Source: an uncultured Clostridia bacterium (lineage in GTDB: Bacteria > Bacillota > Clostridia > Christensenellales > Borkfalkiaceae). Taken from it: a DNA stretch of 64,000 nt. Both the position numbers and the translations under genes were made by a program. Location: NCBI GenBank assembly GCA_947626935.1, contig CANQUD010000001.1, forward strand, positions 34,089 through 98,088. The letters are read 5' to 3'. The first letter of the stretch is position 1. Each line of letters begins with the position of its first letter. Shown piece after piece: positions 1 to 64,000 of this stretch. The notes under the pieces were generated by a model. The model made no database searches. It saw only the letters and a list, made by a program, of their open reading frames with translations, and had not been told where the DNA came from.

Positions 1-1535
1 TCGACGAACTGCTCGACATCTTTCCGACCGCCGACATCGGCGACCTCGGCCCCATCCGTGTCTACACGTTTTTGGATCGCAAGCTGCAGCGCAAGGTTGA
101 AGAGGCAGAAGCCGATTCGGACGTCTGTGCGCTTGTCCGAGACAACAGGACGGACGGGTTGAAAGCGTTCTATTCGACATGCGGCGCCCTGAAACGACTT
201 CCCGCCTCTACGTTGAAGCCCCTTCTCGTCTACGGACCCGCCATCGAAGAGGACATCATCTGCCCCGCAACGCCGATCTTGGACGAAAAAACGGACTTCA
301 ACGGGTATTGTCCTGACGATGCGGGCGGCGCAAGCGGCAAATACATGAGCGCACGATACGCGCTTTCGCACAGCGTCAACATTCCCGCCGTCAAGATCCT
401 GAACACGATGGGCTGCGAAAAGGCGGCTGCATACCTCGACAGGATGGGACTGCATGTCGGGGAAGAGGACCTCTCTCTCGCCCTCGCGCTCGGCGGGATG
501 AAGGAAGGTTTTCCGCTCCCCGCACTTGCGGACGGATATGCCGTCTTTGCAAAACAGGGGGTCTATGCGCCCTCAAAAGTCATTTCCCGCATCGAAAACA
601 GCAAGGGAAAAGTCATTTACGAGTACAAACCCCGCGAAAACAGGGTCTTTTCCGAAGAAACGAGCTATCTCATCAACGACATGCTGAAAACTGCCGCCAA
701 GGAAGGAACGGCGAAAAAACTCAAAAATCTCCCCTATGACGTCTGTGCAAAGACGGGGACCGCGGAGGGCAAGAAAGACAATACAGATGCTTATACGATC
801 GCCTATACGTCGGAAGATACCGTAGCGGTCTGGCTCGGGAACAGGGACAACACGGAAATCGGGGCAACGGGCGGAGGGCTTCCCGCGAATCTCGCGCTCG
901 GGATCCTGAAAGAGATCTACGGGGACAGAGCGCCCGCTCCGTTTCCGCCCTGCGACGGCGTGGAAGCTCTCCCGATCGATATGCAGGAATACGAAAAAAA
1001 TCACAAAATTTTGCTCTCCGACCCAAACTCCCCCTTCCTGACAGACAGAAAAGAGCTGTTCAAAAAGAGCTTTGAACCGCTGGAGAGAAGTACGCGCTAT
1101 TCGGCGCCGAAGATCGAAAAACCGACGATTTCCGTCAAAAATGGGACCGTAAGCATAGTACTATGTCAGACAGAGTACTATGATTATGTCATAAAAAGAG
1201 AAAATCGCGGTAAGGAAACCACGATCTACAGCGGGAAATATCAAAGATGTATCAGCGACAATTCCGTAAAGGCGGGCGAAAGTTACCGCTACAGCGTCAC
1301 GCCCTACTATAAAGATATCGAGGGAGAGACCGTCTATCTCCCCCTCGTTCATATCGATCCAAGCGATTCGCTCCCCGAGAATTGGTGGAATCAGAATTTG
1401 ATGATCTCCCTCGAGGATAGAGCTTCTTCAACGAGCGCATCGATGTCGAGTTTCCTCTCCTCTTCCTCGATGAAGGAAAGTTTGGGGTGGATCGCGGGAA
1501 AATCGGGCAAAAAGACGGTGCAGCAGTCCTCATAG
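1..1535 (+). CDS. Penicillin-binding protein (class A type): transpeptidase domain plus C-terminal beta-rich domain; 5' end is outside the window
   Basis: Frame is open from nt 3. SxxK (STLK), SxN (SVN) and KTG (KTGT) motifs occur in the canonical order. The last ~145 nt run antisense to thiI. Confidence 0.85.
   Translation, partial: DELLDIFPTADIGDLGPIRVYTFLDRKLQRKVEEAEADSDVCALVRDNRTDGLKAFYSTCGALKRLPASTLKPLLVYGPAIEEDIICPATPILDEKTDFNGYCPDDAGGASGKYMSARYALSHSVNIPAVKILNTMGCEKAAAYLDRMGLHVGEEDLSLALALGGMKEGFPLPALADGYAVFAKQGVYAPSKVISRIENSKGKVIYEYKPRENRVFSEETSYLINDMLKTAAKEGTAKKLKNLPYDVCAKTGTAEGKKDNTDAYTIAYTSEDTVAVWLGNRDNTEIGATGGGLPANLALGILKEIYGDRAPAPFPPCDGVEALPIDMQEYEKNHKILLSDPNSPFLTDRKELFKKSFEPLERSTRYSAPKIEKPTISVKNGTVSIVLCQTEYYDYVIKRENRGKETTIYSGKYQRCISDNSVKAGESYRYSVTPYYKDIEGETVYLPLVHIDPSDSLPENWWNQNLMISLEDRASSTSASMSSFLSSSSMKESLGWIAGKSGKKTVQQSS
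1154..1190 (+). repeat. Quasi-palindromic dispersed element, copy inside the PBP coding region (two 17-nt units)
   Basis: CATAGTACTATGTCAGA CAGAGTACTATGATTAT. Its first 19 nt are identical to the reverse complement of 51111-51129. Confidence 0.85.
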
Positions 1536-2542
1536 GGCAATGTCGACGTCTCAAAGGTACCGATCTTTTTTGCGACCTCGACGATATCCTCTTTGTCGAA
1601 CCCGATGAGCGGACGCAAAACGGGAAGCCGTACAACGGCGTTCGAGGCCGTCAGTCCCTCGAGCGTCTGGCTCGCGACCTGCCCGAGGCTCTCCCCCGTG
1701 ACGAGGCAGCCCGCCCCCGTTTGATGCGCAAGGCGCTCCGCGATGCGGAACATGAAACGGCGCAAGAGCGTGACATTGAGTTCGGCGGCGCAGTTTCTGT
1801 GGATCTCTTCCTGAATGTGCGTGACGCTCACCGTCGTGAGGCGGGTGACGAGCGTATAATCGGAAAGAAGTTTCGAAAGCGTCACCACCTTTTCCTTGGC
1901 GGCTTCATTGGTATAGGGATAGCTGTGGAAATGGAGCAGTTCGACGGTCATCCCTCGCTTCGCCATCATGTAGCCCGCAACGGGCGAATCGATGCCCCCC
2001 GAGATCAGGAGAAGTCCCTTTCCCGCTGTCGAGACGGGCATTCCATGCGATCCGTCCGTGAAAGAGCCGAAAACAAGCGCTCTGCCGCCTTCACGGATGT
2101 CGATATAGACGGTGTGTTCGGGCGTGTGCACGTCCACTTTCAGAGACGGGAATCGATCCAGAAGTCTGCCGCCGATGCGGGCGCTGATCTCCATGGACGT
2201 GAGCGGATAATGTTTGTCCCCGCGGTGCGTCTCCACTTTGAACGTTCCAGACTGCGGTGCGACGAGCTTTGCGGCGGCAAAGACGCCGTCCTCGTCATTT
2301 TCCACGAGCAGACCTTCCGAGTAAGAATGCACGCCGAACACCTTGGAGATGCGGCGCATGATCTCGTCCGTCATTTCCTCGTCAAATTCGGCGATAAGAT
2401 ACCTTCCGCTCGTGCGGTGGATCTCATGGCGGATGCCTTTCAGGGCTTTTTCAAGGTTGTTCCCAAAGACGCGCTCGAAATAGCCGCGGTTTTTTCCTTT
2501 CAAATGGATCTCCGCATAGCGGATGATGATGACTTTTTCCAT
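1391..2542 (-). CDS. thiI: tRNA 4-thiouridine synthase (tRNA uracil 4-sulfurtransferase) ThiI
   Basis: N-terminus MEKVIIIRYAEIHLKGKNR is typical of ThiI. PP-loop SGGIDSP is present. Start chosen at the in-frame ATG 2542 of ORF 1391..2695. Confidence 0.9.
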   Translation of the reverse strand: MEKVIIIRYAEIHLKGKNRGYFERVFGNNLEKALKGIRHEIHRTSGRYLIAEFDEEMTDEIMRRISKVFGVHSYSEGLLVENDEDGVFAAAKLVAPQSGTFKVETHRGDKHYPLTSMEISARIGGRLLDRFPSLKVDVHTPEHTVYIDIREGGRALVFGSFTDGSHGMPVSTAGKGLLLISGGIDSPVAGYMMAKRGMTVELLHFHSYPYTNEAAKEKVVTLSKLLSDYTLVTRLTTVSVTHIQEEIHRNCAAELNVTLLRRFMFRIAERLAHQTGAGCLVTGESLGQVASQTLEGLTASNAVVRLPVLRPLIGFDKEDIVEVAKKIGTFETSTLPYEDCCTVFLPDFPAIHPKLSFIEEEERKLDIDALVEEALSSREIIKF

Positions 2543-2570
2543 ATGGATCCTCGTGATGCGTTCCGCACGG

Positions 2571-3704
2571 TCATGCGCGGGACTGTAAAACTGTATTTTG
2601 ATATTCTCTTGCGGTCGAATTGAGGATTTCCGCCGCTTCTGTAATCTCCCGCTCCGTTGTGGCGGGCGAAAAACTGCACCGCAGGACGCCGTCAAGGACT
2701 TTTTCCGTATAACCGCACGCCGTCATGACGCGGCTGAAGCGGTTTTTGGAAGAACAGGCGCTACCCGTTCCCATGCACAGACCGCGATCCCAGAGCATGC
2801 GCTGCAGCACCTCTCCGCGCATTCCGACGGCGGAGACGGTGAGGATGTACGGCGACCCCTTTTCGGGAGAAAGTAGCGTAAAAATCTCCCGATCGAGAAG
2901 AGATATTAGCTTTTCCCGCATTTTTCCCAGCCTTTCGAGGTCGGATCTGACGGTTTTGAATTTCTTTTCGGCGGCATAGGCGAACACGACGATGCCGAAC
3001 GTGTTCTCCGTCCCGCTCCGCAGATTCCCTTCCTGTCCGCCCCCGAAGAGATACGGGTCCAAGGCGAGTCCCTTGCGCTTGAAGAGAGCGCCCGTGCCCT
3101 TGAGTCCGCCGATCTTGTGGGCGCTGACCGCATAGAGATCGACTTCCTGCGGCAGGACGAAGGACAATTTCCCGAACGCCTGCACGCCGTCGCTGTGGAA
3201 GAGCGTACGGGGATTTTTTTGCTTGACCGCCCTTGCGATCGCCCCAATGTCGTTGACGGCGCCCGTTTCGTTATTGACATGAACGACGGAGACGAGGCTC
3301 GTCTTTTCATCCACGAGATGCAGGATGCTCTCGCATCTCACGCTTCCGTCCCGCTCCACGGGAGCAAAACGGGGTTCGATCCCGCGATTTTTCAGCTCGT
3401 TGACGCTCGAATAGACCGCTGCATGTTCGCCCGCCGTCGTGACGACGTTTCCCCTCTTTCCGCCCGAAAAGATCGCTTGATTGTCGGCTTCGGTCCCGCA
3501 TGAGGTGAAAATGAGGTCAAATCTTCCCGTCCCGCCCAAGGTTTTCAGGAGAGTTTCCCGCGCTTCGCCGAGTTTTTTGGAAACGGCAAAACCCCCGCCG
3601 TATCTGGCAGAGGGGTTGAAATAAAGATCGGTCGTAAATTCTGCCGCGCTTCGGAGCGCCTCTTCGTCGGGACGGGTCGTGGCGGCATTGTCAAAGTAGA
3701 TCAT
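2571..3704 (-). CDS. Cysteine desulfurase (NifS/IscS family, PLP-dependent)
   Basis: MIYFDNAATT N-terminus, SAHKIGG PLP-lysine motif, GSACSS active-site loop. It lies directly upstream of thiI. Confidence 0.9.
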   Translation of the reverse strand: MIYFDNAATTRPDEEALRSAAEFTTDLYFNPSARYGGGFAVSKKLGEARETLLKTLGGTGRFDLIFTSCGTEADNQAIFSGGKRGNVVTTAGEHAAVYSSVNELKNRGIEPRFAPVERDGSVRCESILHLVDEKTSLVSVVHVNNETGAVNDIGAIARAVKQKNPRTLFHSDGVQAFGKLSFVLPQEVDLYAVSAHKIGGLKGTGALFKRKGLALDPYLFGGGQEGNLRSGTENTFGIVVFAYAAEKKFKTVRSDLERLGKMREKLISLLDREIFTLLSPEKGSPYILTVSAVGMRGEVLQRMLWDRGLCMGTGSACSSKNRFSRVMTACGYTEKVLDGVLRCSFSPATTEREITEAAEILNSTAREYQNTVLQSRA

Positions 3705-4306
3705 TCTCTCTCAAATTTGTTGATGCCCGCCGCCCGCACGAGGTATTCGAGGAGCATCTGTCTGCATTCTAAAATGTACAGGGTCTTTCCGAGCGATCCG
3801 CCGACAAGCAGGTAGATGAACTGCTTGTCCTCCGCGGGATACTTGTTCGGCGTCAAGAACTTCGGCTTATTGCCCTGCAGTCCGCGCAGGACATTGTCGT
3901 AGGAAGGTTTCTCGCAATATCCGATCTTCAGGATGGAATCCGCCGAGATCGTTCCGAAATACTTCCTCGATCTGCCGTTAAAGACCTTGGTGATACGGAG
4001 TTCGTCCTCGACAAAGGTATAGTCGTAACTGAGGTTGAATCTCTTTTTGATGAACCAAAAGACAACGCCGCCGCCCACAAAGGACAGGATAAAGATGAGC
4101 CAGACGCCGATGATGACGACTTTTTGGACGGTCTCCAGTTCTTCGTTTCCGATCACGCCCTGAAAGACGGACGTCGCAAAGAAAGCGGTCACGCCCGCGA
4201 CGACGAAACAGAGGATGGAAAGGACGAGAAAAAGGATATAGAACTTCTCTTCCGTCGCGGCGCGGCTGCAGACGGCGCTCTCTTCATATAAAAGGTCCCG
4301 TTGCAT
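3701..4306 (-). CDS. Hypothetical membrane protein (two N-terminal TM helices plus a soluble C-terminal domain)
   Basis: 201-aa ORF. Its start overlaps the carB stop and its stop overlaps the desulfurase start. Two hydrophobic helices are visible. I do not recognise the family. Confidence 0.6.
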   Translation of the reverse strand: MQRDLLYEESAVCSRAATEEKFYILFLVLSILCFVVAGVTAFFATSVFQGVIGNEELETVQKVVIIGVWLIFILSFVGGGVVFWFIKKRFNLSYDYTFVEDELRITKVFNGRSRKYFGTISADSILKIGYCEKPSYDNVLRGLQGNKPKFLTPNKYPAEDKQFIYLLVGGSLGKTLYILECRQMLLEYLVRAAGINKFERE

Positions 4307-7300
4307 CAGAATTCCACCTTCCCCTCATAAATTTTTCTGACATTGCCCGTCAGCGTAACGGAGCCGTCCGCATCGCAATGGACGGTCAGGTCCCCTCCGC
4401 GTACCTTGACGGTGATATCTGTACCCGATTTGCACAAGCCGTTCGACACGCAGGCGAATGCCGCAGCCGCCGCCCCCGTGCCGCTCGAGTACGTCTCACC
4501 GTTCCCCTGCTCCCACGTGCGCATCTTGATGGTCGCCTCGTTGACGACTCTGACGGCGCCGATGTCGGGCTTCTCCGCAAAGTTCTTGTTCTCCCCGATC
4601 GCGTCGGCGATGTCCTTCAGGGAGACTTCCTCCACGCGGTCGCAGAATACGATGTAGTTCTGTCTGCCGAGGTCGACGAGCACCGATCTCTCCGATTCGA
4701 CGCCCTTCCTGGGCAGTTTCCCCGCGGGGAGCTTCTTCAGACGCGGTTTCCCGAGTTCCACGCTTGCCGATGTGACGACGCCGCCGAAGGAGAATACTTT
4801 GAGTTCCTTCACTCCGTTCATCGTCTCGATCGTCATGGTCTCCTTTGGGACGATGCCCTTCTCGTACAGATATTTGGCTGCGCAGCGGATGGCATTGCCC
4901 GCGATCGCCCCCTCGGAGCCGTCTTGGTTGAAAATGCGCATCTTCGCATCCGCGACCTGCGATCTGGTCAGAATGACGATGCTGTCCCCGCCGATCCCGT
5001 AGTGTCGGTTGACGAAGTTCACGGCGAGGGACTCGGGACAGGTGATCTTCTCTTCCATGTCCTCGAAGAAGATGAAGTCATTCCCGCACGATTCGAGCTT
5101 GGTGAAGTCGAGCTTGGTCCGCTCGGTGCGGAGATGGTTGATATCCACAAGCTCGGTATTATTTTCGGTAAATTTGCTCGCGATGATGTCACAGAGCGCG
5201 TTTGCCGTATCGAGAGAGGTCAGGACGGTGATGCCGAGCAGGATCGCATGATGGTGCAGTTCGATATAGTCCTGAATGGAATCGACGTCCGTCTTGCCCG
5301 TATAGACGATGTAATCGATCTTTCCCTCGTCCATGAGCTTGCAGACCTGCTTCGTCGCCTTGAGACGTTCGACGACGGTGACGTCTGCGCCGAGGTCGGA
5401 GATGACCTTCGCCGTGCCCGCGGTCGCATACAGGCGGCAGCCGAGATCGGCAAATTTCTTTGCGATGGAGACAAGTTCGGGCTTATCCTGATCGTTGACG
5501 GTGAAATAGACGCCGACGGGCTTCTCCTTTGTCGGATGGCACATCTTGAAGCCCGCGGAGACGAGTCCCTTGAAGAGCGCTTCCTCGATTGTCTTGCCGA
5601 TGCCGAGCACCTCGCCCGTGGACTTCATTTCTGGCCCGAGCTGGGAATTGACGTCGTTGAGTTTTTCGAAGGAGAACACGGGGACTTTGACTGCAACGTA
5701 GGGAGAATCGGGATAGAGTCCCGTTCCGTAACCGAGTTTTTTGAGTTTTGCCCCCGCCATGATCTTGGTGGCAAGCTCTACCATGGGCACCCCCGTCACC
5801 TTGGAGATGTACGGGATCGTGCGGCTCGCACGGGGGTTGACTTCGATGACGTAGAGCTGGTTCCGATAGATGAGATATTGGATATTGATGAGACCCTTTG
5901 TCTTGAGTTCGAGCGCAAGTTGCGTGGAGACTTCCACGATCCTCGCCTTCATCGCATCGGAAAGATGGTAGGGCGGATAGACGGCGATGGAGTCGCCCGA
6001 ATGCACGCCCGCGCGTTCGACGTGTTGCATGACCCCGGGGATCAGCACGTCGACGCCGTCCGAAATGGCATCGACCTCAAGCTCGCTCCCCATCAGGTAT
6101 TTGTCGCAGAGGACGGGGTTCTCGATGCGCTGCGAGAGGATCACGTCCATATAGCGGGAAATGTCGTTTTCGGTGAAGGCGATCGTCATGTTCTGCCCGC
6201 CGATGACATAGCTCGGGCGGAGCAGGACGGGATAGCCGAGCGTCTCCGCGGCGCGGATCGCTTCCTCTTTCGTCATGACGGTCAGCCCCTTGGGACGGGA
6301 AATGGAGAATCGTTCCAAAAGTTCGTCGAAGCGTTCCCGATCCTCCGCCATGTCCACACTGTCGGCGCTTGTCCCGAGGATCCGCACCCCCGTCTTTGCG
6401 AGGTAGGCGCAGAGCTTGATCGCCGTCTGTCCCCCGAAGGTGATGACGACGCCGTACGGCTTCTCCACGTCGATGACATTCTGCACATCCTCGGGCGTAA
6501 GAGATTCGAAATAGAGCCTGTCCGCCGTATCGAAATCGGTGGAGACCGTCTCGGGATTGTTGTTGATAATGATGACTTCGTATCCGAGCTGTTTGAGCGT
6601 CCAGACGCAATGGACGGAAGAATAGTCGAATTCGATCCCCTGCCCGATGCGGATGGGACCCGAACCGATGACGATGACCCTCTTTTTGCGGGAACGTTCG
6701 ACAAATGGCTTTGCCTCGTCGTGCGCGGGGTCGTCGTACGTCGAATAGAAGTACGGGGTCGCGGCGCTGAACTCGGCGGCGCAGGTGTCGACCATCTTAA
6801 AGACAGCCCGTCTGTGCGCCGGCAGCTTCTGCCCCGAGAGTCCGAGGAGCGTCTTATCGGTAAATCCGAGCCGTTTCCCTTCCAGATACTCTGCGCGGGT
6901 GAGCTTTTTCCCCGTGATGTGCTTCTCGTAGCGGATGAGGTTGACAAACTTTTCGAGGAACCACTCGTCGATCTTGGTGACGCCGTAGATCTCATCGACG
7001 GGGATCCCCTTCTTGAGCGCCGCATAGACGGCGAAGAGCCGTTCGTCGGTCATCTTCGTGATCTCGATGCGGAGCTGTTCCTGCGTCATCTTTTCGAACT
7101 TCGGGTGGTCGAGCGTCTCGAGGGAGATCTCTGCGCCGCGGACTGCTTTCATGATCGCCTGTTCGAAGGACGATCCGATCGCCATGACTTCCCCCGTCGC
7201 CTTCATACGGGATCCCAACGTCCGCTTTGCGTACAAAAATTTATCAAAGGGCCACTTGGGGAGCTTCACGACGACATAGTCGATCGCGGGTTCGAAGCAG

Positions 7301-8331
7301 GCGTACGTCTTTCCCGTGACGTCGTTCTTGATCTCGTCGAGGGTGTAGCCGAGAGCGATCTTGGTCGCAACTTTTGCGATCGGATAGCCCGTCGCCTTGC
7401 TCGCAAGCGCCGAGGAGCGCGAAACGCGGGGGTTGACTTCGATCACGGCGTACTCGAAGCTGTCGGGATTCAGGGCGAACTGGCAGTTGCATCCCCCCTC
7501 GATGCCCAGCTCTGCGATGATGTTGAGAGATGCCGTGCGGAGCATCTGGTATTCCTTATCGGAGAGAGTGACGGCGGGTGCGATGACGACGGAATCGCCC
7601 GTGTGGATCCCGACGGGGTCGACGTTCTCCATGGAGCAGACGGTGATGACATTGCCCTTGCCGTCGCGGAGAACTTCAAATTCGATCTCCTTCCAGCCGC
7701 CGATGTACTTCTCGATGAGCACCTGCGTGATGGGAGAAAGCATCAGCCCGTTGTGTGCGATGAGCCGAAGCTCTTCCTCGTCATAGGCGACGCCCCCGCC
7801 CGCACCGCCGAGCGTGAACGCGGGACGGACGATGACGGGATAGCCGAGTTCTTCGGCGATCTTGACGCAATCGTTTTCGGTATAGGCGATATCGGAGGGA
7901 ACGACGGGTTCGGAGATCTTTTGCATGGTCTCCTTGAAGAGTTCTCTGTCCTCTGCCCGATCGATGGCATCGAGCTTGGTACCGATGAGTTTGACCCCCC
8001 ATTCGTCCAGAAAACCGCTCTTTGCGAGCTTGCAGCCCATCGTAAGCCCCGTCTGTCCGCCCAGAGAGGCGAGCAGGGAATCGGGACGCTCCTTGATGAT
8101 GATGCGCTTCAAACTCTCCTCGGTGAGCGGTTCGAGGTAGATCTCGTCGGCGAGCATCTTGTCCGTCATGATGGTGGCGGGGTTAGAGTTGCAGAGGACG
8201 ACGTTCATGCCCGCATCCTTGAGGACACGGCAAGCCTGTGCTCCCGCATAGTCGAATTCCGCAGCTTGTCCGATGACGATAGGACCCGAGCCGATGACAA
8301 GTACTTTCCTGATATCGCTTCTCAATGGCAT
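4306..8331 (-). CDS. carB: Carbamoyl-phosphate synthase large subunit fused to a C-terminal DapF-like (diaminopimelate epimerase fold) domain
   Basis: The first ~1070 aa are a full-length CarB (two ATP-grasp halves, MGS-like domain). The last 269 aa (nt 4306-5115) align along their length with the window's own DapF. Confidence 0.9.
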   Translation of the reverse strand: MPLRSDIRKVLVIGSGPIVIGQAAEFDYAGAQACRVLKDAGMNVVLCNSNPATIMTDKMLADEIYLEPLTEESLKRIIIKERPDSLLASLGGQTGLTMGCKLAKSGFLDEWGVKLIGTKLDAIDRAEDRELFKETMQKISEPVVPSDIAYTENDCVKIAEELGYPVIVRPAFTLGGAGGGVAYDEEELRLIAHNGLMLSPITQVLIEKYIGGWKEIEFEVLRDGKGNVITVCSMENVDPVGIHTGDSVVIAPAVTLSDKEYQMLRTASLNIIAELGIEGGCNCQFALNPDSFEYAVIEVNPRVSRSSALASKATGYPIAKVATKIALGYTLDEIKNDVTGKTYACFEPAIDYVVVKLPKWPFDKFLYAKRTLGSRMKATGEVMAIGSSFEQAIMKAVRGAEISLETLDHPKFEKMTQEQLRIEITKMTDERLFAVYAALKKGIPVDEIYGVTKIDEWFLEKFVNLIRYEKHITGKKLTRAEYLEGKRLGFTDKTLLGLSGQKLPAHRRAVFKMVDTCAAEFSAATPYFYSTYDDPAHDEAKPFVERSRKKRVIVIGSGPIRIGQGIEFDYSSVHCVWTLKQLGYEVIIINNNPETVSTDFDTADRLYFESLTPEDVQNVIDVEKPYGVVITFGGQTAIKLCAYLAKTGVRILGTSADSVDMAEDRERFDELLERFSISRPKGLTVMTKEEAIRAAETLGYPVLLRPSYVIGGQNMTIAFTENDISRYMDVILSQRIENPVLCDKYLMGSELEVDAISDGVDVLIPGVMQHVERAGVHSGDSIAVYPPYHLSDAMKARIVEVSTQLALELKTKGLINIQYLIYRNQLYVIEVNPRASRTIPYISKVTGVPMVELATKIMAGAKLKKLGYGTGLYPDSPYVAVKVPVFSFEKLNDVNSQLGPEMKSTGEVLGIGKTIEEALFKGLVSAGFKMCHPTKEKPVGVYFTVNDQDKPELVSIAKKFADLGCRLYATAGTAKVISDLGADVTVVERLKATKQVCKLMDEGKIDYIVYTGKTDVDSIQDYIELHHHAILLGITVLTSLDTANALCDIIASKFTENNTELVDINHLRTERTKLDFTKLESCGNDFIFFEDMEEKITCPESLAVNFVNRHYGIGGDSIVILTRSQVADAKMRIFNQDGSEGAIAGNAIRCAAKYLYEKGIVPKETMTIETMNGVKELKVFSFGGVVTSASVELGKPRLKKLPAGKLPRKGVESERSVLVDLGRQNYIVFCDRVEEVSLKDIADAIGENKNFAEKPDIGAVRVVNEATIKMRTWEQGNGETYSSGTGAAAAAFACVSNGLCKSGTDITVKVRGGDLTVHCDADGSVTLTGNVRKIYEGKVEF

Positions 8332-8332
8332 C

Positions 8333-9406
8333 TCACTTGTCCTCCTTTGCGGCTTTCATGTTCGTGACGAATCTGTCAAAGAGGAAGTTCGCGTCCTGCG
8401 GTCCGCTGCAGGCTTCGGGATGGAATTGCACAGTAAAGGCGTTCACAGCGGGATAGTCAACCCCCTCGCAGGTGCCGTCGTTGCAGTTGACGAAGGAGAG
8501 TTCCCCTTTTGCCTTTAAGCTGTCGGAGACGACTTCGTAGCCGTGATTTTGGGAAGTGATGTACACTCTGCCCGTCTCCAAATGCTTGACGGGCTGGTTG
8601 GCGCCGCGATGCCCGTATTTCATCTTGCGGGTCGTACCGCCCATCGCGAGTGCAAAGAGCTGATGCCCGAGGCAGATGCCGAAGATGGGAAGTTTCCCGA
8701 TCAATTTACGGATATTTTTGATGATCTCCGTATTTTCGGCGGGATCCCCGGGACCGTTGGCAAGCATGACGCCGTCTGCCTTGAGGCGGAACACCTCTTC
8801 GGCGGGATAGTGGGCGGGAACACAGATGACGCGGCAATTCCGCTTCAAAAGTTCATGTTCGATGTTGTGTTTGACGCCGAAGTCATAGAGAACAACAGTG
8901 TATTTCCCGTACTCGCCCGAGACCGTGATCTCGTCGGAAGTCACGGACTCAACGGCGTTTTTGACTCTGTACGCCCGCAGACGTTCGAAATCGGAGAAAG
9001 GCTTGAAGGAGATCGCGGCGTTCATGACCCCCGCTTCCCGCACAGTGCGGGCGATCTCACGAGTATCGACGCCGTAGATCGCGGGGATGCCCTCTCGCTT
9101 GAGATATTCTTCCAAAGTCAGCTTGCAGCGGAAGTTGGAAGGGGTCGTGCACCGTTCCCGAACGACATAGGCGCTCGCATGGCACTTGATGCTCTCAAAG
9201 TCCTCGGGGATGACGCCGTAGTTCCCGATGAGCGGGAAGGTCTGCATGATGATCTGACCGTAATAGCTGGGATCGGTGAGCGTCTCGATGTACCCCGTCA
9301 TTCCCGTCGTGAAAACAAGCTCCCCGACGGTCTCCCGCTCTGCGCCGAAAGATCTTCCCTCGAACACACGCCCGTTCTCAAGCGTTAAATATGCCTTTTT
9401 CTCCAT
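8333..9406 (-). CDS. carA: Carbamoyl-phosphate synthase small (glutaminase) subunit
   Basis: TGMTGYIETLTDPSYYGQI motif. Class I amidotransferase ICLGHQ nucleophile elbow. Adjacent to carB. Confidence 0.95.
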   Translation of the reverse strand: MEKKAYLTLENGRVFEGRSFGAERETVGELVFTTGMTGYIETLTDPSYYGQIIMQTFPLIGNYGVIPEDFESIKCHASAYVVRERCTTPSNFRCKLTLEEYLKREGIPAIYGVDTREIARTVREAGVMNAAISFKPFSDFERLRAYRVKNAVESVTSDEITVSGEYGKYTVVLYDFGVKHNIEHELLKRNCRVICVPAHYPAEEVFRLKADGVMLANGPGDPAENTEIIKNIRKLIGKLPIFGICLGHQLFALAMGGTTRKMKYGHRGANQPVKHLETGRVYITSQNHGYEVVSDSLKAKGELSFVNCNDGTCEGVDYPAVNAFTVQFHPEACSGPQDANFLFDRFVTNMKAAKEDK

Positions 9407-9505
9407 AAGCTCTCCCTGTGTAAAAAAGTCAAAGTTCGGGCAGTCAAAGCCTCAAAAGGGCAAAATTTTTTTGCCGTTTTCGGCGGCAAATTCTCTATCG
9501 TTCCG

Positions 9506-9535
9506 ATTATACCACAAACGCCGCTGCTCCGTCAA
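9506..9535 (-). promoter_or_regulatory. Sigma-70-type promoter for carAB
   Basis: Minus strand reads TTGACG, 18 nt, TATAAT, about 100 nt upstream of the carA ATG. Confidence 0.6.
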
Positions 9536-9617
9536 GCGTAGGCGCGAAATTCCGCAAATCCGTTTCTGCTCAATTTATTGCTTGAAATATTCAACATATT
9601 GCGAAAGAATGGTTATT

Positions 9618-9638
9618 TATGCCTGACATAGTACTATG
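9618..9638 (-). repeat. Quasi-palindromic dispersed element, copy upstream of the carA promoter
   Basis: Plus strand reads TATGCCTGACATAGTACTATG. 16 nt are identical to the 51114-51129 copy. Confidence 0.85.
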
Positions 9639-9671
9639 CAAATCGTTCAAAACGGCATTTTATTATGGAAT

Positions 9672-9693
9672 CGGCGGCGCTGAAGCGCCGCCG
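9672..9693 (-). terminator. GC-rich hairpin downstream of the 9697..10161 gene
   Basis: CGGCGGCGC-tgaa-GCGCCGCCG is a perfect 9-bp stem. The flanking U-tract is weak. Confidence 0.45.
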
Positions 9694-9696
9694 TGT

Positions 9697-10161
9697 TTAC
9701 TCTGTTTCATTTTTGAGATCGGGATAAAAAGAGGAAAGTTCCTCCGCCGTAAATTGTTCTTCGTAGCTCTTGGCAAAGAGGACTTTTTTGGGGAAAACGA
9801 ACTTGTCCCTCGAATCCTGTGTTTCGAACGTGCAGATAAATTTCCGCTTGCTCTCTCTGACTTCCTTGCATCCTCTCTTCACGTCGTAGGTGTATGTCTT
9901 GCGCTTTGTCTTGACATGCACGACCTGCTCGGTCGTCTCGAATCCGATGACGGTCCCCATCGAGATCCCGAGCGCGTAGAAGCCGTAGAGGATAAAGTAG
10001 GCGACCATGCCGACGGGAAAGATGATCCAGAATGCCGCGTAGCCCATGCAGGCAAAGATGAGCGAGATCATGAGGAGCGGGAGCGCGACGCAGCTGAACA
10101 CGATGAAGAGCTTCTTGCAGAAGTTGACGTATTTCAGGACGGATGGCTTGTAGATCTTCAT
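9697..10161 (-). CDS. Hypothetical membrane protein (two TM helices plus a basic C-terminal domain)
   Basis: Start placed at ATG 10161 (MKIYKPSV), which forms an ATGA overlap with the stop of the upstream thioesterase gene. Confidence 0.55.
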   Translation of the reverse strand: MKIYKPSVLKYVNFCKKLFIVFSCVALPLLMISLIFACMGYAAFWIIFPVGMVAYFILYGFYALGISMGTVIGFETTEQVVHVKTKRKTYTYDVKRGCKEVRESKRKFICTFETQDSRDKFVFPKKVLFAKSYEEQFTAEELSSFYPDLKNETE

Positions 10162-10898
10162 TGCCCGTCCTCCGCAAAGTCCACGCGGAAACGGGTCAGC
10201 ACGTCTCCGTCCGCACACGCTTCACAGATCGTATAGCTGTCAAGATCTTGCCGCAAAAGAACGATCTCTTTCCCCTCTTTGGCTTGCTTGATATAGTTGA
10301 TGCAGAACGAGGAGATGCGCTTCCTTGATAGTTCTTCCATCGTGAAGCAATCAGTGAAGAAATCGAGGTATCTCGTATTGTTGGCGTGCAGATAATGGTC
10401 GCAATGGGAGACGTTCACGCGCATGCGGTAGACTTCCCTACCCTCGGTGAGTTTTGCGATCTTCCAATTCGGGACTTCCACCGTCTTTTCGTTCCTGTAG
10501 GGGCATTTTTCGTTGGTCTCCCCGAGTTTTTCGGGAAGGAGCAGCGAAAAGTCGTTCATATCGACGAGGCACCAGCGGGAAGCGAGCGCCGCGACCTCTT
10601 CCTCGCCCGAAAGAACGCGATAATGGCGTTCAAAGATGACGTGGCGGGGCGGGAGCGGCCATGTTTCCACAGTGATCGTTTCCCCGAGGCGGATGGGACG
10701 GCGGAACTTGCAATAGGTGTTCACCACCAAAAACCCGTAATGGAGCGGCTTCAGATCGTCATAACCGAATCCGAGTTCGTCCGCGCTTCTGCAGGCAGAC
10801 TCCTGCACGAGCGCGAGGAGCGCCGTCAATGACAGCTCATCCTTGAAATCAAAGTCGGAATATCTCAAAGCATATGTTTTTCTGTTGCAGTACGCCAT
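10158..10898 (-). CDS. Acyl-ACP thioesterase (double hot-dog, Fat family)
   Basis: 246 aa. The pattern YSDFDFKDELSLTALLALVQE...FLVVNTYCKFRRP is typical of bacterial acyl-ACP thioesterases. Confidence 0.75.
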   Translation of the reverse strand: MAYCNRKTYALRYSDFDFKDELSLTALLALVQESACRSADELGFGYDDLKPLHYGFLVVNTYCKFRRPIRLGETITVETWPLPPRHVIFERHYRVLSGEEEVAALASRWCLVDMNDFSLLLPEKLGETNEKCPYRNEKTVEVPNWKIAKLTEGREVYRMRVNVSHCDHYLHANNTRYLDFFTDCFTMEELSRKRISSFCINYIKQAKEGKEIVLLRQDLDSYTICEACADGDVLTRFRVDFAEDGQ

Positions 10899-10939
10899 AT
10901 CGGGGGTATTATATCACGGCGGGAAAGGATTGTCAAATG

Positions 10940-11641
10940 TTAAGAGGTCTCTGTCGTGAGAAAGGACAGCGACCCTTCCAGAATCGCCGATGCGATCTTC
11001 TTTTGGTAATCCTCGGTGACGAGGAGCTTTTCATCCTCCGCATTGGACAAAAACCCGCATTCTACGATGACGGACGGATACTCGCTGCAGTTCAGGACGT
11101 AATAGTCCCCCTTCAGCGCATCCGACTTCTTGACACATTCGGGCATCCTGTTGAGCGAGTCCTGAATGTGTGCCGCGAGAAGCCGCGAAGGGACGGAGTT
11201 TTCCCGAAAAAACACCTGTGCGCCCCGCCGAGAACGCATGGGAAAGAAATTCTGGTGGACGGAAATGACGAGGGCGGGCATGCTCTCGTTGATGACCTCC
11301 GCCCTCTTTTTCATGTCCCGCTTCTTATAGCCGTTCGTCGCAGTGCCGTAAAGCCCCGCCTCGGTCGGACGGGTCTGGATCACATAGAATCCTGCGTCCT
11401 CGAATGCCGTCTGTAAGATCCTCGAGAGGGACAGGTTGATGTCGCTCTCCTTTGTCCCCGTCTCGATCCCGACGACTCCGCCGTCCACGCCGCCGTGTCC
11501 CGCATCGATGACGACGACAAGACGGCTTGTCTGCGCCGCCGTGCGCGAGAGCGCAAAGAAACAGACGCCGAACGTCAAAGCGACGACAAGCAAGATCGCG
11601 AGAAACCCCATCGCCACCCGATGACGATAAAAAAAATTCAT
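10940..11641 (-). CDS. cwlD: N-acetylmuramoyl-L-alanine amidase, CwlD-like (germination-specific)
   Basis: N-terminal TM helix. DAGHGGVDGG, GYKKRDMKKRAEVIN, VSVHQN and ECGFLSN blocks parallel B. subtilis CwlD. Start chosen at ATG 11641; the ORF extends to 11710. Confidence 0.75.
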   Translation of the reverse strand: MNFFYRHRVAMGFLAILLVVALTFGVCFFALSRTAAQTSRLVVVIDAGHGGVDGGVVGIETGTKESDINLSLSRILQTAFEDAGFYVIQTRPTEAGLYGTATNGYKKRDMKKRAEVINESMPALVISVHQNFFPMRSRRGAQVFFRENSVPSRLLAAHIQDSLNRMPECVKKSDALKGDYYVLNCSEYPSVIVECGFLSNAEDEKLLVTEDYQKKIASAILEGSLSFLTTETS

Positions 11642-11719
11642 ACAATACTGTATGAATCTGCTTTTCGATTTAGAATTGCCCCGCGGAAGCGAAGCTGCCC
11701 GCGGAGACATCTCTAATTG

Positions 11720-13105
11720 TCACTCTTTGCCCGCGATAAATTCGTCGATGGCACGCGCCGCAACCTTCCCCGCGCCCATGGCGAGAATGACCGTGGCGGA
11801 ACCCGTCACCGCGTCTCCGCCCGCAAAGACGCCCTCGAGGGATGTTTTCCCGTTCTCATCGGCGGCGATCTCGCCGCGCGGCTTCGTCAAAAGCCCCGCC
11901 GTCGTCTGCTTGATGAGCGGATTGGGAGAGGTCCCGAGCGCCATGATGACGCAGTCTGCTTCGATGCGGAACTCGCTCCCTTCCTTGACGACGGGTCTGC
12001 GTCTGCCGCTCTCGTCGGGTTCCCCGAGTTCCATCCGCACACATTCGAGCGCGACGACGTTGTTATCGCCGTCCGTCACGATCTCGACGGGATTGGTGAG
12101 GAGCTGAAGTTCGATCTCCTCTTCGACGGCATGCTCGACTTCCTCGCGCCGCGCGGGAAGTTCCTCTCTGCTCCTGCGGTAGACGATAAAGACCTTTTCC
12201 GCGCCGAGCCGCTTTGCCGTCCGCGCCGCGTCCATTGCGACATTGCCGCCGCCGACGACCGCCACCCGCTTCCCGCGGTAGATGGGCGTCGCGCTGTCCG
12301 CTTCGTATGCCTTCATGAGATTCGCACGGGTAAGATATTCGTTCGCCGAGAAAACGCCCTTGGCGTTCTCCCCCTTGATGCCCATAAAGCGGGGAAGTCC
12401 CGCGCCCGTTCCGAGAAAGACCGCCTCAAAGCCGAGTTCCCGTTTGAGTTCTTCGACCGTATAGAGCCGACCGATGACGCTGTCCATCTCGATCTTCACG
12501 CCGAGTCCGAGCAGATGCTCCACTTCCCGACGGACGATCTCTTTGGGCAGGCGGAATTCGGGAATGCCGTAAACGAGCACGCCGCCCGCCGTGTGGAGCG
12601 CTTCGAATACGGTCACTTCATATCCGCGTTTGGCAAGTTCCCCCGCGCAGGCAAGACCCGCGGGACCCGATCCAACGACCGCGACTCTGTGCCCGTTGGA
12701 GACGGGGCGATCTGTCTTTTCCGAATGGGAGAGATGATAGTCCGCCGCAAAGCGCTCGAGACGTCCGATCCCGACGGGTTCCCCCTTGACGCCGCGGACA
12801 CAAAACTTTTCACATTGTCTTTCCTGCGGACAAACTCTGCCGCAGACGGCGGGAAGAGAAGAACTCTCTCCGATGATCCGATAGGCTCCCTCAAAGTCCC
12901 CTTCGGCGATCTTTGCGATAAAGTCGGGGATCATGACGGAGACGGGACATCCGTCCACGCAGGGATGTGCCTTGCAATGGAGACAGCGCTGCGCCTCGTG
13001 CCTTGCCGTCTCCCCGTCATAGCCGAGGGAGACTTCCTCAAAATCACGATTTCTGACGAGGGGGTCCCGTACGGGCATGGGATATTTCGTCGTGCGAAGA
13101 TCCAT
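11720..13105 (-). CDS. nfnB: NADH-dependent reduced ferredoxin:NADP+ oxidoreductase, large subunit (GltD-like)
   Basis: Two Cys clusters (CLHCK...C...C...CP). GxGxxG motifs VVGSGPAGL and VVGGGNVAMD. GGAGGGG Shine-Dalgarno (SD) sequence before ATG 13105, which overlaps the nfnA stop by 1 nt. Confidence 0.8.
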   Translation of the reverse strand: MDLRTTKYPMPVRDPLVRNRDFEEVSLGYDGETARHEAQRCLHCKAHPCVDGCPVSVMIPDFIAKIAEGDFEGAYRIIGESSSLPAVCGRVCPQERQCEKFCVRGVKGEPVGIGRLERFAADYHLSHSEKTDRPVSNGHRVAVVGSGPAGLACAGELAKRGYEVTVFEALHTAGGVLVYGIPEFRLPKEIVRREVEHLLGLGVKIEMDSVIGRLYTVEELKRELGFEAVFLGTGAGLPRFMGIKGENAKGVFSANEYLTRANLMKAYEADSATPIYRGKRVAVVGGGNVAMDAARTAKRLGAEKVFIVYRRSREELPARREEVEHAVEEEIELQLLTNPVEIVTDGDNNVVALECVRMELGEPDESGRRRPVVKEGSEFRIEADCVIMALGTSPNPLIKQTTAGLLTKPRGEIAADENGKTSLEGVFAGGDAVTGSATVILAMGAGKVAARAIDEFIAGKE

Positions 13106-13941
13106 CAGTTCCCCTCCTTTTTGTAGAGATTGCAATGTTTTTCCCGCGCCTCTGCCTCAAACGCAAGATAGGAGCGGTTGCGCCCGATCGCCTCGTCGAA
13201 GTCGATCTTCTGCGCATCGAAATCGGGTCCGTCGACGCATGCGAATTTCATCTCGCCGTCCACCGTCACGCGGCAGCAGCCGCACATGCCCGTTCCGTCG
13301 ATCATGATGGGGTTCATGCTTGCGACCGTCTTAACGCCGTACGGCTTCGTCGTCAAAGCGACAAATTTCATCATGACGAGAGGTCCGATCGCATAGACGG
13401 CGTCGAATTTTTCCCTCTCGAGCAGGCGTTTTAAGGGGATGCAGACATTCCCCGTCTCCCCGTAACTGCCGTCATCCGTCGTGACGGAGACGTCGGAGCA
13501 GGCTCTGAATTCCTCTTCGAGAATGACTGCGCCGCGGGTTCGGAATCCGATGACCGAACGGACATCCGCGCCGAGTTCGTGGAGACGTCTCGCGACGGGA
13601 AGCGCGATGGCGCAGCCGACTCCCCCGCCGACGACGATCGCCTTTTTGATGCCGTCAAGCTCCGTGGGGTTGCCCAAGGGACCGACGAGGTCGGCGATCG
13701 TATCCCCCTCCCGCTTTCGGTCGAGGGACATCGTCGTGGCGCCGACGACCTGAAAAATGACACAGACGGCGCCCCGCCCTTGGTCTGTCCCCGCGACGGT
13801 GAGCGGAATGCGTTCTCCCCGTTCGTCCGTGCGGAGAATGACGAATTGCCCCGCAAGCGCCTTTTTGGCAATTTGCGGCGCTTCGATCTCGATCAGCGTG
13901 ACGCTTTTGTTCAATTCTCTTCTTTTCAAGATCCGAAACAT
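13105..13941 (-). CDS. nfnA: NfnA / PyrK-like FAD and 2Fe-2S electron-transfer subunit
   Basis: 278 aa. C-terminal GTGMCGCCRV...C 2Fe-2S motif. Paired with the GltD-like subunit. Confidence 0.8.
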   Translation of the reverse strand: MFRILKRRELNKSVTLIEIEAPQIAKKALAGQFVILRTDERGERIPLTVAGTDQGRGAVCVIFQVVGATTMSLDRKREGDTIADLVGPLGNPTELDGIKKAIVVGGGVGCAIALPVARRLHELGADVRSVIGFRTRGAVILEEEFRACSDVSVTTDDGSYGETGNVCIPLKRLLEREKFDAVYAIGPLVMMKFVALTTKPYGVKTVASMNPIMIDGTGMCGCCRVTVDGEMKFACVDGPDFDAQKIDFDEAIGRNRSYLAFEAEAREKHCNLYKKEGN

Positions 13942-14006
13942 GACCTTTCTCCATGTATAAGCGTAACACGGCGAGGAAAAATTGTCAACCTATTCCGTTG
14001 AAATCC

Positions 14007-14035
14007 TTGACATTCCCGTTCTCATTCTGTATAAT
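14007..14035 (+). promoter_or_regulatory. Consensus sigma-70 promoter for degV
   Basis: TTGACA, 17 nt, TATAAT. Located ~38 nt upstream of the GGAGAGG SD and ATG 14073. Confidence 0.75.
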
Positions 14036-14072
14036 AAAATCAGTTCACAAAATAAATATTCGGAGAGGCAAT

Positions 14073-14942
14073 ATGGCAAACGTCAAAATTGTCACCGATT
14101 CGAACAGCGGCATCACGCAAGCGGACGCAAAGAAACTGGGAATCTCTGTGATCCCGATGCCCTTTCTGATCGACGGCAAAGAATACTTTGAGGACATCAA
14201 CCTCACGCAGGAAGAATTTTACGTCCATCTGCGGGGGGAAGCGAATGTATCCACATCCCAGCCCGCCGTCGGGAGTGTGACGGATCTTTGGGACGAACTC
14301 CTGAAGGACGGAAGCGAGATCGTCCATATCCCCATGTCGAGCGGACTTTCGGAGTCCTGCCATACGGCGGAAAATCTTGCGAAGGACTACGGCGGAAGAG
14401 TACAGGTCGTCGACAACCAGCGCATTTCCGTCTCCCAGCGGCAGAGCGTCTATGACGCGATCGAGCTTGCCAAGCAAGGAAAGAGCGCGGCGGAGATCAA
14501 GGAGATCCTGCTCAAGACCAAATTCGACAGCAGCATCTACATCTCCCTCGACACACTGAAATACCTGAAAAAGGGCGGGAGACTCACCCCCGCCGCGGCG
14601 CTCATCGGCACGATCCTCCGCATCAAGCCCGTCTTGCAGATCCAAGGGGAGAAGCTGGATGCGTTCAAAAAGGTCAACACGCTGAAAAAGGCGAAGGAAG
14701 TCATGATCGAGGCGATGCAAAAGGACTTCTCGACGCGGTTCAAGGACTATGTGGCGCGGGGCGAAATGCGGCTCTTCATCGCCTATACCGCCGAAGATTC
14801 CGAGGCGAAGATCTTTGCCGAGGAAATCAAGACGGCGTTCCCCGATGTCCCCCTCACCTTCATCGATCCCCTTTCGCTTTCCGTCTCCTGTCATATCGGA
14901 CCGGGAGCGCTTGCGATCGCCTGCGCGAGAGCGGTAAAATAA
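14073..14942 (+). CDS. DegV family fatty-acid-binding protein
   Basis: MANVKIVTDSNSGITQ... start is typical of DegV. Start chosen at ATG 14073 behind a good SD. Confidence 0.9.
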   Translation: MANVKIVTDSNSGITQADAKKLGISVIPMPFLIDGKEYFEDINLTQEEFYVHLRGEANVSTSQPAVGSVTDLWDELLKDGSEIVHIPMSSGLSESCHTAENLAKDYGGRVQVVDNQRISVSQRQSVYDAIELAKQGKSAAEIKEILLKTKFDSSIYISLDTLKYLKKGGRLTPAAALIGTILRIKPVLQIQGEKLDAFKKVNTLKKAKEVMIEAMQKDFSTRFKDYVARGEMRLFIAYTAEDSEAKIFAEEIKTAFPDVPLTFIDPLSLSVSCHIGPGALAIACARAVK

Positions 14943-14957
14943 GAATTACGATGAATT

Positions 14958-14985
14958 ACGGCTTGCCCCACGGCAAACCGTTTTT
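14958..14985. terminator. Rho-independent terminator between convergent genes
   Basis: ACGGCTTGCC-ccac-GGCAAACCGT (one mismatch) followed by TTTTT. Confidence 0.7.
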
Positions 14986-15005
14986 ATGTAGAACGAGGCA
15001 AAAAC

Positions 15006-15680
15006 TCAAAAAGTCCCCTTTTTCTTTTTGTAGAAACCGCGGCGGCGGGTCTCGACGAGATGATACTCCTGTTCCCGTTTCAGGTCATAGAGACAGGGAC
15101 TGCGCGGAGAGGAAAAGCCGAGTTTCCCGCCAATGTCCGCCGCCTGCGCGTATCCGAAGGCACACACGCACACGGGAATGCCGTAGAGGAACGCCTGCGC
15201 CCGCATGAGTGTCTGTTCAAGGCTCTCGGAAAGTTCCTCAAAGACGGCGATCGCGACTTCCGCCCCGCAGACGGAGAGCGTCTCGATGACTTTGGGAAAA
15301 TAGAGGTCCTCCGCGACGACGATCCCGAGCTTCCCCGCCGCCGTATCGAAGATCTTGACGTTTGCGCCGCCCCGATATTCCCCGCCGTCGAGGCGGTTCA
15401 CCATATCTGCGACACCCAGGATCCGTCCCCGCTCGGCAACGACAACGGACTTGCGCTTCACCCCTCTCGCGTCGGTATAACAGCCGCAGAGCACGACGTT
15501 CTTCTGCTCCTTGGAGAGGAGCGCGACGTCCTCAAAGAGGCTCGTTTCCCCCTTCAGTTCCCTCTCGTAGCTGACCTTCCCGAGCGCCTGAAAGCCGAAG
15601 CAGACGACGTCGGGCGGTTCCCCCTCGAAGCCGTCCGAAAAGTCGTTGAATGTCCCTTCCGTCACAAAACAAATGCGCAT
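15006..15680 (-). CDS. Carbon-nitrogen hydrolase-like protein, probably non-catalytic
   Basis: Start at ATG 15680 (MRICFV) behind GGAGAG. The block layout resembles nitrilase-superfamily proteins. The nucleophile position reads GIVVAEDLYFP, with no Cys. Confidence 0.45.
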   Translation of the reverse strand: MRICFVTEGTFNDFSDGFEGEPPDVVCFGFQALGKVSYERELKGETSLFEDVALLSKEQKNVVLCGCYTDARGVKRKSVVVAERGRILGVADMVNRLDGGEYRGGANVKIFDTAAGKLGIVVAEDLYFPKVIETLSVCGAEVAIAVFEELSESLEQTLMRAQAFLYGIPVCVCAFGYAQAADIGGKLGFSSPRSPCLYDLKREQEYHLVETRRRGFYKKKKGTF

Positions 15681-15732
15681 ATGCTCTCCCCGTTCATTGT
15701 AGTACGGAACGGGAAAATGTGTGCATGCGGTC

Positions 15733-15757
15733 GAAAAAACGGAGCCGAAGCTCCGTT
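15733..15757 (-). terminator. Rho-independent terminator of the 15764..16255 gene
   Basis: Minus strand reads AACGGAGC-ttcg-GCTCCGTT followed by TTTTT. Confidence 0.75.
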
Positions 15758-15763
15758 CTTTTC

Positions 15764-16255
15764 TTATTCTTGCGTCTCTTGCGGCGGATCGGGCTGCAGA
15801 AGCTGTAAAAATGCTTCCCTGTTCCCCGTCGCGGGGAGAAACCGCAGCAGCCAATCCACATGGCGCATGATGTCCGCGGGGACGGGATCTGCGACAGAGG
15901 CGGCGAACGAAAGATACGGAACATTTGATTCCGTCTCGATCGATGCCATCCAATAACTGCTCTTGCGGTTGAATTCGTTGAGGAGCTTCAGAGTCTCCTC
16001 GTTTGCCTGCTTTTCGCCAAAATAGACATAGACGGTAAGGTTGGTGTGCCCGTTCTTCGGATAATAGGAATAATCGATGTCGAGCCGCTCGGCGGGATGA
16101 TCGAGGACGGAAAACTCCCCCGTCATGACACTGATGCCGTTCTCCTTCTTTTCGACGTTTGCCTTCAATTCAAGTTCGGCATAGAGGTTTTTGATCTGAC
16201 GTTCCGCCTCCGCAAATGCGGGACCCTGCGGGCGTTTTTTCCGAAACCCGAACAT
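15764..16255 (-). CDS. Hypothetical cytoplasmic protein
   Basis: 163-aa ORF with normal composition, followed by its own terminator. Family not recognised with confidence. Confidence 0.55.
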   Translation of the reverse strand: MFGFRKKRPQGPAFAEAERQIKNLYAELELKANVEKKENGISVMTGEFSVLDHPAERLDIDYSYYPKNGHTNLTVYVYFGEKQANEETLKLLNEFNRKSSYWMASIETESNVPYLSFAASVADPVPADIMRHVDWLLRFLPATGNREAFLQLLQPDPPQETQE

Positions 16256-16267
16256 GTCCGTCCTCCG

Positions 16268-16828
16268 TTACTCTGTCTTTTCTTCCTGTTTTCCCTTCAA
16301 AAGGTCGCGGATCTCGGTGAGGAGCTGTTCCGCCGTGGGAGCGGGTGCGGGTGCATTTGCCGCGGCTTCCGCCCTCTTGTCGGCTGCGATCTTGGCGATC
16401 TCGTCCCAGCTCTTGCCTTCCTTGCGGAGCGCCTTGATGTCCTCTTTCTCCAAGGGAAGATACTTTGCCTTCTGCTTGTCGGCATGGTCATGGAGCCTGT
16501 TCACCGTGTAGACGATGAGGAAGAGAATGAACGCCGTCAGAAGGAACGTGACGATCGCCGAGATGACGATGCCGAAGTCGAGAATGATGGGCGTCACGGT
16601 CTCGGGATTTTCGGTGACAGCCGCCTGATTCAATACGATCTGGAGAGCGCCGAAGCCGTCCGAACCGACGCCGATCGATTGAAGGAGCGGGGTCAGGATG
16701 CCGTTGACGATCGCCGTGATGATCGCCGTGAACGCGCCGCCGATGATGATGCCGACTGCCATGTCGAGCACGTTACCGCGTGCAATGAATGCCTTGAATT
16801 CCGCAAAGAATCCTTTCTTTTTTGCCAT
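16268..16828 (-). CDS. mscL: Large-conductance mechanosensitive channel with a long C-terminal extension
   Basis: FKAFIARGNVLDMAVGIIIGGAF signature and two TM helices. At 186 aa it is longer than the ~130-150 aa I recall for typical MscL. Confidence 0.9.
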   Translation of the reverse strand: MAKKKGFFAEFKAFIARGNVLDMAVGIIIGGAFTAIITAIVNGILTPLLQSIGVGSDGFGALQIVLNQAAVTENPETVTPIILDFGIVISAIVTFLLTAFILFLIVYTVNRLHDHADKQKAKYLPLEKEDIKALRKEGKSWDEIAKIAADKRAEAAANAPAPAPTAEQLLTEIRDLLKGKQEEKTE

Positions 16829-16832
16829 AAAA

Positions 16833-18329
16833 CTACCTCCGATAATTTTTTATCATTTTTTTGTATTTCGCCATAGAACGCCCGATGGGTCTGTCGAGGC
16901 GGTACAGCCAATTCCCCCCCTGTGTCCCGGGGAGATTCATGCGGGCTTCGTTGCCCAGCCCCAAGATGTCCTGAATGGGGACGATCGCGAGCTTCGCCCT
17001 CGATGCAAGGGCGAGACGGACGAACGCATCGGGGAAATTTTCCCCGTTCTTCATGAGGCGAATTTCTACCCCGCTCTCCTCGAGCGCCATCGCGAGCCGT
17101 GCGCGGAGCAGGATGAAGTCCTCCGCCGCCAGCGAATCGACATACCCCTTGACGGTGTCGTTGTCGTGCGTTCCCGTATAGCAGACGCTGTTTTCGTGGA
17201 TGTTTTTGGGGAGAAATTCGTTGTCGGGGTTGCCGTCGAAGGCAAAGAGCAGCACCTTCATGCCGGGGAAGCCCGTCTTTTTGAGGAGCGCCTGCACGCC
17301 GTCGTCGACGATGCCGAGGTTTTCCGCGATAATGCGGCTGCGGGCTTCTCTGCTGATGCCGCCGAAGAGCTTTTCCTTGGGACCGTCCGCCCACCTTCCG
17401 CCGATGGCGTTCTCCGCATCGGCGTCGATCTCATAGTAGCGGTCGATGCCGCGGAAGTGGTCGATGCGGACGAGGTCATAGGTATCGAGCGCCGCCTGCA
17501 GACGTTGCGTCCACCATGCGAACTTCTCCCTTTCGTGCGCTTTCCAGTCGTAGACGGGGTTGCCCCAGAGCTGTCCCGTCTCCGAGAAATAGTCAGGCGG
17601 GACCCCCGCGACTTTGACGGGGTTGAGGTCCTCGTCGAGCTGAAAGAGTTCGGGATGCGCCCAGACGTCTGCGCTGTCGTAGGCGACATAGAGCGGAAGG
17701 TCTCCGATGATCTCGATCTGCGAACGGCAAAGACTGTGCAGTTTCTCCCATTGCATCCGAAAGAGATACTGCACGAACTGCCAGAAGAGATATTCCTCAT
17801 GATGCTCCGTGCGGAGCGTCTCGAGCGCCTCGGGCGTGTGGCGCATCAACGGCTCGTCCCAATCGTGGAATGTCCCGCCGTAGACCGTTTTGGCGGTCAT
17901 GAACAGGGCATAATCCTCGAACATGCCCTTTTTGACGAACGCGCGGAAGTCGTCGCTGTCGAACGCAAAGCGGGAAAAGGCAAGCCGAAGCGTCGCGTAG
18001 CGTTCCTCATAGATAGCGCCGTAGTCGACCGCGGTCGCGCCCTTATACTTCTCGCGAAGGTCTTTGAGTTCCTTCCGCGTCAGAAGCCCCATCCGTCCGA
18101 GTTCGTCGAGGTCGATAAAATAAGGGTTGCCCGAAATGCAGGACACCGATTGATACGGGCTGTCGCCGTATCCCGTCTGCACAAGGGGAAGGACTTGCCA
18201 GTATTTGACGCCGTTTTTCACGAGCGTGAGCGCAAACTTCGCTGCATCCCGTAAATTTCCGATCCCGTACTTCCCGGGGAGGGAAGAAATGTGGCATAAG
18301 ACGCCTGCGCTCTTTGTTACATTCTCCAT
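16833..18329 (-). CDS. malQ: 4-alpha-glucanotransferase (amylomaltase, GH77)
   Basis: GVLCHISSLPGKYGIG N-terminus, WGNPVYDW, RIDHFRG and GTHDND motifs. Confidence 0.92.
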   Translation of the reverse strand: MENVTKSAGVLCHISSLPGKYGIGNLRDAAKFALTLVKNGVKYWQVLPLVQTGYGDSPYQSVSCISGNPYFIDLDELGRMGLLTRKELKDLREKYKGATAVDYGAIYEERYATLRLAFSRFAFDSDDFRAFVKKGMFEDYALFMTAKTVYGGTFHDWDEPLMRHTPEALETLRTEHHEEYLFWQFVQYLFRMQWEKLHSLCRSQIEIIGDLPLYVAYDSADVWAHPELFQLDEDLNPVKVAGVPPDYFSETGQLWGNPVYDWKAHEREKFAWWTQRLQAALDTYDLVRIDHFRGIDRYYEIDADAENAIGGRWADGPKEKLFGGISREARSRIIAENLGIVDDGVQALLKKTGFPGMKVLLFAFDGNPDNEFLPKNIHENSVCYTGTHDNDTVKGYVDSLAAEDFILLRARLAMALEESGVEIRLMKNGENFPDAFVRLALASRAKLAIVPIQDILGLGNEARMNLPGTQGGNWLYRLDRPIGRSMAKYKKMIKNYRR

Positions 18330-18339
18330 AGACGATCTC

Positions 18340-19526
18340 TCATTTCAGAAGCGCTGCGATCCGTCGCATCGCTTCCGCCGTATTTTCATGTGTGCCGAAG
18401 GCGGTCAGACGAAAATACCCTTCGCCGTTCTTCCCGAACCCGCAGCCCGGGGTCCCGACGACGTTCGCCTTCTCCAAAAGGTAGTCGAAAAAGCTCCAGC
18501 TATCCATTCCGTTCGGACATTTCATCCAGATGTAAGGGGAATTTTTGCCCCCCGTGTACCAGATCCCGAGCGTATCCAAAACATCGGAGATGATCTTTGC
18601 GTTCCCGCGGTAGTATCCGATGCTCTCGGAGATCTCCCTTTCCCCTTCCTCGGTAAAGACAGCCGCCGCCCCCATCTGCGTGATGTAGGACGTGCCGTTG
18701 AACTTCGTGGACTGCCTTCTCGCCCAAAGGCGGTTGAGGGACGCTCCGTCCCTGACGAGCTGTTCTGGCACGACCGTATAGCCGCAGCGGACGCCCGTGA
18801 ATCCCGCCGTCTTGGAGTACGAGCAGATCTCGATGGCGCATTCCTTTGCCCCCTCGACCTGATAGATGCTGCGGGCGAGGGTGTCGTCGACGACGAAGTA
18901 CTCATAGGCGGCGTCGTACAGGATGATGGCGTCCTGTTCGAGCGCGTAGTCCACCCAGACTTTGAGCTGTTCCTTCGTATAGGCGGCTCCCGTCGGGTTG
19001 TTGGGAGAACAGAGATAGATGATGTCCGCCTTCACATTCTTGTCGGGCATGGGAAGGAACCCGTTCCCCTCGTTCGCGTCGGCAAAGAGGATCTTTCTGC
19101 CCGCCATGATGTTGGTGTCGAGGTAGACGGGATAGACGGGATCGGGCACGAGGACGACGTTCTCATCGGACAGGATATCCAAGATGTTGCCGCAGTCCGA
19201 CTTTGCGCCGTCCGAGATGAAGATGTCATGCTTTCCGAGCGTCACACCCTTGCGGGCATAGCTCCCGAGAATGGAATCGAGGAGCAGATCGTAGCCGTAG
19301 CAGGTCTGGTCGGGCGCATAGCCCTTGAAGGTCTCCGTTTTCCCCATGTCGTCGACGGCGGCGTGCATCGCGCGGATGACGGCGGGGGCAAGCGGTCTCG
19401 TGACGTCCCCGATGGAAAGACGGATGACGTCCTTTTCTGGATGAGCCTTCTTGTAGGCGGCAGTCTTGGAGCCGACCGTCGAAAAGAGGTAAGAATCTTT
19501 GAGATGTAAGAAGTTCCGATTGATCT

Positions 19527-19530
<4 letters not shown>
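18340..19530 (-). CDS. dapL: LL-diaminopimelate aminotransferase
   Basis: N-terminus [16 protein letters not shown] and [12 protein letters not shown], with a [13 protein letters not shown]-lysine block, are typical of DapL. Its start forms an ATGA overlap with the pyrG stop. Confidence 0.85.
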
Positions 19531-21131
<1,601 letters not shown>

Positions 21132-21201
21132 GGATCACCTCGTTGGTTTGATTCGGAATTGTTTGACAGCCCGCCGAAATACGGCGGAAGAAGAAACGAA
21201 G

Positions 21202-22044
21202 TCAGATGTCCGCTTCGCCCTTGAAGGCAAACGCGGCGGGACCCGTCATGAGTACGGATCCATCCGTCACGGTGACTTTGAGATCGCCGCCCTTCAGGCG
21301 GAGCGTGATGGATGTGTTCTTTTCGCAGAAGCCGTTCAGGACCGCCGCGACCGCCGAGGCACATGCCCCCGTTCCGCAGGCGAGCGTTTCCCCGCTTCCG
21401 CGCTCCCAGACACGCATTTTCAGTTGATTTTTGCCCAAAACTTGCACAAATTCGGTGTTGACGCGCTCGGGAAAGGACGGATGATGCTCAAAGAGCGGTC
21501 CGATCTTTTCGAGGTCCAGTCCGTCGGGGTCGCCGCCGAAGAGGACGCAGTGGGGATTCCCCATGCTCACACAGGTGACGCGGTATTCCCTTCCCCCGAC
21601 CTCGAGCGGCACGTTCACCGCGCGTTCCCCCGAAAAGTTCGCGGGGATCTTTGCGGGACGAAGCTCGGGACTTCCCATATCGACCGTAAAGACCTCGGCG
21701 TGTCCGTTTGAGACCTCTTCGACCTTCAGCGTCTTGACGCCCGAGAGGGTCTCTACGGTCAAAACGTCCTTATGGATGCCCTTGATGTCATAGAGGAATT
21801 TCCCGACGCAGCGGACGCCGTTCCCGCACATCTTCCCCTCGCTTCCGTCGGCGTTGAACATGCGCATCCTGCCGTCCGCGGTCTCGCTCTTGCAGACGAG
21901 GATGACGCCGTCGCCGCCCACCGAGAAGTGACGGTCGGACAGCCTTACGGCGAGGGCGGACGGGTCGGACGGCATCCAGTCGAAGCAGTCGAAATAGATG
22001 TAGTCGTTCCCGATGCCGTGCATCTTGTAAAAGGTCCGTTTCAT
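21202..22044 (-). CDS. dapF: Diaminopimelate epimerase (catalytically intact)
   Basis: Start MKRTFYKMHGIGNDY at ATG 22044 (ATGA overlap with the purA stop). Both catalytic Cys motifs are present (MCGNG, ACGTGA), as is GNPH. Confidence 0.92.
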   Translation of the reverse strand: MKRTFYKMHGIGNDYIYFDCFDWMPSDPSALAVRLSDRHFSVGGDGVILVCKSETADGRMRMFNADGSEGKMCGNGVRCVGKFLYDIKGIHKDVLTVETLSGVKTLKVEEVSNGHAEVFTVDMGSPELRPAKIPANFSGERAVNVPLEVGGREYRVTCVSMGNPHCVLFGGDPDGLDLEKIGPLFEHHPSFPERVNTEFVQVLGKNQLKMRVWERGSGETLACGTGACASAVAAVLNGFCEKNTSITLRLKGGDLKVTVTDGSVLMTGPAAFAFKGEADI

Positions 22045-23315
22045 TTCATTTTGACGTATTCGTCGCGCTCTGCGCCCACGGAGACGTAGGTGATGTTGCA
22101 ATCGCAGAGTTTTTCGAGAAGATGGATGTAGTCAAGCGCCTCTTTCGGAAGGTCGGAGGGCTTTCTGCATTTGGAGATGTCGCAGTTCCAGCCCTTGACT
22201 GTCTTGAAAACGGGCTTGCAGTACGGGAGAAGGTCGGGATAGGGAAATTCATGGAGGATCTTGCCTTCAAGTTCGTATGCGGTGCAGATCTCCAGTTCTT
22301 CATGTCCCGAGAGGATGTCAAGCTTCGTGAGGGCGACCTCGTCCGCTCCCTGACAGCGGATGCCGTACTTGGAAGCGACGGCGTCAAAGGGACCGACCCG
22401 CCTCGGTCTGCCCGTGGCTGCGCCGTATTCCCCGCCCGCTTCGCGGAGCTTCTCCGCCTTCTCGCCGAAGTATTCCGCCGTGAAGGGTCCCTCGCCGACG
22501 CAGGTGGAATATGCCTTCATGATTCCGATGCTCTTGTCGAGCTTGAGTTCGGGCACACCCGCCCCGATGGGAGCATAGGCGGCGATCGTCGAGGAGCTGG
22601 AAGTGTAGGGCAAAATGCCGAAATCGACGTCGCGGAGCGCTCCGAGCTGGGCCTCGAACATGATCTTCTTGCCCGCCGCATGCGCCGCGCCGAGGTAAAG
22701 TCCCGTATCCACGATGTAGTCCTTGAGGGGTTCCCCGTATGTCTTGAAGTACTCTTCGATCTCGGCGACCGTGACGGGCGCATGCCCGTATCCGCCCGCG
22801 ACGGTGAGATTTTTCCACTCGACAACGTCGGGGATCTTGCTCTTCAGAAGCTCGGGATAGAGAAGTTCCCCCATGCGGAAACATTTCTTCATGTATCTGT
22901 CGGCATAGGCGGGAGCGATCCCTCTCCGCGTGGAGCCGAACTTCTTGCCCGCAAGTCTGTCCTCTTCGAGACAGTCGAGGAGCACGTGATAGGGCATGGT
23001 GATGACAGCCCTGTCGCTGATCTTGAGGTTTTCGGGGGTGATACGGATGCCCTTCTTGCGCAGACGCCCGATCTCCTCGGTCAAATGCTTGATGTCGATG
23101 ACCATGCCCGGTCCGAGGACGTTGACGACCTTCTCGCGGAGAATGCCCGAGGGCAGAAGGTTGAGGATGAATTTCCCCCGTTCGTTGATGACGGTATGCC
23201 CTGCGTTGTTGCCGCCCTGATAGCGGCAGACGATATCGTAATCGGCGGAGAGCAGGTCGACCATGCGCCCTTTCCCTTCGTCGCCCCAATTGATCCCGCA
23301 GATGGAAGTAAGCAT
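22041..23315 (-). CDS. purA: Adenylosuccinate synthase
   Basis: GINWGDEGKGRMVD P-loop, GGNNAGHT and TTRGIGP-like blocks. 424 aa. Confidence 0.96.
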   Translation of the reverse strand: MLTSICGINWGDEGKGRMVDLLSADYDIVCRYQGGNNAGHTVINERGKFILNLLPSGILREKVVNVLGPGMVIDIKHLTEEIGRLRKKGIRITPENLKISDRAVITMPYHVLLDCLEEDRLAGKKFGSTRRGIAPAYADRYMKKCFRMGELLYPELLKSKIPDVVEWKNLTVAGGYGHAPVTVAEIEEYFKTYGEPLKDYIVDTGLYLGAAHAAGKKIMFEAQLGALRDVDFGILPYTSSSSTIAAYAPIGAGVPELKLDKSIGIMKAYSTCVGEGPFTAEYFGEKAEKLREAGGEYGAATGRPRRVGPFDAVASKYGIRCQGADEVALTKLDILSGHEELEICTAYELEGKILHEFPYPDLLPYCKPVFKTVKGWNCDISKCRKPSDLPKEALDYIHLLEKLCDCNITYVSVGAERDEYVKMK

Positions 23316-23386
23316 GTTTGTAACTCCTTCTAACGCGCAGAAAGTTTTTTCGTGCCGAAAAAAACGCTCCGCGCACAGTACGTTTT

Positions 23387-23416
23387 ATTATACAATAATA
23401 TCGGAACGATTGTCAA
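23387..23416 (-). promoter_or_regulatory. Sigma-70 promoter for purA-dapF
   Basis: Minus strand reads TTGACA, 18 nt, TATAAT, ~70 nt upstream of the purA ATG. Confidence 0.65.
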
Positions 23417-23534
23417 GCATCACGCGGCGATTTCCGTCAGATTCTTGCGTCTCCTTTTCGACGCCGAAATGCAAATTTCTACAAAATATTGACAGGAATT
23501 TGCAAAAATAATTCATAAATTTCACAAAAAAGGA

Positions 23535-23563
23535 TTGACAACTTCTTGAAAACGTCGTAAAAT
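23535..23563 (+). promoter_or_regulatory. Sigma-70 promoter for the NUDIX gene
   Basis: TTGACA, 17 nt, TAAAAT. An AGGGAGG SD follows before ATG 23590. Confidence 0.65.
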
Positions 23564-23589
23564 AAGTAAAATACGAGGGAGGTGAATGT

Positions 23590-24081
23590 ATGTATTGCAG
23601 AGATTGCGGCGAAAAACTCACGCTTCGCTTTCTCGAAAACGAAGGTCTTGTCCCCTACTGCGACAAGTGCCGTAAGTTCAAGTTCCCCTTCTTCCCCGTA
23701 GCTGTATCGATGGCGGTGACGAACCGTCAGGAAAACAAGATCTTGCTTGCAAAGCACGTGGGCGACGATGACTTCAAACTGTTTGCGGGGTACGTCAAGA
23801 AGGGCGAGAGCGCGGAAAAAGCCATTCCGCGGGAGCTGAAAGAGGAGACTGCTCTTTCGGCTGTCAAGTGGAAGTATCTCGCTTCCCGCTACCATGAAGC
23901 AAAGAATATCCTCATGCTCGGCTTTCTGGTAACGGCGGAGGACGGCGGGATCGCGCTCAACGAGGAGATCGCCGAAGTGAAATGGTGTACGCCCGACGAA
24001 GCGCGGGAACTCATCCGCAAAAACTCCACTGCGGAATATTTCCTCAATTACGCCTTGGGCGAACTTGCACGGAAGAAATAA
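23590..24081 (+). CDS. NUDIX hydrolase with N-terminal zinc ribbon (NudC-like architecture)
   Basis: CxxC...CxxC at the N-terminus. Nudix box GYVKKGESAEKAIPRELKEETAL. Confidence 0.8.
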   Translation: MYCRDCGEKLTLRFLENEGLVPYCDKCRKFKFPFFPVAVSMAVTNRQENKILLAKHVGDDDFKLFAGYVKKGESAEKAIPRELKEETALSAVKWKYLASRYHEAKNILMLGFLVTAEDGGIALNEEIAEVKWCTPDEARELIRKNSTAEYFLNYALGELARKK

Positions 24082-24088
24082 CGAAGAT

Positions 24089-24120
24089 CCCCTCTCCTTT
24101 TGCGGAGAGGGGTCTTTCTT
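24089..24120 (+). terminator. Rho-independent terminator
   Basis: CCCCTCTCC-ttttgc-GGAGAGGGG followed by a T-rich tail (TCTTTCTT). Confidence 0.75.
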
Positions 24121-24173
24121 GCATTTTAGCGGAATGGGGTCGGAAAAATTGACTTTTCTCCGATTTGGAAAGG

Positions 24174-24908
24174 TCAATCTTCTTCCTCTTCTTCGGGAAG
24201 TTCGACGTTGTGATAGACGTCCTGAACGTCATCGTTTTCCTCGAGCTTTTCGAGCATCTTTTTGAAGAGTTCGAGCTTCTCGCCGTCGAGCACGATCTTG
24301 TTCTGCGGGATCATGGCGATCTCCGCCTGCAGGAATTCCAGCCCCTTTCCTTCCAGATAGGTGCGGACCTGCGAGAACGCGGAAGGCTCCGTGTAGATCT
24401 CATAGACGTCCTCCTGCGTGACGACGTCCTCGGCGCCCGCTTCGAGCGCCATATCCATGATCTCGTCCTCGGAAAGGGTCTTTTCGACGACGATGAGACC
24501 GCGGTTGTCGAACATGTAGGAGACGCTCCCCGTCGTGCCGAGGGAGCCGCCGCATTTCGACATGATGGAACGGACGTCGCTCGCCGTGCGGTTGTTGTTG
24601 TCGGTCAGTGTCGTGACGATGACCGCCGCGCCGCCCGCGCCGTATCCCTCATAGGTAAGCTCCTTGTATTCCTTGTCGCCGAGTTCCCCCGCCGCCTTCT
24701 TGATGGAGCGTTCGATGTTGTCGTTGGGCATGTTCGCCGCCTTTGCCTTGGCAATGACGTCGGCGAGCTTGGAGTTGGTCGCGGGGTTGGGGTTCCCCTT
24801 TGCCGCGACCGCCAGTTCTCTGCCGATCTTCGTGAAGAGCTTGCCTCTCGCGGCGTCCGCCTTCCCCTTTTTAGCCTGTATATTGTGCCATTTGCTGTGA
24901 CCTGACAT
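24174..24908 (-). CDS. YebC/PmpR family DNA-binding regulatory protein
   Basis: [27 protein letters not shown] is the family N-terminal signature. Confidence 0.93.
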
Positions 24909-24911
24909 AAT

Positions 24912-25673
24912 TCATACTCCTTTCTTTAATAGATACATCAGAATTCCCGCCGAAACGGCGGCGTTGAGACTTTCGACCCGACCTTCCATCGGGATGCCGA
25001 CGGTGAAGTCCGCTCTTTTCCGTACTTCTTCCGAAAGACCGTTCCCCTCGTTCCCGATGCAGATGCAGAACTTTTCGGGCGGGACGAACACAAAGACATC
25101 CTGTCCGTCCATGTCTGCCGCGATCATGGGAATACCCCCGAGGAGATGCAGGATCTCTTCCCGCGTGCCGCGCATGAGTTTTCCGTAAAACACGCCGCTC
25201 ATGCTTGCCCGCACGCTCTTGGGAGAATAGGGATCGGCGCAGTCGGCGAGATAGATCTCTTCGTACCCTGCCGCGGCAGCCGTCCTGAGGATCGCCCCGA
25301 CGTTGGCGGGATCCGCGACGCCGTCTAAAAAGAGACAGCTTTTTTGGGGCGGTTCCAACGGGGTGTGCGGGATCTTCACCTCTGCGGCGATGCCCTGCGG
25401 AGTCTTTTCGTCGCAGATTGCCCGAAAGGCGTCCTCGCCGAGCAGCACGACCGCGGAGGGATCGATCCTGTCCTTGAACGGGACGTCGAGCGGCATGCGC
25501 TCCTCTGTCGCAAGAAGGGCGACCCGAACGATCTCCATGCCGCTCTCCATACATTCGAGGAACATCTTGCCGCCCTCGACGAGGAAGGTCCCCCTCTCCC
25601 GTCTCCCCTTCTTCTCCTTGAGAGAAGCGAGTTCCCTGACGATGGGATTTTGTTTTGACTGAATGACGATCAT
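24912..25673 (-). CDS. TrmH/SpoU family RNA 2'-O-methyltransferase
   Basis: N-terminal substrate-binding domain plus SpoU motifs (DGVADPANVGAILRTA, IGNEGNGLS, ESLNAAV). Confidence 0.85.
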   Translation of the reverse strand: MIVIQSKQNPIVRELASLKEKKGRRERGTFLVEGGKMFLECMESGMEIVRVALLATEERMPLDVPFKDRIDPSAVVLLGEDAFRAICDEKTPQGIAAEVKIPHTPLEPPQKSCLFLDGVADPANVGAILRTAAAAGYEEIYLADCADPYSPKSVRASMSGVFYGKLMRGTREEILHLLGGIPMIAADMDGQDVFVFVPPEKFCICIGNEGNGLSEEVRKRADFTVGIPMEGRVESLNAAVSAGILMYLLKKGV

Positions 25674-25709
25674 GACAAAAAAGCCTTTCGCGGAAAGGCT
25701 TTTGTTGGC

Positions 25710-26060
25710 TTAAAGAGCAGCTTTGGCTTTGCCGCAGATGTCGGCAAAGGCAGCCGCGTCGTTGACGGCAAGGTCTGCGAGGATCTTACGGTTGAGTTCG
25801 ATGCCCGCGAGCTTGAGTCCGTGGATGAGCTTGGAATAGGAAAGACCGTTAAGTCTCGCACCCGCGTTGATACGGGCGATCCAGAGTTTCTTCATGTCGC
25901 GCTTCCGAAGTTTCCTTCCGACGTATGCGTACTGAAGGGACTTCATCACCGCCTGACGCGCGATGCGGTAGTTCTTGCTCTTGTACCCGAAATAGCCCTT
26001 TGCGAGCTTAAAGATCTTCCTGCGCTTTTTGACTGCGTTTACGCCTCTTTTAATTCTCAT
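25710..26060 (-). CDS. rplT: 50S ribosomal protein L20
   Basis: [25 protein letters not shown]. Confidence 0.97.
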
Positions 26061-26075
26061 TGCCTGCCTCCTCCC

Positions 26076-26276
26076 TTAATCCTTGTAGGGAATCATGCGC
26101 TTGACGGTGTTCTCCTGCGTCTCGGAGACGAGGGTGGACTGGCGCAGATTTCTCTTTCTCTTTCTGTTCTTGGTCTCTGCCTTGTGGTTCTTGCCGCCGT
26201 GTGCTCTGTACACCTTGCCGGATCCCGTGAGCCAGAAGCGCTTTTTCGAACCGCTGTGCGATTTCTGTTTGGGCAT
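26076..26276 (-). CDS. rpmI: 50S ribosomal protein L35
   Basis: MPKQKSHSGSKKRF... Start at the in-frame ATG 26276. Confidence 0.95.
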   Translation of the reverse strand: MPKQKSHSGSKKRFWLTGSGKVYRAHGGKNHKAETKNRKRKRNLRQSTLVSETQENTVKRMIPYKD

Positions 26277-26335
26277 TTCTGTATCCTCCAAATTGCTTTT
26301 TTTTGATGTATTGCGACCCTTGCGGGACGGTTTCC

Positions 26336-26866
26336 TTACTTTTTCGCGGGGGCGAGGATCAAAATGAGGTTGCGCCCCTCCATGTTGAGCGGCTTCTCGA
26401 TGACGGCGATCTCCTTCAGCCCCTCATAGAAGTTCATGATGACGTCTTTGCCGAGATTGGCGTGCGCCATCTGCCTTCCGCGGAGACGGATCGTCACTTT
26501 GACCTTGTTGCCCTGCTCCAAAAACTTTTGCGCTTGACGCGCCTTGACGTTGAGATCCCCCACGTCGATGGTCATGGAGAGCTGGACTTCCTTGAGTTCG
26601 ACGATCTTCTGGTTCTTCTTGTTCTCCTTCTCCTTTTTCGCCTGTTCGAACTTGTACTTTCCGTAGTCCATGATCTTACAGACGGGAGGGACCGCCGTGG
26701 GAGAGATCTTGACGAGATCGAGTCCCGCTTCGTCGGCGAGGCGGAGCGCCTCGCGGGAGGACATCACGCCGAGCATTTCCCCCGTTTCGGAGATGAGACG
26801 GACCTCGCGGTCACGGATCTCGCCATTCAACTGATTTTGATTCTGATTTTGATTTTTACCTGCCAT
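26336..26866 (-). CDS. infC: Translation initiation factor IF-3
   Basis: LNGEIRDREVRLISETGEMLGV and the rest are IF-3. ATG 26866 sits behind a GAGAGG SD. The ORF-track GTG at 26923 would read through the leader terminator. Confidence 0.93.
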   Translation of the reverse strand: MAGKNQNQNQNQLNGEIRDREVRLISETGEMLGVMSSREALRLADEAGLDLVKISPTAVPPVCKIMDYGKYKFEQAKKEKENKKNQKIVELKEVQLSMTIDVGDLNVKARQAQKFLEQGNKVKVTIRLRGRQMAHANLGKDVIMNFYEGLKEIAVIEKPLNMEGRNLILILAPAKK

Positions 26867-26875
26867 ATTCCTCTC

Positions 26876-26910
26876 AAAAAAAACGGGTTTCGCAGCACGC
26901 AAAACCCGTT
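26876..26910 (-). terminator. Leader attenuator hairpin just upstream of the infC SD (L20-type autoregulatory leader candidate)
   Basis: Minus strand reads AACGGGTTT-tgcgtgctgcg-AAACCCGTT followed by TTTTTTTT. It lies between the promoter at 27016-27044 and the infC start. Confidence 0.6.
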
Positions 26911-27015
26911 GAACTTTTTTCACGCACGGTCAAACCGTGACATTTCCGAAAATTCATTGACCCGCGCCGCGTCGCAGCTGCGGAGAGAAGGGTTTACCTC
27001 TGCTTGACGATGATT

Positions 27016-27044
27016 ACTATATCACACCGCAGCATACTTGTCAA
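27016..27044 (-). promoter_or_regulatory. Sigma-70 promoter of infC-rpmI-rplT
   Basis: Minus strand reads TTGACA, 17 nt, TATAGT. Confidence 0.7.
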
Positions 27045-27127
27045 CTCATTTTCGCTACTTTTTTGGAATTTCCGCGGCAAAAGCCCCCGAAATATCCCCT
27101 CGGCGGTCCCTTTCACGGACGATCCGA

Positions 27128-29086
27128 TCAGAAGATGACCTTCTTTTCGTCCTCTTCGACCACAAGGGCGATGAAGTCGTCCTTCGTCATGGAGCCGATG
27201 TCCCCGACGCCCCGCTTTCTGACGGAGACGGTGCCGTTCTCTGTTTCCTTGTCACCGACGACAAGCTTGTAGGGAACTTTCTCCTGCTCTGCGTCGAAGA
27301 TCTTTCTGCCGATCTTCTCGTTGCGGTAGTCGGCGGAAGCGCGGATGCCCACTTCCGTCAGCTCCTCGACGACTTCCTTCGCATAGTCCGCCGCTCTGTC
27401 GGTGACGGGAAGGACTTTGACCTGCTCGGGCGCAAACCAGAGCGGAAACGCGCCCGCGTACTTCTCGATGAGCATTGCGAGCGTCCTCTCGTAGCAGCCG
27501 ATGGAACTGCGGTGGATGACATACGGGGTCTGTCTGGTGCCGTCCGCGTCGACATATTCCATGCCGAAGCTGTGCCCTGCGGCGAAGTCGATCTGGATAG
27601 TGATGAGCGTGTCCTCTTTGCCGTAGACGTTCTTCGTCTGCACGTCGAGCTTGGGTCCGTAGAAGGCGGCTTCGTCGTCCGCTTCGACATAGTCGAGCTT
27701 GAGGTCGTCGAGGATCTTCTTCATCATCGCTTCCGTCGCGTTCCATGCCGCATCGTCGTCGATGTACTTATCGGACTTGGACTTCCCCCTCTTGGAGAAG
27801 CGGAAGGTGACGTCCCCGCGCATGCCGAGGCAGTCGAGGATATAATAGGAGAGGTCGAGGCAGCGCTTGAACTCCTCTTCCACCTGTTCCTTGGTGCAGA
27901 TAATGTGTCCGTCGGAGAGGGTGAACTGGCGGATGCGGATGAGTCCGTGCATCTCGCCCGAAGCCTCGTTTCTGAACTCCGTCGCCGTCTCGGAATAGCG
28001 GCAAGGGAGGTCGCGGTACGATTTCAGACCGTTTTTGAAGATCTGGTACTGGAACGGGCAGGTCATGGGACGGAGCGCCATGATCTCGTCGTCTTTCTTG
28101 ACCGCCTCGCCGTGTTCGTCGATGTCTCCGAGCACGAACATCTTGTCGCGGTAGTGCGCCCAGTGCCCCGAGATCTTGTAGAGGTCGGACTTCGCCATAT
28201 TGGGGGTCTTGGTGATCATGAATCCGCGCTTCGCCTCTTCATCCTCGACAAAGCGGGAAAGGATCTGGAGCATCTTCGCCCCTTTCGGCATGAGAATGGG
28301 AAGTCCCTGCCCGATGACGTCGCTCGTCATGAAGATGCCGAGGTCCCTGCCGAGCTTGTTGTGGTCGCGCTTTTTGGCTTCCTCGAGGCGGGCGATGTAG
28401 GCTTCGACCTCGTCCTTCTTGGCAAACGCCGTCCCGTAGATGCGGGTAAGCATCTTCTTCTTGGAATCCCCTCTCCAGTAGGCACCCGTGATGGAGAGGA
28501 GCTTGAATGCCTTGATCTTGCCCGTGGAGGGAAGGTGCGGCCCCCTGCAGAGATCGGTAAACGAACCCTGCTTGTAGAAGGAGATCTCGGCGTCGGCGGG
28601 AAGGTCCTTGATCAGCTCCACCTTATAGCTCTCATGATAGCTCTTCATGAGCGCGATAGCTTCCTCACGGGGAAGGGTGAAACGGGTGATGGGCAGATTG
28701 CTCTTGACGATCGCCTTCATTTCGGCTTCAATCTTGTCGAAATCTTCCATCGTGATGGGCGTCTTGAAGTCGACGTCATAGTAGAAGCCGTTCTCGATCG
28801 TGGGACCGATGGCGAGCTTGCAGGTGGGATAGATATTTTTGAGCGCCTGCGCGAGCACATGGGCACAGGTGTGGCGGTAGACTTCCAGCCCTTCCTTGTC
28901 CTTGAGCGTCACGAGTTCGAGACTGTCGCCCTCTTTCAGCGTATGGGAAAGGTCTTTGAGTTCCCCGTTCACCTTTGCGGCGACGGCGTTCCTTGCAAGT
29001 CCCTCCGAAATTTTCAGGGCGGCGTCATAGGCAGATGCACCCTCGTCGATCTCAAGAAGATCTCCGTTTTTGAGTGAAACGTTCAT
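27128..29086 (-). CDS. thrS: Threonyl-tRNA synthetase
   Basis: TGS domain, editing domain (HTCAHVLA), class II core and anticodon-binding domain. 652 aa. Confidence 0.97.
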   Translation of the reverse strand: MNVSLKNGDLLEIDEGASAYDAALKISEGLARNAVAAKVNGELKDLSHTLKEGDSLELVTLKDKEGLEVYRHTCAHVLAQALKNIYPTCKLAIGPTIENGFYYDVDFKTPITMEDFDKIEAEMKAIVKSNLPITRFTLPREEAIALMKSYHESYKVELIKDLPADAEISFYKQGSFTDLCRGPHLPSTGKIKAFKLLSITGAYWRGDSKKKMLTRIYGTAFAKKDEVEAYIARLEEAKKRDHNKLGRDLGIFMTSDVIGQGLPILMPKGAKMLQILSRFVEDEEAKRGFMITKTPNMAKSDLYKISGHWAHYRDKMFVLGDIDEHGEAVKKDDEIMALRPMTCPFQYQIFKNGLKSYRDLPCRYSETATEFRNEASGEMHGLIRIRQFTLSDGHIICTKEQVEEEFKRCLDLSYYILDCLGMRGDVTFRFSKRGKSKSDKYIDDDAAWNATEAMMKKILDDLKLDYVEADDEAAFYGPKLDVQTKNVYGKEDTLITIQIDFAAGHSFGMEYVDADGTRQTPYVIHRSSIGCYERTLAMLIEKYAGAFPLWFAPEQVKVLPVTDRAADYAKEVVEELTEVGIRASADYRNEKIGRKIFDAEQEKVPYKLVVGDKETENGTVSVRKRGVGDIGSMTKDDFIALVVEEDEKKVIF

Positions 29087-29100
29087 CTTTTTCCTCCTGT

Positions 29101-29118
29101 TATGTCTGACATAGTACT
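29101..29118 (-). repeat. Quasi-palindromic dispersed element, truncated copy between the T-box terminator and the thrS SD
   Basis: Plus strand reads TATGTCTGACATAGTACT. Confidence 0.8.
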
Positions 29119-29130
29119 TCGCATAACGCG

Positions 29131-29346
29131 AAAAAAATAAAAATCGTCCTTAAAATCCCCTCTTTGGGTATTTAAGGACGCAAATTTTCTCTTTGCGCGG
29201 TTCCACCTTAATTGCTCTCGAAAGAGCCGCTTTCAGATTGTTTCCGATAAAATAAAGCGGTTTCGCCTTCCGACGCTCCATGCGGGCATTTCAGCCGTGT
29301 GTCCGCTCTCTGGGAAGAAGCCTTCGGCGCTACTTGTCTTTAAGTG
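29131..29346 (-). promoter_or_regulatory. T-box leader (tRNA-sensing riboswitch) of thrS with terminator
   Basis: Minus strand carries AGAGA in stem I and a candidate specifier GAA-ACC-G (Thr). The T-box sequence is AAUUAAGGUGGAACCGCG (plus-strand 29206-29217). The terminator is CGTCCTTAAA...TTTAAGGACG plus a U-run (29131-29180). Confidence 0.85.
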
Positions 29347-29352
29347 CTTCTT

Positions 29353-29381
29353 ATTGTAAAATGATTTTCTCTGTTTGTCAA
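29353..29381 (-). promoter_or_regulatory. Sigma-70 promoter of the thrS leader
   Basis: Minus strand reads TTGACA, 17 nt, TACAAT. The -35 overlaps the stop codon of the upstream ytxC-like gene. Confidence 0.7.
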
Positions 29382-30121
29382 GAAAATATCGCCCTCTCCG
29401 CATAAAATTTTTGCAAAAAATCGCTCACTTCGTCCTCGACGTCGCCGAGGCAGTACACAAAGCCCGCGTCCGAGAGCATGATCTCCGTCTCGGTATCTTC
29501 CCGTCCGAAGAGACAGCTTCTTCGGAGAGGCTTGAAATTCTCCCCGAACACCGTCCTGCCCTGCAGATAGACTTTGTTCTTGCTCTCCCCCACGAGGAAG
29601 TCACAGAATTGTTTCAGATCGCTCCCCGAAAAGCCTGCGGGGACATACTCTGCGATGTGCTGCCACTTGTCCTTGATAGCGCCGAGACGGAACGCATACA
29701 GCCCGTCGATGTTGTATTCGGGACCGTCACCCACCTTTCTCGCGATGTATCCCCTGTCTCCCTCGTAATCGGCGGCGATGAGCGCCGCGCAGAGCAGGTC
29801 CTTGTCATGTCCGGAGAGCGCGACGTTGAGTTTTCCGCTCAAAAATCTGAATTTATATCCGATGCCCACGATCTCGGTGAGCAGATCTTTTACAGTCTCC
29901 CGAAGTTCCCCCTCTTCGTCCTCGGCGCGGATGCGAAGGGCGGCGCGTTCTCCCAGCATGAGTTCCTCTGTGCCGCCGATGCGGGCGAGCAGCCCCGAGA
30001 GCGCGTTATACAGATAGGTGATGTAAAGGCTGTTTTCGCCCTGATCGGAAACGGTGATCTCTTCCACGTCATTATTGTATGCGTCTTTTTGCGATTTATT
30101 TACGTTCCGCCCAAGCGGCAT
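29378..30121 (-). CDS. YtxC-like sporulation-associated protein (tentative)
   Basis: This is the 3' 744 nt of the 998-aa ORF, from ATG 30121; the remainder of that ORF is antisense to leuS. Its position immediately upstream of thrS matches Bacillus ytxC. Family assignment is from memory only. Confidence 0.5.
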   Translation of the reverse strand: MPLGRNVNKSQKDAYNNDVEEITVSDQGENSLYITYLYNALSGLLARIGGTEELMLGERAALRIRAEDEEGELRETVKDLLTEIVGIGYKFRFLSGKLNVALSGHDKDLLCAALIAADYEGDRGYIARKVGDGPEYNIDGLYAFRLGAIKDKWQHIAEYVPAGFSGSDLKQFCDFLVGESKNKVYLQGRTVFGENFKPLRRSCLFGREDTETEIMLSDAGFVYCLGDVEDEVSDFLQKFYAERAIFS

Positions 30122-30220
30122 TTGTGCCCAATTTCGCCAAAATCCTGCCAACCGACCGTCAAGAGCTTGACTTTTTCCTCTCTGCAATATAAAATGGTAT
30201 AGATTGGAAGGAGTTAGCTC

Positions 30221-32656
30221 ATGGATATCAAGAAAATCGAAAAAAAGTGGCAGGAGAAGTGGGAAGCGGCGAAGTTCAACCGCTTCGATCCCGCAGACAA
30301 GGAGAGAGAAAAACTCTACGTCCTTGAAATGTTCTCCTATCCCTCGGGCGCAAAGCTGCACATCGGGCATTGGTACAACTACGGTCCCACCGATTCCTAT
30401 GCACGGTTCAAGCGGATGCAGGGCTATAACGTGTTCCAGCCGATGGGCTTTGACGCGTTCGGGCTTCCCGCCGAAAATTACGCCATCAAGACGGGCATCC
30501 ATCCCAAGGATTCCACCCTCAAGAACATCGAGACGATGGAAGGTCAGCTCAAGGCGATGGGCGCCATGTTCGACTGGTCCGCAGAGATCAAGACGTGCAC
30601 CGAAGAGTACTACAAATGGACGCAATGGATGTTCCTGCAGCTCTACAAAAAGGGGCTTGCGTACAGAAAGGAAGCGCCCGTCAACTGGTGTCCTTCCTGC
30701 AACACCGTTCTCGCGAACGAACAGGTCGTGGAAGGCAGGTGCGAGCGCTGTGACTCCCCTGTCGTGCGGAAAAACCTCACGCAGTGGTTCTTCAAGATCA
30801 CGGCGTATGCCGAAGAGCTTCTCTCCGGTCTCGACACGGTCGACTGGCCCGAAAAGACAAAGAATATGCAGCGCAACTGGATCGGCAGGTCCACGGGGTG
30901 CGAGATCGAGTTCGAATGCGAAAACGGGGAAAAATTCAAGGTCTATACCACCCGTTGCGACACGGTGTACGGCGTTACCTATGTCGTGCTCGCGCCCGAA
31001 CATCCTCTCGCCCGCAAACTGACGACCCCCGAACAGCGGGATGCCGTGGAAGCCTACATCGACTATGCTTCCCGCGCCAACGAGATCGAGCGTCTCTCTT
31101 CCACGCGCGAAAAGACGGGCGTGTTTACGGGTTCCTACTGCACCAACCCCGTGACGGGGAAAAAGATCCCGATCTATCTTGCTGATTACGTCCTCTATTC
31201 GTACGGCACGGGCGCGGTGATGGCGGTCCCCGCACACGACGAGAGAGACTTCGCCTTCGCGACGAAATACGGGCTTCCCATCGTCAAAGTCATCGAAAAA
31301 CAGGGCGGAGAGACCATTTTGCCCTTCACCGAGGACGGGATCGTCGCCTGTTCTTCCCCCTTTGACGGACTTGTCGGAGAGGAAGCACGGGAGAAGATCG
31401 CCGCGTGCATCGCCTCGGTCGGCAAGGGCGGAAAGAAGGTCAACTACCGTCTCCGCGACTGGCTCGTCTCCCGCCAGCGGTACTGGGGCGCTCCCATTCC
31501 CGTCATTCACTGCAAAAAGTGCGGTGCGGTGCCCGTTCCCGAAAAGGATCTGCCCGTGAAGCTCCCCTATGACGTGGAATTCCGTCCCGACGGGAAATCT
31601 CCCCTCGCAAAGTGCGAGAAATTCATGAATACGACCTGTCCCAAGTGTGGCGGACAGGCGCTCCGCGATCCCGATACACTCGACACCTTCGTGTGCTCGA
31701 GCTGGTACTATCTCCGCTATGCCGATCCCAAGAACGACAAGGCGCCCTTCGACCGCGAAAAAGTTGACCGTCTTCTGCCCGTCGACGTCTATGTGGGCGG
31801 GGCGGAACACTCGTGCATGCACCTCCTGTACGCCCGTTTTTTCACCAAGGCGCTCCGCGACATGGGATATCTCGACTTCGACGAACCCTTCAAGCGGCTC
31901 GTCCACCAAGGCGTCATTTTGGGTCCCGACGGGAACAGGATGTCGAAATCGCACGGGAATGTCGTCTCGCCCGACGATTATGTCAACGAATACGGCGCCG
32001 ACGCGTTCAGGCTGTACCTGATGTTCGGCTTCTCCTATACCGAGGGCGGACCGTGGAACGACGACGGCATCAAGGCGATCTCCAAGTTCATGGACCGCGT
32101 GGAAAAGCTCGTCAACAGGGCTGCGGGGATCGGGAAAAAGCAGGAACTTCCCTTCGGTGCGGAGGAAAAGGCGCTCAACTACGCCCGCAACTTCAACATC
32201 AAACGGGTCTCCGAGGACATGGAAGCGTTCTCCTTCAACACCGCCATCGCACGGCTCATGGAACTGACGAACGCCCTCTATAAGTACGACGGCTTGACGG
32301 GAGAAAAGAATCTTTGGCTCTTCCGCGAGACCGTCAAGGACCTCGTTCTCCTGCTTGCCCCCTGCGCTCCCCACTTCTGCGAGGAACTCTGGGAGATGCT
32401 GGGCGGAAAGGGATTCGTCTTTGAACAGCCCTTCCCGAAGGAAGATCAGGCGGCGCTCGTGCTCGACGAGAAGGAATACGCCGTGCAGGTGAACAGCAAG
32501 ATCGTCTGCCGCGTCATGATCCCCACCGCCTACTCCGAAAAGGAGATCGAAGAATATGTGCAGACCCTTCCCGAGGTTGCCGAAAAGACTGCGGGGAAAT
32601 CGGTCAAAAAATGTATCGTCGTCCTCGGACGGCTCGTCAACCTGATCGTCGGCTGA
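30221..32656 (+). CDS. leuS: Leucyl-tRNA synthetase
   Basis: HIGH (HIGH/W) and KMSKS (RMSKSHGN) motifs, CP1 editing domain. 811 aa. Confidence 0.97.
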
Positions 32657-32670
32657 CCGAAATAAAAACG

Positions 32671-32696
32671 AAACCGCCGAATTTCAGGCGGTTTTT
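32671..32696 (+). terminator. leuS rho-independent terminator
   Basis: AAACCGCC-gaatttca-GGCGGTTT followed by TTT. Confidence 0.8.
32682..32696 (+). repeat. Left direct repeat of the islet (part of the leuS terminator)
   Basis: TTTCAGGCGGTTTTT, identical to 34955-34969. Confidence 0.8.
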
Positions 32697-32806
32697 ATAG
32701 GGATTTAGAATTAAGCGGTTTGGCGGTTAGTCAAACCGCATTTTCGTACCGCAAAAGCGGGCGAACGTTTCTTTTGAGGGGGAGCAGGATAGGGATTGCA
32801 GGGAAA

Positions 32807-32938
32807 TTATTTTTTCTTTTTCGGTGCTCCGTTGTTTTTTTCGTAGTATGCCGCAATCGCAGCCTTTTGCTTTTTCCGTGCCTCGGGCGTTTTGGCTTTT
32901 ACATAGTTGCTTTTCTTTTTTTCTTTATTAAAGAACAT
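32807..32938 (-). CDS. Possible 43-aa lysine-rich small protein
   Basis: MFFNKEKKKSNYVKAKTPEARKKQKAAIAAYYEKNNGAPKKKK. The ATG overlaps the last codons of the upstream 255-aa gene in another frame. It is below the ORF-track length cut-off. Confidence 0.3.
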   Translation of the reverse strand: MFFNKEKKKSNYVKAKTPEARKKQKAAIAAYYEKNNGAPKKKK

Positions 32939-33695
32939 CTTGTTCGCCCTCCATGCTTATGACCGCTTCAAAGTCGCATTCGTCACAGTAAGCCTGCAAC
33001 TGCTCTATCAGTCTCTTACTCGGCTTGAATTTTTGTTTGATGATATATCCGTCTTGCATATCACATAGCGGCGTTGCCATGATTTTTTTCTCGTTGATAT
33101 CATAGAATACGCAAAAATTGTCCGAATTCATCCAATATCCGTAAAAATAATCAAAAGCAAAAATCTTGTGCCGTTCATTTGTAGATCGGCTTCTGAAATA
33201 AAGGATATGGTGCGAACAGCAAGCGTTCGAAAATACATCCAGCTCGCCGTCGAAAACCAATGTCTCTCGTTTGTATAATGGCAACATGCAGTATTCGTTC
33301 AGCAGTCCGCGAATATAAACGGATAGTTCTTGCGCCGTTAACATGATTTCCGACGTCTCTATTTCATCAAAGACGGAAATGTTTTCTTTTGAAGGACGTA
33401 TCCAGATAGATTCACCCAATTCGCCTAAATTTTCATCATTGAAATACACCCTGTCAATCACGGTGTTTACGGCGTGATAGATGTTTTCACTGTCTGCTCG
33501 ATTATATTCGTCTTTTAATATATTCTCGATTTGGCTGCGTCTTTCCTTGCGCACTTCCACAAGCGTGGGGATGAGCTTGTTCAAAAGCGCATTTTTATTT
33601 GATTTGCCGTTTTTGATGAATTTGAAGCGCAGCGCGTCGATTTCCAAAATGTTCGCCACAAAGGACGAAACCTTCACCTTGATTTTGTCGTTCAT
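32928..33695 (-). CDS. Islet protein: putative ribbon-helix-helix (RHH) N-terminus plus WYL-like C-terminal domain (tentative regulator)
   Basis: 255 aa with an AGGAGTGA SD. The N-terminus IKVKVSSFVANILEIDALRF...NALLNKLIPTLVE fits a strand-helix-helix pattern. The C-terminal ILYFRSRSTNERHKIFAFDYFYGYWMNSDNFCVFYDINEKKIMATPLCDMQD resembles a WYL domain. Confidence 0.6.
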   Translation of the reverse strand: MNDKIKVKVSSFVANILEIDALRFKFIKNGKSNKNALLNKLIPTLVEVRKERRSQIENILKDEYNRADSENIYHAVNTVIDRVYFNDENLGELGESIWIRPSKENISVFDEIETSEIMLTAQELSVYIRGLLNEYCMLPLYKRETLVFDGELDVFSNACCSHHILYFRSRSTNERHKIFAFDYFYGYWMNSDNFCVFYDINEKKIMATPLCDMQDGYIIKQKFKPSKRLIEQLQAYCDECDFEAVISMEGEQDVL

Positions 33696-33715
33696 TCGGT
33701 CACTCCTATGATTAA

Positions 33716-33744
33716 ATTATACAAACTGTCTACCAAAATGTCAA
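33716..33744 (-). promoter_or_regulatory. Consensus promoter for the 255-aa islet gene
   Basis: Minus strand reads TTGACA, 17 nt, TATAAT. A GGTAGACA half-site sits in the spacer. Confidence 0.7.
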
Positions 33745-33771
33745 GAAAATTCCGATAAACAATCAATATTG

Positions 33772-33799
33772 TCTACCGTAAAATTATGAATACGGTAGA
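33772..33799. promoter_or_regulatory. Inverted-repeat operator between the divergent islet promoters
   Basis: TCTACCGTA, 10 nt, TACGGTAGA is a perfect 9-bp inverted repeat. A third GTCTACC copy lies at 33728-33734. Confidence 0.6.
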
Positions 33800-33809
33800 T
33801 AGAATTTTG

Positions 33810-33838
33810 TTGAATTACAAGATTTTTCCTGCTATAAT
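33810..33838 (+). promoter_or_regulatory. Promoter for the toxin-like / acidic gene pair
   Basis: TTGAAT, 17 nt, TATAAT. Confidence 0.7.
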
Positions 33839-33858
33839 ATAAATGCAGGTGGAGCGAA

Positions 33859-34275
33859 ATGCGATATCACTTGACAAAATTTATGCGAGGTATTAAAATG
33901 AGCATAGTTGGTTTTTTGCTCAAGCCGAAAAAGGAAATGGCGAAAAAAGATACGCGGTATGTAAAGGTCGGTAAATACTATCTAACTTCCCATGCACAAA
34001 ATCGGATCGTTCAAAGGGAAAGGACTATGGATAAAGTCGATGTTTTGGACAATCTGTTTACAAAGCCCAATGCCATTACACAAATAAAATACAATAAGAA
34101 TGGAAAACCCTCATATGACCGTGTGGGCAAGAGAATTACGACAAGTATCAATCCAACTAACAACAATGTTGCGACTTGCCGCCCCGTAAGCAAAAAAGAG
34201 ATGAAACAATTCGGCTTGACCGATGTCGGAAAAGGAGGAAAAAGGAAATATGTTAAGCAAAAGTTTGGAAAGTAA
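33859..34275 (+). CDS. Basic islet protein, DUF4258/BrnT-like RNase-toxin candidate (tentative)
   Basis: 138 aa, very Lys/Arg-rich. The motif YYLTSHAQNRIVQRERTMDKVDVLDNL matches the H-A-x-x-R-x-x-x-R pattern I associate with DUF4258-type toxins. GGTGGAG SD. An alternative start is at 33898. Confidence 0.6.
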   Translation: MRYHLTKFMRGIKMSIVGFLLKPKKEMAKKDTRYVKVGKYYLTSHAQNRIVQRERTMDKVDVLDNLFTKPNAITQIKYNKNGKPSYDRVGKRITTSINPTNNNVATCRPVSKKEMKQFGLTDVGKGGKRKYVKQKFGK

Positions 34276-34525
34276 ATTCACGCCGAGAGCAAAAGAAGAG
34301 GCTAAAAAACTTTTAGCCGAAATGAATATAACGGAGTTGAACGACGACAATCTCTATGAGGTTGAAGTTGAGCTTGACACAAGGGTAAACGGATTGGTAA
34401 CGATGGATGAAAGTGAACACCAACCGATAGATCATGAACTCTTGGAGATCTACGATACACTGACGGATATTATTCTGGAGCACGAAGAAGAGATCGATTT
34501 CCTGAACAGGCTGTTTTTGGAATAA
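34250..34525 (+). CDS. Acidic islet protein, antitoxin/immunity candidate
   Basis: 91 aa, Glu/Asp-rich. AAGGAGG SD. The ATG lies 26 nt inside the preceding gene. Confidence 0.55.
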   Translation: MLSKSLESKFTPRAKEEAKKLLAEMNITELNDDNLYEVEVELDTRVNGLVTMDESEHQPIDHELLEIYDTLTDIILEHEEEIDFLNRLFLE

Positions 34526-34567
34526 AAGAAAAAGGGAACAGAGCGGTAGCAAAAAAAATCGGGGTGA

Positions 34568-34819
34568 ATCCTGGGAACGACAAAGGTTAAGTTTTCACAG
34601 TCGGCGGTTGATTTTATTGCGAAGTATAAGATCGAAGAGTTTGGAATAATGGGCGAAATCAACGAAGATATGTTTTATAACATTATATGCTACGCCCGAC
34701 GACTACGATTCCTTTTTGCAACCCATGAGATTGACCCACAAATCGTTTTTGACGAAGAAACATCCAAAGCGGCAGGTGAATTTACAGCGGAATACGACAG
34801 TGTGGTTTTAAGGGACTAG
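34568..34819 (+). pseudogene. Open frame without a good start (first ATG at 34649); possible gene remnant or 56-aa acidic protein
   Basis: 84 stop-free codons begin right after a TGA. KVKFSQSAVDFIAKYKIEEFGIMGEINEDMFYNIICY... reads like coding sequence upstream of the first ATG. Confidence 0.3.
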
Positions 34820-34954
34820 ATGTTTGACTTGGATGACCTTAACCGCCGTTTGGAATTGCGGAAAACGAATTAACTTCCTTGACTCGCCCAGTCGTCTGTA
34901 AGGTGTATTCCTATATTAAATTAAGATTTTGTTTGATCCCCTATGCACCCCCGC

Positions 34955-34969
34955 TTTCAGGCGGTTTTT
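34955..34969 (+). repeat. Right direct repeat of the islet
   Basis: TTTCAGGCGGTTTTT, preceded by a degenerate copy of the terminator's left arm (CCCCCGC). Confidence 0.8.
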
Positions 34970-34979
34970 TTTGTGTTTT

Positions 34980-35007
34980 CATAGTATTATGCCACGCATA
35001 GTACTAT
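34980..35007. repeat. Quasi-palindromic dispersed element, two 17-nt units, 10 nt from the islet's right direct repeat
   Basis: CATAGTATTATGCCACG CATAGTACTAT. Confidence 0.8.
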
Positions 35008-35047
35008 TAAAAAGGTCAAATTTCGAGTCAAAAAGGGCGGTTTTCGG

Positions 35048-35908
35048 TCAATTCCCTCTCATCGAGCGGATGATGTGTTCGGCATAGAGGCGGGCGATGT
35101 TGACGCCCGTGACCCGTTCGATCCCGCCGAAAAAGGCGTTGGAGTTGACCTCACAGACGAGAAAACCCTTCTCGCCGAACAGAAGATCGACGCCGCAGTA
35201 ATCGAGTCCCATGACAGAGGTGACTTTCTCGCAGAGAACTCTTCCCTCTTCGCCGATGTCGAAGGGTTCTCCCCTTCCGCCCTGTTCGATGTTGGAACGG
35301 AAGTCTGTGTCGGAGACCCGTTTCATGCTTGCGGCGACCTTGCCGCCGATGCAGATGACGCGCACGTCCCTTCCCGCGCTCGTCCCGATAAACTCCTGAT
35401 AGAGATGCGGACGGAGCTTGAGCGTGTCGCAGAGGGTGTCCAGCTCCTCTCTCGTCTCGGCGAGATAGACTTGCTGCCCGAGAGAGCCGTAACATTCCTT
35501 GACGACGAGCGGGTACTTCTCCCATGCGAAGCCGCCCGTTTTCGCCTCTTCCTTGTAACAGAGCGGCGCGGGGAAGGTCTTGGGCATGGGAATGCCGTGC
35601 CCCGAGAGCGTGATGTGCGTCAGCATCTTGTCGTCGCACAGTTCTACCGCTTCCGCACGGTCGAAGAGACGCATCCCCCGCTTCTCAAGCATGCGGGGGG
35701 CGTACTTGTCCTTGTCGAGATAGATGCAGAGATCGTACCGCGCGGAGAGTTCTTCGGCGATATTTCCCCCGTCGATCCATGCCGTGCGGATATTTTGGAC
35801 GATGTCGCAGGAAACGCCGAGCTTCTCCAACTCTTCCTTGAGGCGTTTGGGCTGGTAAAGTTCGGAGTCCCGATCGAGATAGGGATTGATGAGAATGACC
35901 GCTTTCAT
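35048..35908 (-). CDS. RimK-family ATP-grasp ligase
   Basis: Start at ATG 35908 (MKAVILINPY). ATP-grasp blocks PLVVKECYGSLGQQVYL, RVICIGGKV and GVDLLF...VCEVNSN. Confidence 0.65.
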   Translation of the reverse strand: MKAVILINPYLDRDSELYQPKRLKEELEKLGVSCDIVQNIRTAWIDGGNIAEELSARYDLCIYLDKDKYAPRMLEKRGMRLFDRAEAVELCDDKMLTHITLSGHGIPMPKTFPAPLCYKEEAKTGGFAWEKYPLVVKECYGSLGQQVYLAETREELDTLCDTLKLRPHLYQEFIGTSAGRDVRVICIGGKVAASMKRVSDTDFRSNIEQGGRGEPFDIGEEGRVLCEKVTSVMGLDYCGVDLLFGEKGFLVCEVNSNAFFGGIERVTGVNIARLYAEHIIRSMRGN

Positions 35909-35949
35909 AGAAAATACGGGGCGCAGGTGCGCCCCGTTCCTTTTTTTGA

Positions 35950-37227
35950 TCAGGATAAGACCCGAATGACAGACTCGACCTTGGCAAGTTCGGTCGAATC
36001 GATGCGGGAAACGGCGGCTTTGACCGCCTCTTCGTGGGTGGTATGGGTGACGAGAACGACCGTGGCGCATTCCTCGTCGCAAGACTTCTGGAGAAGTTCG
36101 ACGATGGAGATGTTGTTCTTCGCAAAGAGCGCCGTGATCTTGGCAAGGGCGCCCGCGCGGTCGGTCACGGTCAGGCGGAGATAGTATGCGCTCTCGAAAT
36201 CGGAGACGAATCTGACGTCCTTCTCCGCCGTAGCGTTGTTTTTGAAGGTGGAATATCTGTTTCCGTCGTGGGTCGCGGCATAGATGATGTCGGAGACGAT
36301 GGCGCTGCCCGTGGGAAGTTCGCCCGCGCCTCTGCCGTAGAGCATGACTTCGCCCACGGAGTCGCCCGTAAGGTATACGGCGTTGAAACTGCCGTCTACG
36401 CCCGCGAGCGGATGATTCTTCTTGACGAATGTCGGGTGGACGCGGACTTCGATGCCGTGGTCCGTCTCTTTCCCGACGGCGAGGAGCTTGAGCGTGTAGC
36501 CGAGTTCGCTGCCGTTTGCGATGTCCTCGCGGGTGACGCCCGAAATGCCCTCACGGAACACTTTGGCGAAGGGAACTTTCGTATGGAAGGCAAGGGAAGA
36601 GAGAATGGAGAGCTTGTAGGCGGCGTCGAACCCCTCGACGTCGGCGGAAGGGTCCGCCTCCGCATAGCCGAGCTTCTTTGCCTCGGCGAGTGCGTCCTCA
36701 TAGCTCATGCCGTCCTTTGCCATGCGGGTCAGGATGTAGTTGGTCGTGCCGTTGATGATGCCTTGGATGGAAGAGATCCTGTTCGACTGCACGCCGTCCA
36801 AGAGCGTCCTGATGATGGGAACGCCGCCGACGCAGCTTGCCTCGAAATAGAGTCCGACGTTCGTGCGCTTTGCCGCCCGCTCGAGTTCATGGGAGAATTT
36901 GCAGAACAGCTCCTTGTTGGATGTCACGACCGTTTTGCCCGCATTCAGCGCGTCCAAAACGTACCCTTTCGCGTCCGAAATGCCGCCGATACATTCCACG
37001 ACGATGTTGACGTCGGGATTGGAGACGACTTCGAACACGTTTGAGGCGACGATCTCCTTGGGGACGCCGACCTCCTCGACGCGGGATGCGTTCGATTCCA
37101 GAACACAGATGACTTCGATGTCTACATTCTGGGTGTTGCGGTAGAACTCCCTGTGCTCCGTGAGGATCTTGTAAGTTCCGCCGCCCACGACGCCTAACCC
37201 GAGGATCGCCACTCCGACCTTTTTCAT
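35950..37227 (-). CDS. hom: Homoserine dehydrogenase with C-terminal ACT domain
   Basis: MKKVGVAILGLGVVGGG Rossmann motif. The ATG forms an ATGA overlap with the coaX stop. GGAGGAAGG SD. Confidence 0.92.
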   Translation of the reverse strand: MKKVGVAILGLGVVGGGTYKILTEHREFYRNTQNVDIEVICVLESNASRVEEVGVPKEIVASNVFEVVSNPDVNIVVECIGGISDAKGYVLDALNAGKTVVTSNKELFCKFSHELERAAKRTNVGLYFEASCVGGVPIIRTLLDGVQSNRISSIQGIINGTTNYILTRMAKDGMSYEDALAEAKKLGYAEADPSADVEGFDAAYKLSILSSLAFHTKVPFAKVFREGISGVTREDIANGSELGYTLKLLAVGKETDHGIEVRVHPTFVKKNHPLAGVDGSFNAVYLTGDSVGEVMLYGRGAGELPTGSAIVSDIIYAATHDGNRYSTFKNNATAEKDVRFVSDFESAYYLRLTVTDRAGALAKITALFAKNNISIVELLQKSCDEECATVVLVTHTTHEEAVKAAVSRIDSTELAKVESVIRVLS

Positions 37228-38006
37228 TTTCCTTCCTCCGAACAATTCATATCGTATAAGTATTTTAATCCGTTGAGCGTGAGCATCTTATCGATGACGT
37301 CGATGCAGCCCGTTTCCCTCGCAATGACCTCGGAAAAGCCGCCCGTCGCGATCGTGAGAACTTCTTCCTTCAGCTCTCTTTTGATCTTCTTGACGATATA
37401 TTCCACAAGTCCCGCAAAGCCGAACACGATGCCCGCCTGCATGTTGGTGACGGTGTTTGTCGCGATGACGCTCTTGGGCGCCTCGATCTCCACGCGGGGA
37501 AGCTTGGCGGTGCCCGAGACGAGACTGTCGAGGGAACCCTTGATCCCCGGTGCGATGACGCCGCCGATGAATTCCCCGTCCTTTAAGACGTTGAAGGTCG
37601 TCGCCGTGCCGAAGTCGACGATGACGATGGGCTTTGCCGTTCCGTACTTCCTGAGTGCGGAGACGTTGTTGACGATGCGGTCCGCCCCGACTTCCCTTGC
37701 GTTGTCGGCACGCATTTTGAGTCCCGTTTTCAGCCCCGGGGCGATCTGCTTGGGCACGACGCCGAAGTAGACGCGGAGCATGTGCTCGATGGTATAGTCG
37801 AGGGACGGAACGACGGAAGAGATGATCCCGCCCGTGATCGCTTCCCTCTCCACGGCGTTGATGTGCAGCATCGTGATGAGCTGGACGCCGTATTCGTCGG
37901 ACGTCTTTTTGAGATCGGTCGCGACGCGGAAGGTGAAGCGGGGTTCGTCCCCGTCAAACACGGCATATTTTATGTTGGAATTGCCGACATCTATGCAGAT
38001 GATCAC
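37224..38006 (-). CDS. coaX: Type III pantothenate kinase
   Basis: MIICIDVGNSNIKYAVF, DRIVN and GTATTF motifs. Confidence 0.93.
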   Translation of the reverse strand: MIICIDVGNSNIKYAVFDGDEPRFTFRVATDLKKTSDEYGVQLITMLHINAVEREAITGGIISSVVPSLDYTIEHMLRVYFGVVPKQIAPGLKTGLKMRADNAREVGADRIVNNVSALRKYGTAKPIVIVDFGTATTFNVLKDGEFIGGVIAPGIKGSLDSLVSGTAKLPRVEIEAPKSVIATNTVTNMQAGIVFGFAGLVEYIVKKIKRELKEEVLTIATGGFSEVIARETGCIDVIDKMLTLNGLKYLYDMNCSEEGK

Positions 38007-38677
38007 GATAGTTTCTCCGTTTGGGGTGAAGTCTGTGCCGCTGTGTCGGGTCCTTCATAAACAGCATCACTTAAATGTCTGCCTTTCTTTTTGAGCACGA
38101 CTTCTGTAACACGATAAATGGAAGGTGCAGCGACTGCGGTAGAAACAAATTCTATCGAGAAATTGATAGCGGCACAAGTTACAATGATAAAATACATCAC
38201 AGATTGGCCGTTTCCTGCAGCAAGTCCGGAAAAGAAACCCCACATTGTCATGGCCCCAAGGATAAAAATCCCTGTATTCATGATTGGCGCAGAAAGAGAA
38301 GCAACGACCAACGCAACATAACGGTTCTTTTTTGCAATCAATTTGTAGAGCAATCCGGGAATGACGCCCGCCGCAATCCCCTTCAATAAACAGGTCAGAA
38401 CTGTAAGCCAAGGCTCATTGGTGAGTAGGAGTGATGTAAAGCTGTCCAAGCCCGTAACGCCAAAAATGATAACGATGATCCCAAACAAAAATCCAAGAAC
38501 ACCGCCGGCAAGCGGACCGATAATCACGGCGCCGAGCACGATCGGAATGAGCACAAAGCTCAAACTTGTCGGCAAAAACATGCTTGTCACCAAAGCAACT
38601 GATTGCAAGATGACAACGAGAGCCATCAGAACGCCCATAAGAGCGATGTTCCGCGCGGAAAATAACCGCTTTTTCAT
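38003..38677 (-). CDS. ECF transporter S component (substrate possibly pantothenate, judged from linkage to coaX)
   Basis: 224 aa with about six TM helices. Forms an ATGA overlap with coaX. Visibly lower GC than its neighbours. Confidence 0.7.
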   Translation of the reverse strand: MKKRLFSARNIALMGVLMALVVILQSVALVTSMFLPTSLSFVLIPIVLGAVIIGPLAGGVLGFLFGIIVIIFGVTGLDSFTSLLLTNEPWLTVLTCLLKGIAAGVIPGLLYKLIAKKNRYVALVVASLSAPIMNTGIFILGAMTMWGFFSGLAAGNGQSVMYFIIVTCAAINFSIEFVSTAVAAPSIYRVTEVVLKKKGRHLSDAVYEGPDTAAQTSPQTEKLS

Positions 38678-38789
38678 AAATTACCTCCATCGGATTTCTT
38701 TCAAGAATATCCGTAGAAAAATGAGATTTATCCGTCCGTACGGAGATACGACCCGAGCGGTGTCGTTCTCACAAGACGCACATAAAATC

Positions 38790-38818
38790 ATTATATCAAA
38801 ATCTTTTGTATTTGGCAA
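38790..38818 (-). promoter_or_regulatory. Promoter of the ECF-S/coaX/hom/rimK-like operon
   Basis: Minus strand reads TTGCCA, 17 nt, TATAAT. This leaves a ~105-nt 5' leader. Confidence 0.65.
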
Positions 38819-38924
38819 CTAAATGACAGAGCTTTGGAACAAAATTCCGCCCTGTGACATATCATTTAGTATACAGGCGCGAAGGAAACGATACATACAC
38901 CGCGCCCGACAAGGAGGAAAAACT

Positions 38925-39131
38925 ATGTGTTCAAACGGCAATAGCTGCCTTTGGGTCCTTATCATTGCACTCATTCTCGGAAACAACGGGACGAACGTAC
39001 TCGGGTCGAGGGCGCTCTCCGGTTGCGGATGGCCCATCCTCATCGCCCTTCTCTACTGCATGAGCAAGAACGGGACGCTTTCCGAGATCGCATCGAAGTT
39101 CGGCATCGGCGGCTGCGGCTGCAACGGCTGA
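38925..39131 (+). CDS. Small Cys/Gly-rich membrane peptide (68 aa) with an internal duplication
   Basis: Strong AAGGAGG SD. The sequence is MCSNGNSCLWVLIIALILGNNGT...GCGWPILIALLYCMSKNGT...GIGGCGCNG. It has its own terminator. Confidence 0.65.
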   Translation: MCSNGNSCLWVLIIALILGNNGTNVLGSRALSGCGWPILIALLYCMSKNGTLSEIASKFGIGGCGCNG

Positions 39132-39155
39132 AAAAACCTCCTGTTCCGTGGAAAA

Positions 39156-39189
39156 GGGGCGGCGCATATGCGCCGCCCCGATCTTTTCG
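39156..39189 (+). terminator. Rho-independent terminator (24-nt perfect palindrome)
   Basis: GGGGCGGCGCATATGCGCCGCCCC followed by GATCTTTTC. Confidence 0.75.
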
Positions 39190-39205
39190 ATGACCCTAAA
39201 AAAAT

Positions 39206-40204
39206 TTATTGCATTTTTGCACGGTAGTAAAGGAGCGCGGCGACCGTCTTTGCGTCTTTGATCTCCCCCCGCGCGACCATGTTGCACGCCTCGTTGAAGG
39301 GAATGTATTCCACTTTGAGGAATTCGTCGCTGTCGGGATGCCGTTCGCCCGCACGGATCCCCGATGCCTCGTAAATGTAGATCTTCTCGTTGGAGTACCC
39401 GGGAGAAGGATAGAGTACGGTCAGAAGGTTCAGGGATCCTGCGATCAGTCCCGTCTCCTCTTCCAGCTCCCGCTTTGCGGCGACGGCGGGATCTTCCCCC
39501 CTCTCGAGTTTCCCCGCGGGGATCTCGAACAGTTCTTCCCCATACGCATAGCGGTACTGTCTGACGAGCACGGCTTTCCCGTCCGCAACGCAGAGGACGG
39601 ACGCGCCGCCCGGGTGCTCGACGATCTCCCGTTTGCACGGCTTTCCGTTGGGAAGGACGGCGTCGTCACAGCGGACGGTGATGATCTTCCCCTCGAACAC
39701 GACATTCTTCTGCGCCATCTGCTCTTTGAGGGAATCGGGAGCGCGTTCGGGGCGGACGGGGGCATAGGAATATCCTGCGCAGGCGGCGGGATAGGCTTCC
39801 CGCACGATGTCGCGGAAGGGACGGATGATCCTGTCCGCAAAGAGAGCGTAACTCGCCGTGTAACTCCCGTCCACATAGAAGTATTGCAGAAGGAAGTCGC
39901 CGAACCTGACGCAGCCCGAATCGATCTCCGCCAAGAGACAAAAGACGAAGGCGAGCGCGTCGACCCTGCTCGAGGGCAGATAGGCGGCGCCCCTGCCGTT
40001 GGGAAGGTCTCTCAAATAGAATGCGCGGGTGCCGACATAGTCGAACTCTTCCGTCACGGCGGAGAACAGTCCCTGCAATTCCTCGCTCTCCGAGAGACAG
40101 CGAAGGACCTGCGAGACGCCGACTTCCGCCTCGCGGTATGTACCCGCGATCAACCCGTCGCACGCGTCCAGAAAGCGGCGGATCTTTTCGATATTTTTTT
40201 CCAT
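39206..40204 (-). CDS. ADP-ribose pyrophosphatase-like NUDIX hydrolase fused to an unrecognised ~155-aa N-terminal domain
   Basis: The C-terminal half has GKIITVRCDDAVLPNGK...REIVEHPGG and the Nudix box GKLERGEDPAVAAKRELEEETG. The N-terminal half matches no family I recognise. Confidence 0.8.
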   Translation of the reverse strand: MEKNIEKIRRFLDACDGLIAGTYREAEVGVSQVLRCLSESEELQGLFSAVTEEFDYVGTRAFYLRDLPNGRGAAYLPSSRVDALAFVFCLLAEIDSGCVRFGDFLLQYFYVDGSYTASYALFADRIIRPFRDIVREAYPAACAGYSYAPVRPERAPDSLKEQMAQKNVVFEGKIITVRCDDAVLPNGKPCKREIVEHPGGASVLCVADGKAVLVRQYRYAYGEELFEIPAGKLERGEDPAVAAKRELEEETGLIAGSLNLLTVLYPSPGYSNEKIYIYEASGIRAGERHPDSDEFLKVEYIPFNEACNMVARGEIKDAKTVAALLYYRAKMQ

Positions 40205-40288
40205 GGATATCCTCCGCGGCGTAATTGCCGCCTTTTTTTCTATTATAGCACAGACAAAAAAAATATTAAAGTTTTTTTCGGAAATATC

Positions 40289-40317
40289 TTGATTTTATCC
40301 CCGAATTTATGTATAAT
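40289..40317 (+). promoter_or_regulatory. Promoter for the HPr-like gene
   Basis: TTGATT, 17 nt, TATAAT. Confidence 0.65.
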
Positions 40318-40353
40318 GTAGAAAACTATTATTCCCAAGGGAGGATCCGTTAT

Positions 40354-40581
40354 ATGAAGTCCGTACAGATCTCGCTCGAAAAGTCCTCAAGCGTCAAGGA
40401 GTTTGTCAACATCACCCAAAGCTATGACTATGAAATCGTCATCAAGAGCGGCTACTATGTCGTCGATGCGAAGTCCATTCTCGGTCTCTTCAGCCTCGAT
40501 ACTTCCAAGCCCCTCACCGTCGAGATCCACAGCGACGATTGCGACGACTTGCTCGAGAAGCTCAAGAAATTTGCAGCGTAA
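40354..40581 (+). CDS. HPr-fold protein lacking the His15 phosphorylation motif
   Basis: 75 aa from ATG 40354 (GGGAGG SD). VVDAKSILGLFSLD matches the HPr Ser46 region. No GLHARPA-type segment is present. Confidence 0.65.
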   Translation: MKSVQISLEKSSSVKEFVNITQSYDYEIVIKSGYYVVDAKSILGLFSLDTSKPLTVEIHSDDCDDLLEKLKKFAA

Positions 40582-40658
40582 ACTCTCACAGACAGCAACC
40601 GAAAGCCGCTTGAGCATTTAAGCGGCTTCTTTGTGTCTCATAAAAACAGAGGAAGATC

Positions 40659-41183
40659 ATGCAGGTAAAAGGCGAAACCCCGATCAACAAGTTAATACTC
40701 CTCTTTGTGTTTGACAAGATGGAGAGTCCCCTGTCGGAGCGTACCCTTTTGGATATGTGTACTTCGTCCAACGACTGGCTCAATTATATGGACTGCATGG
40801 TCCTGCTCGAGCGGTTGATCACGGACGGCTTCCTCTGCAAGATCCCCGGCGCGGACGAGCCTCTCTACATGATCACGCCCGAGGGAAGAGAGACGCTTGC
40901 AAACTTCTACATCAACATTCCGAGAAGCTCCCGCGAGGAGATCTCGAAGTTCATCAAAAACAACAGCGCCCGTTTCCGCAACAAGCAGGACTGCCGTGCC
41001 GACTACTATCAGAACAAGGACGGCACCTACACGGTATTTTTGAAGATCCTCGCCCCCATCCAGCCCATGCTCGAACTCAAATTTGTCGTTCCCGACAAAA
41101 AGACGGCGAACAACATCTACAAAAAGTGGGAGGACAAGGCGCAGGACCTCTATACAGCCGTCTACGAGACGTTGGTCGACTGA
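40659..41183 (+). CDS. DUF4364 family protein (PadR-like winged-helix, tentative)
   Basis: The N-terminal pattern INKLILLFVFDKMESPLSERTLLDM...NYMDCMVLLERLITDGFL resembles DUF4364 members. Confidence 0.55.
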   Translation: MQVKGETPINKLILLFVFDKMESPLSERTLLDMCTSSNDWLNYMDCMVLLERLITDGFLCKIPGADEPLYMITPEGRETLANFYINIPRSSREEISKFIKNNSARFRNKQDCRADYYQNKDGTYTVFLKILAPIQPMLELKFVVPDKKTANNIYKKWEDKAQDLYTAVYETLVD

Positions 41184-41206
41184 ATTATTTTGACAGGAGA
41201 AAAACT

Positions 41207-41461
41207 ATGATCACCTTTTCGACAAAAGGAACGTGCTCGAAGCAAATCATTTTTGACCTCGATGCGGAGCACAAGATCCGCAATCTGAAGTTCATCGGCG
41301 GCTGCAGCGGAAATCTGCAGGGCATCGCCCGTCTCGTCGAGGGAAGGACGCCCGATGAGGTCTATCCCCTTCTCCGCGGGATCAAATGCAGGCAGAACAC
41401 TTCCTGTCCCGACCAGCTCGCGCTGGCGCTCGAACCGTATCTGACGGCAAACGCATCTTAA
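41207..41461 (+). CDS. TIGR03905-type TSCPD-domain protein
   Basis: 84 aa from ATG 41207 (AGGAGA SD). GGCSGNLQGI and TSCPDQLA motifs. Confidence 0.8.
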   Translation: MITFSTKGTCSKQIIFDLDAEHKIRNLKFIGGCSGNLQGIARLVEGRTPDEVYPLLRGIKCRQNTSCPDQLALALEPYLTANAS

Positions 41462-41482
41462 AATTTTCTGTGAGATTTGAAA

Positions 41483-41508
41483 ACGACCCGCCGAAGCGGG
41501 TCGTTTTT
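41483..41508. terminator. Bidirectional rho-independent terminator
   Basis: ACGACCCGC-cgaa-GCGGGTCGT with a T-run downstream and an A-run upstream. Confidence 0.8.
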
Positions 41509-41519
41509 ATGTACTTTTT

Positions 41520-42062
41520 TCAGAACGGAAGGAAGGGCGTACAGACTTGGACGATCGCAAGAACGACGGCGAGCACGACAATGACGGTGCTCACGATCGT
41601 GCCGCCGAGATAGAAGAGCTTCCCCTCTCCGCAGACCTTGGCGCGGCGGTTGCCGACGGCGGAGAGAATGAGTCCCGCAAGCGGCATAAAGCACGAGAAC
41701 AGAAGTCCGAGAAGCGCCGCCCTGTTGAAGGGTTCCTTTCCCGTGAAGAGTTTTGCGAGCAGAATGAGAACGATGCCCGCGACGATCGCAAGGCTCCAAT
41801 AGAGCAGAGAGAGCCAGAGCGCCATTTCCCACCCTTGGGACGTGTGGATCCCGATGAGCGTCGGCGCCGTGACGCCGTCCACGAGAAGATAGAGCACGGC
41901 ATAGCCCGTTCCGCCTGCCGATCCCGTCTGCGAAGCTTGAGTCCCCGCTCCCGCGGCGCTTGCCCGCAAGCTCGAGGCGCCGTCGAATGCCAATGCACCG
42001 AATGCGAACAGCAACACGAGAAGAAGCGCGAGTGCGCCCAGCGTCTTTGTTTTCCCTTTCAT
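41520..42062 (-). CDS. Hypothetical membrane protein (signal/anchor plus about four TM helices)
   Basis: 180-aa hydrophobic ORF with an Ala/Gly/Ser-rich linker after the first helix. Confidence 0.6.
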   Translation of the reverse strand: MKGKTKTLGALALLLVLLFAFGALAFDGASSLRASAAGAGTQASQTGSAGGTGYAVLYLLVDGVTAPTLIGIHTSQGWEMALWLSLLYWSLAIVAGIVLILLAKLFTGKEPFNRAALLGLLFSCFMPLAGLILSAVGNRRAKVCGEGKLFYLGGTIVSTVIVVLAVVLAIVQVCTPFLPF

Positions 42063-42169
42063 ATTCCCCTCCTGAGTTCATCTTTCTTAAGGATGAAACC
42101 ATTTTATCACATCTCTTGCGGAAAATCAATCTCTGAATGCGCACAAATTTTCCAAAATCCGCAAAAAAA

Positions 42170-42793
42170 TCACATTTTGACGGATTTTACCTTCATGAGT
42201 CGGACGATCGCGGCACGTTCGTTCTCGTCGAGCTTGTCGCGGATGTACTTGATCGTCTCCTCGAGCTGCGGGATCATGACGTACTCGAGCGCGTTGACGC
42301 GGCGCTTGTTGCGTTCGATCTCGTCGGCGAGGAGCCTGACCGCCTTCTCGACCTCGGCAAGGCGGATGAGTTTGGGAAGGAGCAAAGAGACCATCTCGAC
42401 GGAGCCGTCCGCCTCGCTCGTGATCTCCGAATAGGCGTACGGCAGACGGGACGAGACTTCCGTTTGGGAAAGGCGGATCTTCGGCACGTCCACGCCCATG
42501 ATGCTCTCCGTTTCACACTCCGTCTCAAGGGCGACGGTCGGCATGGAGAACGCCGTCTCCTGCACATAGGAAGGCGTGAGGGAACCCGCGATCGCAAATT
42601 GCTTCAATGCGGACGAAAGCCCCTCTTCCACCTCGTCGCGGAGACGTTTATCCTCTTTTAAGAGCACGGTAAAGCGGCGCACCATCTCGTCGGACTTATC
42701 CTTGAGCAGTTTATGCCCGCGGGTCGCAGTCGAGAGACGCGCTTTGAGCTTTTTCAGCTCCATACGCGTGGGATTGACATTGAGTCTTGCCAT
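42170..42793 (-). CDS. ntpD: V-type ATPase subunit D
   Basis: MARLNVNPTRMELKKLKARL is the typical subunit D N-terminus. Confidence 0.93.
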   Translation of the reverse strand: MARLNVNPTRMELKKLKARLSTATRGHKLLKDKSDEMVRRFTVLLKEDKRLRDEVEEGLSSALKQFAIAGSLTPSYVQETAFSMPTVALETECETESIMGVDVPKIRLSQTEVSSRLPYAYSEITSEADGSVEMVSLLLPKLIRLAEVEKAVRLLADEIERNKRRVNALEYVMIPQLEETIKYIRDKLDENERAAIVRLMKVKSVKM

Positions 42794-42979
42794 AGTTGTT
42801 TTTTGGGAGAAAGAGATTTAAGGGAACATCCCTTGCGGTAGCGGCGGTGACATCCGCCGTGCTCATGCCGAACGAATGCGAAGCATCCCGTGAAACACAC
42901 GGAGCGACATACTTTTGATCCATCGGAGTCCGCCCGTTTGCAGGGATCCTTCGGCGACACCTCGGGATGAGAGCAAGCA
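42794..42979 (-). repeat. GC-rich hairpin repeat element inside the V-ATPase operon (gap between ntpB and ntpD)
   Basis: Contains CCGTTTGCAGGGATCCTTCGGCGACACCTCGGGATGAG and GTGCTCATGCC, modules shared with 57063-57273 and 62781-62966. Confidence 0.7.
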
Positions 42980-44350
42980 TTATTCTTTCATATATTTTTC
43001 AATATATTCTTCTCTGATGCGCTTCAGCTCCGATCTCGGCAAGATCTTGAGAAGTTTCCAGCCCAAATCGAGCGTCTCTTCAATGGTCCTGTCCGTCTCG
43101 AATCCTTGGTTGACGTATTCCCGCTCGAATGCTTCGGCAAATTTTGCGTACAGCTTATCGACGTCGGAGAGCGCCGCTTCGCCCAAGATCGCGGAAAGTT
43201 CCTTGCTCTCCTTCCCTCTCGCATACGCCGCAAAGAGCTGGTTCATCGTGTCGGCGTGGTCCTCTCTCGTCTTTCCGTTGCCGATGCCCTTGTCTTTCAG
43301 ACGGGAAAGGGACGGCAGGACGTCGACGGGAGGGTTGAGTCCCTTCTTGTAGAGGTCGCGCGAGAGAATGATCTGCCCCTCGGTGATGTACCCCGTAAGG
43401 TCGGGAATGGGGTGCGTTTTGTCGTCCTCGGGCATCGTCAGAATGGGGATCTGGGTGATGGAACCCTTGCATCCGCGGATCCTGCCCGCCCGTTCGTAGA
43501 GGGTCGCAAGGTCGGTATAGAGATACCCGGGGTAGCCGCGGCGCCCGGGGATCTCACGGCGGGCTGCCGAGACTTCGCGGAGCGCTTCCGCATAGTTGGT
43601 GATGTCCGTCATGATGACGAGCACGTGCATGTCGCAGGAAAATGCGAGGTATTCGGCGCAGGTGAGTGCGATGCGGGGCGTCGCGATGCGTTCGACGGCG
43701 GGGTCGTTCGCAAGGTTGGTGAAAAGGACGGTCCTCTCGATGGCGCCCGTGCGCTTGAAGTCCTCGACGAAGTACTGCGCTTCCTCGAAGGTGATGCCGA
43801 TCGCGGCGAACACGACGGCGAACTTGCTGTCGCTCCCCCTCACTTTTGCCTGCCGTGCGATCTGGGCAGCGAGTTCGGCGTGCGGAAGTCCGCTCATCGA
43901 GAACACGGGAAGTTTCTGCCCGCGCACGAGGGTATTCAGCCCGTCGATGGCGGAGACGCCCGTCTGGATGAACTCGTTGGGATAGTCGCGCGCGGCGGGA
44001 TTGATGGGTTCGCCGTTGATGTCGAGCATCTTCTCTGGAATGACGGGAGCGCCGCCGTCACGGGGGTTCCCCATGCCGTCGAACACTCTGCCGAGCATGT
44101 CGCGGGAGACGGCGAGCTGCTGGGCATGCCCCAAAAAGCGTGCCTTGCTCGTCGCGATCTGAAGTCCTTGGGAGTTCTCGAAGAGCTGCACGACCGCCTT
44201 GTCGCGGTTGATCTCGAGAACTTTCCCCCGTCTCGTCTCCCCGTTTTCGCAGAGAATGTCGACAAGTTCGTTGTATTTGACCCCTTCGACGCCCTCGACG
44301 AGCATCAAGGGTCCGACGACTTCCCTGATCGTCTTGTATTCCTTAAACAT
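42980..44350 (-). CDS. ntpB: V-type ATPase subunit B
   Basis: 456 aa. [21 protein letters not shown]... with the non-catalytic nucleotide-binding fold. Confidence 0.96.
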
Positions 44351-46109
44351 CCTGTTCCCCTCCCTGCGAGAGCGCCTTGATCTGGGCGCTCATCTCGCCG
44401 ATGATGGCGTCGAATTCGCCGAGGCTGTCCTCTTTGATGTACTTCGCCCGTCCGATCTTCTCCACAAAGGGAAGTTTCAGAATGTCCTCGAGCGAGACAT
44501 AGTTCTGGACCGCTTCCGAGGAAAGCGTGTAGAATTCGTAGATGAGAAGGAGCATCAGGAGCTGTTTGTGCATGGAAGTGAAGGTATCCACTTCATGGAA
44601 AGCATTCTGGTGCAGATAGTCCTCGCGGATCATCTTCGCCGTCTCCATGATGAGACGGTCCTTCGACGAGAGGGCGTCCATGCCGACGAGACGGACGATC
44701 TCGTCGAGCGCCGCCTCTTCCTGCAAGGTCGTCATGACGAACTGCCTGTATTTGAGGAAGCCCTTCCCGACGTTCTCGTCGTACCACGCCTTCATTTTGT
44801 CGGCATAGAGCGAATAGCTGACGAGCCAGTCGATGGCAGGGAAATGACGCTTGTAGGCAAGGGAAGCGGAAAGTCCCCAGAACACTTTGACGATGCGGAG
44901 CGTCGCCTGCGAAACGGGTTCGGAGAGGTCGCCCCCGGGGGGAGAGACGGCGCCGATCGCCGTGACGGAGCCGATGCGCCCGTCCCCGCCGAGCAGTCTG
45001 ACGATGCCCGCGCGTTCGTAAAATTCGGCGAGACGGCTCGCGAGATAGGCGGGATATCCTTCGTCCCCCGGCATCTCCTCGAGACGTCCGCTCATCTCTC
45101 TGAGCGCTTCCGCCCAGCGCGATGTGGAGTCTGCCATGATCGCGACATTGTACCCCATGTCGCGGAAATACTCGGCGATCGTGATCCCCGTGTAGATGGA
45201 AGCTTCGCGGGCGGCGACGGGCATATCCGAGGTATTGGCGATGAGGACGGTGCGCTTCATCAGAGGTTCCCCCGTCTTGGGGTCCTTGAGCGCAGGGAAT
45301 TCATTCAGAACGTCCGTCATCTCGTTGCCGCGTTCGCCGCAGCCGATGTAGACGATGATGTCCGCATCCGCCCACTTGGCAAGCTGGTGCTGGACGACCG
45401 TCTTGCCGCTCCCGAAGGGACCGGGGACTGCCGCAACGCCGCCGCGGGCGATGGGAAAGAGAGTGTCGATGACGCGCTGCCCCGTGACCATGGGCTGGTC
45501 GGGGGTCAGCTTCTCCCTGTACGGTCTCCCCTTTCTGACGGGCCACTTCTGCAGCATGCAGACGGCGGTATCTCCCTTCTCCGTCTTGATATGGGCGACC
45601 GTCTCCTCGATGGTGAAGTCCCCTTCCCCGATCTTCGTGACAACGCCTTCCATGCCGTACGGGACCATGATGCGGTGCTCGACGATCTCCGTCTCCTGCA
45701 CGACGCCGAGGATGTCCCCCGCCTGTACTTTGTCGCCGACCTTGACCCGAGGCGTGAAGTTCCACTTCTTTTCCCTGTCGAGCTTGTTGACGGAGACGCC
45801 GCGGGAAATGCGGCTGCCGTACTCGAAATAGAGAGTCGTCAAGGGACGCTGGATCCCGTCGAAAATGCCCGTGATGAGTCCCGGGGCAAGTTCCGCCGAG
45901 AGCGGTTCGCCCGTGGGGACGACGTCCTCTCCGGGACCGAGACCCGAAGTCTCTTCATAGACCTGAATGGACGCCTTGTCGCCGCGGAGTTCGATGATCT
46001 CCCCGATGAGTTTCAGGTCGGAGACCTGCACGACGTCGTACATCTTGCAGTCCGCCATGTTCTCCGCCACGATCAGCGGTCCCGAAATTTTAACTGTCTT
46101 TCCTACCAT
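44343..46109 (-). CDS. ntpA: V-type ATPase catalytic subunit A
   Basis: Walker A GPFGSGKT. 588 aa. The stop overlaps the ntpB start by 8 nt. Confidence 0.96.
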
Positions 46110-46157
46110 ATTGCCTCCGATGAATGCCTTCCCGTAGCGGAAGGCATGGGACGTGAC

Positions 46158-46472
46158 TCAATCGTTGAAGAGGATATCCACGCCGAGAGCGCGTTCCATG
46201 GCGCTCTTCAGGAAGGACTCCCCGTAGCCCGTGTCCTTTCCCGACGGAACGGGAAGAACGACGGGATACGCTTCCTCGTCAAAACGCTTCAAAAAATCCT
46301 TGAGAAGGAGCGCATAATCTTCCGTCAGAAAGATGACGGAATATTCGCGGGCGACCTTGCGGAGGGTCTCCCTTGCGCCCTTTTCGTCCGTGACGGGGAA
46401 AGCGTCTACCCCCGCCGCCTTGAATACCGTGATCGTCTCCGCATTTCCGACGATCGCCATTTTTCCCTGCAT
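46158..46472 (-). CDS. V-type ATPase subunit F
   Basis: 104 aa from ATG 46472 (1-nt overlap with the stop of subunit C). MAIVGNAETITVFKAAGVDAF is typical of subunit F. Confidence 0.85.
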   Translation of the reverse strand: MQGKMAIVGNAETITVFKAAGVDAFPVTDEKGARETLRKVAREYSVIFLTEDYALLLKDFLKRFDEEAYPVVLPVPSGKDTGYGESFLKSAMERALGVDILFND

Positions 46473-47383
46473 CACATCACCCCGACGAGCCGCCGCCTGA
46501 TCTCCCCTTCGCCGACGCCTGCGTTGCGGCAAATGAGGATCATGCGGACGTTTGCGATCTCCGCCTTGCGGCGGAGAACATAGTAGAGGAAGGGTTCTTT
46601 CCCCTTGAGGTCGAATCTCTTTTGGAAAAAGTACCGCGCTTCGAAGGTCTCCTTCATGCGCTCCGCCCCCGTAAAGGGCAATTTTGTTTCGGCTGCCGCG
46701 AGGCATTCCGCATAGAAATCGTGCAGGGGAGACTTGTCGAGCGCGTGCTCCCGTACTTCGGCATTCTCCGAGAAGATGCGGTCGAAGTCCCGCTTTCCGA
46801 GCTTTCCGCCCCCGATGAAGAGCTTCTCCGCTTCCTCTCTCGAGCTTGCACGGAAGGCGGTGAGAAGATCGGTCATGTCGACGCGCATCATGAGGAGCTT
46901 TTTGAGGACGGGACGCGCACGAAAGACGCGAAAGAGATAGGCAAATTCCGCCCTGTCGAATGCGGCGCCGATCTCCGCCCCCGTCCCCTCCTCGGGGATC
47001 TCGGGAAGGTCTTTTCCGTCCTCGAGCATGCCCTTGAGTTCGTCGAGCGTGTGCAATCCCTCGGGCGCGAGCATGGTTTCATAGCTCTGTCCGAGCTTCT
47101 CCGCCTTGTAGAGCGCTTTCAGGTTATGGAAATCGTTGGGGGCAAGAAAATATGCCTTGTCCGCCGCCGTCGGCGCGTAGGTACGGATGAAAGCGTCGAG
47201 GATCCCCTCTTCGTAGGACGCGATCTTTTCGGGATCGCTCTCCCCGCCGCCGAACCCGCTCTCCGAGAGCATGCGGACGATCTCCGCCCCTTCAAGTTCG
47301 GGAAAGCGGAGGATCTTTTCGCCCAAGAGCTGTTTCTCTTTGACGGCAATGACGCCGTTTGTAAAGGTGGTGTCGAATGTCAT
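46472..47383 (-). CDS. ntpC: V-type ATPase subunit C (eukaryotic d-like)
   Basis: 303-aa helical protein in the expected operon position. Confidence 0.85.
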   Translation of the reverse strand: MTFDTTFTNGVIAVKEKQLLGEKILRFPELEGAEIVRMLSESGFGGGESDPEKIASYEEGILDAFIRTYAPTAADKAYFLAPNDFHNLKALYKAEKLGQSYETMLAPEGLHTLDELKGMLEDGKDLPEIPEEGTGAEIGAAFDRAEFAYLFRVFRARPVLKKLLMMRVDMTDLLTAFRASSREEAEKLFIGGGKLGKRDFDRIFSENAEVREHALDKSPLHDFYAECLAAAETKLPFTGAERMKETFEARYFFQKRFDLKGKEPFLYYVLRRKAEIANVRMILICRNAGVGEGEIRRRLVGVM

Positions 47384-47392
47384 GTTATGCGT

Positions 47393-47959
47393 TCAAAAAA
47401 TCGCACGGGCGATCTCCGCCTGATGTTCCTCTCTGTCTGCTGCAAGGATCGCCCCGAAGGAAACGTCCTTGTCGGAATGTTTTCCGCGCAGAATGAATCC
47501 GCCGCTGAATTTTTCCCGCTTTCCGCAGACCGTAAGCCCCCTCTCCCTGACGACGGGGAGCTTTGTGACTTCCGCGGCGTAGGAAAAGTTCTCGGCAAAG
47601 ACGATCTCGTCCCCCGCCTCCGCATTCTCCTTCAGAAGCCTCTCGGCAAGCGCCACGCTTTCGTGACGCCCGAGCGCGAGGAGCTGGGCGAGAGCACGGA
47701 GATACACGCCGTCGATGACGCGGCGCTTTTCGGCAAGGAGAACTTTCTGGCTGTCGAGCCTTGCCGTCGCGGCTTTTCCGTCCATCAGGAGCTTGGCACG
47801 CGCCTGCGCGTCCCTCTTCGCCTCTTCGATCTCCCGTTCGGACTCGAGGTTCGCGGCGAGGACGATCTCGTCGGCGCGGTCCTTTGCCGCCTTTACGATC
47901 CCCTCCGCTTCCGCCTTGGCGTCGGAGAGGACACGTTCAACGATCTCTTCCTTTCCCAT
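47393..47959 (-). CDS. ntpE: V-type ATPase subunit E
   Basis: 188 aa. Long N-terminal Ala/Glu/Lys-rich helix followed by a globular C-terminus. Confidence 0.85.
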   Translation of the reverse strand: MGKEEIVERVLSDAKAEAEGIVKAAKDRADEIVLAANLESEREIEEAKRDAQARAKLLMDGKAATARLDSQKVLLAEKRRVIDGVYLRALAQLLALGRHESVALAERLLKENAEAGDEIVFAENFSYAAEVTKLPVVRERGLTVCGKREKFSGGFILRGKHSDKDVSFGAILAADREEHQAEIARAIF

Positions 47960-47960
47960 A

Positions 47961-48515
47961 TCACAGAAGGGCGACGGCGGTCGCTGCGGGTTCCGTCACG
48001 ACGGGCAGATAGTTGAGCGCGGGGACGGCGTTCACGAGGATGATGGAGATGAGAAGCCCGAGGATCGCATAGAATTCGATCATGGCGGGATAGAGGATGA
48101 GCTTGCCGCCGAGGGTCTCCTGTTTGCCGACCGCATAGATGCAGTTGACGGCGGACTTCCCCTGGAAGAAGCCCGTGACAAGCCCCGAGACCGTCATGGG
48201 AAGGACTGCGCCGAAAATCGCCCAGCCTTCTGCCGTCATGCCGCCCGCTCCTGCGACCGCCTGCGTTACGATCAGCTGTTCCTGCAGATTGCCGAGCTGA
48301 TTGGACGCAATCAGGGCGACGATGAAGCCGTAAATGCCCTGCGTCGCGGGGAGCAGAACGAGCACCATGACTTTGCCGAAGAGCTTGGGGTTCTCGGAAA
48401 GAACGCCCGCGGCTGCCGTGCCCGTCTTGTAAAGGCCGATCGCCGAGCCGACGCCGCAGAGGAGCACGCAGAGCGCGATCCCTACCATTCCGATGACGTA
48501 ACCTGTTGTAAACAT
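47961..48515 (-). CDS. ntpK: V-type ATPase proteolipid subunit K (4-TM, duplicated hairpin)
   Basis: Start at ATG 48515 behind GGAGGT. LLPATQGIYGF, GFFQGKS and AMIEFYAILG blocks align with Enterococcus hirae NtpK. Confidence 0.9.
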   Translation of the reverse strand: MFTTGYVIGMVGIALCVLLCGVGSAIGLYKTGTAAAGVLSENPKLFGKVMVLVLLPATQGIYGFIVALIASNQLGNLQEQLIVTQAVAGAGGMTAEGWAIFGAVLPMTVSGLVTGFFQGKSAVNCIYAVGKQETLGGKLILYPAMIEFYAILGLLISIILVNAVPALNYLPVVTEPAATAVALL

Positions 48516-48546
48516 ATGTGACCTCCGAATAAAATTCGTTTTTTTC

Positions 48547-50559
48547 TTAATTTTCCCCCGAAACGGGTGCGAAAGAAGGCTCCGTGACACGGACATGTCT
48601 CTTTTTGGAGCCGAGCGGAGAGAAGAGTTCCCCCTCTCCCTCATAGAATCTGCCATAAAACTCCACATACTGGAGCCTTGCGTCGTGGATGTATGCGCTC
48701 AAGAGTCCCATCGCGAGGTTGAAGATGTGCCCGACGACCATGAGGAGAATGCCGAGGATCGCGAGGGCAAAGTTCCCGCCCGTGATGAACCCGATGCTGT
48801 AATGGGAGATGATCTGCGCGATGACGGCGCCCGAGAGCATGAGACCGTACAGCCTTGCATAGCTCAAGACGTCCGAAGCGTAGTTGATGATCCCGTAGAG
48901 GGAGCCGAAACCCTTTGTGAACTTGCCGAGGAATTTTTCGTGCCTTCCCGCCGTCAAAACAGCCACGGCGAGGGCGGAGACGGCGATGATCGCGCCGACG
49001 GTCGTCAGGATCGAAACGTTGAAATCTTCCACCAGACCGACAATCGCAAGGAGTGCGCCCGCCGAGAATACCGCCCACGTGAGACCGTCGCAGATCCCGT
49101 CGAAGATGCGCCCCTTCCGCCAATGCTGCCAAGCCTTGCAGAGGTACCCCGCAAAGATCTGGATGATGCCGATGATCATGCTGATGATGAGGATGGCGGG
49201 GATATCGATCCCGATGAAGGTCCAGCACCAATGCTGTTCCGTCGCCGCTTCCCCGGGCATCTGGACGCCCAAATCGGGCATGACGGTAAAGGGCAGGAGC
49301 TGGATCCCGAAGAAGGAGTTGAAGAGAATCCCCCAGAGGACGGCGAAGATACCGCCGATCGCGAACACGCCCGCGAGGGACTTGATCCCTCCCTCTTTCG
49401 CACGGTTTTTGAAATACAAAAATCCGCCGCCGAGCATCATGAGCAGCCCGTAGCCGTAATCCCCCATGATAAAGCCCAAAAAGACGGAATAGAAGAAGGA
49501 CATGACGGTGTTCGGGTCGAACTCTCTCGCGTTCGGCGCGGAATACATGTTTGTGATGGTCTCGAAATTTTTGACGACCTTGTTGTTTCTCGCGAGCGTC
49601 GGGACGAACTCATTCTCCTGCGGGTCCGAAAACTCATAGAAGAGCGGGGTCTGCCAACCGTCGAGGACGGCTTTGACCTCTCTTTCCTCATCCGCGGGGA
49701 CGAACGCTTCCAAGAGGAAGGTATGGGCGGTCGAGAGCATCTTTTCGGACGCTTCCGCCTTCTCGAGTTCGAAGCCCGCATAATCGCAATAGATCTTGAA
49801 CTCCCTGATCTCCGCCGAAAGCTCCGAGAGAGTCTTTTCGGCGGCATTCTGCCTGTCGCGGACAGCGGAAAGCTCCCCTTCAAGCTTGGAAAGATGTTCC
49901 GCACCCGTCTCTTCCCCCGTATAGGGGCAAGCGGAGAATCCGCAGGCGGAAAGAAATCCCTCGAGCGCATTCAGGACGCTCTTGTGACAGACGGCACAGA
50001 GAAGCACGCCGTCGTCGAGGCGGACGCTCTCGCAGGCAAAAAGGGAAAGTTCCTCAAATTTGCCTTGAGCGTTGTCCCATGCGGCGGAAGGGACAAGTCC
50101 CAGCCGCACGGCGAAATTTTTGGTGTCCCGATAGGCGGAAAAGGGCTTTTTCAGGGAAGAATAGGGTCGTGCGGAAGAGATCGCGCGGCGGAGACGGGTC
50201 TCCTCGGCGGACGAGGCAGAGATCTCCTCGAGCGAGGAAGAGACAAGTTCCGTGAGACGGTCCGCCCATGCCTTTTTCTCCTTCGCCGCCATGAATTCGG
50301 AGTAGCCGACTTCGAATCCGTCCTTGACGGGTGCGCTCTTCTCTTCCTTGGCGCGGCGTTCGGCATAGAGCGTCAGGGTCTCGAGGGTGTTCTCGAGACG
50401 TTCCAGATAGACTCTCAAGTCCTCGGAATCCCCTTCCGTCCCCTCCGTCCCGTCATGCTCCTTGATCTCGACAGCGTGCGTGCGCTCGAGCGCGTTGAGA
50501 ATGCCGTCACGGTCATAGGAGAGCGCGGCAAGATGCAGTTTTCGCATCTTTGCGATCAC
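48547..50559 (-). CDS. ntpI: V-type ATPase subunit I (stator/channel, a-like)
   Basis: 670 aa. Soluble N-terminal half plus a C-terminal half of about seven TM helices carrying the conserved SYARL Arg motif. Confidence 0.93.
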   Translation of the reverse strand: MIAKMRKLHLAALSYDRDGILNALERTHAVEIKEHDGTEGTEGDSEDLRVYLERLENTLETLTLYAERRAKEEKSAPVKDGFEVGYSEFMAAKEKKAWADRLTELVSSSLEEISASSAEETRLRRAISSARPYSSLKKPFSAYRDTKNFAVRLGLVPSAAWDNAQGKFEELSLFACESVRLDDGVLLCAVCHKSVLNALEGFLSACGFSACPYTGEETGAEHLSKLEGELSAVRDRQNAAEKTLSELSAEIREFKIYCDYAGFELEKAEASEKMLSTAHTFLLEAFVPADEEREVKAVLDGWQTPLFYEFSDPQENEFVPTLARNNKVVKNFETITNMYSAPNAREFDPNTVMSFFYSVFLGFIMGDYGYGLLMMLGGGFLYFKNRAKEGGIKSLAGVFAIGGIFAVLWGILFNSFFGIQLLPFTVMPDLGVQMPGEAATEQHWCWTFIGIDIPAILIISMIIGIIQIFAGYLCKAWQHWRKGRIFDGICDGLTWAVFSAGALLAIVGLVEDFNVSILTTVGAIIAVSALAVAVLTAGRHEKFLGKFTKGFGSLYGIINYASDVLSYARLYGLMLSGAVIAQIISHYSIGFITGGNFALAILGILLMVVGHIFNLAMGLLSAYIHDARLQYVEFYGRFYEGEGELFSPLGSKKRHVRVTEPSFAPVSGEN

Positions 50560-50870
50560 TTCGAGATCCTCCCCACGATTTCCATGACCTGCGGTTCGAC
50601 ATGCTCCAAAATGGCATCGGCGTACTGCGCGGCGTCCTGCTTGCAGGCGGAAAGCGTCTTTTGATAGGCGGCTTCCGCTTCGGCTTTGGCATTCGTTAAG
50701 ATCTCTTCCGTGTGCTTTGTGGCGATCCCTTCCGTTGCCTTGGAAATTTCCATTGCCCGTTTTTCGGCTTCGGTGACAATGGCGGCGGCTTCTGCTTGCG
50801 CATCCGTGACGATCGCAAGCGCCTGTGCCTCCGCTTCGGAGATCATGTCGATAATGTCTTTTTCTTCCAT
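50556..50870 (-). CDS. V-type ATPase small peripheral-stalk subunit (G/H-like)
   Basis: Ala/Glu-rich helical protein at the head of the operon. ATG 50870 is preferred over the TTG at 50882 given in the ORF track. Confidence 0.7.
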   Translation of the reverse strand: MEEKDIIDMISEAEAQALAIVTDAQAEAAAIVTEAEKRAMEISKATEGIATKHTEEILTNAKAEAEAAYQKTLSACKQDAAQYADAILEHVEPQVMEIVGRISK

Positions 50871-50906
50871 ACCGTGCACCAAAACTTCAAAAATTTACCA
50901 ATACAT

Positions 50907-50935
50907 ATTGTAGCCGCATTAGTCGAAAATGTCAA
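50907..50935 (-). promoter_or_regulatory. Promoter of the V-ATPase operon
   Basis: Minus strand reads TTGACA, 17 nt, TACAAT, ~35 nt upstream of the first gene. Confidence 0.7.
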
Positions 50936-51007
50936 GCGGTGGACGGCAAAATTCAAAATTTTCGGGAACGGTTCTCTCCCATTCTGCAGAGAGTCCCTTT
51001 CGCATCG

Positions 51008-51041
51008 GAAAAGGGCGCAAACCCAATTTGGGATCGCGCCC
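51008..51041 (-). terminator. clpB rho-independent terminator
   Basis: Minus strand reads GGGCGC-gatCCCAAattTGGGttt-GCGCCC followed by TTTTCC. Confidence 0.7.
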
Positions 51042-51108
51042 TGTTTCCGTTGCACATTGGAGCCTTAAAAAGGTTTTTGGGGGCAAATTTTCGTCTTTTT
51101 CACGGTAT

Positions 51109-51129
51109 TATGTCTGACATAGTACTATG
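51109..51129 (-). repeat. Quasi-palindromic dispersed element, copy between the clpB stop and its terminator
   Basis: Plus strand reads TATGTCTGACATAGTACTATG. It contains the perfect 12-nt palindrome CATAGTACTATG. Confidence 0.85.
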
Positions 51130-51153
51130 AAAAGCTTCGATATTCGCATTAAA

Positions 51154-53751
<2,598 letters not shown>

Positions 53752-53863
53752 GTTCTTCTCCTCCTTTGCGGTTCTTCGCCGCTCTCTGTGTTCGCATTTA
53801 TTATACCGCTTTTTTGTCCCCGTCAAACAGGGAGACCGCATCCTTTTTGCTCATGAAAATGCG

Positions 53864-53916
53864 AAATTCCAAACCGCCCGACAAAGCCTGTGGCTTTGTC
53901 GGGCGGTTTGGAATTT
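53864..53916 (-). terminator. Very long perfect hairpin downstream of yigZ
   Basis: AAATTCCAAACCGCCCGACAAAGCC-tgt-GGCTTTGTCGGGCGGTTTGGAATTT gives 25-bp perfect arms. Confidence 0.6.
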
Positions 53917-53933
53917 ACAATGTTTCCTGACAT

Positions 53934-54548
53934 TCAGAACGGATAAAAATATTTCTTTCCGACGGAGAGTTTTACACGTCCGTTGAGGAAGTCTCTTGCG
54001 TCTTTGGAGAATGTCTCGGCATCTGTCTCCCTCACGATGACGGTGAAGCGGGCTTCGTCAGAAAAATCGCGGGAAAGGATGACAGTGTTTTCAAGAAAGC
54101 GGAGTACGGCGTTGACCTCGGAATAGTCGACGGAGAGACAGATTTCCGACCCCATATCGTATTTTTTGACGTCGCTCTGTGCGATCCCGTCCGCCGCGCA
54201 GCCCGCATAGGCGCGGGTCAGACCGCCCGCTCCGAGCTTGATCCCGCCGAAATAACGGACGACGGCGATGACCGTTTCTCTCAATTCATGTGCCTTCAGG
54301 ACCCCGAGAATGGGCATGCCCGCAGTGCCCTGCGGTTCCCCGTCGTCCGAGAAGCGCTGCACATTCCCGATCTTGTCGGCGATATAGCCGTAGCAGACGT
54401 GCGTCGCAGCGGGGTGAAGGGAACGCACCTTCAAAAGATACGCCTTTGCCGCTTCCTCGCCCTCGATATGGGCGACATACGCGAGAAATTTTGACTTTTC
54501 GATCGTCTTTTCGGCAACGGTCTCGCCGACGACGCTTTGATAGTCCAT
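53934..54548 (-). CDS. YigZ / IMPACT family protein
   Basis: KSKFLAYV...HVCYGY...FSDDGEPQGTAG.P...VVRYFGGIKLG family blocks. Confidence 0.88.
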   Translation of the reverse strand: MDYQSVVGETVAEKTIEKSKFLAYVAHIEGEEAAKAYLLKVRSLHPAATHVCYGYIADKIGNVQRFSDDGEPQGTAGMPILGVLKAHELRETVIAVVRYFGGIKLGAGGLTRAYAGCAADGIAQSDVKKYDMGSEICLSVDYSEVNAVLRFLENTVILSRDFSDEARFTVIVRETDAETFSKDARDFLNGRVKLSVGKKYFYPF

Positions 54549-54566
54549 ATCTCCCCTCTCGACAAC

Positions 54567-55760
54567 TTATGACAGGCGTTTCACCTTGATATGGACCTTT
54601 TTGCCCTTATGAAGGATGAAATCGCCTGCGGGAAGGGGCATATCCATGGTCGCCTTCTCCTCGCCGACAGAGACGCCGCCCTGCTCGAGGAGCCTTCTCG
54701 CCTCGCCGTTGGACTTGCAAAGTCCCGTCGCGACGAGCACGCCGACGATATTTTGAACCTCTGCGGAGATCTCCCGCACGGGCATCTCCCCTTCGCCCGA
54801 AAATGCCGCATGTGCCTGCGAGCGGGCAAGATCCGCCGCCTCTTTGCCGTGGACGGTCTTGGTGAGTTCATAGGCGAGACGCTCCTTTGCGGCGTTCATG
54901 CGCTCGTCGAGGTGGGCGCAGAGTTCCTTGATCTCGGCGACGGGCACGAAGGTCAAAAGCATGAAGCATTTTTCCACATCCGCATCCGCCGTGTTGCGCC
55001 AGTATTGATAGAATTCGTACGGCGTCGTCTTTTCCGCATCGAGCCAGACTGCCCCCTTCTGCGTCTTGCCCATCTTCTTGCCCTCGCTCGTCGTCAGGAG
55101 CTGGAAGGTCATTGCGAAGGCGGGCTTTCTCTCCTTTCTGCGGATGAGATCGGCGCCCGCGAGGATGTTGCTCCACTGGTCGTCGCCGCCCAGTTCGAGG
55201 GAACAGCCGTACTTCTGATGCAGGACGAGGAAGTCATACGCCTGCATGAGCATGTAGTTGAATTCGAGGAAGGAAAGTCCCCGCTCCATTCTCGACTTGA
55301 AGCATTCCGCCGTCAGCATCTTGTTGACGGAGAAGTGGACGCCGATGTCGCGGAGAAAGTCGATGTAATTGAGTCCGAGCAGCCAATCGGCGTTGTTGAC
55401 GACAGTCGCGGCGTTTTCCCCCTCGAAACGGACGAATTTCGCCATCTGCTTTTTGAAACATTCGACGTGATGGGCGATCGTCTCTTTCGTCATCATCGCA
55501 CGCATGTCCGTCCTGCCCGAAGGGTCGCCGACCATCGCGGTGCCGCCGCCGATGAGCACGATGGGCCGATGCCCCGCGTCCTGCATGTGCTTCATCGCGA
55601 CGAGCTGCATGAAATGTCCGACGTGCAGGGAATCCGCCGTCGGATCGAATCCGATATAGAAGGGAACGCTCTCCTTTCCGAGAAGTTCGTAGAGTTCGTC
55701 CTCATAGACCGTCTGTTTGATAAATCCCCTCTCGCGGAGGGTGTCCATAACGTTTGCCAT
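54567..55760 (-). CDS. tyrS: Tyrosyl-tRNA synthetase
   Basis: HIGH-type motif (SLHVGH), KMGKT (the KMSKS equivalent), C-terminal S4 domain. Confidence 0.95.
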
Positions 55761-55814
55761 CGTTTTCTCCTTGGTTCATCCATTATACAATAGAAAACGC
55801 CGCTCTGTCAAACA

Positions 55815-56015
55815 TTACGCGAGAATTTGCAAAATTTTCGGCTGTCTTGCGCGTTCGCGGACGGCGGTGTTGAGACCTTCCAAACTGTGGAGCGCCTTGA
55901 GAAAGTGTTCCGCCGTCTTGTCGTTCCGCATGCCGAGCAAAAGCTCGCGGTTGCGCATTTCCCGCTTCCGCCGCTCATAGGCTCTGATCTCCATTTCCGC
56001 CTGAAGTTCTGTCAT
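55815..56015 (-). CDS. Possible 66-aa coiled-coil protein
   Basis: MTELQAEMEIRAYERRKREMRNRELLL... The SD is weak (AGGAA). Lies directly upstream of tyrS. Confidence 0.4.
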   Translation of the reverse strand: MTELQAEMEIRAYERRKREMRNRELLLGMRNDKTAEHFLKALHSLEGLNTAVRERARQPKILQILA

Positions 56016-56109
56016 GGTTCCTATTGTATGCAAAAATCATGACAGTATTTGTCATATTCAGAAAAATATTTTCCGAATTTTCGGCAAATTTTTTATAAAA
56101 TCGTACGAT

Positions 56110-56138
56110 TTGACAAGTTCTGTCATCTATGGTAAACT
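56110..56138 (+). promoter_or_regulatory. Promoter of the WYL regulator gene, implying a leaderless mRNA
   Basis: TTGACA, 17 nt, TAAACT. Only 6 nt separate the -10 from ATG 56145, and there is no SD. Confidence 0.55.
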
Positions 56139-56144
56139 ATTCCC

Positions 56145-57062
56145 ATGAAATACGAGATCATGTTCGGTATCCTGTTTACCCTTCTGTCGAGAAGAAAGAT
56201 CAGCGCGGGAGAACTTGCGAGAAAGTATGAAGTCTCCGTGCGTTCGATCTACCGCTATGTGGATGAAATGACCGTCGCGGGCATTCCCATCGACGTCACG
56301 CGCGGGTCTCTCGGCGGACTCAGCATTCCCGACAATTTCAAGCTGCCGAAAGGACTGCTCACGCGCGAGGAATACGCCCGCACGACCGAGGCGATGCTTG
56401 CGATGCTCGGGCAGACCCATGACGGCGTGCTCGAAAGCGCGTACGGCAAAGTGACGGCGCAGGTCAAGACGGAGAAATTCGACACCGCCCTCTCGGGGCA
56501 CATCCTCGTCGACAGCGGCACGTGGGGGGACGAGAGAAAGTTCTCCGACAAGCTGACCATTCTCGACAGAGCGATCGAGGAGAGGAATGCGCTCGAGATC
56601 GATTATTTCAACCGCACGGGCGAAGGGACGAAGCGCATTATCCACCCCCATCTCCTCATTTATAAGCAAAACATCTGGTATGTGTGGGCATTCTGCATGC
56701 TGCGGGGAGAATTCAGGACCTTCCGCGTCGGACGCATGCGGTCCATCAATATCACGGGCGAGACCTTTGAGCGACAAGACTTCAAGCGGGAAGATATTCC
56801 CCTCAATTTCTGGCGGAATGAGCGGATCGCAGAGGTCAAACTCAAGATCGCGTTTGAAAAACTTCCCTATGCCGAGGACTGGTTGGGCGTGGACAACATC
56901 TACAAACGGGGCGAGGAATACTTTGCGGAGCTGGTCCTTCCCGACGACGAGGCGCTCGTGGGGAATATCCTCTCCGCGGGGTCGGGGATCACCGTCATTT
57001 CCCCTCCCGCGCTTGCCGAACGCATCAAAAAAGAGGCGGAGAAGATCTCTGCCTCGTATTGA
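56145..57062 (+). CDS. YafY-type transcriptional regulator (wHTH, WYL and WCX domains)
   Basis: ISAGELARKYEVSVRSIYRYVDEM HTH. WYL block IHPHLLIYKQNIWYVWAFCMLRGEFRTFRVGRM. Confidence 0.88.
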   Translation: MKYEIMFGILFTLLSRRKISAGELARKYEVSVRSIYRYVDEMTVAGIPIDVTRGSLGGLSIPDNFKLPKGLLTREEYARTTEAMLAMLGQTHDGVLESAYGKVTAQVKTEKFDTALSGHILVDSGTWGDERKFSDKLTILDRAIEERNALEIDYFNRTGEGTKRIIHPHLLIYKQNIWYVWAFCMLRGEFRTFRVGRMRSINITGETFERQDFKREDIPLNFWRNERIAEVKLKIAFEKLPYAEDWLGVDNIYKRGEEYFAELVLPDDEALVGNILSAGSGITVISPPALAERIKKEAEKISASY

Positions 57063-57273
57063 AAGAAGATCGAGGATCGTTGCCCACCCCCTACCCCCCC
57101 TCGGGAGGGGGTAAACACAGCGGCTACGAGCGGGGCACCTGCTCCGTCCGTTTGACGGGATCCTTCGGCTGCGCCTCTGGATGAACGGGACCCCCTACCC
57201 CCCCTCCTTGGGAGGGGGTAAGAGCATGGCGGCTGCGCCTCTGGATGAACGGGCCCACCCCCTTGGGTGTAGC
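57063..57273. repeat. GC-rich hairpin repeat cluster between convergent genes
   Basis: GGCTGCGCCTCTGGATGAACGGG occurs twice (57167-57189 and 57231-57253). Two TACCCCCCC..GGAGGGGGTA hairpins are present, as is the GGGATCCTTCGG module. Confidence 0.8.
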
Positions 57274-59055
57274 TTACAATGCTTTTACGAGTTTGGCGTA
57301 TTCGCCGTTGAGGGCGAGAAGTTCCTCGTGCGTGCCTTGCTCCATGATCTTCCCGCCCTTCAAAAAGACGATCTTGTCGGCGTCGCGGATGGTCGACAGC
57401 CTGTGCGCGATGACAAAACTCGTCCTTCCCGCAAGCAACGTCTTCAGGCTTGCCTGTACTTCAAGCTCTGTCTGTGTGTCGACATGGCTCGTCGCCTCGT
57501 CGAGGACGATGACTTTGGGGTCTGCCAAGATGAGACGGGCGAAGGACAGGAGCTGACGCTCCCCGCCCGAAAGCGGATAGTCTTCCGAGATCGCCGTGTC
57601 GTACCCGTCGGGCAGGCGGGAGATGAAGTTCTCACAGCACGCCGCCCTCGCCGCTTCCTTGCACGCCTCGTCTGACGCGTCGGGACGGGAGAAGCGGATG
57701 TTGTCGAGCACGCTTCCGCTGAAAATATAAGTATCCTGCATCATCGCGCCCACTCCCTCGCGGAGAGAGTGGAGCGTGTATTTTTTTACATTCTTTCCGT
57801 CGAGAAGGACGGCTCCCTGCTGCACGTCGTAGAAGCGGGACAGGAGATTGACGACGGTGGTCTTGCCCGAACCCGTCGCCCCAACGAGCGCGACCGTCTC
57901 CCCCGCCTTCGCCTCGAGCGTGAAGTGCTTCAAAACGGGGATGCCCTCGATGTAGGAGAAGGTGACGTCATCGAACCTGACGTTTCCCTCGCATTGCTCC
58001 AAAACTTCCGCCCCCTCTTCGTCGCAGATCTCGACGGGCGTCTCAATGGTATCGTAGATGCGTTCGAGGTTGGAAGTCAGCGTAAAGACCGTCGTGAGGT
58101 TGGTGCAGATATTGCCGATCGAGGACGTCACTTCGGAGAGGACGGTGCCGATGGCGACGACGGTCCCGAGGACGAGATGACCGTTTCCGAGACCGATCGC
58201 AAGGGCGACGCCATAGACGATCAAAACGACGATGGCGTTCGTGAAGCCGTGCGCAAGCGGGAAAAATGCCTCGCGGACGTTGGTCGTGCGCATGAATGCG
58301 TGCTTGTATTCGCGGAAGAGTCCCGCGCCGATCTCGCAGTTGAGCGAGGCACGGTTATAGGCACGGACGACTTCCGCCCCGCCGATGTTCTCCGCGACGA
58401 ATGCCGTGTAGTTGGCGTTCTTGTTGTGATCGATGCCCGAGCGTCTGTGGATGAGGACGCTCAAGATGTACATGAGGATGCCGAGCGGAATGAGGGCAAG
58501 GACGACCGCCCCGCCGATGCGCACGTCGAGACAGAGGATCCAGACGACCCCGACGAGCAGAACGCCCGCGGCATAGACGATCGAGTAGAAGAGGTTGCCG
58601 AAGAGTTCTGCGATGTCGTCTATATAGTTGGTGACGCGGACGAGGATCTTGCCCGTGGAGTGAGTGTCGAAGAAGCGGAAAGAGAGTTCCATGACGTGGT
58701 CCATGATCTCCTTCCGAAGTTCCGTCGAGAAGAGCGTCCCGTACTTGACGGGAACGAGGTTCTCGAGGTGTCCGAATACGACAAAGCCGACCCATGCGAC
58801 GGCGAGTCCCCCGCATGCGAGGAGCGTGATGAGGAGATAGTTCTCCCCGAGGCTGCCGTCGGCGGGAAAGAGCGCGGAGATGATGACGGAGTACAGGATC
58901 CCCGGGAGCAGCGCAAAAAGCCCCAATGCGACTTCGATGAGAATGCTGCCGAAGAAGGCGCCCTTGTGCCGCAAAGCGCTCTTCAGGAGCTTCCCCATCA
59001 TGCGTGCCGAGAAGCGTTCCCGTATGTATTCGTCATTGTAATACAGATCGTTCAT
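57274..59055 (-). CDS. ABC exporter half-transporter (TMD-NBD), consensus-site partner
   Basis: Walker A GATGSGKTT, Walker B VIVLDEATS, deviant signature LSGGERQLLSFAR. Confidence 0.9.
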   Translation of the reverse strand: MNDLYYNDEYIRERFSARMMGKLLKSALRHKGAFFGSILIEVALGLFALLPGILYSVIISALFPADGSLGENYLLITLLACGGLAVAWVGFVVFGHLENLVPVKYGTLFSTELRKEIMDHVMELSFRFFDTHSTGKILVRVTNYIDDIAELFGNLFYSIVYAAGVLLVGVVWILCLDVRIGGAVVLALIPLGILMYILSVLIHRRSGIDHNKNANYTAFVAENIGGAEVVRAYNRASLNCEIGAGLFREYKHAFMRTTNVREAFFPLAHGFTNAIVVLIVYGVALAIGLGNGHLVLGTVVAIGTVLSEVTSSIGNICTNLTTVFTLTSNLERIYDTIETPVEICDEEGAEVLEQCEGNVRFDDVTFSYIEGIPVLKHFTLEAKAGETVALVGATGSGKTTVVNLLSRFYDVQQGAVLLDGKNVKKYTLHSLREGVGAMMQDTYIFSGSVLDNIRFSRPDASDEACKEAARAACCENFISRLPDGYDTAISEDYPLSGGERQLLSFARLILADPKVIVLDEATSHVDTQTELEVQASLKTLLAGRTSFVIAHRLSTIRDADKIVFLKGGKIMEQGTHEELLALNGEYAKLVKAL

Positions 59056-60860
59056 GCTTGCTCCGTAAAGTTCATTTCCTTTGCCTGACGGTTGTAGATC
59101 TCCGCGAAGTTGCCGCCGAGCGCCATCAATTCCTCAAAATTCCCCCGCTCCGTGATCTTTCCGTTCTCGAGAAAGAGAATTTCGTCGCAATCCTTGAGCG
59201 CCGTCGCGCGGTGCGTCACCAAAATCATGCTCTTTTCGGCGCATTCCCGCGAGAGATTCCGGAAAACGGCATGCTCCGTCTCGAGGTCGAGGGCGCTCGT
59301 CACGTCGTCGAACACAAAGACGGACGCGTTTTTGAAGAGCGCACGGGCGATGGAGATGCGCTGTTTCTGCCCGCCCGAGAGTCCGAATCCCTTCTCGCCG
59401 ATGGTCGTCTGATACCCGTCGGGGAAGCGGCAAGCAAATTCATCCACTTCGGCAAGGGACCCCGCACGTTTCACGCGGTCCTCGTCGGCGAAGGGATCGT
59501 AGAGGGCGATGTTGCTCGCGATCGTGTTCGAAAACAGGAACACATTCTGCATGGCGTAAGAGTAGGTGCGGAGCAGCGCGTCCCGCGAGTAGTCGTGGAT
59601 CGGAACTCCGTCGATGAAAATTTCCCCTTCGTCCGCCTCGGCAAGTCCCTGCAAGAGCTTGCAGAGAAGGGTCTTGCCGCTCCCTGTTTTCCCCATGATC
59701 CCGAGCTTCTTGCCGTAGGGAATTTCGAGGGAGACATCCTCGAGCGCGTAGTTCTCCCCGCTCTTGACGGAAAGATGTTCGACCTTGATCGCGGGACGGT
59801 CGGAGGGAGTTTTCTCCCCGTAGCGCTCTGCGATCTCGTCCTCGGCGTTGAGGAAGTCGAAGAGTCGCTTTCCGCTGACGAGGTCGCGCTGCGAGGCGTT
59901 CACGTTGAAGATAAAGTTCGTGAACTGCCACATGAGGCTTCCGAGATACCCCATCGCCGCCGTGAAATCGCCCGCCGTGATCCTGCCCGCGACGCCGAGC
60001 CAAATGACGAGCGCGAGCGTTCCCAAAAAGACGCACACCCGCGCGATCCTGATCATGAGGTCGCGGTAGGCAAAGATCTCGATCCCGCCGTACTGCGTCC
60101 GTTTCAGACGTTCGTTGTCGGCATCGAACAGTCCTTCCCGCTCGCGTTCCCTCGCAAAGGAAGCGACCGTCCGCACGCCGTAGATGTTCTCCTGCACCGT
60201 CGTCGACAACGTCGCGGAATCCCGCCAGACGCTCTCGTAGTACTCCTTGATGCGCTTCTTGTAGAGAAGAATGACGAAAATGCAGAACAAGCCCCCCGCA
60301 AGCGGGAGAAAGAGCAGCGTCCAATGGATGCGGGAAAGCAGGACCGCCGCGACGGCGAGGTAGAAGATGCAGTCGGCAAATCCCTGCGAGCGCTGGATGT
60401 AGAGGTCCCGCACGTTGAAGGGGTCTTTTGTCGTGATGAGGATGAGGTCGCCCGCCGTGTAGCGGGAAAGGAGCTGCCCGCTCGCGTTTCCGAGCTTTTT
60501 CAGGGCATCCGCACGCATCATTCCCTCACTTTTGAGGGAAAAGAAGTGTGCCAAATGCCATTTCAGATAGAAAAAGAGGAAAAAGAGCACGGCAAAGAGG
60601 AGAAGCGTCACGGCAAGGGTCCAAAAGATCTTTGTGTAGTTGTCGGCGGGAACATCCTCGATGAGGAAGTAGAAGATACTGCTCGTGTTCTTCTGTTCGC
60701 CCCCGAGGAGCGGCGTGATGACCCTGTCGACGAGGAGCGCGACGACCTGCGGGGTGATCAGCAAAATGACCACGCGAAAGAGCCCGAACAGCGTGGCAAG
60801 CACCTGTACGGGCATGGTTTTCTTAAAATAAGGAAAAGAATTTTTGAAAAACTCTCGCAT
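59052..60860 (-). CDS. ABC exporter half-transporter (TMD-NBD), degenerate-site partner
   Basis: Walker A GKTGSGKTL, signature LSGGQKQRISIAR, Walker B VFVFDDVTS (Asp in place of the catalytic Glu). 4-nt overlap with the downstream partner. Confidence 0.9.
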   Translation of the reverse strand: MREFFKNSFPYFKKTMPVQVLATLFGLFRVVILLITPQVVALLVDRVITPLLGGEQKNTSSIFYFLIEDVPADNYTKIFWTLAVTLLLFAVLFFLFFYLKWHLAHFFSLKSEGMMRADALKKLGNASGQLLSRYTAGDLILITTKDPFNVRDLYIQRSQGFADCIFYLAVAAVLLSRIHWTLLFLPLAGGLFCIFVILLYKKRIKEYYESVWRDSATLSTTVQENIYGVRTVASFAREREREGLFDADNERLKRTQYGGIEIFAYRDLMIRIARVCVFLGTLALVIWLGVAGRITAGDFTAAMGYLGSLMWQFTNFIFNVNASQRDLVSGKRLFDFLNAEDEIAERYGEKTPSDRPAIKVEHLSVKSGENYALEDVSLEIPYGKKLGIMGKTGSGKTLLCKLLQGLAEADEGEIFIDGVPIHDYSRDALLRTYSYAMQNVFLFSNTIASNIALYDPFADEDRVKRAGSLAEVDEFACRFPDGYQTTIGEKGFGLSGGQKQRISIARALFKNASVFVFDDVTSALDLETEHAVFRNLSRECAEKSMILVTHRATALKDCDEILFLENGKITERGNFEELMALGGNFAEIYNRQAKEMNFTEQA

Positions 60861-61406
60861 GGACTGATGATCAATATGATAACCCGCTCATTTCGAGGAG
60901 CGTAGAAGAGGAATGCGGACAAGCGGACGGAGAGATATTGTACTCCGTAGGTCTAATGGGATCCTTCGCATCCGCTCAGGATGAACACTACGCTCCTCGT
61001 GCCGCGCTTGGAGCAATCAGAATTCGCGCGGGGCGGAATGACGTATTAAAATGCGGAATCACGCAAATCCCCCCCCATTCGTCACGGCTTCGCCGTGCCA
61101 CCTTCCCCCCAGAGGGGGTCAGGTCTGGGCAGAGCCTACCCCTTCGGGGTGGAGATGGTGGGCATGAACCCCCTCCCGAGGAGGGGGATGTCGCATCGCG
61201 ACAGGGGGTGGGCAACGTGTTCTCAATCACTGCGCGTAGCAAAACCACGCTTTTGCGGAGCGCACCCCATTTGCCACACTACCGTAGGCTTAATGTCATT
61301 GCATATAACGTTTTCGGAGTGACCTAATTGATGAACAATGTTACATCGCTCGCGCGTATTTATTTTCGAAGAAAAGAAATCGCGCGAAATAATCGTTCGA
61401 AACTTT
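60861..61406. repeat. 546-nt intergenic region built from the same GC-rich modules and CCCC/GGGG hairpins
   Basis: CTCCGTAGGTCTAATGGGATCCTTCGCATCCGCTCAGGATGAAC, plus CCCCCCAGAGGGGG, CCCCTCCCGAGGAGGGG and CTACCCCTTCGGGGTGG hairpins. Confidence 0.7.
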
Positions 61407-62780
61407 TTAGTAGATACTCTTCACGCTTCTCGGGAAGAGGGTGACGTCGCGGATGTTCTCCATCCCCGTAACATACATCACGAAACGCTCGAAGCCGAGA
61501 CCGAATCCGCCGTGCGGCACGCTGCCGAAGAGTCGCAGATCGAGATATTGCCGATAAGAGTCCATATCCATGTGCCGCTCCTGCATCGCCGCGACGAGCT
61601 TGTCATAGTCCGCTTCCCTCTCGCTTCCGCCGATGATCTCGCCGATCCCGGGGACGAGGCAATCCGTCGCCGCGACCGTCTTTCCATCGGCGTTCTGCTT
61701 CATGTAGAAGGACTTGATCTCTTTGGGATAGTTCGTCACGAACACGGGGCGTTTGAACACCTGCTCGGTGAGATATTTTTCATGTTCGGACTGAAGGTCG
61801 CTCCCCCAATGGACGGGGAACTGGAATTTGTCGTTCTCCTTCTCGAGAATGGCGACGGCGTCCGTATAGGTACAGACGGCGAAATCGCTCGTTGCGACGT
61901 GCGTCAATTTGTCGATGAGTCCCTTTTCTACAAAGGAATCGAAAAATTTCAGCTCCTCGGGACACTCGGTGAGGACGGCGTTGATGAGGTATTTTAAGAG
62001 GCTCTCCGCGATCTCGATGACGTCGGGGAGTTCCGCAAAGGCGATCTCGGGTTCGACATGCCAGAACTCGGCAAGGTGGCGCTTTGTGTTGGAATTCTCC
62101 GCGCGGAAGGAAGGTCCGAAGGTGTAGATCTTGCCGAGCGCCGTCGCGGCGACTTCCCCTTCGAGCTGACCCGAGACGGAAAGCCCCGCCTTCACGCCGA
62201 AAAAGTCGTCCTTGAAGTACTCCTCTTCCGTCTTTGCCTTTGCGTTCCACGGCTGTGTGGTGACGCGGAACATTTCCCCCGCCCCCTCGCAGTCGCTCGC
62301 CGTGATGAGGGGAGTGTTGATGTAGTAATAGCCGTTGGCGTGGAAATATCTATGGATCGCCTGTGCGACCGCCGAGCGGACGCGGAACACGGCTTGGAAG
62401 GTGTTCGTGCGCAGTCTCAGGTGCGGGATCGTGCGGAGAAAGTCGAGCGTCGTGCGCTTCTTCTGGATGGGATACTCCGCGGGACATTTGCCGAGGAGCG
62501 CAATTTCCTTGGCGTTGAGTTCGTTCCCCTCTCCCTTGTATGCCTTGACGACTTCGCCCTTGACGCAGACGCTTGCGCCGAGCTTGCTACATTCTGGATC
62601 GAGTTTCAGGCTCCCCTTGTCGATGACGACTTGCAGTTTCCCGAAGGCGGTGCCGTCCGTGATCTCCAAAAAGGAGACGGCGGAAGAGTCGCGGAAGGTC
62701 CGCACCCAGCCGCACACGACGACGGTCTCGCCGAGGAGCGCCTGATCCTTTAAGACTTTGGAAATATCGAGATGTTTCAT
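61407..62780 (-). CDS. asnS: Asparaginyl-tRNA synthetase
   Basis: OB-fold N-terminus (VVVCGWVRTFR), class IIb motifs, C-terminal GFGLGFERFVMYVTG. Confidence 0.93.
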   Translation of the reverse strand: MKHLDISKVLKDQALLGETVVVCGWVRTFRDSSAVSFLEITDGTAFGKLQVVIDKGSLKLDPECSKLGASVCVKGEVVKAYKGEGNELNAKEIALLGKCPAEYPIQKKRTTLDFLRTIPHLRLRTNTFQAVFRVRSAVAQAIHRYFHANGYYYINTPLITASDCEGAGEMFRVTTQPWNAKAKTEEEYFKDDFFGVKAGLSVSGQLEGEVAATALGKIYTFGPSFRAENSNTKRHLAEFWHVEPEIAFAELPDVIEIAESLLKYLINAVLTECPEELKFFDSFVEKGLIDKLTHVATSDFAVCTYTDAVAILEKENDKFQFPVHWGSDLQSEHEKYLTEQVFKRPVFVTNYPKEIKSFYMKQNADGKTVAATDCLVPGIGEIIGGSEREADYDKLVAAMQERHMDMDSYRQYLDLRLFGSVPHGGFGLGFERFVMYVTGMENIRDVTLFPRSVKSIY

Positions 62781-62966
62781 GATAGACTCCTCACTGAAAG
62801 GAATTGAAAAATATAAATTACGGGTGACATGATTGGACGTGCGGGGCGTAGCCCGACGCTCATGCTCCGTAGGCTTGCCGGGATCCTTCGGTCGCTGCGC
62901 TCCCTCTGGATGAACGGAGTGCTCATGCTCCGTAGGTTTGCCGGGATCCTTCTTTTAATACGCTCT
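62781..62966. repeat. Tandem ~63-nt GC-rich repeat (1.5 copies) between asnS and proS
   Basis: GCTCATGCTCCGTAGGCTTGCCGGGATCCTTC at 62858-62889 recurs at 62921-62952 (31/32 identical). The intervening GGTCGCTGCGCTCCCTCTGGATGAACGG module is related to 57167-57189. Confidence 0.8.
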
Positions 62967-62978
62967 TTAATACGCTCT
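62955..62978 (-). repeat. 12-nt tandem duplication spanning the proS stop codon
   Basis: Plus strand reads TTAATACGCTCT TTAATACGCTCT. On the coding strand this gives AGAGCGTATTAA twice (R-A-Y-stop repeated). Confidence 0.85.
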
Positions 62979-64000
62979 TGCGAAAAAGACGGTGTGGACG
63001 GACGGCTTTCCGCAGACGACGCAAGTCTTTGCGGTGTTTTCCTCCGCCATGACGCGGGCGGTCGCCTGTGCGGTCTCCTTGACGGCATCCTCGCAGGCGC
63101 GGCAGCCGCACCAGCCCGCTCTCACGAAGTTTCCGCCGTTGACGCCGTCCAAAAGTTGTCCGAGCGTCTCCGCGGGGACGATCCTCTCCCGCATGCGCTT
63201 TTCGGCTCTCGCATAGAGGTTCTCCGAGACCGCGCGGAGCAGTTCCGTGACGGCGTTCTCCGCATCCGAAAGGGAAGAGACGTCCTTCTCGCAGGTGTCG
63301 CGGCGGAATACCGTCATGACGCCGCCCTCGATGTCGCGCGGACCGAGTTCGATCCGAAGGGGCACCCCCTTCATCTCCCACTCGTTGAACTTCCAACCGG
63401 GGGAGTTGTCGCTGTCGTCGAGCGTCACGCGGACGCCCGCCCTCTTCAGCCGCTCCAAAAGGGCGTTGCAGGCTTCGAGCACCCCCTCTTTCTTCTGTGC
63501 GATGGGGACGATGACTGCCTGCACGGGCGAAACGGGAGGCGGAAGGACAAGTCCCCTCTGGTCGCCGTGGGTCATGATGATCGCGCCGATGAGACGGGTG
63601 GAAACGCCGTAACTCATCGTGTAGCCGTATTTGAGCGTCCCGTCCTTATCGGTGAAGCGGACGTTGAATGCCTTTGCGAAGTTCTGCCCCATGTAGTGGG
63701 TCGTGCCCGACTGCAAACTCTTGCCGTCGTGCATCATGGCTTCCATGCCGTATGTTGCGACTGCCCCTGCGAACTTCTCCTTTTCCGTCTTTCTCCCCGT
63801 CAGCACGGGCATGCAGAGGACGTTCTTTGCAAATTCTTCATAGAGGCGGAGCATGTTGAGGGTCTCCGTCTCGGCTTCCTCGCCCGACGTGTAGACGGAG
63901 TGCCCTTCCTGCCAAAGGAATTCGCTCGTCCGAAGGAAGGGACGGGTGGTCTTTTCCCAGCGCATGACGTTGCACCACTGGTTCATGCGGAGAGGGAGAT
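62967..64000 (-). CDS. proS: Prolyl-tRNA synthetase (archaeal/eukaryote-like type, C-terminal Zn domain); the N-terminus is outside the window
   Basis: RPFLRTSEFLWQEGH, class II motif 3, C-terminal CxxC...CxxC ending in ...FFARAY. Confidence 0.9.
   Translation of the reverse strand, partial: LPLRMNQWCNVMRWEKTTRPFLRTSEFLWQEGHSVYTSGEEAETETLNMLRLYEEFAKNVLCMPVLTGRKTEKEKFAGAVATYGMEAMMHDGKSLQSGTTHYMGQNFAKAFNVRFTDKDGTLKYGYTMSYGVSTRLIGAIIMTHGDQRGLVLPPPVSPVQAVIVPIAQKKEGVLEACNALLERLKRAGVRVTLDDSDNSPGWKFNEWEMKGVPLRIELGPRDIEGGVMTVFRRDTCEKDVSSLSDAENAVTELLRAVSENLYARAEKRMRERIVPAETLGQLLDGVNGGNFVRAGWCGCRACEDAVKETAQATARVMAEENTAKTCVVCGKPSVHTVFFARAY

Follow-up and report, generated by a model that had tools for sequence, protein, structure and literature searches.

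A DapF-like domain fused to the carbamoyl-phosphate synthetase large subunit CarB in gut Clostridia, and a degraded copy in an uncultured Clostridia bacterium

Results

The window analyzed here is a stretch of 64,000 nucleotides, and all features described below lie on its minus strand. A carB::dapF' fusion gene at 4306..8331 consists of a single frame of 1341 aa (stop codon 4306-4308) without an internal stop, as the earlier note had read it, and matches both the CarB equivalog and the DapF model. Residues 1-1062 (5146..8331) form a canonical CarB body with two ATP-grasp halves, an oligomerisation domain and an allosteric domain, as assigned by Pfam and NCBIfam models and by alignment with E. 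coli CarB (1bxr). Residues 1-1053 matched the NCBIfam CarB equivalog PRK05294 (NF003671) with 1440 bits (cut-off 599), and the CarB part scored 1404 bits against TIGR01369 (cut-off 1027). Pfam identified CPSase_L_D1, D2 and D3 as well as the MGS-like allosteric domain at residues 952-1038 (5218..5478; PF02142, E 1.2e-10). Immediately upstream, carA (8333..9406) codes for the glutaminase small subunit and shares 70% identity with the carA of relative L001, whose product contains CPSase_sm_chain and GATase domains. The full CarB domain set and the adjacent carA are features shared with E. coli (1bxr/1jdb). However, E. coli CarB is 1073 aa long in the PDB, in agreement with the length of about 1070 aa given in the earlier note, whereas the window protein adds 267 residues of DapF fold past the normal C-terminus. 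To our knowledge, no characterised CarB protein extends beyond the allosteric domain (length about 1073 aa).

These additional residues, 1075-1341 (4309..5109), are assigned as a DapF-fold pseudoenzyme domain. The tail matched PF01678 in two stretches (E 2.9e-39, 134 bits, cut-off 34.7), the two repeats that had been expected, and residues 1075-1339 matched the DapF model TIGR00652 with 193 bits (cut-off 115). The reported end-to-end alignment with the window's own DapF (21202-22044) was reproduced with 36% identity over 279 residues (E 1e-62), a sequence likeness that is far past chance. The CarB C-terminus meets the DapF N-terminus in the junction NTELVDINHLRTERTKLD (residues 1058-1075; 5107..5160) with virtually no linker, the CarB model stopping at residue 1053 and the DapF model beginning at 1075. 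The junction motif NTEL..I is invariant throughout the fusion family and is present in the window. The GC content is 0.59 in the tail and 0.58 in the CarB body.

The AF2 model of the domain has a pLDDT of 88, with values of 63-70 at the junction and a drop to 57 at the loop of residues 1194-1220. Foldseek gave DapF (2otn) as its best match (E 2e-31, TM 0.80), and trans-3-hydroxy-L-proline dehydratase (PDB 6r76) was also among the fold matches; the DapF fold foreseen in the earlier note was therefore recovered by prediction. A confident interface between the MGS and DapF-like domains was absent from the AF2 model (pTM 0.66). The nucleotide phosphate-site residues K954, T974 and T977 and the ornithine-site residues E783 and D791 of E. 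coli CarB are kept. K993 is replaced by Arg, N1015 by Tyr, T1017 by Gly and E892 by Val. Since the canonical allosteric sites of CarB are largely intact, an extra sensor is not obviously needed. The proposal that the extra domain replaces lost canonical sites was rejected as a clean story, most of the E. coli nucleotide- and ornithine-site residues being kept.

The active site of the window domain is extensively changed (DapF residues are numbered as in H. influenzae). By alignment, Ala1144 (GCG, 4900..4902) occupies the position of the first catalytic Cys (Cys73) and Ser1283 (AGC, 4483..4485) that of the second (Cys217), exactly the codons named in the earlier note, and the GNPH motif reads GRQN (N157R, P158Q, H159N; 4657..4668), as also noted there. 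Additional to that list are the replacement of two distal-carboxylate ligands, with Asp1256 at N190 (N190D; 4564..4566) and Gln1275 at R209 (R209Q; 4507..4509), and a shortened, scrambled loop ahead of GRQN (residues 1194-1220; 4672..4752), about 10 residues shorter than in relatives. In the alignment this loop is divergent in the window, L004 and L026 alike. Two of the residues that bind the distal L-centre of DAP are still present (N64 and E208), and three are replaced (N157, N190 and R209). In all, five pocket positions and Cys217 are altered relative to a typical family member. Cys was found at both catalytic positions in 110 of 114 free DapFs of ordinary length, and at neither in the window domain. 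Because both Cys and the distal-carboxylate residues are replaced and the loop is shortened, the domain cannot act as an epimerase. From these homologies, 4306-8331 is predicted to code for a functional carbamoyl-phosphate synthetase large subunit that runs straight into a DapF-derived domain, no longer an epimerase. A canonical dapF stands alone at 21202..22044 (TIGR00652, 287 bits). Its product retains both Cys, GNPH and every pocket residue, and presumably supplies the epimerase activity of the genome.

The same fusion was found in many relatives. A continuous frame of about 1340-1414 aa was present in 57 of the 58 species-level genomes whose loci included enough upstream sequence, the exception being L079. 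The loss of both Cys, true of the window, is not representative: 79 of 82 relatives have lost the first Cys alone, in every case to Ala, and have kept the second Cys and all other DAP-binding residues. Cys never occurs at position 73 in this Ala-type clade (Ala in 79/82). Position 217 is Cys in 79/82; the window, L004, L026 and L082 are the sole cases of Ser. N64, N75, E208, G218 and T219 are present in all 82 fused relatives, N157 in 79, H159 in 81, N190 in 81 and R209 in 78, and GNPH in about 79. A relocated catalytic Cys was also considered and rejected, Cys being found at position 76 in only 7/82. The motif ITCPES (5029..5046 in the window, where it is intact) is specific to the fused clade (T in 77/82, C in 73/82, S in 81/82); it is not found in free DapFs, and these positions vary in 110 canonical DapFs. 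Two further changes next to the pocket, FNQDGSE and ERGNGET, are invariant within the clade and specific to it. The window belongs to the Ala-type clade by the in-frame fusion, Ala at Cys73 and all three of these motifs, and trees place it within the clade together with L004. Tail dN/dS was 0.004-0.2 across the family and 0.18 between the window and L004, for which the CarB body gave 0.05; by this measure the DapF-like tail is under purifying selection. The window copy is an atypical and degraded member of the family.

Full-length fusion proteins exist in public records (e.g., WP_296967502.1, which belongs to a 279-member cluster), where they carry the name CarB alone, and partial ones that of "diaminopimelate epimerase". 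The exact sequence of the window protein is not among these records. The architecture had not been recognized as a described one in the earlier note, and no description of it was found in the literature searched; a GapMind 2026 preprint treats DapF2, not the CarB–DapF fusion. As far as we found, the Ala-type family is undescribed, and by its distribution in sequenced genomes it is widespread in gut Clostridia. No stand-alone Ala-type DapFs were found; three short Ala-type matches, which begin within the CarB junction, are apparently fragments. One in-frame stop lies within carB in each of L001, L003 and L079. Products of at most 523 aa and the stops of L001 and L003 suggested a split CarB or programmed recoding, a reading dropped because the stops lie at different codons, the other loci except L079 are uninterrupted and full-length proteins are on record. 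The prevalence of short products is a ranking or selection effect.

The gene neighborhood of the fusion points to arginine. The order argD-argF-carA-fusion was found in 50 loci, and the complete order argG-C-J-B-D-F-carA-carB, with the fusion gene last, in L084, L089 and L094; this argGCJBDF-carAB operon is without argH. Most relatives have the fusion gene at the end of this operon. A scan of the relatives' loci for the ArgH signature gave no match, these loci being too short to bear on the presence of argH. In the window, synteny with L089 and L094 showed that a block of about 7 kb is deleted with identical flanks. Junction sequences placed an intergenic scar (9407..9696) at the site of the relatives' argG-C-J-B-D-F, in which a promoter scan found a promoter-like TTGACG-18-TATAAT (9535-9506). 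No arg genes were found within the 64-kb window, nor did Rfam at gathering thresholds give any match in it, and a regulatory RNA ahead of carA, such as PyrR or T-box, was rejected on this result. Downstream of the fusion, DUF6106-nifS-thiI is common to the window and its nearer relatives. In L082 a gene for a DapL-like aminotransferase immediately precedes carA, and in L088 one directly follows a fused DapF.

The arg-block deletions differ in their breakpoints among L013/L017, L049 and the window/L004/L020, and arg-deleted loci are dispersed over the CarB tree. The loci indicate that the deletions are independent among lineages, the window included. In the scorable loci, every change of a pocket residue coincided with loss of the arg block: the pocket was intact in 50 and changed in 0 arg-linked loci, versus 2 and 5 arg-lost loci (Fisher p = 5e-6, kinship ignored). 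On this comparative evidence, the pocket is linked to arginine biosynthesis, not to cell-wall or lysine metabolism as had been suggested.

CarB–DapF fusions that retain both catalytic Cys were also found, namely P0126 (an Oscillospiraceae MAG), P0129 and P0124. They share the CarB, MGS, DapF order with the window but differ in keeping both Cys and the full pocket, which probably makes them genuinely bifunctional. The DapF part of these fusions clusters with ordinary clostridial DapFs, not with the Ala clade. The P0126 fusion lies outside an arg operon, so the fusion itself needs no arginine context. Since such fusions exist, the first Cys seems to have been lost secondarily, although the domain tree does not discriminate between the two orders of events. 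The earlier proposal of a pseudo-enzyme module recruited beside the allosteric domain stands insofar as the fusion is real, has a DapF fold, directly follows MGS and is no two-Cys epimerase; recruitment of an already dead module seems less likely.

Discussion

DapF is a two-lobed clamp that shuts upon its ligand. Our results suggest, with a probability of roughly 0.55, that the fused domain is a DapF-derived pseudoenzyme whose pocket serves the arginine role of the synthetase, likeliest as a ligand sensor beside the allosteric domain, and that the window copy is a structurally constrained relic. In arginine-proficient relatives, the domain would be a non-catalytic ligand-binding module, with DAP, ornithine, citrulline, lysine and arginine as candidate ligands of DAP-like size. 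The ligand signal may be relayed to the neighboring allosteric domain, tuning carbamoyl-phosphate supply for arginine synthesis. In the window genome, the arg genes are gone from the locus, carAB presumably serves pyrimidines, and the sensor pocket would have been dismantled (C217S, N157R/P158Q/H159N, N190D, R209Q and the shortened loop). Under structural constraint the domain might persist there as an appendage, for instance one that helps the enzyme to fold, to stay stable or to oligomerise, while epimerase work would be done by the separate dapF (21202-22044).

The near-invariance of the second Cys (79/82) and of Ala73 would also be expected of a one-base enzyme, not of a binder alone. In proline-racemase homologues, loss of one Cys gave hydroxyproline dehydratases. 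The family's Ala73/Cys217 domain could accordingly be a β-eliminase, dehydratase or proton exchanger with an arginine-related substrate, at the extreme a substitute for ArgH, and the window copy its dead descendant. Position 73 does not drift from Ala, invariant clade-specific changes adjoin the pocket, argH is the sole arginine step missing from the operon, the pocket changed only in arg-deleted loci, and a dehydratase of the same superfamily is among the fold matches. We nevertheless regard altered catalysis as unlikely. Every DAP-contacting residue retains the identity and spacing seen in DapF; a single base would give no net reaction on DAP, which lacks a beta leaving group; argininosuccinate, by structural reasoning, exceeds the length of an unchanged DAP pocket by about four atoms; argH may simply sit elsewhere in arg-linked genomes; and the window copy has neither Cys. 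A purely structural module, giving the synthetase only dimerisation or stability with no ligand in any member, seems improbable to a similar degree. DapF is dimeric in several species, purifying selection persists with a broken pocket (0.18 for the window versus L004), the fold is confidently predicted, and ITCPES and the junction motif are still in the window. For the window's own copy as it now stands, this reading fits well. It leaves unexplained, however, the 12 near-invariant pocket positions in 50 arg-linked species and a pocket change that occurred only after arg-block loss, in independent lineages.

The earlier note had suggested that the window domain may be a sensor, of DAP or lysine for example, through which carbamoyl-phosphate supply is linked to lysine or cell-wall metabolism. 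DapF ancestry, the place beside the allosteric domain, the intact DAP pocket of relatives and the DapL-like aminotransferase genes adjoining carA (L082) or the fused DapF (L088) favor this, but N157, N190, R209 and Cys217 are all replaced in the window, and pocket conservation follows the arginine genes, not DAP or cell-wall genes. Because N157R, N190D and R209Q break the distal-carboxylate site, such sensing by the window copy is quite doubtful. Mis-assembly, a missed stop or a neutrally drifting remnant of a recent fusion is scarcely credible: the stops of L001, L003 and L079 and the degraded pocket of the window might hint at it, but 57 other independent assemblies have the same unbroken frame, dN/dS is well under 1, the GC content of the tail matches that of the body, and the interrupted copies surfaced from a listing of short products while full-length proteins are on record.

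The putative sensor domain has partial parallels in known systems. It resembles DapF (2otn, 1gqz/2gke; window 21202-22044) in its two-lobed fold and the motifs GND, FNxDGSE, xGN and GTG; DapF, however, is free-standing with two Cys, whereas the window tail is fused, with both Cys and the distal-carboxylate residues replaced and the loop shortened. Typical Ala-type fusions (L005-L083) share with the window the fusion point, Ala at the first Cys and ITCPES/FNQDGSE/ERGNGET, but have Cys217, GNPH, N190, R209 and the arg operon, all lost in the window. The dehydratase 6r76, of the proline-racemase superfamily, is a precedent for a two-Cys racemase fold that took a new role minus one Cys. It differs in being free-standing, with 12-13% identity and a demonstrated new reaction; none is evident for the fused domain. 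In the E. coli RppH-DapF complex (PDB 6d13; PMC6061791, PMC4227774), a DapF fold modulates another enzyme by contact. In that case, however, DapF is an active epimerase acting in trans, and its target is an RNA pyrophosphohydrolase.

A more far-reaching version of the sensor reading is offered tentatively. In arginine-proficient gut Clostridia, the Ala-type domain would be a new allosteric module of carbamoyl-phosphate synthetase, an ex-epimerase clamp that binds ornithine/citrulline or DAP/lysine and sets carbamoyl-phosphate flux, and the window would be a natural knock-out after loss of the arg operon. Its boldest form would make the domain a one-base enzyme for the missing arginine step, e.g., ArgH.

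Regulation of carbamoyl-phosphate synthetase is textbook allostery, known from the E. coli and human enzymes. Among abundant gut Clostridia, the fusions described here constitute a large family that lacks annotation, in which a whole ex-enzyme domain has been added at the allosteric end of the synthetase. The labels plain CarB and "diaminopimelate epimerase" could mislead reconstructions of lysine/DAP and arginine metabolism in gut MAGs. The arg-block deletion predicts arginine auxotrophy of the window organism. Arg-deleted lineages may serve as a natural control, with the pocket decayed and the domain kept, and they offer ready pairs of intact and decayed proteins.

The carB-dapF fusion and its relatives

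The fusion gene lies at 4306-8331 on the minus strand as a single ORF of 1341 aa, with both profile matches above cut-off, which bears out the proposal in the earlier note that CarB is fused here to a DapF-like domain. The CarB body is complete (residues 1-1053; NCBIfam equivalog PRK05294, 1440 bits, cut-off 599) and contains the Pfam domains CPSase_L_D1/D2/D3 and MGS, the last at residues 952-1038. Its C-terminal motif passes into the DapF N-terminus practically without a linker. The tail (residues 1075-1339) matched TIGR00652 (DapF) at 193 bits (cut-off 115) and PF01678 twice. The end-to-end alignment with the window's own DapF (21202-22044, minus strand) was reproduced at 36% identity (E 1e-62), and solved DapFs also align with the tail, the best being 2otn (E 6e-47). 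The AlphaFold model of residues 930-1341 was confident (pLDDT 88), and its top PDB fold matches were all DapFs (2otn, E 2e-31, TM 0.80), with DcsC, PhzF, and proline-racemase-like proteins ranking below them.

Scanning one genome per species yielded 157 relatives, and 80 loci from this set were retained. All 80 belong to gut or rumen Clostridia MAGs, labelled Gallimonas, Borkfalkia, Christensenellaceae, Oscillospiraceae, Acutalibacteraceae, Evtepia, or 'Eubacterium sp.' The frame runs uninterrupted for 1341-1414 aa in all loci that extend far enough upstream, L079 excepted. The dN/dS of the tail was 0.004-0.2, indicating purifying selection in each pair tested; between the window and its nearest relative, L004, it was 0.18 for the tail and 0.05 for the CarB body. 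GC content is alike in the tail (0.59) and body (0.58). Our results show that the fusion is real and conserved and that the added domain is under constraint.

A split carB was considered, as the products among the matches listed in the first protein search were at most 523 aa long and carB in two relatives carried one in-frame stop each. It was rejected, because these stops fall at differing codons and full-length proteins are on public record (WP_296967502.1, 1342 aa, in a cluster of 279); the short products therefore reflect listing bias. The word-indexed search returned them even though the same collection holds hundreds of proteins of 1340-1350 aa, and such lengths are not equivalent to domain architecture. 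Single in-frame stops inside carB were observed in three MAGs: L001 (7953-7955, TGA at a Gly), L003 (about 7941-7943, at a Lys), and L079 (frame broken at about 5281). These stops probably stem from sequencing or assembly errors, or else mark recent pseudogenes. Gene callers convert them into MGS plus DapF proteins of roughly 450-500 aa, which NCBI names 'diaminopimelate epimerase, partial'.

Catalytic and pocket residues

Among 82 relatives, the first catalytic position (C73, H. influenzae DapF numbering) is Ala in 79, Gly in two, and Asp in one, and never Cys. The remaining active-site and DAP-binding positions are conserved: N64, N75, E208, G218, and T219 in all 82, G74, H159, and N190 in 81 each, P158 in 80, N157 and C217 in 79 each, and R209 in 78. 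In addition, the fused clade has its own invariant substitutions next to the pocket (FNQDGSE, ERGNGET, and the new motif ITCPES), which are absent from 110 free DapFs. Narrower pocket changes occur in L017 (R209K), L020 (R209V), L049 (N157D and R209L), and L082 (C217S), while broad degradation is confined to the window, L004, and L026.

In the window copy, the substitutions previously read from the DNA were exact: the first catalytic Cys is Ala1144 (GCG, 4900-4902), the second is Ser1283 (AGC, 4483-4485), and GNPH is replaced by GRQN (4657-4668). N190D, R209Q, and a shortened and scrambled loop at residues 1194-1220, the sole low-confidence stretch of the tail in the AlphaFold model, had been missed. 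The window tail is not an epimerase, and this copy appears to be a decayed form of the family with its pocket dismantled.

Other DapF fusions

In an exhaustive search, the Ala-type fused clade formed a few clusters ranking ahead of thousands of ordinary DapFs. Three CarB-DapF fusions, P0126 (1349 aa; L085/L086, 10001-14050), P0129 (L087, 7874-10384), and P0124 (L088, 16-1128), are probably true bifunctional enzymes judging from their sequences, since they retain the two catalytic Cys and the entire pocket. P0126 belongs to a carA-carB::dapF pair that stands alone in an Oscillospiraceae MAG, without arg linkage, and a gene for a DapL-like aminotransferase comes directly after P0124. P0129 is odd, with 836 aa comprising half a CarB, MGS, and DapF, and no carA nearby. 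In a neighbour-joining tree of DapF domains, the tails with both Cys fall among ordinary clostridial DapFs, one of which is the window's own, and the Ala-type tails make up a single clade with a long stem. Two explanations fit this tree: more than one origin of the fusion, or rapid divergence of the Ala clade once catalysis was lost.

Further public DapF fusions (P0270, P0214, P0142, P0135, P0136) all retain both Cys. They include DapL-like aminotransferase-DapF (687 aa) and GNAT acetyltransferase-DapF (427 aa) proteins, as well as truncated CarB-like or ATP-grasp proteins without MGS fused to DapF (1046, 692, and 666 aa).

Gene neighbourhood

The fusion stop overlaps the next start by one base (ATGA, 4306). 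The following genes encode a 201-aa membrane protein whose relatives match DUF6106 (3701-4306), a NifS-like cysteine desulfurase (2571-3704), and ThiI (1391-2695); this block is kept in nearer relatives and absent in the Oscillospiraceae-like half of the family. A perfect 12-nt palindrome, CATAGTACTATG, occurs at 1154-1165, 9627-9638, and 51118-51129 (0 expected in shuffles), embedded in a common motif, TTATGYCWGACATAGTACTATG, some 22 nt long. One of the three copies is found about 90 nt upstream of the carA promoter, and L004 and L020 are similar at the same place. The palindrome may represent an operator or else a small repeat element.

The genes purA, canonical dapF, pyrG, an aminotransferase, and 4-alpha-glucanotransferase form a tight minus-strand run (16833-23315), whose position places working DAP-pathway genes about 13 kb from the fusion. 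The aminotransferase, which we take by its sequence to be LL-DAP aminotransferase-like, is 55% identical to the product of the gene that precedes carA in L082. L082, a deep-branching family member without arg genes upstream, has this DapL-like gene (464-1723) directly before carA, and the arrangement may be a vestige of an earlier association of carAB with DAP-pathway genes.

Pocket conservation and the arginine operon

The genes argD-argF-carA precede the fusion in 50 loci, and the full order in longer loci is amidase, acyl-ACP thioesterase, 173-aa membrane protein, argG-argC-argJ-argB-argD-argF, carA, and fusion. The window has the same flanks, but the arg block is missing, and no arg gene was found within its 64 kb. 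Comparison with L089 (8542-15091) and L094 (11173-17736) showed that about 7 kb has been cleanly deleted between the membrane-protein gene and carA (9407-9696). L004, L013, L017, L020, and L049 carry the same kind of deletion with differing junctions and are scattered among arg-linked relatives on the CarB tree, so the deletions are independent. The pocket was intact in all 50 arg-linked loci and altered in none, whereas the unlinked loci comprised two intact and five altered (Fisher p = 5e-6, without phylogenetic correction); of the two unlinked loci with an intact pocket, one still adjoins argG-argJ. These results show that pocket conservation is contingent on the arginine operon. The sisters L013 (intact) and L020 (R209V) both lack the block, suggesting that deletion came first and pocket change later.

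Architecturally, this is a CPSase to which a pseudoenzyme domain has been added. The pocket of arg-proficient relatives may bind an amino acid of DAP-like size, because all DAP contacts are kept and DAP is in parts near-isosteric with ornithine, citrulline, lysine, and arginine. Clamp-like movement of the DapF fold would then modulate the adjoining allosteric domain. The canonical CarB allosteric residues are mostly kept in the window, and therefore the DapF-like module adds to them without replacing them. One-base catalysis by the Ala-type domain is the main rival; it would fit the strict retention of Cys217 and Ala73 and the lack of argH in the operon. However, DAP has no leaving group, and on steric reasoning an unchanged DAP pocket should be unable to accommodate argininosuccinate, so we rate catalysis lower than ligand binding. 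In the window, with its pocket dismantled, the domain would persist for structural reasons.

No description of a CarB-DapF-like architecture was found in literature searches, and public records call the full proteins plain CarB and the fragments 'diaminopimelate epimerase'. The deletion predicts arginine auxotrophy in the window's organism, unless its genome carries arg genes at another site. The window's copy is a decayed form; it is chiefly the family, with the natural experiment it offers, that is of interest.

Follow-up and report, generated by a model that had tools for sequence, protein, structure and literature searches.

How a tract of AT-rich DNA came to lie inside the terminator of a housekeeping gene, while carrying no recombinase, is the question raised by the interval between leuS (30221-32656, + strand) and a RimK-type ATP-grasp gene (35048-35908, - strand) in the 64-kb stretch of DNA analyzed here (the window). 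The original prediction was that the 15-nt direct repeat bracketing this islet is the signature of a site-specific or target-duplicating insertion of foreign DNA. The repeat, TTTCAGGCGGTTTTT, is indeed exact, with two copies (32682-32696 and 34955-34969) and none elsewhere in the 64 kb, and is in this sense not a generic terminator sequence; with up to two mismatches it occurs at 4 sites in the window, vs 0.12 expected from shuffles. The predicted drop in GC was borne out by a profile in 300-nt segments (0.33–0.43 between the repeats, 0.57–0.60 outside); the DNA between the repeats is 40% GC and its flanks 55% (0.401 for the element vs 0.551 and 0.554 for the 10 kb on each side), and the islet is the sole extended low-GC tract of the window. 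The following features define its junctions with the host.

32671-32678, + strand: left arm AAACCGCC of the host's bidirectional leuS/rimK terminator, able to pair with 34960-34967 on the far side of the element
32682-32696, + strand: left repeat copy, composed of TTTCA (32682-32686, a possible 5-bp target duplication) and the first 10 nt of the left terminal inverted repeat
34955-34969, + strand: right repeat copy, in which TTTCA (34955-34959) is followed by the right arm of the host terminator, GGCGGTTT (34960-34967), and by the T tract (to 34972)
34980-35008, no strand: native intergenic pair of CATAGTAYTATG palindromes, where host DNA begins to the right of the element

The left repeat copy does belong to the leuS terminator, of which it forms the 3' part of the loop, the right arm and the T tract; the hairpin, AAACCGCC-GAATTTCA-GGCGGTTT, lies 15 nt past the leuS stop codon (-14.6 kcal/mol, z -3.3). 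The degenerate left arm said to precede the right copy amounts to CCGC only, which does permit a 5-bp hairpin, but one that at -7.1 kcal/mol is not above shuffles in strength. The segments 32671-32678 and 34960-34967 form a perfect 8-nt arm across the element, matched by 0 of 5000 random position pairs. The CATAGTAYTATG motif is also found downstream of leuS in two relatives (L010 and L014). The same motif recurs elsewhere in the window. None of the five ORFs of the islet has a match in Pfam, NCBIfam, PHROG or PADLOC. As predicted, no integrase or transposase domain was found, either in the ORFs by HMM search or in the structure model of the largest protein, and no tyrosine or serine recombinase gene was found in the islet using Pfam, NCBIfam, PHROG and the fold of its p255 protein. 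The view that the islet is foreign DNA put into the leuS/rimK terminator without a recombinase is supported.

Comparison with related genomes, which had been suggested as a check, shows that the islet genes are not shared by relatives at this locus: they are absent from all 80 leuS loci compared, and in L007 and L010 (LeuS 79–81% identical) leuS and rimK are 60–115 nt apart with a single hairpin terminator and no cassette. The comparison yielded no empty site from the same species, and the interval itself varies, with other genes in L008 and L011 and no rimK in L014. A search for further copies of the islet located the same cassette in at least nine other, unrelated intergenic sites among housekeeping genes of related MAGs (after DAPDH/PemK, 2-Hacid_dh/SpoVG, YjeF, iPGM/PlsY, DnaJ, M20 peptidase/MatE, aminotransferase/TrpR, ftsH and rplQ), which supports the view that it is foreign DNA. 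The gene set is the same in every context examined, with a transposase in none of them, and homologues of p255 number at least 343. Each cassette lies 8–20 GC points below its own flanks. Two copies (L110 and L111) at different sites have 98.5% identical DNA and an identical p251 protein, with homology that stops at the ends and with host flanks of 0.49 vs 0.37 GC. In L114-L123 the toxin-partner pair occurs without p255, still bounded by inverted repeats and inside a split hairpin. The window and 1.48 Mb of related loci (mostly from other genomes) yielded neither further copies of the end sequence nor a helper transposase with matching ends. These data are best explained by a family of 1.9–2.3-kb cassettes that have terminal inverted repeats but lack a transposase and that are distributed among Christensenellales-like gut Clostridia. 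The prediction had left a choice between a decayed element and one mobilized in trans; mobilization in trans is favored and decay disfavored, because ORFs and ends are intact and near-identical copies exist in different hosts.

The boundaries of the element follow from comparison of its copies.

32687-32706, + strand: left terminal inverted repeat GGCGGTTTTTATAGGGATTT, which with the host left arm rebuilds the leuS terminator (-14.6 kcal/mol)
32715-32739, + strand: subterminal 10-bp hairpin within the element (-17.7 kcal/mol, z -4.2), kept in L087, L088 and L124
34829-34954, + strand: conserved right end, homologous to L087, L091 and L124 and closing in the right terminal inverted repeat GATCCCCTATGCACCCCCGC (34935-34954)

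The 12 element ends that were aligned share an imperfect terminal inverted repeat of ~20 nt, consensus GGGnGTTnTTCATAGGGAAT, and homology between copies ceases at identical ends. The inverted repeat of L087 is 19 nt at 84%; that of the window copy is weak (core ATAGGG(G)AT and a G-rich block) and is recognized mainly through homology to better copies. The right end is kept in L087, L091 and L124 despite differing internal cargo. At the left end, the segment beginning GGCGGTTTTT is homologous to the ends of other copies, and DNA homology to L087 and L124 begins at 32692-32697. The part of the left repeat copy that starts at GGCGG shares this homology with the terminal inverted repeats found elsewhere in the family, and is therefore element DNA and not duplicated target; on this alignment the target duplication would be TTTCA at most. 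Candidate duplications are TTTCA/TTTCA in the window copy (5/5), GAAAA/AAAAA in L124 (4/5) and 2–3 A/T-rich nt elsewhere. The apparent 15-nt direct repeat arises because the left end carries GGCGGTTTTT, which together with the orphaned left arm rebuilds the leuS terminator; the left end may have come to carry this segment by chance, or may have evolved it.

The nature of the target is indicated by the flanks of seven independent insertions, which in every case correspond to the arms of a single terminator hairpin that has been split: perfect inverted repeats of 6–19 nt, with A and T tracts, abut the element 10–40 nt past stop codons. Both arms are intact (L102, for example, has 19-nt perfect arms), and the arm sequences are unrelated among the seven sites. 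Complementarity of this quality was matched by a fraction of 0–0.0002 of 5000 random position pairs for five sites, and of 0.003 and 0.006 for the other two. The hairpin of L087 is imperfect and contains wobble pairs. A clean split hairpin was not seen at L088, L091 or L103; in its place L091 has an imperfect direct repeat of ~68 nt.

The reading that we consider probable is that the islet is a non-autonomous cassette that is moved in trans, is aimed at terminator hairpins and carries a regulated toxin-immunity or defense module. The islet (about 32687-34954) would have entered the apex of a bidirectional intrinsic terminator common to leuS and rimK and split its hairpin, leaving the arm AAACCGCC on the left and GGCGGTTT with the T tract on the right, and duplicating at most 5 bp (TTTCA). 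Movement would most likely be effected in trans by a transposase that recognizes the ~20-nt GGGnGTTnTTCATAGGGAAT ends and prefers hairpin or palindromic targets.

Insertion at a hairpin tip could also arise without transposition, if long palindromic terminators break at the tip (for example by the action of a hairpin-specific nuclease) and linear DNA is joined there by illegitimate recombination, the cassette then being frequent cargo of transformation or transduction and not a transposon. The location of the insertions exactly at the symmetry center of perfect palindromes with both arms intact would fit such capture, as would the failure to see a consistent target duplication or to find a helper. 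However, the ends of independent insertions coincide to the nucleotide and are inverted repeats of one another, which implies specific recognition of the ends; moreover, no other kinds of DNA were seen at such sites in the loci examined. We regard capture as quite improbable.

The exactness of the 15-nt repeat, far beyond chance, and its position abutting the element on both sides are what would be expected had a circular islet recombined with the leuS terminator through a 15-nt core, TTTCAGGCGGTTTTT, under the action of a tyrosine or serine integrase supplied in trans, leaving the repeats as attL and attR. This is very unlikely, as the other copies occupy unrelated target sequences with no common core, their flanking direct repeats are no longer than about 3–5 A/T-rich nt, the flanks at seven sites are inverted and not direct repeats, and the left repeat copy is itself element DNA, given its alignment with the inverted repeats that terminate the other copies. 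Of the original prediction, then, insertion of foreign DNA into a terminator is supported, but a role of the 15-nt direct repeat as its signature is not, be it as att core or as duplicated target.

The left half of the cassette encodes a predicted regulator and its small companion, on the strand opposite to leuS.

32807-32938, - strand: p43, a lysine-rich protein of 43 aa (pI 10.3), encoded in overlap with the 3' end of the p255 gene
32928-33695, - strand: p255, predicted to be a transcription regulator in which a DNA-binding domain at the N terminus is joined to a WYL domain (AF2 pLDDT 85.8)
33716-33744, - strand: promoter of p255, a perfect TTGACA-17-TATAAT whose spacer contains a putative operator box, GTCTACC (33728-33734)
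33770-33801, no strand: predicted operator, the palindrome TGTCTACC-N16-GGTAGA(c/t)A, lying between the two divergent promoters

The structure model of p255 predicts a WYL-domain regulator: Foldseek gives WYL1 as best match (6oaw, E 4e-8, TMq 0.65), followed by DriD, BrxR, PafBC and CapW, and the alignment to WYL1 spans the whole protein, including the N-terminal strand-helix-helix of the model. The protein itself has no direct Pfam WYL match; a remote relative, P0382, matches Pfam WYL (PF13280) at E 1e-7. The palindrome TGTCTACC-N16-GGTAGACA and the third box are kept in 9/9 cassettes aligned, and p43 is present after every full-length p255 homologue examined (91–96% identical in close copies). 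By binding the TGTCTACC palindrome and the third box in its own promoter, p255 would control both itself and the divergent operon, and a ligand on the WYL domain may switch expression, by analogy with CapW, BrxR and DriD; if so, the cassette would therefore be a regulated toxin-immunity, addiction or abortive-infection-type module, which we offer as a proposal. The WYL regulators used for comparison are WYL1 of type VI-D CRISPR (6oaw, PMC6547453), CapW (PMC9122588), BrxR (PMC9122601, PMC9122589) and DriD. Like them, p255 combines an N-terminal DNA-binding domain with a WYL domain, has a predicted palindromic operator at promoters, and is encoded adjacent and divergent to a conflict-system operon. 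Unlike them, it is short (255 aa), has no clear C-terminal WCX domain or direct Pfam WYL match, is always followed by a 43-aa basic ORF, and resides on a mobile cassette with a two-gene toxin module instead of with CRISPR, CBASS or BREX.

The divergent operon contains a candidate toxin, its putative neutralizer and a further small ORF.

33810-33838, + strand: toxin-operon promoter TTGAAT-17-TATAAT with extended -10 TG, its elements conserved in the cassette alignment
33898-34275, + strand: p125, a basic BECR/DUF4258-like toxin candidate (pI 10.3; AF2 pLDDT 89.4)
34250-34525, + strand: p91, an acidic antitoxin or immunity candidate (pI 4.3) with a GGAGG ribosome-binding site, overlapping the 3' end of the toxin gene
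34649-34819, + strand: p56, a small acidic ORF and putative gene inside a ~290-nt segment specific to the window copy

From model comparisons p125 is predicted to be a basic RNase-like toxin of the BECR/DUF4258 kind, with p91 as its overlapping acidic neutralizer. The best Foldseek match of p125 in the PDB is the CdiA-CT toxin of NC101 (prob 0.96, E 0.046, a moderate match), with colicin D/E5 and RelE also found; in BFVD it matches toxin-like C-terminal domains of phage proteins at E 4e-7 and, weakly, a DUF4258 phage protein, and hhalign gives 95.6% for residues 419–494 of a MuF2 minor capsid protein, in the C-terminal extension. Pfam DUF4258 is not matched by p125, and PADLOC defense models gave no match at E up to 1. 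p125 has an invariant HAQNR motif; a longer alternative of the gene is a 138-aa ORF from 33859. The p125 and p91 genes overlap by 26 nt and their products are of opposite charge (pI 10.3 vs 4.3), with p91 diverging faster than the toxin (15 detectable homologues vs 132). The segment 34536-34828, which includes p56, has a counterpart in no other cassette. Compared with BECR-fold toxins (the DUF4258/RelE superfamily of type II TA, PMC11980606; CdiA-CT of E. coli NC101, 5i4r; polymorphic-toxin C-termini of MuF phage proteins, PMC5576092), the candidate p125 is similar in that its alpha/beta domain is small and basic and has an H-A-x-x-R motif, and in that a small ORF follows it. It differs in matching no Pfam family and in a gene order with the toxin first, and its partner p91 is unrelated to the ORF downstream of the MuF2-type prophage minor capsid gene.

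Since no transposase lies near the cassette in any context examined, p255 and the basic p43 could themselves be an unorthodox machinery that recognizes extruded terminator hairpins and inserts the element. They are its most conserved products (65–91% identity vs 42–85% for the toxin), and the WYL domain is a fold that binds single-stranded nucleic acid, single-stranded DNA being bound by the WYL proteins DriD and CapW according to PDB entry titles. However, the WYL1 regulator fold covers the whole p255 model and leaves no nuclease or recombinase domain, the operator motif is in the promoter region and absent from the ends, and both ends persist, within a terminator, in a derivative that lacks p255 and p43; self-mobilization is thus most unlikely. 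Finally, a native ancestral cluster of deviant composition that was lost in relatives, with the repeat a generic terminator sequence, would accord with the variable leuS-rimK interval but is already contradicted, and has almost no probability left, given the cassette with the same ends in at least nine other contexts, the 15 GC points between cassette and flanks, the 98.5%-identical pair in hosts of very different GC, and a 15-mer found nowhere else in the window.

The preferred reading, a cassette moved in trans, places the family beside several known kinds of element. Mobile insertion cassettes (MICs, e.g., MIC231 of Bacillus cereus), MITEs and TIMEs are non-autonomous IS/Tn derivatives (PMC3913671, PMC2266710, PMC4133298), and like them the cassette has terminal inverted repeats around passenger genes, no transposase, many sites and presumed mobilization in trans. 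Unlike MICs, it has no known parent IS with matching ends (none found in the window or the 1.48 Mb), it targets a structure in the DNA (the apex of terminator hairpins), and its cargo is a regulator with a toxin-immunity pair; its candidate target duplications are 5/5 in the window copy, 4/5 in L124 and 2–3 A/T-rich nt elsewhere. IS1272/TnSha1 of staphylococci (IS1182 family) inserts into terminator hairpins in both orientations and without primary-sequence specificity (PMC4923244), and the cassettes likewise enter terminator hairpins irrespective of sequence and carry passenger genes. TnSha1, however, makes its cut inside the stem, with loss of part of the hairpin (PMC4923244), whereas the cassettes leave both arms intact and sit at the loop. 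TnSha1 also includes the IS1272 transposase, and the cassettes have no transposase of the IS1182 family. In IS1397, insertion is in the loop. IS1397, ISKpn1 and IS110/IS1111-type elements with guide RNAs target REP and other palindromes (PMC1525189, PMC11187229), and the cassettes resemble them in inserting in or beside extragenic palindromes. Their targets are repeated sequence families or RNA-guided sites, whereas the hairpins used by the cassettes are unrelated in sequence, and the cassettes have neither a DEDD or DDE transposase nor a long guide region of non-coding DNA.

A bolder form of the argument, which we put forward as doubtful, is that the cassettes represent a so far undescribed class of mobile element, one directed to the apex of intrinsic-terminator hairpins by structure rather than sequence. 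They would be served by a host or unlinked enzyme that has yet to be connected with any IS family, or by their own WYL protein and 43-aa basic peptide, would be self-insulated by rebuilt terminators, and would spread WYL-controlled RNase toxin-immunity (defense) modules across gut Clostridia of very different GC.

For annotation, such islets are to be found by a split hairpin and GGG...CATAGGGAAT ends, not by direct repeats. Current catalogues do not list the combination of WYL regulator, basic 43-aa protein and BECR-like toxin-immunity pair, which is a candidate defense system; its predicted toxin domain also occurs at the C-termini of MuF capsid proteins of phages. Should the targeting enzyme be found, it could serve as a structure-directed insertion tool. 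Terminator hairpins are abundant and nearly neutral landing sites ("safe harbors"), and a family of cassettes that uses them and rebuilds termination upon insertion would explain the integrase-free spread of small conflict modules in the housekeeping regions of uncultured gut Clostridia.

The 15-mer TTTCAGGCGGTTTTT occurs at 32682-32696 and 34955-34969 and has no further exact copy in the 64-kb window, while up to two mismatches give 4 sites in the window against 0.12 expected. With the left copy, a strong hairpin forms 15 nt 3' of the leuS stop codon (AAACCGCC-GAATTTCA-GGCGGTTT; -14.6 kcal/mol, z -3.3); in front of the right copy stands only CCGC, and this copy folds no better than shuffled sequences. 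The islet has a GC content of 0.401, compared with 0.55 on both sides, and a windowed GC profile, as the original prediction had proposed, shows no other extended stretch of low GC in the 64 kb. Its open reading frames are:

minus strand: p43 and p255
plus strand: p125/138, p91/100 and p56

None of the five matched Pfam, NCBIfam, PHROGs or PADLOC, an Rfam search of 32000-35600 gave nothing above the gathering score, and p56 lies within a segment of ~290 nt that is peculiar to the window copy. With two exact repeat copies, the drop in GC and ORFs lacking any family match, the feature originally described, an exact repeat pair enclosing genes unrelated to their surroundings, without a recombinase, is confirmed as an observation.

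The prediction that foreign DNA had entered the leuS terminator was to be judged by comparing the leuS-rimK interval in relatives. A LeuS scan using one genome per species returned 80 loci, and the islet genes are absent from the leuS loci of the closest relatives (LeuS identity 71-86%). In two of these (L007 and L010) the gap between leuS and the rimK-like gene, which converge, is 60-115 nt and holds a single long perfect hairpin; the L014 leuS locus has no rimK, and in L008 and L011 different genes occupy the interval. The single-hairpin intervals, together with the absence of the islet genes, bear out the insertion. Right of the islet a CATAGTAYTATG palindrome pair is found at 34980-35008, and since the same motif also lies 3' of leuS in L010 and L014, host DNA has resumed there. 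Exact-protein look-ups gave no empty allele from the same species (LeuS has no record, RimK occurs only on islet-bearing contigs), identical p255 is present on six contigs that all represent the same locus, and translated searches of cassette flanks against the collected loci gave no additional empty sites. The leuS/rimK terminator does hold a cassette, the islet, that came in by horizontal transfer.

The interval is itself variable among relatives: L008 (10554-11903) and L011 (10724-12099) share a conserved gene for a predicted membrane protein of 209-231 aa upstream of rimK, with one differing extra gene each. As a separate observation, a palindromic 12-mer, CATAGTACTATG, has 12 strand-matches where 0.03 would be expected; it is intergenic, at times paired 17 nt apart, kept downstream of leuS in relatives, and resembles a binding site for a regulator or a REP-like element of the clade. 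Its sites are:

window: 1154-1182, 9627-9638, 34980-35008 and 51118-51129
L010: ~4963-4995
L014: ~10452-10475

The search for further islet copies that had been suggested recovered the same module at unrelated sites. At least 343 p255 homologues (65-91% identity; 274 clusters at 50% identity) are present in MAGs of Clostridia that carry the name Christensenellaceae or Candidatus Fimimonas. In all ten homologue contexts inspected, a toxin-like gene and small partner pointing one way, and a p251-256 gene with a 43-45-aa ORF pointing the opposite way, are inserted among unrelated housekeeping genes, and no recombinase gene was found in any cassette examined. The contexts include:

DAPDH/PemK and RelBE
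2-Hacid_dh and SpoVG
YjeF and PemK
iPGM and PlsY
MgtE and DnaJ
M20 peptidase and MatE
aminotransferase and TrpR
downstream of rplQ

The GC content of every cassette is 8-20 points below that of its own flanks. In L110 and L111 (both 4050-5942) the cassette DNA (GC 0.29) is 98.5% identical over 1.96 kb and encodes an identical p251 protein (P0095) at different sites, in host flanks with GC of 0.49 and 0.37; on these sequences the pair indicates recent transfer between distinct organisms. No p255 homologues were found in viral contigs by profile scan, nor in phages or plasmids by tblastn, and a metagenome scan with the p255 profile returned only 10 loci, mostly short.

Other small repeats and modules lie next to some cassettes. 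The L087 and L091 cassettes directly adjoin PemK or RelB/ParE modules, which suggests an accumulation of small conflict modules at the same terminators; between the PemK toxin gene and the cassette L087 also carries iteron-like repeats of 24-25 nt with GATTTGA (4820-4973), and in L124 (1-210) a 37-nt unit (GGGGAGCTGTCACGCAGTCCCCTTGGCTCCCCTCTCA), present in tandem at least 5 times without mismatch, stands beside the toxin-side cassette end.

At seven loci the sequences flanking the cassette are inverted, not direct, repeats of each other (left flank, then right flank):

window: AAACCGCC, GGCGGTTT
L102: GAATAAAAAAAGGACTTC, GAAGTCCTTTTTTTATTC
L107: AAAACGGATTC, GAATCCGTTTT
L110: AAAAAAGGAGAGC, GCTCTCCTTTTTT
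L111: TCAGCCT, AGGCTGA
L114: ACACCT, AGGTGT
L124: AAAAACACCC, GGGTGTTTTT

Perfect arms as long as those at the junctions were obtained from a fraction of 0-0.0002 of 5000 random position pairs for five loci, and of 0.003 and 0.006 for the other two. Every arm lies 10-40 nt past a stop codon and is accompanied by A or T tracts, and each pair is therefore a single intrinsic terminator, in many cases bidirectional, cut in two; relatives have long perfect palindromes of like kind as their native terminators. In L087 the hairpin is imperfect, with wobble pairs. L088, L091, L092 and L103 yielded no clean boundaries and were left out of the seven. L091 is flanked by an imperfect direct repeat of ~68 nt (4326-4393 and 6280-6350), the right copy of which is homologous to internal left-end sequence of other cassettes, and this arrangement may reflect a tandem insertion or the remains of one.

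Homology between cassette copies at different sites ends at defined points, and 12 aligned ends form imperfect terminal inverted repeats with the consensus GGGnGTTnTTCATAGGGAAT (in L087, 19 nt at 84%). If 32687-34954 is taken as the element, the sequence at the left junction is AAACCGCC GAA TTTCA / GGCGGTTTTTATAGGG and that at the right junction CCCTATGCACCCCCGC / TTTCA GGCGGTTTTTTTT. Because GGCGGTTTTTATAGGGA can be aligned with the ends of other copies (e.g., GGCGGTTACTCTAAGGGA in L102 and GGCGGGTGTCCATAGGA in L124) it is assigned to the element, and the target duplication can therefore be TTTCA alone. Candidate duplications elsewhere are GAAAA/AAAAA in L124 and 2-3 A/T-rich nt in other copies; the predicted empty site in the window would read AAACCGCCGAATTTCAGGCGGTTTTTTTTGTGTTTTCATAG. 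The remaining 10 nt of the 15-nt identity arise because the G-rich end of the element equals the right arm of the host hairpin, and this end together with the orphaned left arm rebuilds a leuS terminator. The outer G-rich block of the inverted repeat matches the host arm in the window (GGCGGTTTTT, 32687-32696 and 34960-34969) and at both ends in L124 (GGGTGT), and does not in L102, L110 or L111; the identity could reflect chance, a preference for end-like targets, or selection restoring termination. The original interpretation thus stands as to horizontal acquisition and insertion in a terminator. Its reading of the 15-nt direct repeat as the insertion signature does not, since past TTTCA the left copy is the element's own end, and the other copies are flanked by inverted repeats.

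The same ends are retained by a deletion derivative (L114-L123) that keeps the toxin pair without p255 and p43 and lies in a split terminator after ftsH (L114 3858-4763; 0.9 kb). A trans-acting transposase would move the cassette via its ends, the target presumably being picked by structure or palindrome; a scan for that end sequence elsewhere, sought as the trace of a helper IS, found no additional copy in the window or the collected loci. An origin in the Tn3 family was considered for the G-rich start, a TTAAG ~30 nt inward and the window copy's 5-bp duplication, and was not adopted, given the shorter ends, the inconsistent duplication and the fact that no Tn3-family transposase was seen. 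A Xer-exploiting element was rejected on the diversity of targets in place of one dif-like site, a prophage or satellite remnant on the lack, toxin domain aside, of phage genes or matches, and an integron cassette on the lack of attC and integrase.

The predicted structure of p255 (pLDDT 85.8) matches over its full length WYL1 of type VI-D CRISPR (6oaw, E 4e-8, TMq 0.65), its C-terminal half matches DriD, BrxR, PafBC and CapW, and remote sequence relatives match Pfam WYL and WCX; sequence-only searches of the PDB with p255 and p125 profiles gave noise only. The divergent promoter region contains a palindrome, TGTCTACC-N16-GGTAGACA, and a third box within the spacer of the perfect TTGACA-17-TATAAT promoter of p255, all kept in 9/9 aligned cassettes. 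We infer that p255 regulates both promoters via this conserved operator, and by analogy with CapW, BrxR and DriD (PMC9122588, PMC9122601) it would act as a WYL-ligand switch. The small p43 (pI 10.3) is always coupled to p255.

The p125 start at 33898 agrees with NCBI protein P0121 (100% identical). This basic protein (pI 10.3; model pLDDT 89.4) has an invariant motif, G-Y-x4-HAQNR-x5-R-x3-K, and its best PDB matches are RNase toxins of the BECR fold, CdiA-CT NC101 (prob 0.96, but E 0.046) followed by colicin D/E5 and RelE; searches of BFVD pair it with the C-terminal domains of larger phage proteins (E 4e-7) and with a DUF4258 protein. The domain corresponds to residues 419-494 of a 'minor capsid protein' from a Streptococcus prophage (tblastn; hhalign 95.6%, E 1e-8):

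241-1961: Streptococcus phage Javan523 prophage protein (L127, MK448793.1), N-terminal Phage_min_cap2, C-terminal extension homologous to p125

Phage_min_cap2 is the MuF2 domain of polymorphic toxins in the naming of PMC5576092, and the Javan523 capsid protein gene overlaps a 75-aa ORF that comes next, a layout like that of a polymorphic toxin and its immunity gene. In the cassette the acidic p91 (pI 4.3) is encoded by a gene that overlaps the toxin gene, has a strong ribosome-binding site, and diverges faster than the toxin (15 detectable homologues vs 132). It is inferred from these features that p125 and p91 are an RNase-type toxin and its neutraliser. Three p91-like proteins (P0401, P0402 and P0403; 66-72% identical to p91), each with a longest contig of 13,469 nt, may lie on one contig, and if so could form an immunity-like gene array.

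The cassettes have the architecture of non-autonomous derivatives such as mobile insertion cassettes (PMC3913671, PMC2266710, PMC4133298); no parent IS is known for their ends. IS1272/TnSha1 (PMC4923244) is nearest in target choice, using terminator hairpins without sequence specificity; however, it cuts the stem, partially deletes the hairpin and encodes its own transposase, whereas the cassettes insert at the apex and leave the arms intact. REP-targeting and RNA-guided IS elements (PMC1525189, PMC11187229) use other targets and other enzymes. The cargo is similar to WYL-regulated defence operons and BECR/DUF4258 toxin-antitoxin pairs (PMC11980606), but none of their HMMs matched, and a limited literature search found no description of the cassette. 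Comparison of the sequenced copies shows a discrete element, without a recombinase gene and with common ends, that has spread horizontally and lies at the centre of terminator hairpins; the family and its targeting of the terminator apex appear undescribed, yet they are forms of known kinds.

Follow-up and report, generated by a model that had tools for sequence, protein, structure and literature searches.

The 64-kb stretch of DNA analysed here (the window) carries an AT-rich islet of about 2.3 kb (~32688-34984), in which a 255-aa regulator, A (32928..33695, minus strand), is encoded divergently from a two-gene cassette consisting of a basic 125-aa protein, B (33898..34275, plus strand), and an acidic 91-aa protein, C (34250..34525, plus strand). 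A preliminary description of this locus had proposed a three-component toxin-immunity system, and the three open reading frames on which it was built (255, 138 and 91 aa) were found at their claimed coordinates, with the ATG of the acidic gene (34250) lying 26 nt inside the basic gene behind an AAGGAGG Shine-Dalgarno sequence (34231-34237). Although A, B and C are all there, the islet exceeds the span first reported, since it also includes a gene for a further component, the very basic 43-aa protein D43 (32807..32938, minus strand; pI 10.3), whose start overlaps the stop of A by 11 nt, as well as an immunity pseudogene and end repeats. D43, the exchangeable cassette and the defined islet ends had all gone unnoticed.

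We compared the islet across a set of 45 related loci. Linkage in other genomes, on which the preliminary description had staked its proposal, was found, with a B-family toxin divergent from the regulator in 36 of the 45 loci and a total of 343 regulator homologues, indicating that this gene set did not come together by chance. None of the five islet proteins had a significant match when scanned directly against Pfam, PHROGs, PADLOC and NCBIfam (in PADLOC-DB 2.0, none matched any model at E <= 1), and Rfam gave only two sub-threshold matches on the islet, which we regard as chance. The compact islet layout was likewise not found in the libraries or literature searched, in agreement with the earlier remark that the combination fits no named system. 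Collectively, all parts of the earlier interpretation that can be tested computationally held, and we consider it supported.

The homologues of A are 65-91% identical to it and carry a Pfam domain in no case, and the Pfam WYL model finds nothing in A itself at E <= 1, such that its WYL barrel is recognised by structure alone. In the AF2 model of A (pLDDT 86.5), strand 5-10, helix 11-23 and helix 34-63 make up a ribbon-helix-helix (RHH)-like N-terminus, followed by a helical linker and a WYL beta-barrel, beyond which the chain ends in a single helix (227-239) and a low-confidence tail; neither a winged helix-turn-helix at the N-terminus nor a C-terminal WCX dimerisation domain is seen in this model. 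Its best full-length Foldseek match is WYL1 (6oaw; E 1.5e-8, TMq 0.61, TMt 0.42, 11% identity in ~260 columns), an RHH plus WYL protein that binds ssRNA (PMC6547453). Further Foldseek matches are to the WYL domains of DriD, BrxR, PafBC and CapW (E 1e-4 to 2e-3), with the DriD C-domain chains superposing on A at an rmsd of 2.0-2.3 Å (81-94 columns). The model thus agrees with the RHH-WYL-like character first suggested for this protein, and we predict that A is an RHH plus WYL protein acting as a sensor and transcription factor. WYL regulators co-localise with defence and toxin-antitoxin (TA) loci and have been proposed to be ligand sensors (PMC9122601).

Because A faces a conserved operator and promoter region, it is more likely a transcription factor than an RNase booster. 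A role as a CRISPR/Cas13d accessory was considered and rejected, as no such genes occur in any neighbourhood examined: gene calls and Pfam searches near A at L001-L004 and L045 show toxin/immunity cassettes and housekeeping genes, and homology searches and ORF clustering at the remaining loci reveal no cas-like genes. A was not found in phages or plasmids (tblastn) or in IMG/VR (scan). One locus (L044) has lost D43 altogether and A for the most part but keeps its cassette, suggesting that the regulator is dispensable for survival.

D43 follows the regulator in 42 of the 45 loci, including loci with regulator homologues at 34-52% identity, and its residues Q24, I28, Y31 and Y32 are invariant. 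It has no match in Pfam, PHROGs or the PDB, and a relationship to ribosomal protein S21, considered because of a resemblance, was dropped when profiles gave it no support. D43 would be co-transcribed with A and serve as its obligatory partner, and our guess is that it acts as a cofactor of A or as a nucleic-acid binder.

The basic protein had been described as 138 aa long, and an ORF of this length does exist (33859..34275), but the conserved start is Met14. The ATG at 33859 was rejected as toxin start since it is not conserved among homologues, whereas a database protein identical to it (100%) is 125 residues long and the majority of 132 homologues begin MSI(L/V)GF, pointing to ATG 33898 as the probable start. 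Counted from Met14, B has a pI of 10.3 and a charge of +21, against 4.3 and -17 for C, matching the basic and acidic characters originally noted.

B contains YYLTSHAQNRIVQRERTMDKVDVLDNL, and core residues H32, R36, Y73 and R75 are invariant. Pfam finds nothing in the window protein at E <= 1, and in proteins of the sister subtype B3 it gives sub-threshold matches to DUF4258 (PF14076; E 0.009-0.07). A profile search with B finds C-terminal domains of RHS, VgrG, MuF, portal and DUF637 proteins, and aligning the B family with 17 such C-terminal domains, CdiA-like ones included, by hhalign gives 99.6% at E 7e-24 (38% identity in 81 columns). Pfam identifies 14 of these 17 as DUF4258 at E <= 0.01 (best E 1.5e-10), one tabulated DUF4258 member scoring 34.5 bits against a cut-off of 25, and 4 of 10 full-length proteins carrying B-like C-terminal domains reach the DUF4258 gathering score. 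Using the AF2 model of B (pLDDT 91), the best Foldseek match in the PDB is CdiA-CT NC101 (probability 0.96, E 0.046, TMt 0.57), with weak matches to a colicin-type RNase and RelE (E 0.4-0.8); in BFVD, we found a DUF4258 phage protein (E 0.03) and C-terminal phage domains (E 3e-7). Profiles of A, B, D43 and X10 (a toxin of another cassette type) compared with PDB sequences stayed at chance level only (SMEZ-2 superantigen, E 0.004 in ~55 residues; nsp9, E 0.05). As judged by these profile comparisons, B is a free-standing predicted toxin domain of the DUF4258 type, with a probable BECR fold (subtype B1), as the earlier DUF4258-like label had anticipated. DUF4258 is listed as a toxin family of the RelE/ParE superfamily, its activity not known (PMC11980606).

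The acidic gene has a second AAGGA 3-4 nt ahead of its ATG, and its homologues measure 91-92 aa, for which reason we discarded the 100-aa version of C given in the ORF list. C is always paired with toxin subtype B1. Neither C91 nor the corresponding proteins I2 and X8 from other cassettes have a DNA-binding domain or any family match in the database scans, and we predict that C is the cognate immunity protein or antitoxin of B. Beyond C lies the immunity pseudogene (34571..34870, plus strand), recognised by tblastn, with 75% identity to the I2 protein of L006 over all 100 residues. I2 is the partner of toxin subtype B2; in the window its start codon has become CTG and a stop interrupts the frame at codon 82, and the 56-aa ORF located here (34649..34819) is a remnant of this pseudogene and not a real gene. 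Orphan immunity genes are also present at L010, L025 and L031. At L016 and L035 the toxin gene has decayed with the immunity gene retained, and L045 holds three tandem C paralogues.

A and the cassette are separated by a divergent control region of 163 bp. The regulator operon is preceded by a promoter-like element, P_A (33716..33744, minus strand; TTGACA-17-TATAAT, 12 of 12 consensus positions), which is kept in the 43-locus alignment, and within its spacer sits a putative operator half-site, O1 (33727..33734; TGTCTACC, or GGTAGACA on the minus strand), with a near-invariant GTAGACA. A putative palindromic operator follows (33768..33805), made up of TCTACCGTA (33772-33780), a 10-nt gap and TACGGTAGA (33791-33799), with 8 bp (33802-33809) between the operator's end and the downstream -35 box of P_B, the promoter-like element of the toxin-immunity operon (33810..33838, plus strand; TTGAAT-17-TATAAT, with TG preceding the -10 box). 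The sequence GGTAGACA occurs twice in the whole window, both times in this control region, and the arrangement TGTCTACC-N12-14-GGTAGACA is kept across all cassette types; operators and promoters alike are conserved in the 43 aligned loci, whatever the cassette. A possible second promoter, proposed on its consensus match, lies at 33871..33899 (plus strand; TTGACA-17-TAAAAT, 11 of 12), where TTGAC(A/T)-17-TATAAT is conserved across loci and the -10 box directly adjoins the start codon of the toxin gene.

Where the cassette mRNA is predicted to begin, we also observed a stem-loop of the GCAAG...CTTGAC type (33845..33875, plus strand). Folded from the window sequence alone it is weak (-6.7 kcal/mol, z 0.2). 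Its 7 pairs were followed over 37 loci, with compensatory changes in 4 of the 7 and 90.7% of cells paired, compared with 77% in shuffles, none of 500 of which came as high, and 28-49% with the pairing shifted out of register.

The comparison set further revealed that the cassette varies. Its toxins include DUF4258 proteins (three subtypes), EndoU (EndoU_bacteria at L041), AbiE (AbiEi/AbiEii at L043) and unknown types, each with its own partner. Wherever a locus has both genes, the subtypes pair without exception (B1 with C, B2 with I2, B3 with a short C, X10 with X8). This co-variation of toxin subtype and acidic partner, together with the orphan immunity genes, bears out at the sequence level the toxin/immunity pairing originally proposed. 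Over their first 55 residues B1 and B2 agree at 35, beyond which they diverge, and the toxin of L038 shares the MSIxxFLF..KK start. In the window, the breakpoints of cassette replacement fall at 34005 and 34551, and between L012 and L017 the cassette has been swapped at an orthologous site. These alignments show that recombination replaces the toxin ORF together with its immunity ORF, with regulator, D43 and control region forming a fixed platform. Swapping as a unit, with orphan immunity genes left behind, is the signature of an arms race.

The islet is also set apart by its composition (GC3 0.43-0.51, vs. 0.76-0.78 in host genes) and its ends. Directly after the leuS stop (32654-32656) lies a terminator-like hairpin (32671..32694; stem AAACCGCC...GGCGGTTT, then a T run) that probably terminates both leuS on the plus strand and the regulator operon on the minus strand. 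The first copy of an exact 15-nt direct repeat, TTTCAGGCGGTTTTT (32682..32696), sits just outside the islet end, and the second (34955-34969) is held in another terminator-like hairpin at the far end (34951..34972, plus strand; CCGC-TTTCA-GGCGG, then T8); when the region was simulated with a first-order Markov model, 5 of 500 runs produced an exact direct repeat of at least 15 nt. Inside these repeats are two inverted counterparts, the inner end motifs ATAGGGATTT (32697..32706), where homology to sister islets ends, and GATCCCCTATG (34936..34946; reverse complement CATAGGGGATC). The motif (consensus TTCCATAGGGAAT / ATTCCCTATG) is present at both ends in L006, L007, L008 and L021, with related forms in L001, L010 and L011.

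The islet occupies different chromosomal sites in almost every genome, between housekeeping genes. At least two species groups share an insertion site, implying vertical inheritance there. Our search for an empty site found neither leuS nor the RimK-like gene near the other 44 loci and no database record of the exact LeuS and P0121 sequences; the exact RimK-like protein was found on contigs already bearing the islet and nowhere else, and leuS never adjoins any of 54 RimK-like relatives from metagenomes (all <=54% identity).

We lean, with slightly better than even confidence, toward reading the islet as a transcriptionally gated toxin-immunity module whose most likely role is abortive infection or defence, stabilisation of the islet being a side effect. 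A, as a dimer or tetramer, would bind the three GTAGACA half-sites of the divergent control region, and the location of one half-site within the spacer of A's own consensus promoter implies autorepression. By analogy with WYL1, DriD, CapW and BrxR, the WYL barrel may sense a nucleic-acid-type signal (ssDNA, ssRNA or a nucleotide) arising from phage attack or DNA damage, which would alter A's grip on the promoters and produce a burst of cassette transcription. B would then act as a DUF4258/BECR-fold toxin, most likely an RNase arresting translation, and C, being acidic and translationally coupled, would neutralise B through direct binding. Several observations count against this role. Toxin and immunity gene share a transcript, so that it is not evident how induction frees the toxin, although one may speculate that the second promoter or a labile immunity protein does so. 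The islet also lies outside any defence island, A and B have no direct Pfam match and C no recognisable fold or family, and L044 persists with its cassette but without a complete platform.

An addiction islet, in which the pair stabilises the islet or competes with rival variants and A is a plain autorepressor holding expression low, with neither sensing nor benefit to the host, is a serious candidate to which we assign a minority share of belief. Its foreign GC3, its housekeeping neighbours at sites differing in almost every genome, its inverted end motifs with flanking repeats and its lack of other defence genes would all suit such an element, and stacked immunity genes would shield it against superinfecting variants. 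However, a ligand-binding-type WYL barrel conserved at 65-91% identity is hard to square with plain autorepression, and the same platform bears AbiE, a known abortive-infection system; the islet moreover encodes no recombinase, searches of phages, plasmids and viral contigs did not turn it up, and it seems to be vertically inherited where species groups share its site. It is improbable, in our estimate, that B-type proteins are instead exported or delivered as polymorphic toxins in interbacterial competition, with the immunity genes protecting against kin. B does share its domain with the C-termini of RHS, VgrG, CdiA-like and MuF toxins, B1, B2 and the L038 toxin combine a conserved N-terminus with variable C-termini, and orphan immunity genes and arrays occur as in CDI and Rhs loci; yet B has 125 aa with no signal peptide by eye, scans with Pfam, PHROGs and NCBIfam reveal no trafficking domain in it, the cargo toxins X10, EndoU and AbiEii lack the B N-terminus, AbiE cargo works intracellularly, and secretion genes are not linked in the 45 loci.

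Strict co-variation of toxin and partner, the replacement of B on the same platform by EndoU and AbiEii, which are bona fide toxins, the decay of toxin genes with immunity genes staying (L016, L035) and the invariance of H32, R36, Y73 and R75 all make it more doubtful still that this is not a toxin system, with B a non-toxic protein that binds nucleic acid or has a regulatory function, or else what is left of a decayed phage, and C a chaperone or partner. Such a reading would draw on the lack of an experimentally established activity for DUF4258 (PMC11980606), on the presence of the domain on phage portal and head proteins, and on the weakness of the Foldseek matches of B to solved RNases (E 0.05 to 0.8).

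We also entertain, while thinking it unlikely, that the platform is a self-contained and hitherto unrecognised small non-autonomous mobile element with inverted ends, inserting at transcription terminators between housekeeping genes and firing interchangeable toxins on phage infection via the RHH-WYL sensor and its micro-protein cofactor. If true, this would constitute a new class of element for abortive infection, minimal and modular, spreading and diversifying in gut Christensenellales. Rapid cassette turnover is in any case documented here in uncultured gut Clostridia, a group in which defence has received little study. A single set of sensor, operators and promoters combined with at least 7 toxin/immunity pairs amounts to a natural swap experiment, and as WYL ligands and logic are mostly unsolved, a 2-kb system could open ligand sensing by WYL proteins to direct tests. 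New components include an RHH-WYL family that Pfam does not cover and a strongly conserved 43-aa basic protein, and for DUF4258, widespread in phage head proteins and RHS, VgrG and CDI toxins, the islet provides a short free-standing form with a predicted immunity partner.

Defence and toxin loci under WYL regulators are already known; the islet was not matched to any named system in PADLOC or the literature searched. BrxR/CapW regulators, which control BREX, CBASS and some TA systems, resemble A in pairing a WYL sensor with a DNA-binding domain, in a gene that adjoins and is usually divergent from the controlled operon, in palindromic operators, predicted for A, in their own promoter region, and in being tied as a family to many effector systems (PMC9122601). 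They differ in having a winged HTH where A has a ribbon-helix-helix and in occurring in Proteobacteria rather than gut Clostridia/Christensenellales; A in turn lacks an obvious WCX domain and a Pfam WYL match, and the islet adds a seemingly obligatory 43-aa partner gene and carries a small swappable toxin/immunity pair as cargo. WYL1 (RspWYL1, the type VI-D CRISPR-Cas13d accessory), A's best structural match, shares the N-terminal RHH and central WYL barrel and likewise comes from gut Clostridia, but is ~385 aa long with a large C-terminal dimerisation domain that is absent from the 255-aa A, and sits in a Cas13d CRISPR locus, whereas gene calls and homology revealed no CRISPR/Cas13d in the A neighbourhoods examined. 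DriD-BapE of Caulobacter follows the same logic as we propose for A, in that a WYL activator senses ssDNA and switches a toxin on; DriD is, however, a wHTH-WYL-WCX protein, and DriD-BapE has no polymorphic cassette. BapE is a DNase and is not known to have a cognate immunity gene.

On the cassette side, DUF4258 (PF14076) toxins, which occur as type II TA toxins and at the C-termini of MuF, RHS, VgrG and CdiA polymorphic toxins, offer a homologous domain, an HAxxR...R motif and a small adjacent partner gene, as in B and C, although B itself lies below Pfam detection. DUF4258 TA pairs are listed in the order antitoxin then toxin (PMC11980606), whereas the islet places toxin before immunity gene, and C has no recognisable DNA-binding antitoxin domain, so that regulation would fall to the separate WYL protein. 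As in type II TA systems, toxin and predicted neutralising protein come from adjacent, co-transcribed genes, which in the islet overlap by 26 nt, specify oppositely charged proteins and co-vary; the type II antitoxin, however, binds DNA and autoregulates the operon, while the islet's conserved operators fit an RHH-WYL protein encoded separately. Finally, the islet resembles orphan modules of CDI/Rhs loci in its conserved upstream part, its variable toxin C-termini with their own immunity gene, and its displaced or stacked immunity genes downstream; it differs from them in carrying neither a large delivery protein nor a secretion system, and in using as its recombination handle the regulator with the promoter region, joined in some types by ~55 N-terminal codons of the toxin.

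All three open reading frames claimed in the preliminary description were found, namely those of the predicted regulator A (255 aa, 32928..33695, minus strand), a 138-aa basic protein (33859..34275, plus strand) and the acidic predicted immunity protein C (91 aa, from an ATG at 34250 to 34525). The basic frame stands as an ORF but its start does not: because databases contain an identical protein of 125 aa and most of 132 homologues begin with MSI(L/V)GF, we place the conserved start of this predicted toxin, B, at Met14 (ATG 33898, 125 aa). C overlaps the end of the basic gene by 26 nt, and its ATG is preceded by AAGGAGG at 34231-34237, with AAGGA nearer; B has a net charge of +21 (pI 10.3) and C of -17 (pI 4.3). 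An internal toxin methionine (MAKK, ATG 33937) also has a ribosome-binding stretch, GAAAAAGGAAAT, identical to that of the immunity gene. The islet genes lie where the 64-kb window is richest in AT (GC 0.36-0.41 vs. ~0.57), with leuS (30221..32656) on one side and a RimK/ATP-grasp gene (35048..35908, minus strand) on the other; their GC3 values are 0.43-0.51, compared with 0.76-0.78 in neighbouring genes. A second, milder GC dip (0.45) at 38003-38677 coincides with the minus-strand gene of a 224-aa multi-pass membrane protein, and looks like an ordinary membrane gene rather than a second islet.

Scanned directly against Pfam, PHROGs, PADLOC and NCBIfam, the five islet proteins gave no significant match, so that their family assignments could be tested only through collected homologues, predicted structures and profile methods. 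For A we collected 343 homologues (65-91% identity, 250-256 aa throughout), none of which carries a Pfam domain; their sources, without exception, are gut-derived metagenomes or MAGs that bear the label Clostridia, Christensenellaceae or Ca. Scatosoma. In the AF2 model of A (40 sequences; pLDDT 86.5, pTM 0.83), an N-terminal strand-helix-helix leads through a helical linker into a barrel of five strands spanning residues 163-222. The best Foldseek match of this model is WYL1 (6oaw; E 1.5e-8, TMq 0.61), a Cas13d accessory protein that combines RHH and WYL domains (PMC6547453), followed by WYL domains from DriD, BrxR, PafBC and CapW; the DriD domain superposes at rmsd 2.0-2.3 A across 81-94 columns. 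Based on this predicted fold and these matches, A is modelled as a protein of the RHH-WYL type, in agreement with the original reading of its sequence.

To place the islet among its relatives, we used tblastn and ORF clustering on 40 species-representative genomes together with metagenomic contigs, yielding 45 loci. In 42 of these, A is followed by D43, a very basic protein of 41-53 aa whose start overlaps or abuts the stop of A; in the window it is lysine-rich, 43 aa long (32807..32938, minus strand) and overlapping. D43 is more conserved than A itself, with Q24, I28, Y31 and Y32 invariant, and Pfam, PHROGs and a PDB-sequence profile search detected no relative of known function, family or structure.

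The control region likewise has a single architecture irrespective of the cassette (43-locus alignment). The spacer of P_A, the promoter-like site of the regulator operon (TTGACA-17-TATAAT, 33744..33716, minus strand), contains a GTAGACA half-site (33727-33734), and a palindrome, TGTCTACC-N12-14-GGTAGACA, occupies 33768-33805 of the window with its end 8 bp upstream of the -35 box of the cassette site P_B (TTGAAT-17-TATAAT, 33810..33838, plus strand); no other copy of GGTAGACA occurs in the 64-kb window. A dimeric RHH protein would find three half-sites here, of which one lies within a perfect promoter; on this basis we argue that A would control both its own and the cassette promoter, repression and activation of P_B being indistinguishable from sequence. 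At the predicted 5' end of the cassette mRNA, covariation supports a stem-loop (90.7% of cells paired, vs. 77% in shuffles, with 0/500 reaching the observed value, and 28-49% with the pairing slid), which is a weak fold in the window sequence alone. Directly adjoining the toxin ATG is the -10 box of a candidate second promoter (TTGACA-17-TAAAAT, 33871-33899), which is kept across loci as TTGAC(A/T)-17-TATAAT and would yield a transcript without the first toxin codons.

The AF2 model of B (pLDDT 91) has weak but coherent matches in the PDB, to CdiA-CT NC101 (probability 0.96), a colicin-type RNase and RelE, and three members of a sister subtype match Pfam DUF4258 just under threshold. A profile search with B against 1.84 billion representatives returned 130 relatives, the remote ones matching in the last ~80 residues of long proteins whose Pfam domains include VgrG, RHS, DUF637/haemagglutinin-type, phage portal, Mu-F and minor-capsid-2; a BFVD search (E 3e-7) gave an agreeing picture. 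The matched region was DUF4258 in 7 of the 10 long proteins scanned, exceeding the gathering score in 4. When the B family was aligned by hhalign with 17 of these C-terminal domains (99.6%, E 7e-24, 38% identity over 81 columns), 14 of the 17 were themselves Pfam DUF4258 at E <= 0.01. From these profile, hhalign and Pfam results, B is predicted to be a polymorphic-toxin domain that stands on its own, and profile comparison puts that domain in the DUF4258 clade, below the Pfam threshold, which bears out its earlier description as DUF4258-like. DUF4258 is catalogued with the RelE/ParE-superfamily (BECR) toxins with no assigned activity (PMC11980606).

Across the 45 loci, the genes divergent from A fall into several distinct cassette types. 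Besides the B1 + C cassette of the window, we observed B2 (~45% identical to B1) with I2 (acidic, 100-113 aa), B3 with an acidic protein of 74-76 aa, and the unrelated basic protein X10 with X8. More distant platforms carry an EndoU_bacteria toxin with an acidic partner (L041; regulator homologue 46% identity), an unclassified toxin with the N-terminus MSIxxFLF..KK in common with B (L038) and AbiEi/AbiEii (L043; regulator homologue 34% identity), with the L041 and L043 cassettes adjoining the same platform of regulator and micro-protein. Partner type tracks toxin type with no exception among the loci that have both.

Exchange is visible in pairwise comparisons. The window and the B2-I2 locus L006 are 82-85% identical in DNA outside the stretch from 34005 (toxin codon ~36) to 34551, and the orthologous loci L012 and L017 (84-89% flank identity on both sides) differ solely in the toxin and immunity ORFs, from -867 to -220 relative to A. 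At the orthologous site, L044 has lost the whole D43 gene and most of A and retains the X10-X8 cassette, so that the regulator is unnecessary for surviving the toxin. Downstream of C, 34571-34870 holds a full-length I2 homologue (75% identity over 100 residues) reduced to a pseudogene by a CTG start and an in-frame stop at codon 82, which marks an earlier cassette replacement; a 56-aa ORF at 34649..34819 was rejected as a gene, being a remnant of it. The region originally delimited ends just short of this pseudogene. Orphan immunity genes are found intact in L010, L025 and L031, and in L045 (6122-7715) a single B1 toxin is followed by an immunity array of three intact tandem C paralogues (92 aa each).

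Homology with sister islets ends at ~32688 and ~34984. Near these ends lie inverted end motifs, ATAGGGATTT (32697-32706) and GATCCCCTATG (34936-34946), which recur in L006-L008 and L021 and, in variant form, in L001, L010 and L011. In the window, a 15-nt exact direct repeat, TTTCAGGCGGTTTTT, lies just beyond each motif, the two together spanning 32682-32706 and 34936-34969, and is part of terminator-like hairpins; an exact repeat of this length arose in 1% of Markov simulations. Together, motifs and repeats could reflect target duplication or terminator-directed insertion. In several loci the islet is flanked by inverted repeats of 34-47 nt (z 8-16), the chromosomal site differs in nearly every genome, and the islet is AT-rich in hosts with GC from 0.27 to 0.70. 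We conclude that the islet forms a discrete unit with a history of movement, active or passive. Against recent mobility stand the lack of any recombinase in the islet, its absence from the phages, plasmids and viral contigs searched, the lack, in the searches made, of any empty site joining leuS to the RimK-like gene without the 2.3-kb islet, and a common insertion site in at least two groups of species, which indicates vertical descent. Between the D43 gene and the islet end, an extra ~100 nt (32707-32806) with a hairpin, GCGGTTTGGCGGTTAGTCAAACCGC (32715-32739), is present only in the window's close relatives (L006-L010, L039); its weak Rfam match to cyano_het_sRNA (E 0.011) is probably due to chance.

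We propose that A would bind the GTAGACA sites and keep both promoters set, and that a nucleic-acid-type signal received by the WYL barrel would alter this setting and raise cassette transcription. B, probably an RNase, would then arrest the cell unless neutralised by C, the immunity being co-transcribed with the toxin; D43 might be a helper of A or a nucleic-acid binder, and an arms race may lie behind cassette turnover. We give this whole chain slightly better than even chances, with more confidence in A as the regulator and in the toxin/immunity pair, and less in ligand gating and the defence role. That the islet is instead purely selfish, persisting by addiction, seems to us unlikely; a role in interbacterial competition is considerably less probable than that, and a non-toxic function marginally less probable again.

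The preliminary description could match this combination to no named system, and the same holds here: PADLOC has no model for any islet part, and in the literature searched WYL and DUF4258 were not combined in any paper, nor did searches pairing WYL with RHH and TA systems, or WYL with polymorphic toxins, bring up a description of this arrangement. The islet lies outside classical type II TA systems because its antitoxin has no DNA-binding domain, and outside secreted polymorphic toxins because it has no delivery domain. Compared with WYL1 of CRISPR type VI-D, A lacks the large C-terminal domain, and the islet neighbourhoods examined contain no cas genes. Without the wHTH and WCX domains of the BrxR class, A also falls outside the wHTH-WYL-WCX group. 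In its logic the islet is like both the BrxR/CapW-controlled defence loci and DriD-BapE.

Follow-up and report, generated by a model that had tools for sequence, protein, structure and literature searches.

Copies of the element in the window

The window, a 64,000-nucleotide stretch of DNA from an uncultured Clostridia bacterium, carries clpB on its minus strand, and the 21-mer TATGTCTGACATAGTACTATG lies between the clpB stop codon and a strong hairpin, the clpB terminator (Table 1), at the coordinates that a preliminary description had assigned to it. That description had listed five dispersed loci, and both a mismatch search and a weight matrix recovered them. With up to three mismatches, the 21-mer occurs at 1154-1174 (−)/1162-1182 (+), 9618-9638, 29101-29121 and 51109-51129. 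The 12-mer palindrome CATAGTACTATG (up to two mismatches) gave seven matches where 0.3 are expected, adding 34980 and 34997, the diverged double copy reported near 34980. Consistent with a recurrence that is not due to chance, dinucleotide shuffles contained no match to the 21-mer at up to three mismatches, and a soft 28-bp weight matrix run over the 64 kb returned exactly the five loci and no other convincing match, against none expected by chance. The exact segments do recur as described, but their extents had to be corrected to 18 nt at 29101-29118 and 16 nt at 9623-9638. We also confirm the second, degenerate 17-nt unit, which corresponds to a weaker second half-site or dyad (CATAAT.., CAGAGTAC..).

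Table 1. Copies of the element and associated features in the window
Feature	Position	Strand	Remarks
Two-unit copy CATAGTACTATG-TCAGA-CAGAGTACTATG	1150..1186	(+)	inside penicillin-binding-protein (PBP) ORF 72..1535
carA promoter	9535..9506		TTGACG-18-TATAAT
Core copy TTTGCATAGTACTATGTCAGGCATAAAT	9615..9642	(−)	21-mer match and weight matrix
Core copy TATGCGAAGTACTATGTCAGACATAACA	29098..29125	(−)	21-mer match and weight matrix
T-box upstream of thrS	29349..29171		
Diverged two-unit copy CATAGTATTATG-CCACG-CATAGTACTATT	34976..35012	(.)	equal score on both strands
clpB terminator hairpin	~51008-51041		−30.7 kcal/mol, z −5.6
Best 28-bp core copy TTTTCATAGTACTATGTCAGACATAATA	51106..51133	(−)	weight-matrix score 46.2
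21-mer TATGTCTGACATAGTACTATG	51109-51129	(+)	
clpB ORF	51154..53841	minus	Pfam ClpB domains

The best copy lies 27 nt past the clpB stop codon and before the terminator hairpin, and its phased A/T flanks span roughly 51045-51185. The carA copy is flanked by the upstream gene's terminator hairpin (9672-9693) on one side and by the carA promoter on the other, in spacer DNA that is probably untranscribed. At thrS, the copy is found between the T-box leader/terminator and the ribosome-binding site, a layout kept in L014, L038, L064 and L083. The diverged two-unit copy sits just past a terminator, between convergent genes and at the edge of a low-GC patch. The PBP copy is translated as SIVLCQTEYYDY, uses a CAGAG variant that sidesteps a TAA stop codon, and is present at the same codons in L050, L117, L119 and L121.

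Conservation, phasing and orientation

The core of the element is asymmetric and about 28 bp long, tTTTGCAT-AGTACTATG-N5-CATAAT, and the whole element, of which the 21-mer is the core, extends over ~140 bp. Among 40 copies that had not been used as seeds, GTACTATG and ACATA were most conserved and the central 5 bp varied. At least 120 stretches of DNA from uncultured bacteria of Christensenellales type carry the core 18-mer; they come from roughly 100 genomes besides that of the window, which rules out a local assembly artefact. Among the matches listed, almost all hosts are of Christensenellales type (Ca. Borkfalkia, Ca. Gallimonas, Pumilibacter); the motif is present in the cultured Pumilibacter intestinalis and is kept across genomes of 38-59% GC. 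Sites are evenly spaced at a density of ~1 per 13-15 kb, which extrapolates to an estimated 100-200 sites per genome, and tandem arrays with a spacing of 21-25 bp exist. Viral contigs gave only five singleton matches, and a viral origin was rejected on that ground; the copies showed no association with tRNAs. Motif and topic searches of the literature returned no description of the element/protein system.

Copies are found in intergenic DNA and at orthologous positions within coding genes, mostly at gene ends and sometimes inside genes. Those at orthologous codons include miaA (13 species), a membrane protein (9), glmS (5) and the PBP (5), and coding copies use stop-avoiding variants and bring no insertion into the host protein. 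The orthologous-codon copies and the stop-avoiding variants indicate that selection acts on the DNA.

On both sides of the core, A/T tracts recur every ~10.5 bp out to about ±60-70 bp. This oscillation has periods of 10.4-10.7 bp and amplitudes of 0.087 and 0.071 on the two sides, compared with a maximum of 0.019 in a random-anchor control of 200 sets, and was seen in 70 families of intergenic sites and 13 families of coding sites; the flanks contain no 3-nt component. Coding of amphipathic helices was rejected as the source of the 10.5-nt period because the period keeps a fixed phase relative to the motif across unrelated proteins and non-coding DNA alike. Since the A/T tracts are in helical phase, the surrounding DNA is predicted to be curved or wrapped, and the pattern is characteristic of DNA that bends or wraps around a protein.

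Copies are almost always co-oriented with local transcription, the strong half-site leading in the direction of transcription. Called coding sequences held 42 sense and 4 antisense copies, two of the latter adjoining a gene that the caller had missed, and a hand tally of tandem intergenic contexts gave about 36 co-oriented against 5 opposed copies; these counts are approximate because our home-made codon-model gene caller is crude and missed genes (thiI, rimK and a YkvI-like gene). Exceptions exist, for example in L019 and at position 21882 of L126. Could the orientation be set by replication? The PBP copy opposes a neighbouring copy 3.2-8.5 kb away, each matching its own gene, an arrangement of the PBP locus that, in the window and in L119 and L121, speaks against this explanation.

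A candidate binding protein and competing readings

The sole recurrent DNA-binding gene beside the element encodes a PadR-like protein of roughly 570 aa; the gene is absent from the 64-kb window and is known from the loci of related genomes. The protein consists of an N-terminal PadR winged helix (domain match E = 5e-19), a long linker and four C-terminal transmembrane helices, and its homologues are ~550-900 aa long (most 545-790). Across 40 homologues, the DNA-binding domain is almost invariant in an alignment that averages 36% column identity as a whole. The nearest solved structure by sequence is 1XMA (E = 1.7e-26), and PadR-s2 proteins of known structure share 35-45% identity with the winged-helix domain. 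An AlphaFold2 model comprises the winged helix, a 164-residue helix and the 4 transmembrane helices, the linker in the clade of the window being modelled as that single helix of ~24 nm. When this model was submitted to Foldseek, PadR-s2 proteins ranked first; RTP (1f4k) was found with a probability of 0.99, a TM-score of 0.47 and ~18% identity, below many PadR proteins. PadR-s2 dimers, which recognise inverted repeats, have the same topology and dimer organisation as RTP (PMC3506622). All 7 genomes that were found by way of the protein instead of the motif, 4 of them distant and of 38-46% GC, have the palindrome (T)ACTATG-N5-(C/A)ATAGTA 2-9 bp 5′ of the TTGACA −35 box of the gene's own promoter, and readable motif-selected loci that carry the PadR-like gene have the same palindrome upstream of the −35 box. 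This site could nevertheless belong to a different protein that regulates the PadR-like gene.

What binds the element, and what would the complex do? The palindromic dyad, its variable centre and the helically phased flanks support the earlier suggestion that it is the site of a dimeric DNA-binding protein, which is further backed by the copy in the carA spacer and by a PadR-family candidate with a palindrome in its own promoter. We infer the identity of the binder and the function of the complex from here on. Our preferred reading takes the copies to be genome-wide docking sites of the candidate membrane-anchored PadR/RTP-fold protein, and we find belief and doubt in it evenly balanced; the role would most likely be architectural or that of a polar barrier, and classical promoter control is less likely. 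One PadR/RTP-fold dimer would bind the asymmetric dyad GTACTATG-N5-CATA(A/G)TA, with its recognition helices in the two TATG/CATA major grooves and its wings above the flanking GTAC/ATAC. There would be no contact with the central 5 bp, in keeping with their variability, and further dimers may add on the same face of the DNA, giving the phased flanks. Because the candidate has transmembrane helices, bound sites would be kept at the membrane. The complexes could tether the chromosome to the membrane or form an RTP/Ter-like, direction-dependent nucleoprotein block; the sites would be oriented such that transcription in the sense direction encounters the permissive side. Against a PadR binder, the core reads ATGT-CAG-ACAT, its 3-bp spacer contrasting with the canonical ATGT-N8-10-ACAT (PMC3506622), and the geometry of the site is thus unlike that of characterised family members. 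A single dimer alone also leaves the ±60-70 bp phasing and the conserved TTTGCAT extension unexplained. More tentatively, the element may be part of a new chromosome-organising system of Christensenellales, in which a stalked membrane PadR/RTP-fold protein acts on the oriented, phased ~140-bp sites as tether or barrier. Its complexes would tether the nucleoid, or block RNA polymerase or replication forks running against genes, and the requirement for sites would be strong enough to mark the coding sequence of essential genes.

There is precedent for membrane-bound one-component regulators, and the PadR-like protein could likewise be a sensor that represses or activates a large regulon, its dispersed copies being conventional operators or roadblocks with no architectural role. 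The site does overlap the −35 region at the protein's own promoter, and several copies lie 11-30 nt 5′ of the start codons of thrS, pyrE, dfrA and carA, but we consider a regulon rather unlikely: the distance to promoters is not fixed (the carA promoter is ~85 bp from its copy), many copies lie in 3′ UTRs, convergent spacers or mid-gene, neighbouring genes have unrelated housekeeping functions, the spacing is even, and flanks phased over so long a stretch are atypical for simple operators. Alternatively, the core could position gyrase at a strong site, or another wrapping nucleoid protein, around which the phased arms wrap so that supercoils are relieved or insulated at transcription-unit ends, which would make the element functionally analogous to REP/BIME-2 and the Mu strong gyrase site. 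The E. coli gyrase motif covers ~130 bp, with a central ~36 bp and two arms of 10.75-bp GC/AT periodicity "resembling nucleosomes" (PMC6379681), an architecture that the element matches in its ~130-bp footprint and ~10.5-bp periodic arms. S. pneumoniae gyrase sites show 10-bp phasing and a GxxC cut site, to be compared with GTAC in the core, and many copies of the element are at gene 3′ ends or in convergent spacers. However, the arms lack mirror symmetry about the GTAC dyad (r = −0.28; best centres −5 and +0.25), and at every candidate centre their A/T peaks miss the phase of the E. coli consensus by 2-3 bp; cleavage by gyrase at GTAC was rejected on these symmetry and phase tests. Only +1G/+4C is present among the central preferences −4G/+8C, −2A/+6T and +1G/+4C, positions −4 and −2 relative to the GTAC dyad being C and T. 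A two-fold symmetric enzyme also leaves the transcription-polar orientation unexplained, and we know of no need for an almost invariant 20-28-bp core on the part of gyrase, whose DNA readout is indirect. A site of this kind therefore appears quite improbable.

An mRNA binding or cleavage site, or an antisense-RNA target, would explain why copies in coding sequences and in 5′ and 3′ UTRs are so strongly biased to the sense orientation, and the thrS copy is within a transcribed leader just 5′ of the ribosome-binding site. Yet the 10.5-bp flank phasing is a property of duplex DNA for which neither RNA nor a 3-nt period offers a rationale, one or more copies in the window fall between a terminator and a promoter, and an approximate detector placed a terminator-like hairpin in the 160 nt upstream of 32 of the 119 copies. 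The common form folds no better than shuffles (z = −1.4, +1.0, −0.5), the window and seven loci gave no Rfam match to the element at the gathering threshold, and a short upstream ORF from an internal AUG is not conserved between species. Given the duplex phasing, the carA-spacer copy and the lack of a consistent RNA fold or Rfam match, the element appears to act at the DNA level and not at the RNA level; an RNA element was rejected, and its probability seems very small. A REP-like or mobile element, a recombination site or a promoter is equally hard to credit. The element is quasi-palindromic, dispersed, often at gene ends and of REP-like density (~1 per 13 kb), and the preliminary description had offered a REP-like element or RAYT/IS200 target and a recombination site beside the protein site; of these interpretations, only the protein site is supported. 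Copies lie within coding sequences with no insertion or change in protein length (the 13 coding families make the element not strictly extragenic), their flanks are unrelated in sequence, the hairpin is inconsistent and formed by two-unit copies only, and no transposase gene occurs among the neighbouring genes examined; the integrase beside the L051 copies is a chromosomal xerC-like gene next to hflX, not a mobile element. Positive evidence for recombination is nil: TTATGT resembles the inner part of Xer arms, but the CATA-to-TATG arm spacing is 4 bp as against 6-8 bp in Xer-type sites, for which reason a Xer/dif-like site was rejected, and since copies follow the orientation of their genes and so form mostly direct repeats, recombinase action on them would endanger the chromosome. 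A promoter is suggested by TTTGCA-17-TAATAN and CATAAT, which look like promoter hexamers, but position 6 of the −10 hexamer lacks a conserved T, there is hardly any conservation at the −35 position, canonical promoters sit elsewhere, and some copies directly precede terminators or fall between convergent genes. Promoter forms with TACTAT or CATAAT as −10, and sporulation-sigma, sigma-54 and T7-like forms, were rejected for unfit spacings and barely conserved hexamers. Restriction avoidance of AGTACT was also rejected, 13 occurrences being observed against 2.8 expected, so that the sequence is not avoided.

Significance and comparison with known systems

To our knowledge, chromosome-organising sites (parS, NBS, SBS, matS, Ter, KOPS) are known only in few model bacteria, and we know of none in Christensenellales, an abundant gut order. 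The literature searched gave no description of the candidate membrane-anchored DNA-binding protein. The element shows an unusual mix of features: a high-information motif laid over coding sequence, nucleosome-like phasing, transcription polarity and a putative link to a membrane-anchored RTP-fold winged-helix protein. If this link holds, it would provide (i) a testable handle on chromosome attachment or insulation in uncultured or hard-to-grow bacteria; (ii) a new case of DNA mechanics under selection within genes; and (iii) a natural genome-wide system of polar protein-DNA barriers, for which the 28-mer and the ~130-aa domain would be a ready probe and Pumilibacter intestinalis a cultured carrier of the motif.

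How does the element compare with characterised systems? RTP of B. subtilis is a soluble 122-aa protein with about 9 sites. Like RTP, the candidate is predicted to have a PadR-s2/RTP-type winged helix with a single C-terminal dimerisation helix; the element combines a strong part with an adjacent weaker part and is used in a polar manner, and a copy lies in the promoter of the candidate's gene. CTATG...CATAG likewise forms the ends of the RTP co-crystal DNA CTATGAACATAATGTTCATAG. Autoregulation of RTP works through a site in the RTP promoter, and its polar barriers are built from a strong and a weak site (PMC10331603). Unlike RTP, whose sites lie near the terminus and are oriented with replication, the candidate is membrane-anchored, far larger (~570 aa) and only ~18% identical, and the element's sites are dispersed over many contigs, oriented with transcription, and have CTATG/CATAG arms 5 bp apart instead of 11 bp. 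PadR/LmrR operators share with the element an ATGT/ACAT-rich inverted repeat adjoining the regulator's own promoter, but they number one or two sites and not a genome-wide set, their spacing is 8-10 bp as against 3 bp, and the candidate carries in addition a long linker and four transmembrane helices.

Noc brings DNA to the membrane, and the site of SlmA is GTGAGTACTCAC, which has the AGTACT centre in common with the element. As with Noc-NBS, SlmA-SBS and MatP-matS, tens to hundreds of high-information palindromes are spread chromosome-wide, some of them intragenic, with no regulon logic. The candidate, however, belongs to the PadR family and not to ParB, TetR or MatP, its membrane link would be through integral transmembrane helices and a long helix, and the element is asymmetric, follows the direction of transcription and has phased A/T tracts on either side. 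Palindromes of the parS and NBS types read TGTTNCACGTGAAACA and ATTTCCCGGGAAAT, and the sequence of the element is unrelated to either. The gyrase motif, the Mu strong gyrase site and REP/BIME-2 resemble the element in a ~130-140-bp footprint, in 10.5-10.75-bp periodic arms around a centre, in a preference for transcription-unit ends and in REP-like density; they differ in that the element's core is almost invariant and asymmetric, copies lie within coding sequence, and the arms are out of phase with the gyrase motif and not centred on GTAC. Finally, the uptake signal sequences (USS) of Pasteurellaceae have a conserved core with phased A/T tracts, are family-wide and are tolerated in genes in particular frames, and we know of no dedicated cytoplasmic protein that binds them. 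The element likewise combines a core, helically phased A/T tracts and intragenic copies, whereas USS are ~10-20 times denser and have phased tracts on one side only.

Five window loci and a dispersed unit

The preliminary description had placed a quasi-palindromic 21-mer, TATGTCTGACATAGTACTATG, at 51109-51129 and reported it at five loci of the window, and mismatch searches, shuffles and a weight matrix all bear this out. With up to three mismatches, the 21-mer recurs in the window at 1154-1182, 9618-9638 and 29101-29121, and 100 dinucleotide shuffles produced no such match. Its 12-mer palindrome, CATAGTACTATG, has seven matches against 0.3 expected and adds a double copy at 34980/34997, and a soft 28-bp weight matrix finds exactly five loci in 64 kb, the same as the mismatch searches. 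We hold it as practically certain that the motif and its statistics are real. Sense orientation is defined here as the motif written CATAGTACTATG-TCAGA-CATAA.

Copies of the motif in the window and their surroundings
Copy	Position	Strand	Setting
Penicillin-binding protein (PBP) ORF	1150-1186	+	ORF on plus strand; motif read as SIVLCQTEYYDY
Upstream of carA	9615-9642	-	Spacer from upstream gene's terminator hairpin (9672-9693) to carA promoter
thrS	29098-29125	-	T-box leader and terminator on one side, thrS ribosome-binding site on the other
Symmetric two-unit copy	34976-35012		Directly after terminator, between convergent genes
clpB	51106-51133	-	clpB 3' UTR

The gene context of the clpB copy was also as originally described: clpB (51154..53841, minus strand) has its terminator hairpin at ~51008-51041 (-30.7 kcal/mol, z -5.6). 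The V-ATPase operon downstream of this copy has its own promoter (TTGACA-17-TACAAT). Likewise, carA has a near-perfect promoter separate from the motif (TTGACG-18-TGnTATAAT at 9535..9506), and the copy upstream of it is probably untranscribed. The thrS T-box leader (Rfam RF00230, 29349..29171, E = 2e-12) scores 58.7 bits, under the gathering score of 93, and was therefore not reported by a default Rfam scan of the window; T-boxes of this clade seem divergent.

Other features of these loci were observed. The PBP ORF (72..1535, +) and thiI (1391..2695, -) are convergent with a called overlap of 145 nt (1391-1535), either a true 3' overlap or the result of one misplaced stop codon. The ~100-nt carA leader contains a hairpin followed by a T-run (9470-9490, TTTGCCGTTTTCGGCGGCAAA) and resembles an attenuator, perhaps one of PyrR or arginine type. 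An apparent CarB-DapF fusion is encoded at 4306-8331 (-), where the 1341-aa ORF for the large subunit of carbamoyl-phosphate synthase carries a C-terminal diaminopimelate epimerase domain (PF01678, E = 2.9e-39, aa ~1077-1196). The diverged two-unit copy lies at the right edge of a low-GC patch (~32700-35000; 0.45-0.49 versus about 0.56 elsewhere), whose ORFs (255, 138 and 100 aa) have no Pfam match and which may be a small island or phage remnant.

Beyond the window, a scan of one-genome-per-species contigs detected the 18-mer AGTACTATGTCAGRCAKA in at least 120 stretches. Among the matches listed, all but one are from uncultured gut Clostridia, and the exception is probably due to chance. Carriers include Ca. 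Borkfalkia, Ca. Gallimonas, 'Christensenella sp.' metagenome-assembled genomes and the isolate Pumilibacter intestinalis; viral contigs gave only five singleton matches. Taking in the unforced flanks lengthens the consensus to tTTTGCAT-AGTACTATGTCAGACATA-ATA. Across forty additional copies, none used as seeds, conservation is highest at GTACTATG and ACATA(A), and the central five bases are free to vary (TCAGA, CGTGA, CCAGA, TCTGA). This profile indicates that the unit is an asymmetric dyad, GTACTATG-N5-CATA(A/G)TA, whose left half is strong and whose right half is weaker; its TTTGCAT extension is moderately conserved. In stretches L115, L037, L011, L072 and L051 of other genomes, the unit forms tandem arrays at a spacing of 21-25 bp.

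Phased flanks, copies within genes and orientation

When 87-89 non-redundant sites were aligned by their central base, the A/T content of the flanks was found to oscillate on both sides of the core, with peaks at about -17, -27, -36.5, -47.5, -58 and -69 upstream and at about +16.5, +27, +37.5, +47.5 and +59 downstream. This helical phasing is the main structural result. Fits gave a period of 10.41±0.11 bp on the upstream side and of 10.67±0.09 bp on the downstream side, and the amplitude (0.087/0.071) compares with 0.008 on average, and 0.019 at most, in 200 random-anchor sets. The signal is also present in single sequences (Mann-Whitney p = 7e-29) and is shared by intergenic families (70) and families deep within coding sequence (13); it has no 3-nt component. 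The phased flanks are a property of duplex DNA. The tracts found in them belong to the A-then-T type, known to curve DNA by making its minor groove narrower. Judged from sequence, the element would thus span ~130-150 bp selected to be bent or wrapped around a central sequence-specific core, and we are confident that the motif acts at the DNA level, as a protein-binding or bending element.

Within genes, the motif occupies orthologous codons of miaA in 13 species (...STMSDII..TRNYAKRQ), of a polytopic membrane protein in nine, of glmS in five (VLCQTEYIQIVACGT) and of the PBP in five. Wherever the reading frame would meet the stop codon TAA of the motif, a CAGAG or CATAT variant replaces it, and comparison with homologues revealed no residue insertions at these copies. 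The stop-avoiding variants and the lack of inserted residues indicate that the DNA motif is accommodated within the protein sequence.

Counts from a crude, self-trained codon-model gene caller gave 42 sense versus 4 antisense copies in called coding sequences; two of the four (L045, L046) belong to a locus family whose downstream gene the caller missed. Tandem intergenic contexts contain about 36 sense versus 5 antisense copies by our own tally, and convergent genes flank about 12-15% of the intergenic copies. Typically, no more than 0-30 nt separate the core from the upstream stop codon, and the motif itself provides two stop codons, TAG and TAA, in different frames. The PBP copy is opposed, in the window as in L119 and L121, to another copy 3.2-8.5 kb away, each being sense to its own gene; thus, motif orientation tracks transcription, not replication. 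The window contains very long antisense ORFs (1329 aa opposite carB, 4378-8367, +, and many others); ORF length is worthless for gene calling in this genome.

Could the motif be something other than a protein site on DNA? A promoter was rejected: the putative hexamer positions are barely conserved, position 6 of the -10 is not T, true promoters lie elsewhere (carA, V-ATPase operon), and copies sit just ahead of terminators and between convergent genes. An RNA motif was rejected as well, since the copies have no Rfam match and no consistent fold, at least one window copy is in an untranscribed spacer, and many copies come after terminator-like hairpins. A REP-like element, as suggested in the preliminary description, or another mobile element is contradicted by the copies at orthologous codons and by flanks that share no common sequence; accommodation within coding sequence rules out mobile-element insertion.

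As for a direct gyrase site, the overall layout is akin to the published 130-bp gyrase motif, whose arms have a 10.75-bp periodicity (PMC6379681). However, the arms are asymmetric about the sole GNNC (GTAC), where their mirror correlation is r = -0.28, versus 0.84 at -5 and 0.78 at +0.25. Moreover, the A/T peaks are 2-3 bp off phase relative to the E. coli consensus (PMC6379681 supplement), and +1G/+4C is the sole match to the known central preferences. Thus, the motif is probably not a direct gyrase site.

A PadR-like membrane protein as candidate binder

What might bind the motif? Clustering of the motif-neighbour genes yielded unrelated housekeeping functions and one recurrent DNA-binding protein, a PadR-like protein whose divergent promoter region contains the motif in L033, L044, L045, L046, L053, L071 and L093. 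It has 573 aa and an N-terminal PadR domain (PF03551, E = 5e-19). In the AlphaFold2 model, aa 17-127 form a winged helix-turn-helix that has a single dimerisation helix, aa 177-340 an unbroken 164-residue helix (with block-averaged pLDDT for the most part at or above about 90), and aa 441-567 four transmembrane helices. A sequence search of solved structures retrieved PadR-s2 proteins (1XMA, E = 1.7e-26; LmrR), as did Foldseek, together with RTP (1f4k, probability 0.99). This is a large family: two members gave 1273 and 873 matches, named only 'PadR family transcriptional regulator' and found in Ca. Gallimonas, Christensenellales or Clostridia; lengths range from 515 to 894 aa. Across 40 homologues the DNA-binding domain is near-invariant, against a mean column identity of 36% for the alignment in its entirety. 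Such a pattern would be expected of a domain that has to go on recognising a large number of fixed sites. The linker between DNA-binding and membrane domains varies in kind and in length, since a distant member (L016, 3340-5052, -) has, instead of the long helix, a long acidic region that looks disordered.

As an independent test of this link, we fetched further loci by protein and not by motif, three with members at 44-48% identity (L126-L128) and four distant (L130-L133, 38-46% GC); L016 was obtained by motif scan. In all seven protein-fetched genomes and in L016, (T)ACTATG-N5-(C/A)ATAGTA lies 2-9 bp upstream of the TTGACA -35 box of the PadR-like gene, unlike the thrS site, for which L130, a distant genome, shows no conservation. 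When a regulator keeps a conserved site at its own promoter, this is the classical signature of autoregulation; RTP is autoregulated via just such a site (PMC10331603). Promoter copies excluded, these loci hold about 10 further copies in about 146 kb, e.g., within mutL and within a xerC-like gene, and this density (1 per ~15 kb) agrees with that of the window (5 per 64 kb). We rate the chance that the PadR-like membrane protein is the binder as about even, or slightly better.

The neighbourhood of the PadR-like gene shows conserved synteny (L126-L129, L130-L133). The high-GC clade has the order valS, ABC transporter, YkvI-like membrane protein (divergent), PadR-like gene, ROK-family gene and rho; in the low-GC clade, a YgjP-like protease and a VTT/DedA-domain protein are encoded in its neighbourhood, as are mutS-mutL-miaA in three of the four loci. 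The chromosomal xerC-like integrase gene repeatedly bears the motif: in L051 (4930-7625) it adjoins hflX and is flanked by copies, and in the low-GC genomes a copy lies within it (L131 ~6870, L132 ~6992, L133 ~7311).

Proposed mechanism and comparison with known systems

The mechanism we propose draws on site anatomy and knowledge of the family. PadR-s2/RTP dimers read an inverted repeat by inserting their recognition helices into two consecutive major grooves, with the wings lying over the minor grooves next to them (PMC3506622). In this register, recognition would occur at TATG/CATA (±5) and wing contact at GTAC/ATAC (±10), leaving the centre uncontacted, which fits its observed variability. 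The phased A/T ladder would carry the register outward. Because of this ladder and the arrays at 21-25 bp spacing, further dimers may add on one DNA face or, alternatively, DNA may curve around an oligomer joined by the long helices. Since the protein is membrane-integral, it would keep the loci that it binds at the membrane. RTP polar barriers consist of a strong site beside a weak site (PMC10331603). In the motif, a strong half precedes a weaker one and copies are co-oriented with genes, which suggests that the complex depends on direction and would turn its permissive side to sense transcription. A role as tether or polar barrier, and not in ordinary regulation, is a tentative proposal, less likely than not to hold.

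Among known systems, RTP-Ter, Noc-NBS, SlmA-SBS and MatP-matS come closest in logic, and the gyrase motif and nucleosome-positioning sequences do so in DNA mechanics. REP/BIME is nearest in distribution, and uptake signal sequences are nearest in combining a core with phased tracts that genes can tolerate. By the features compared, the element belongs to none of these, because defining features fail in each, and literature searches by motif strings or topic returned no description of it. We rate it among the known dispersed chromosomal protein sites as an unusual variant, distinguished by a membrane-integral candidate binder of PadR fold, by helical phasing over about 140 bp, coding DNA included, and by its polarity relative to transcription.
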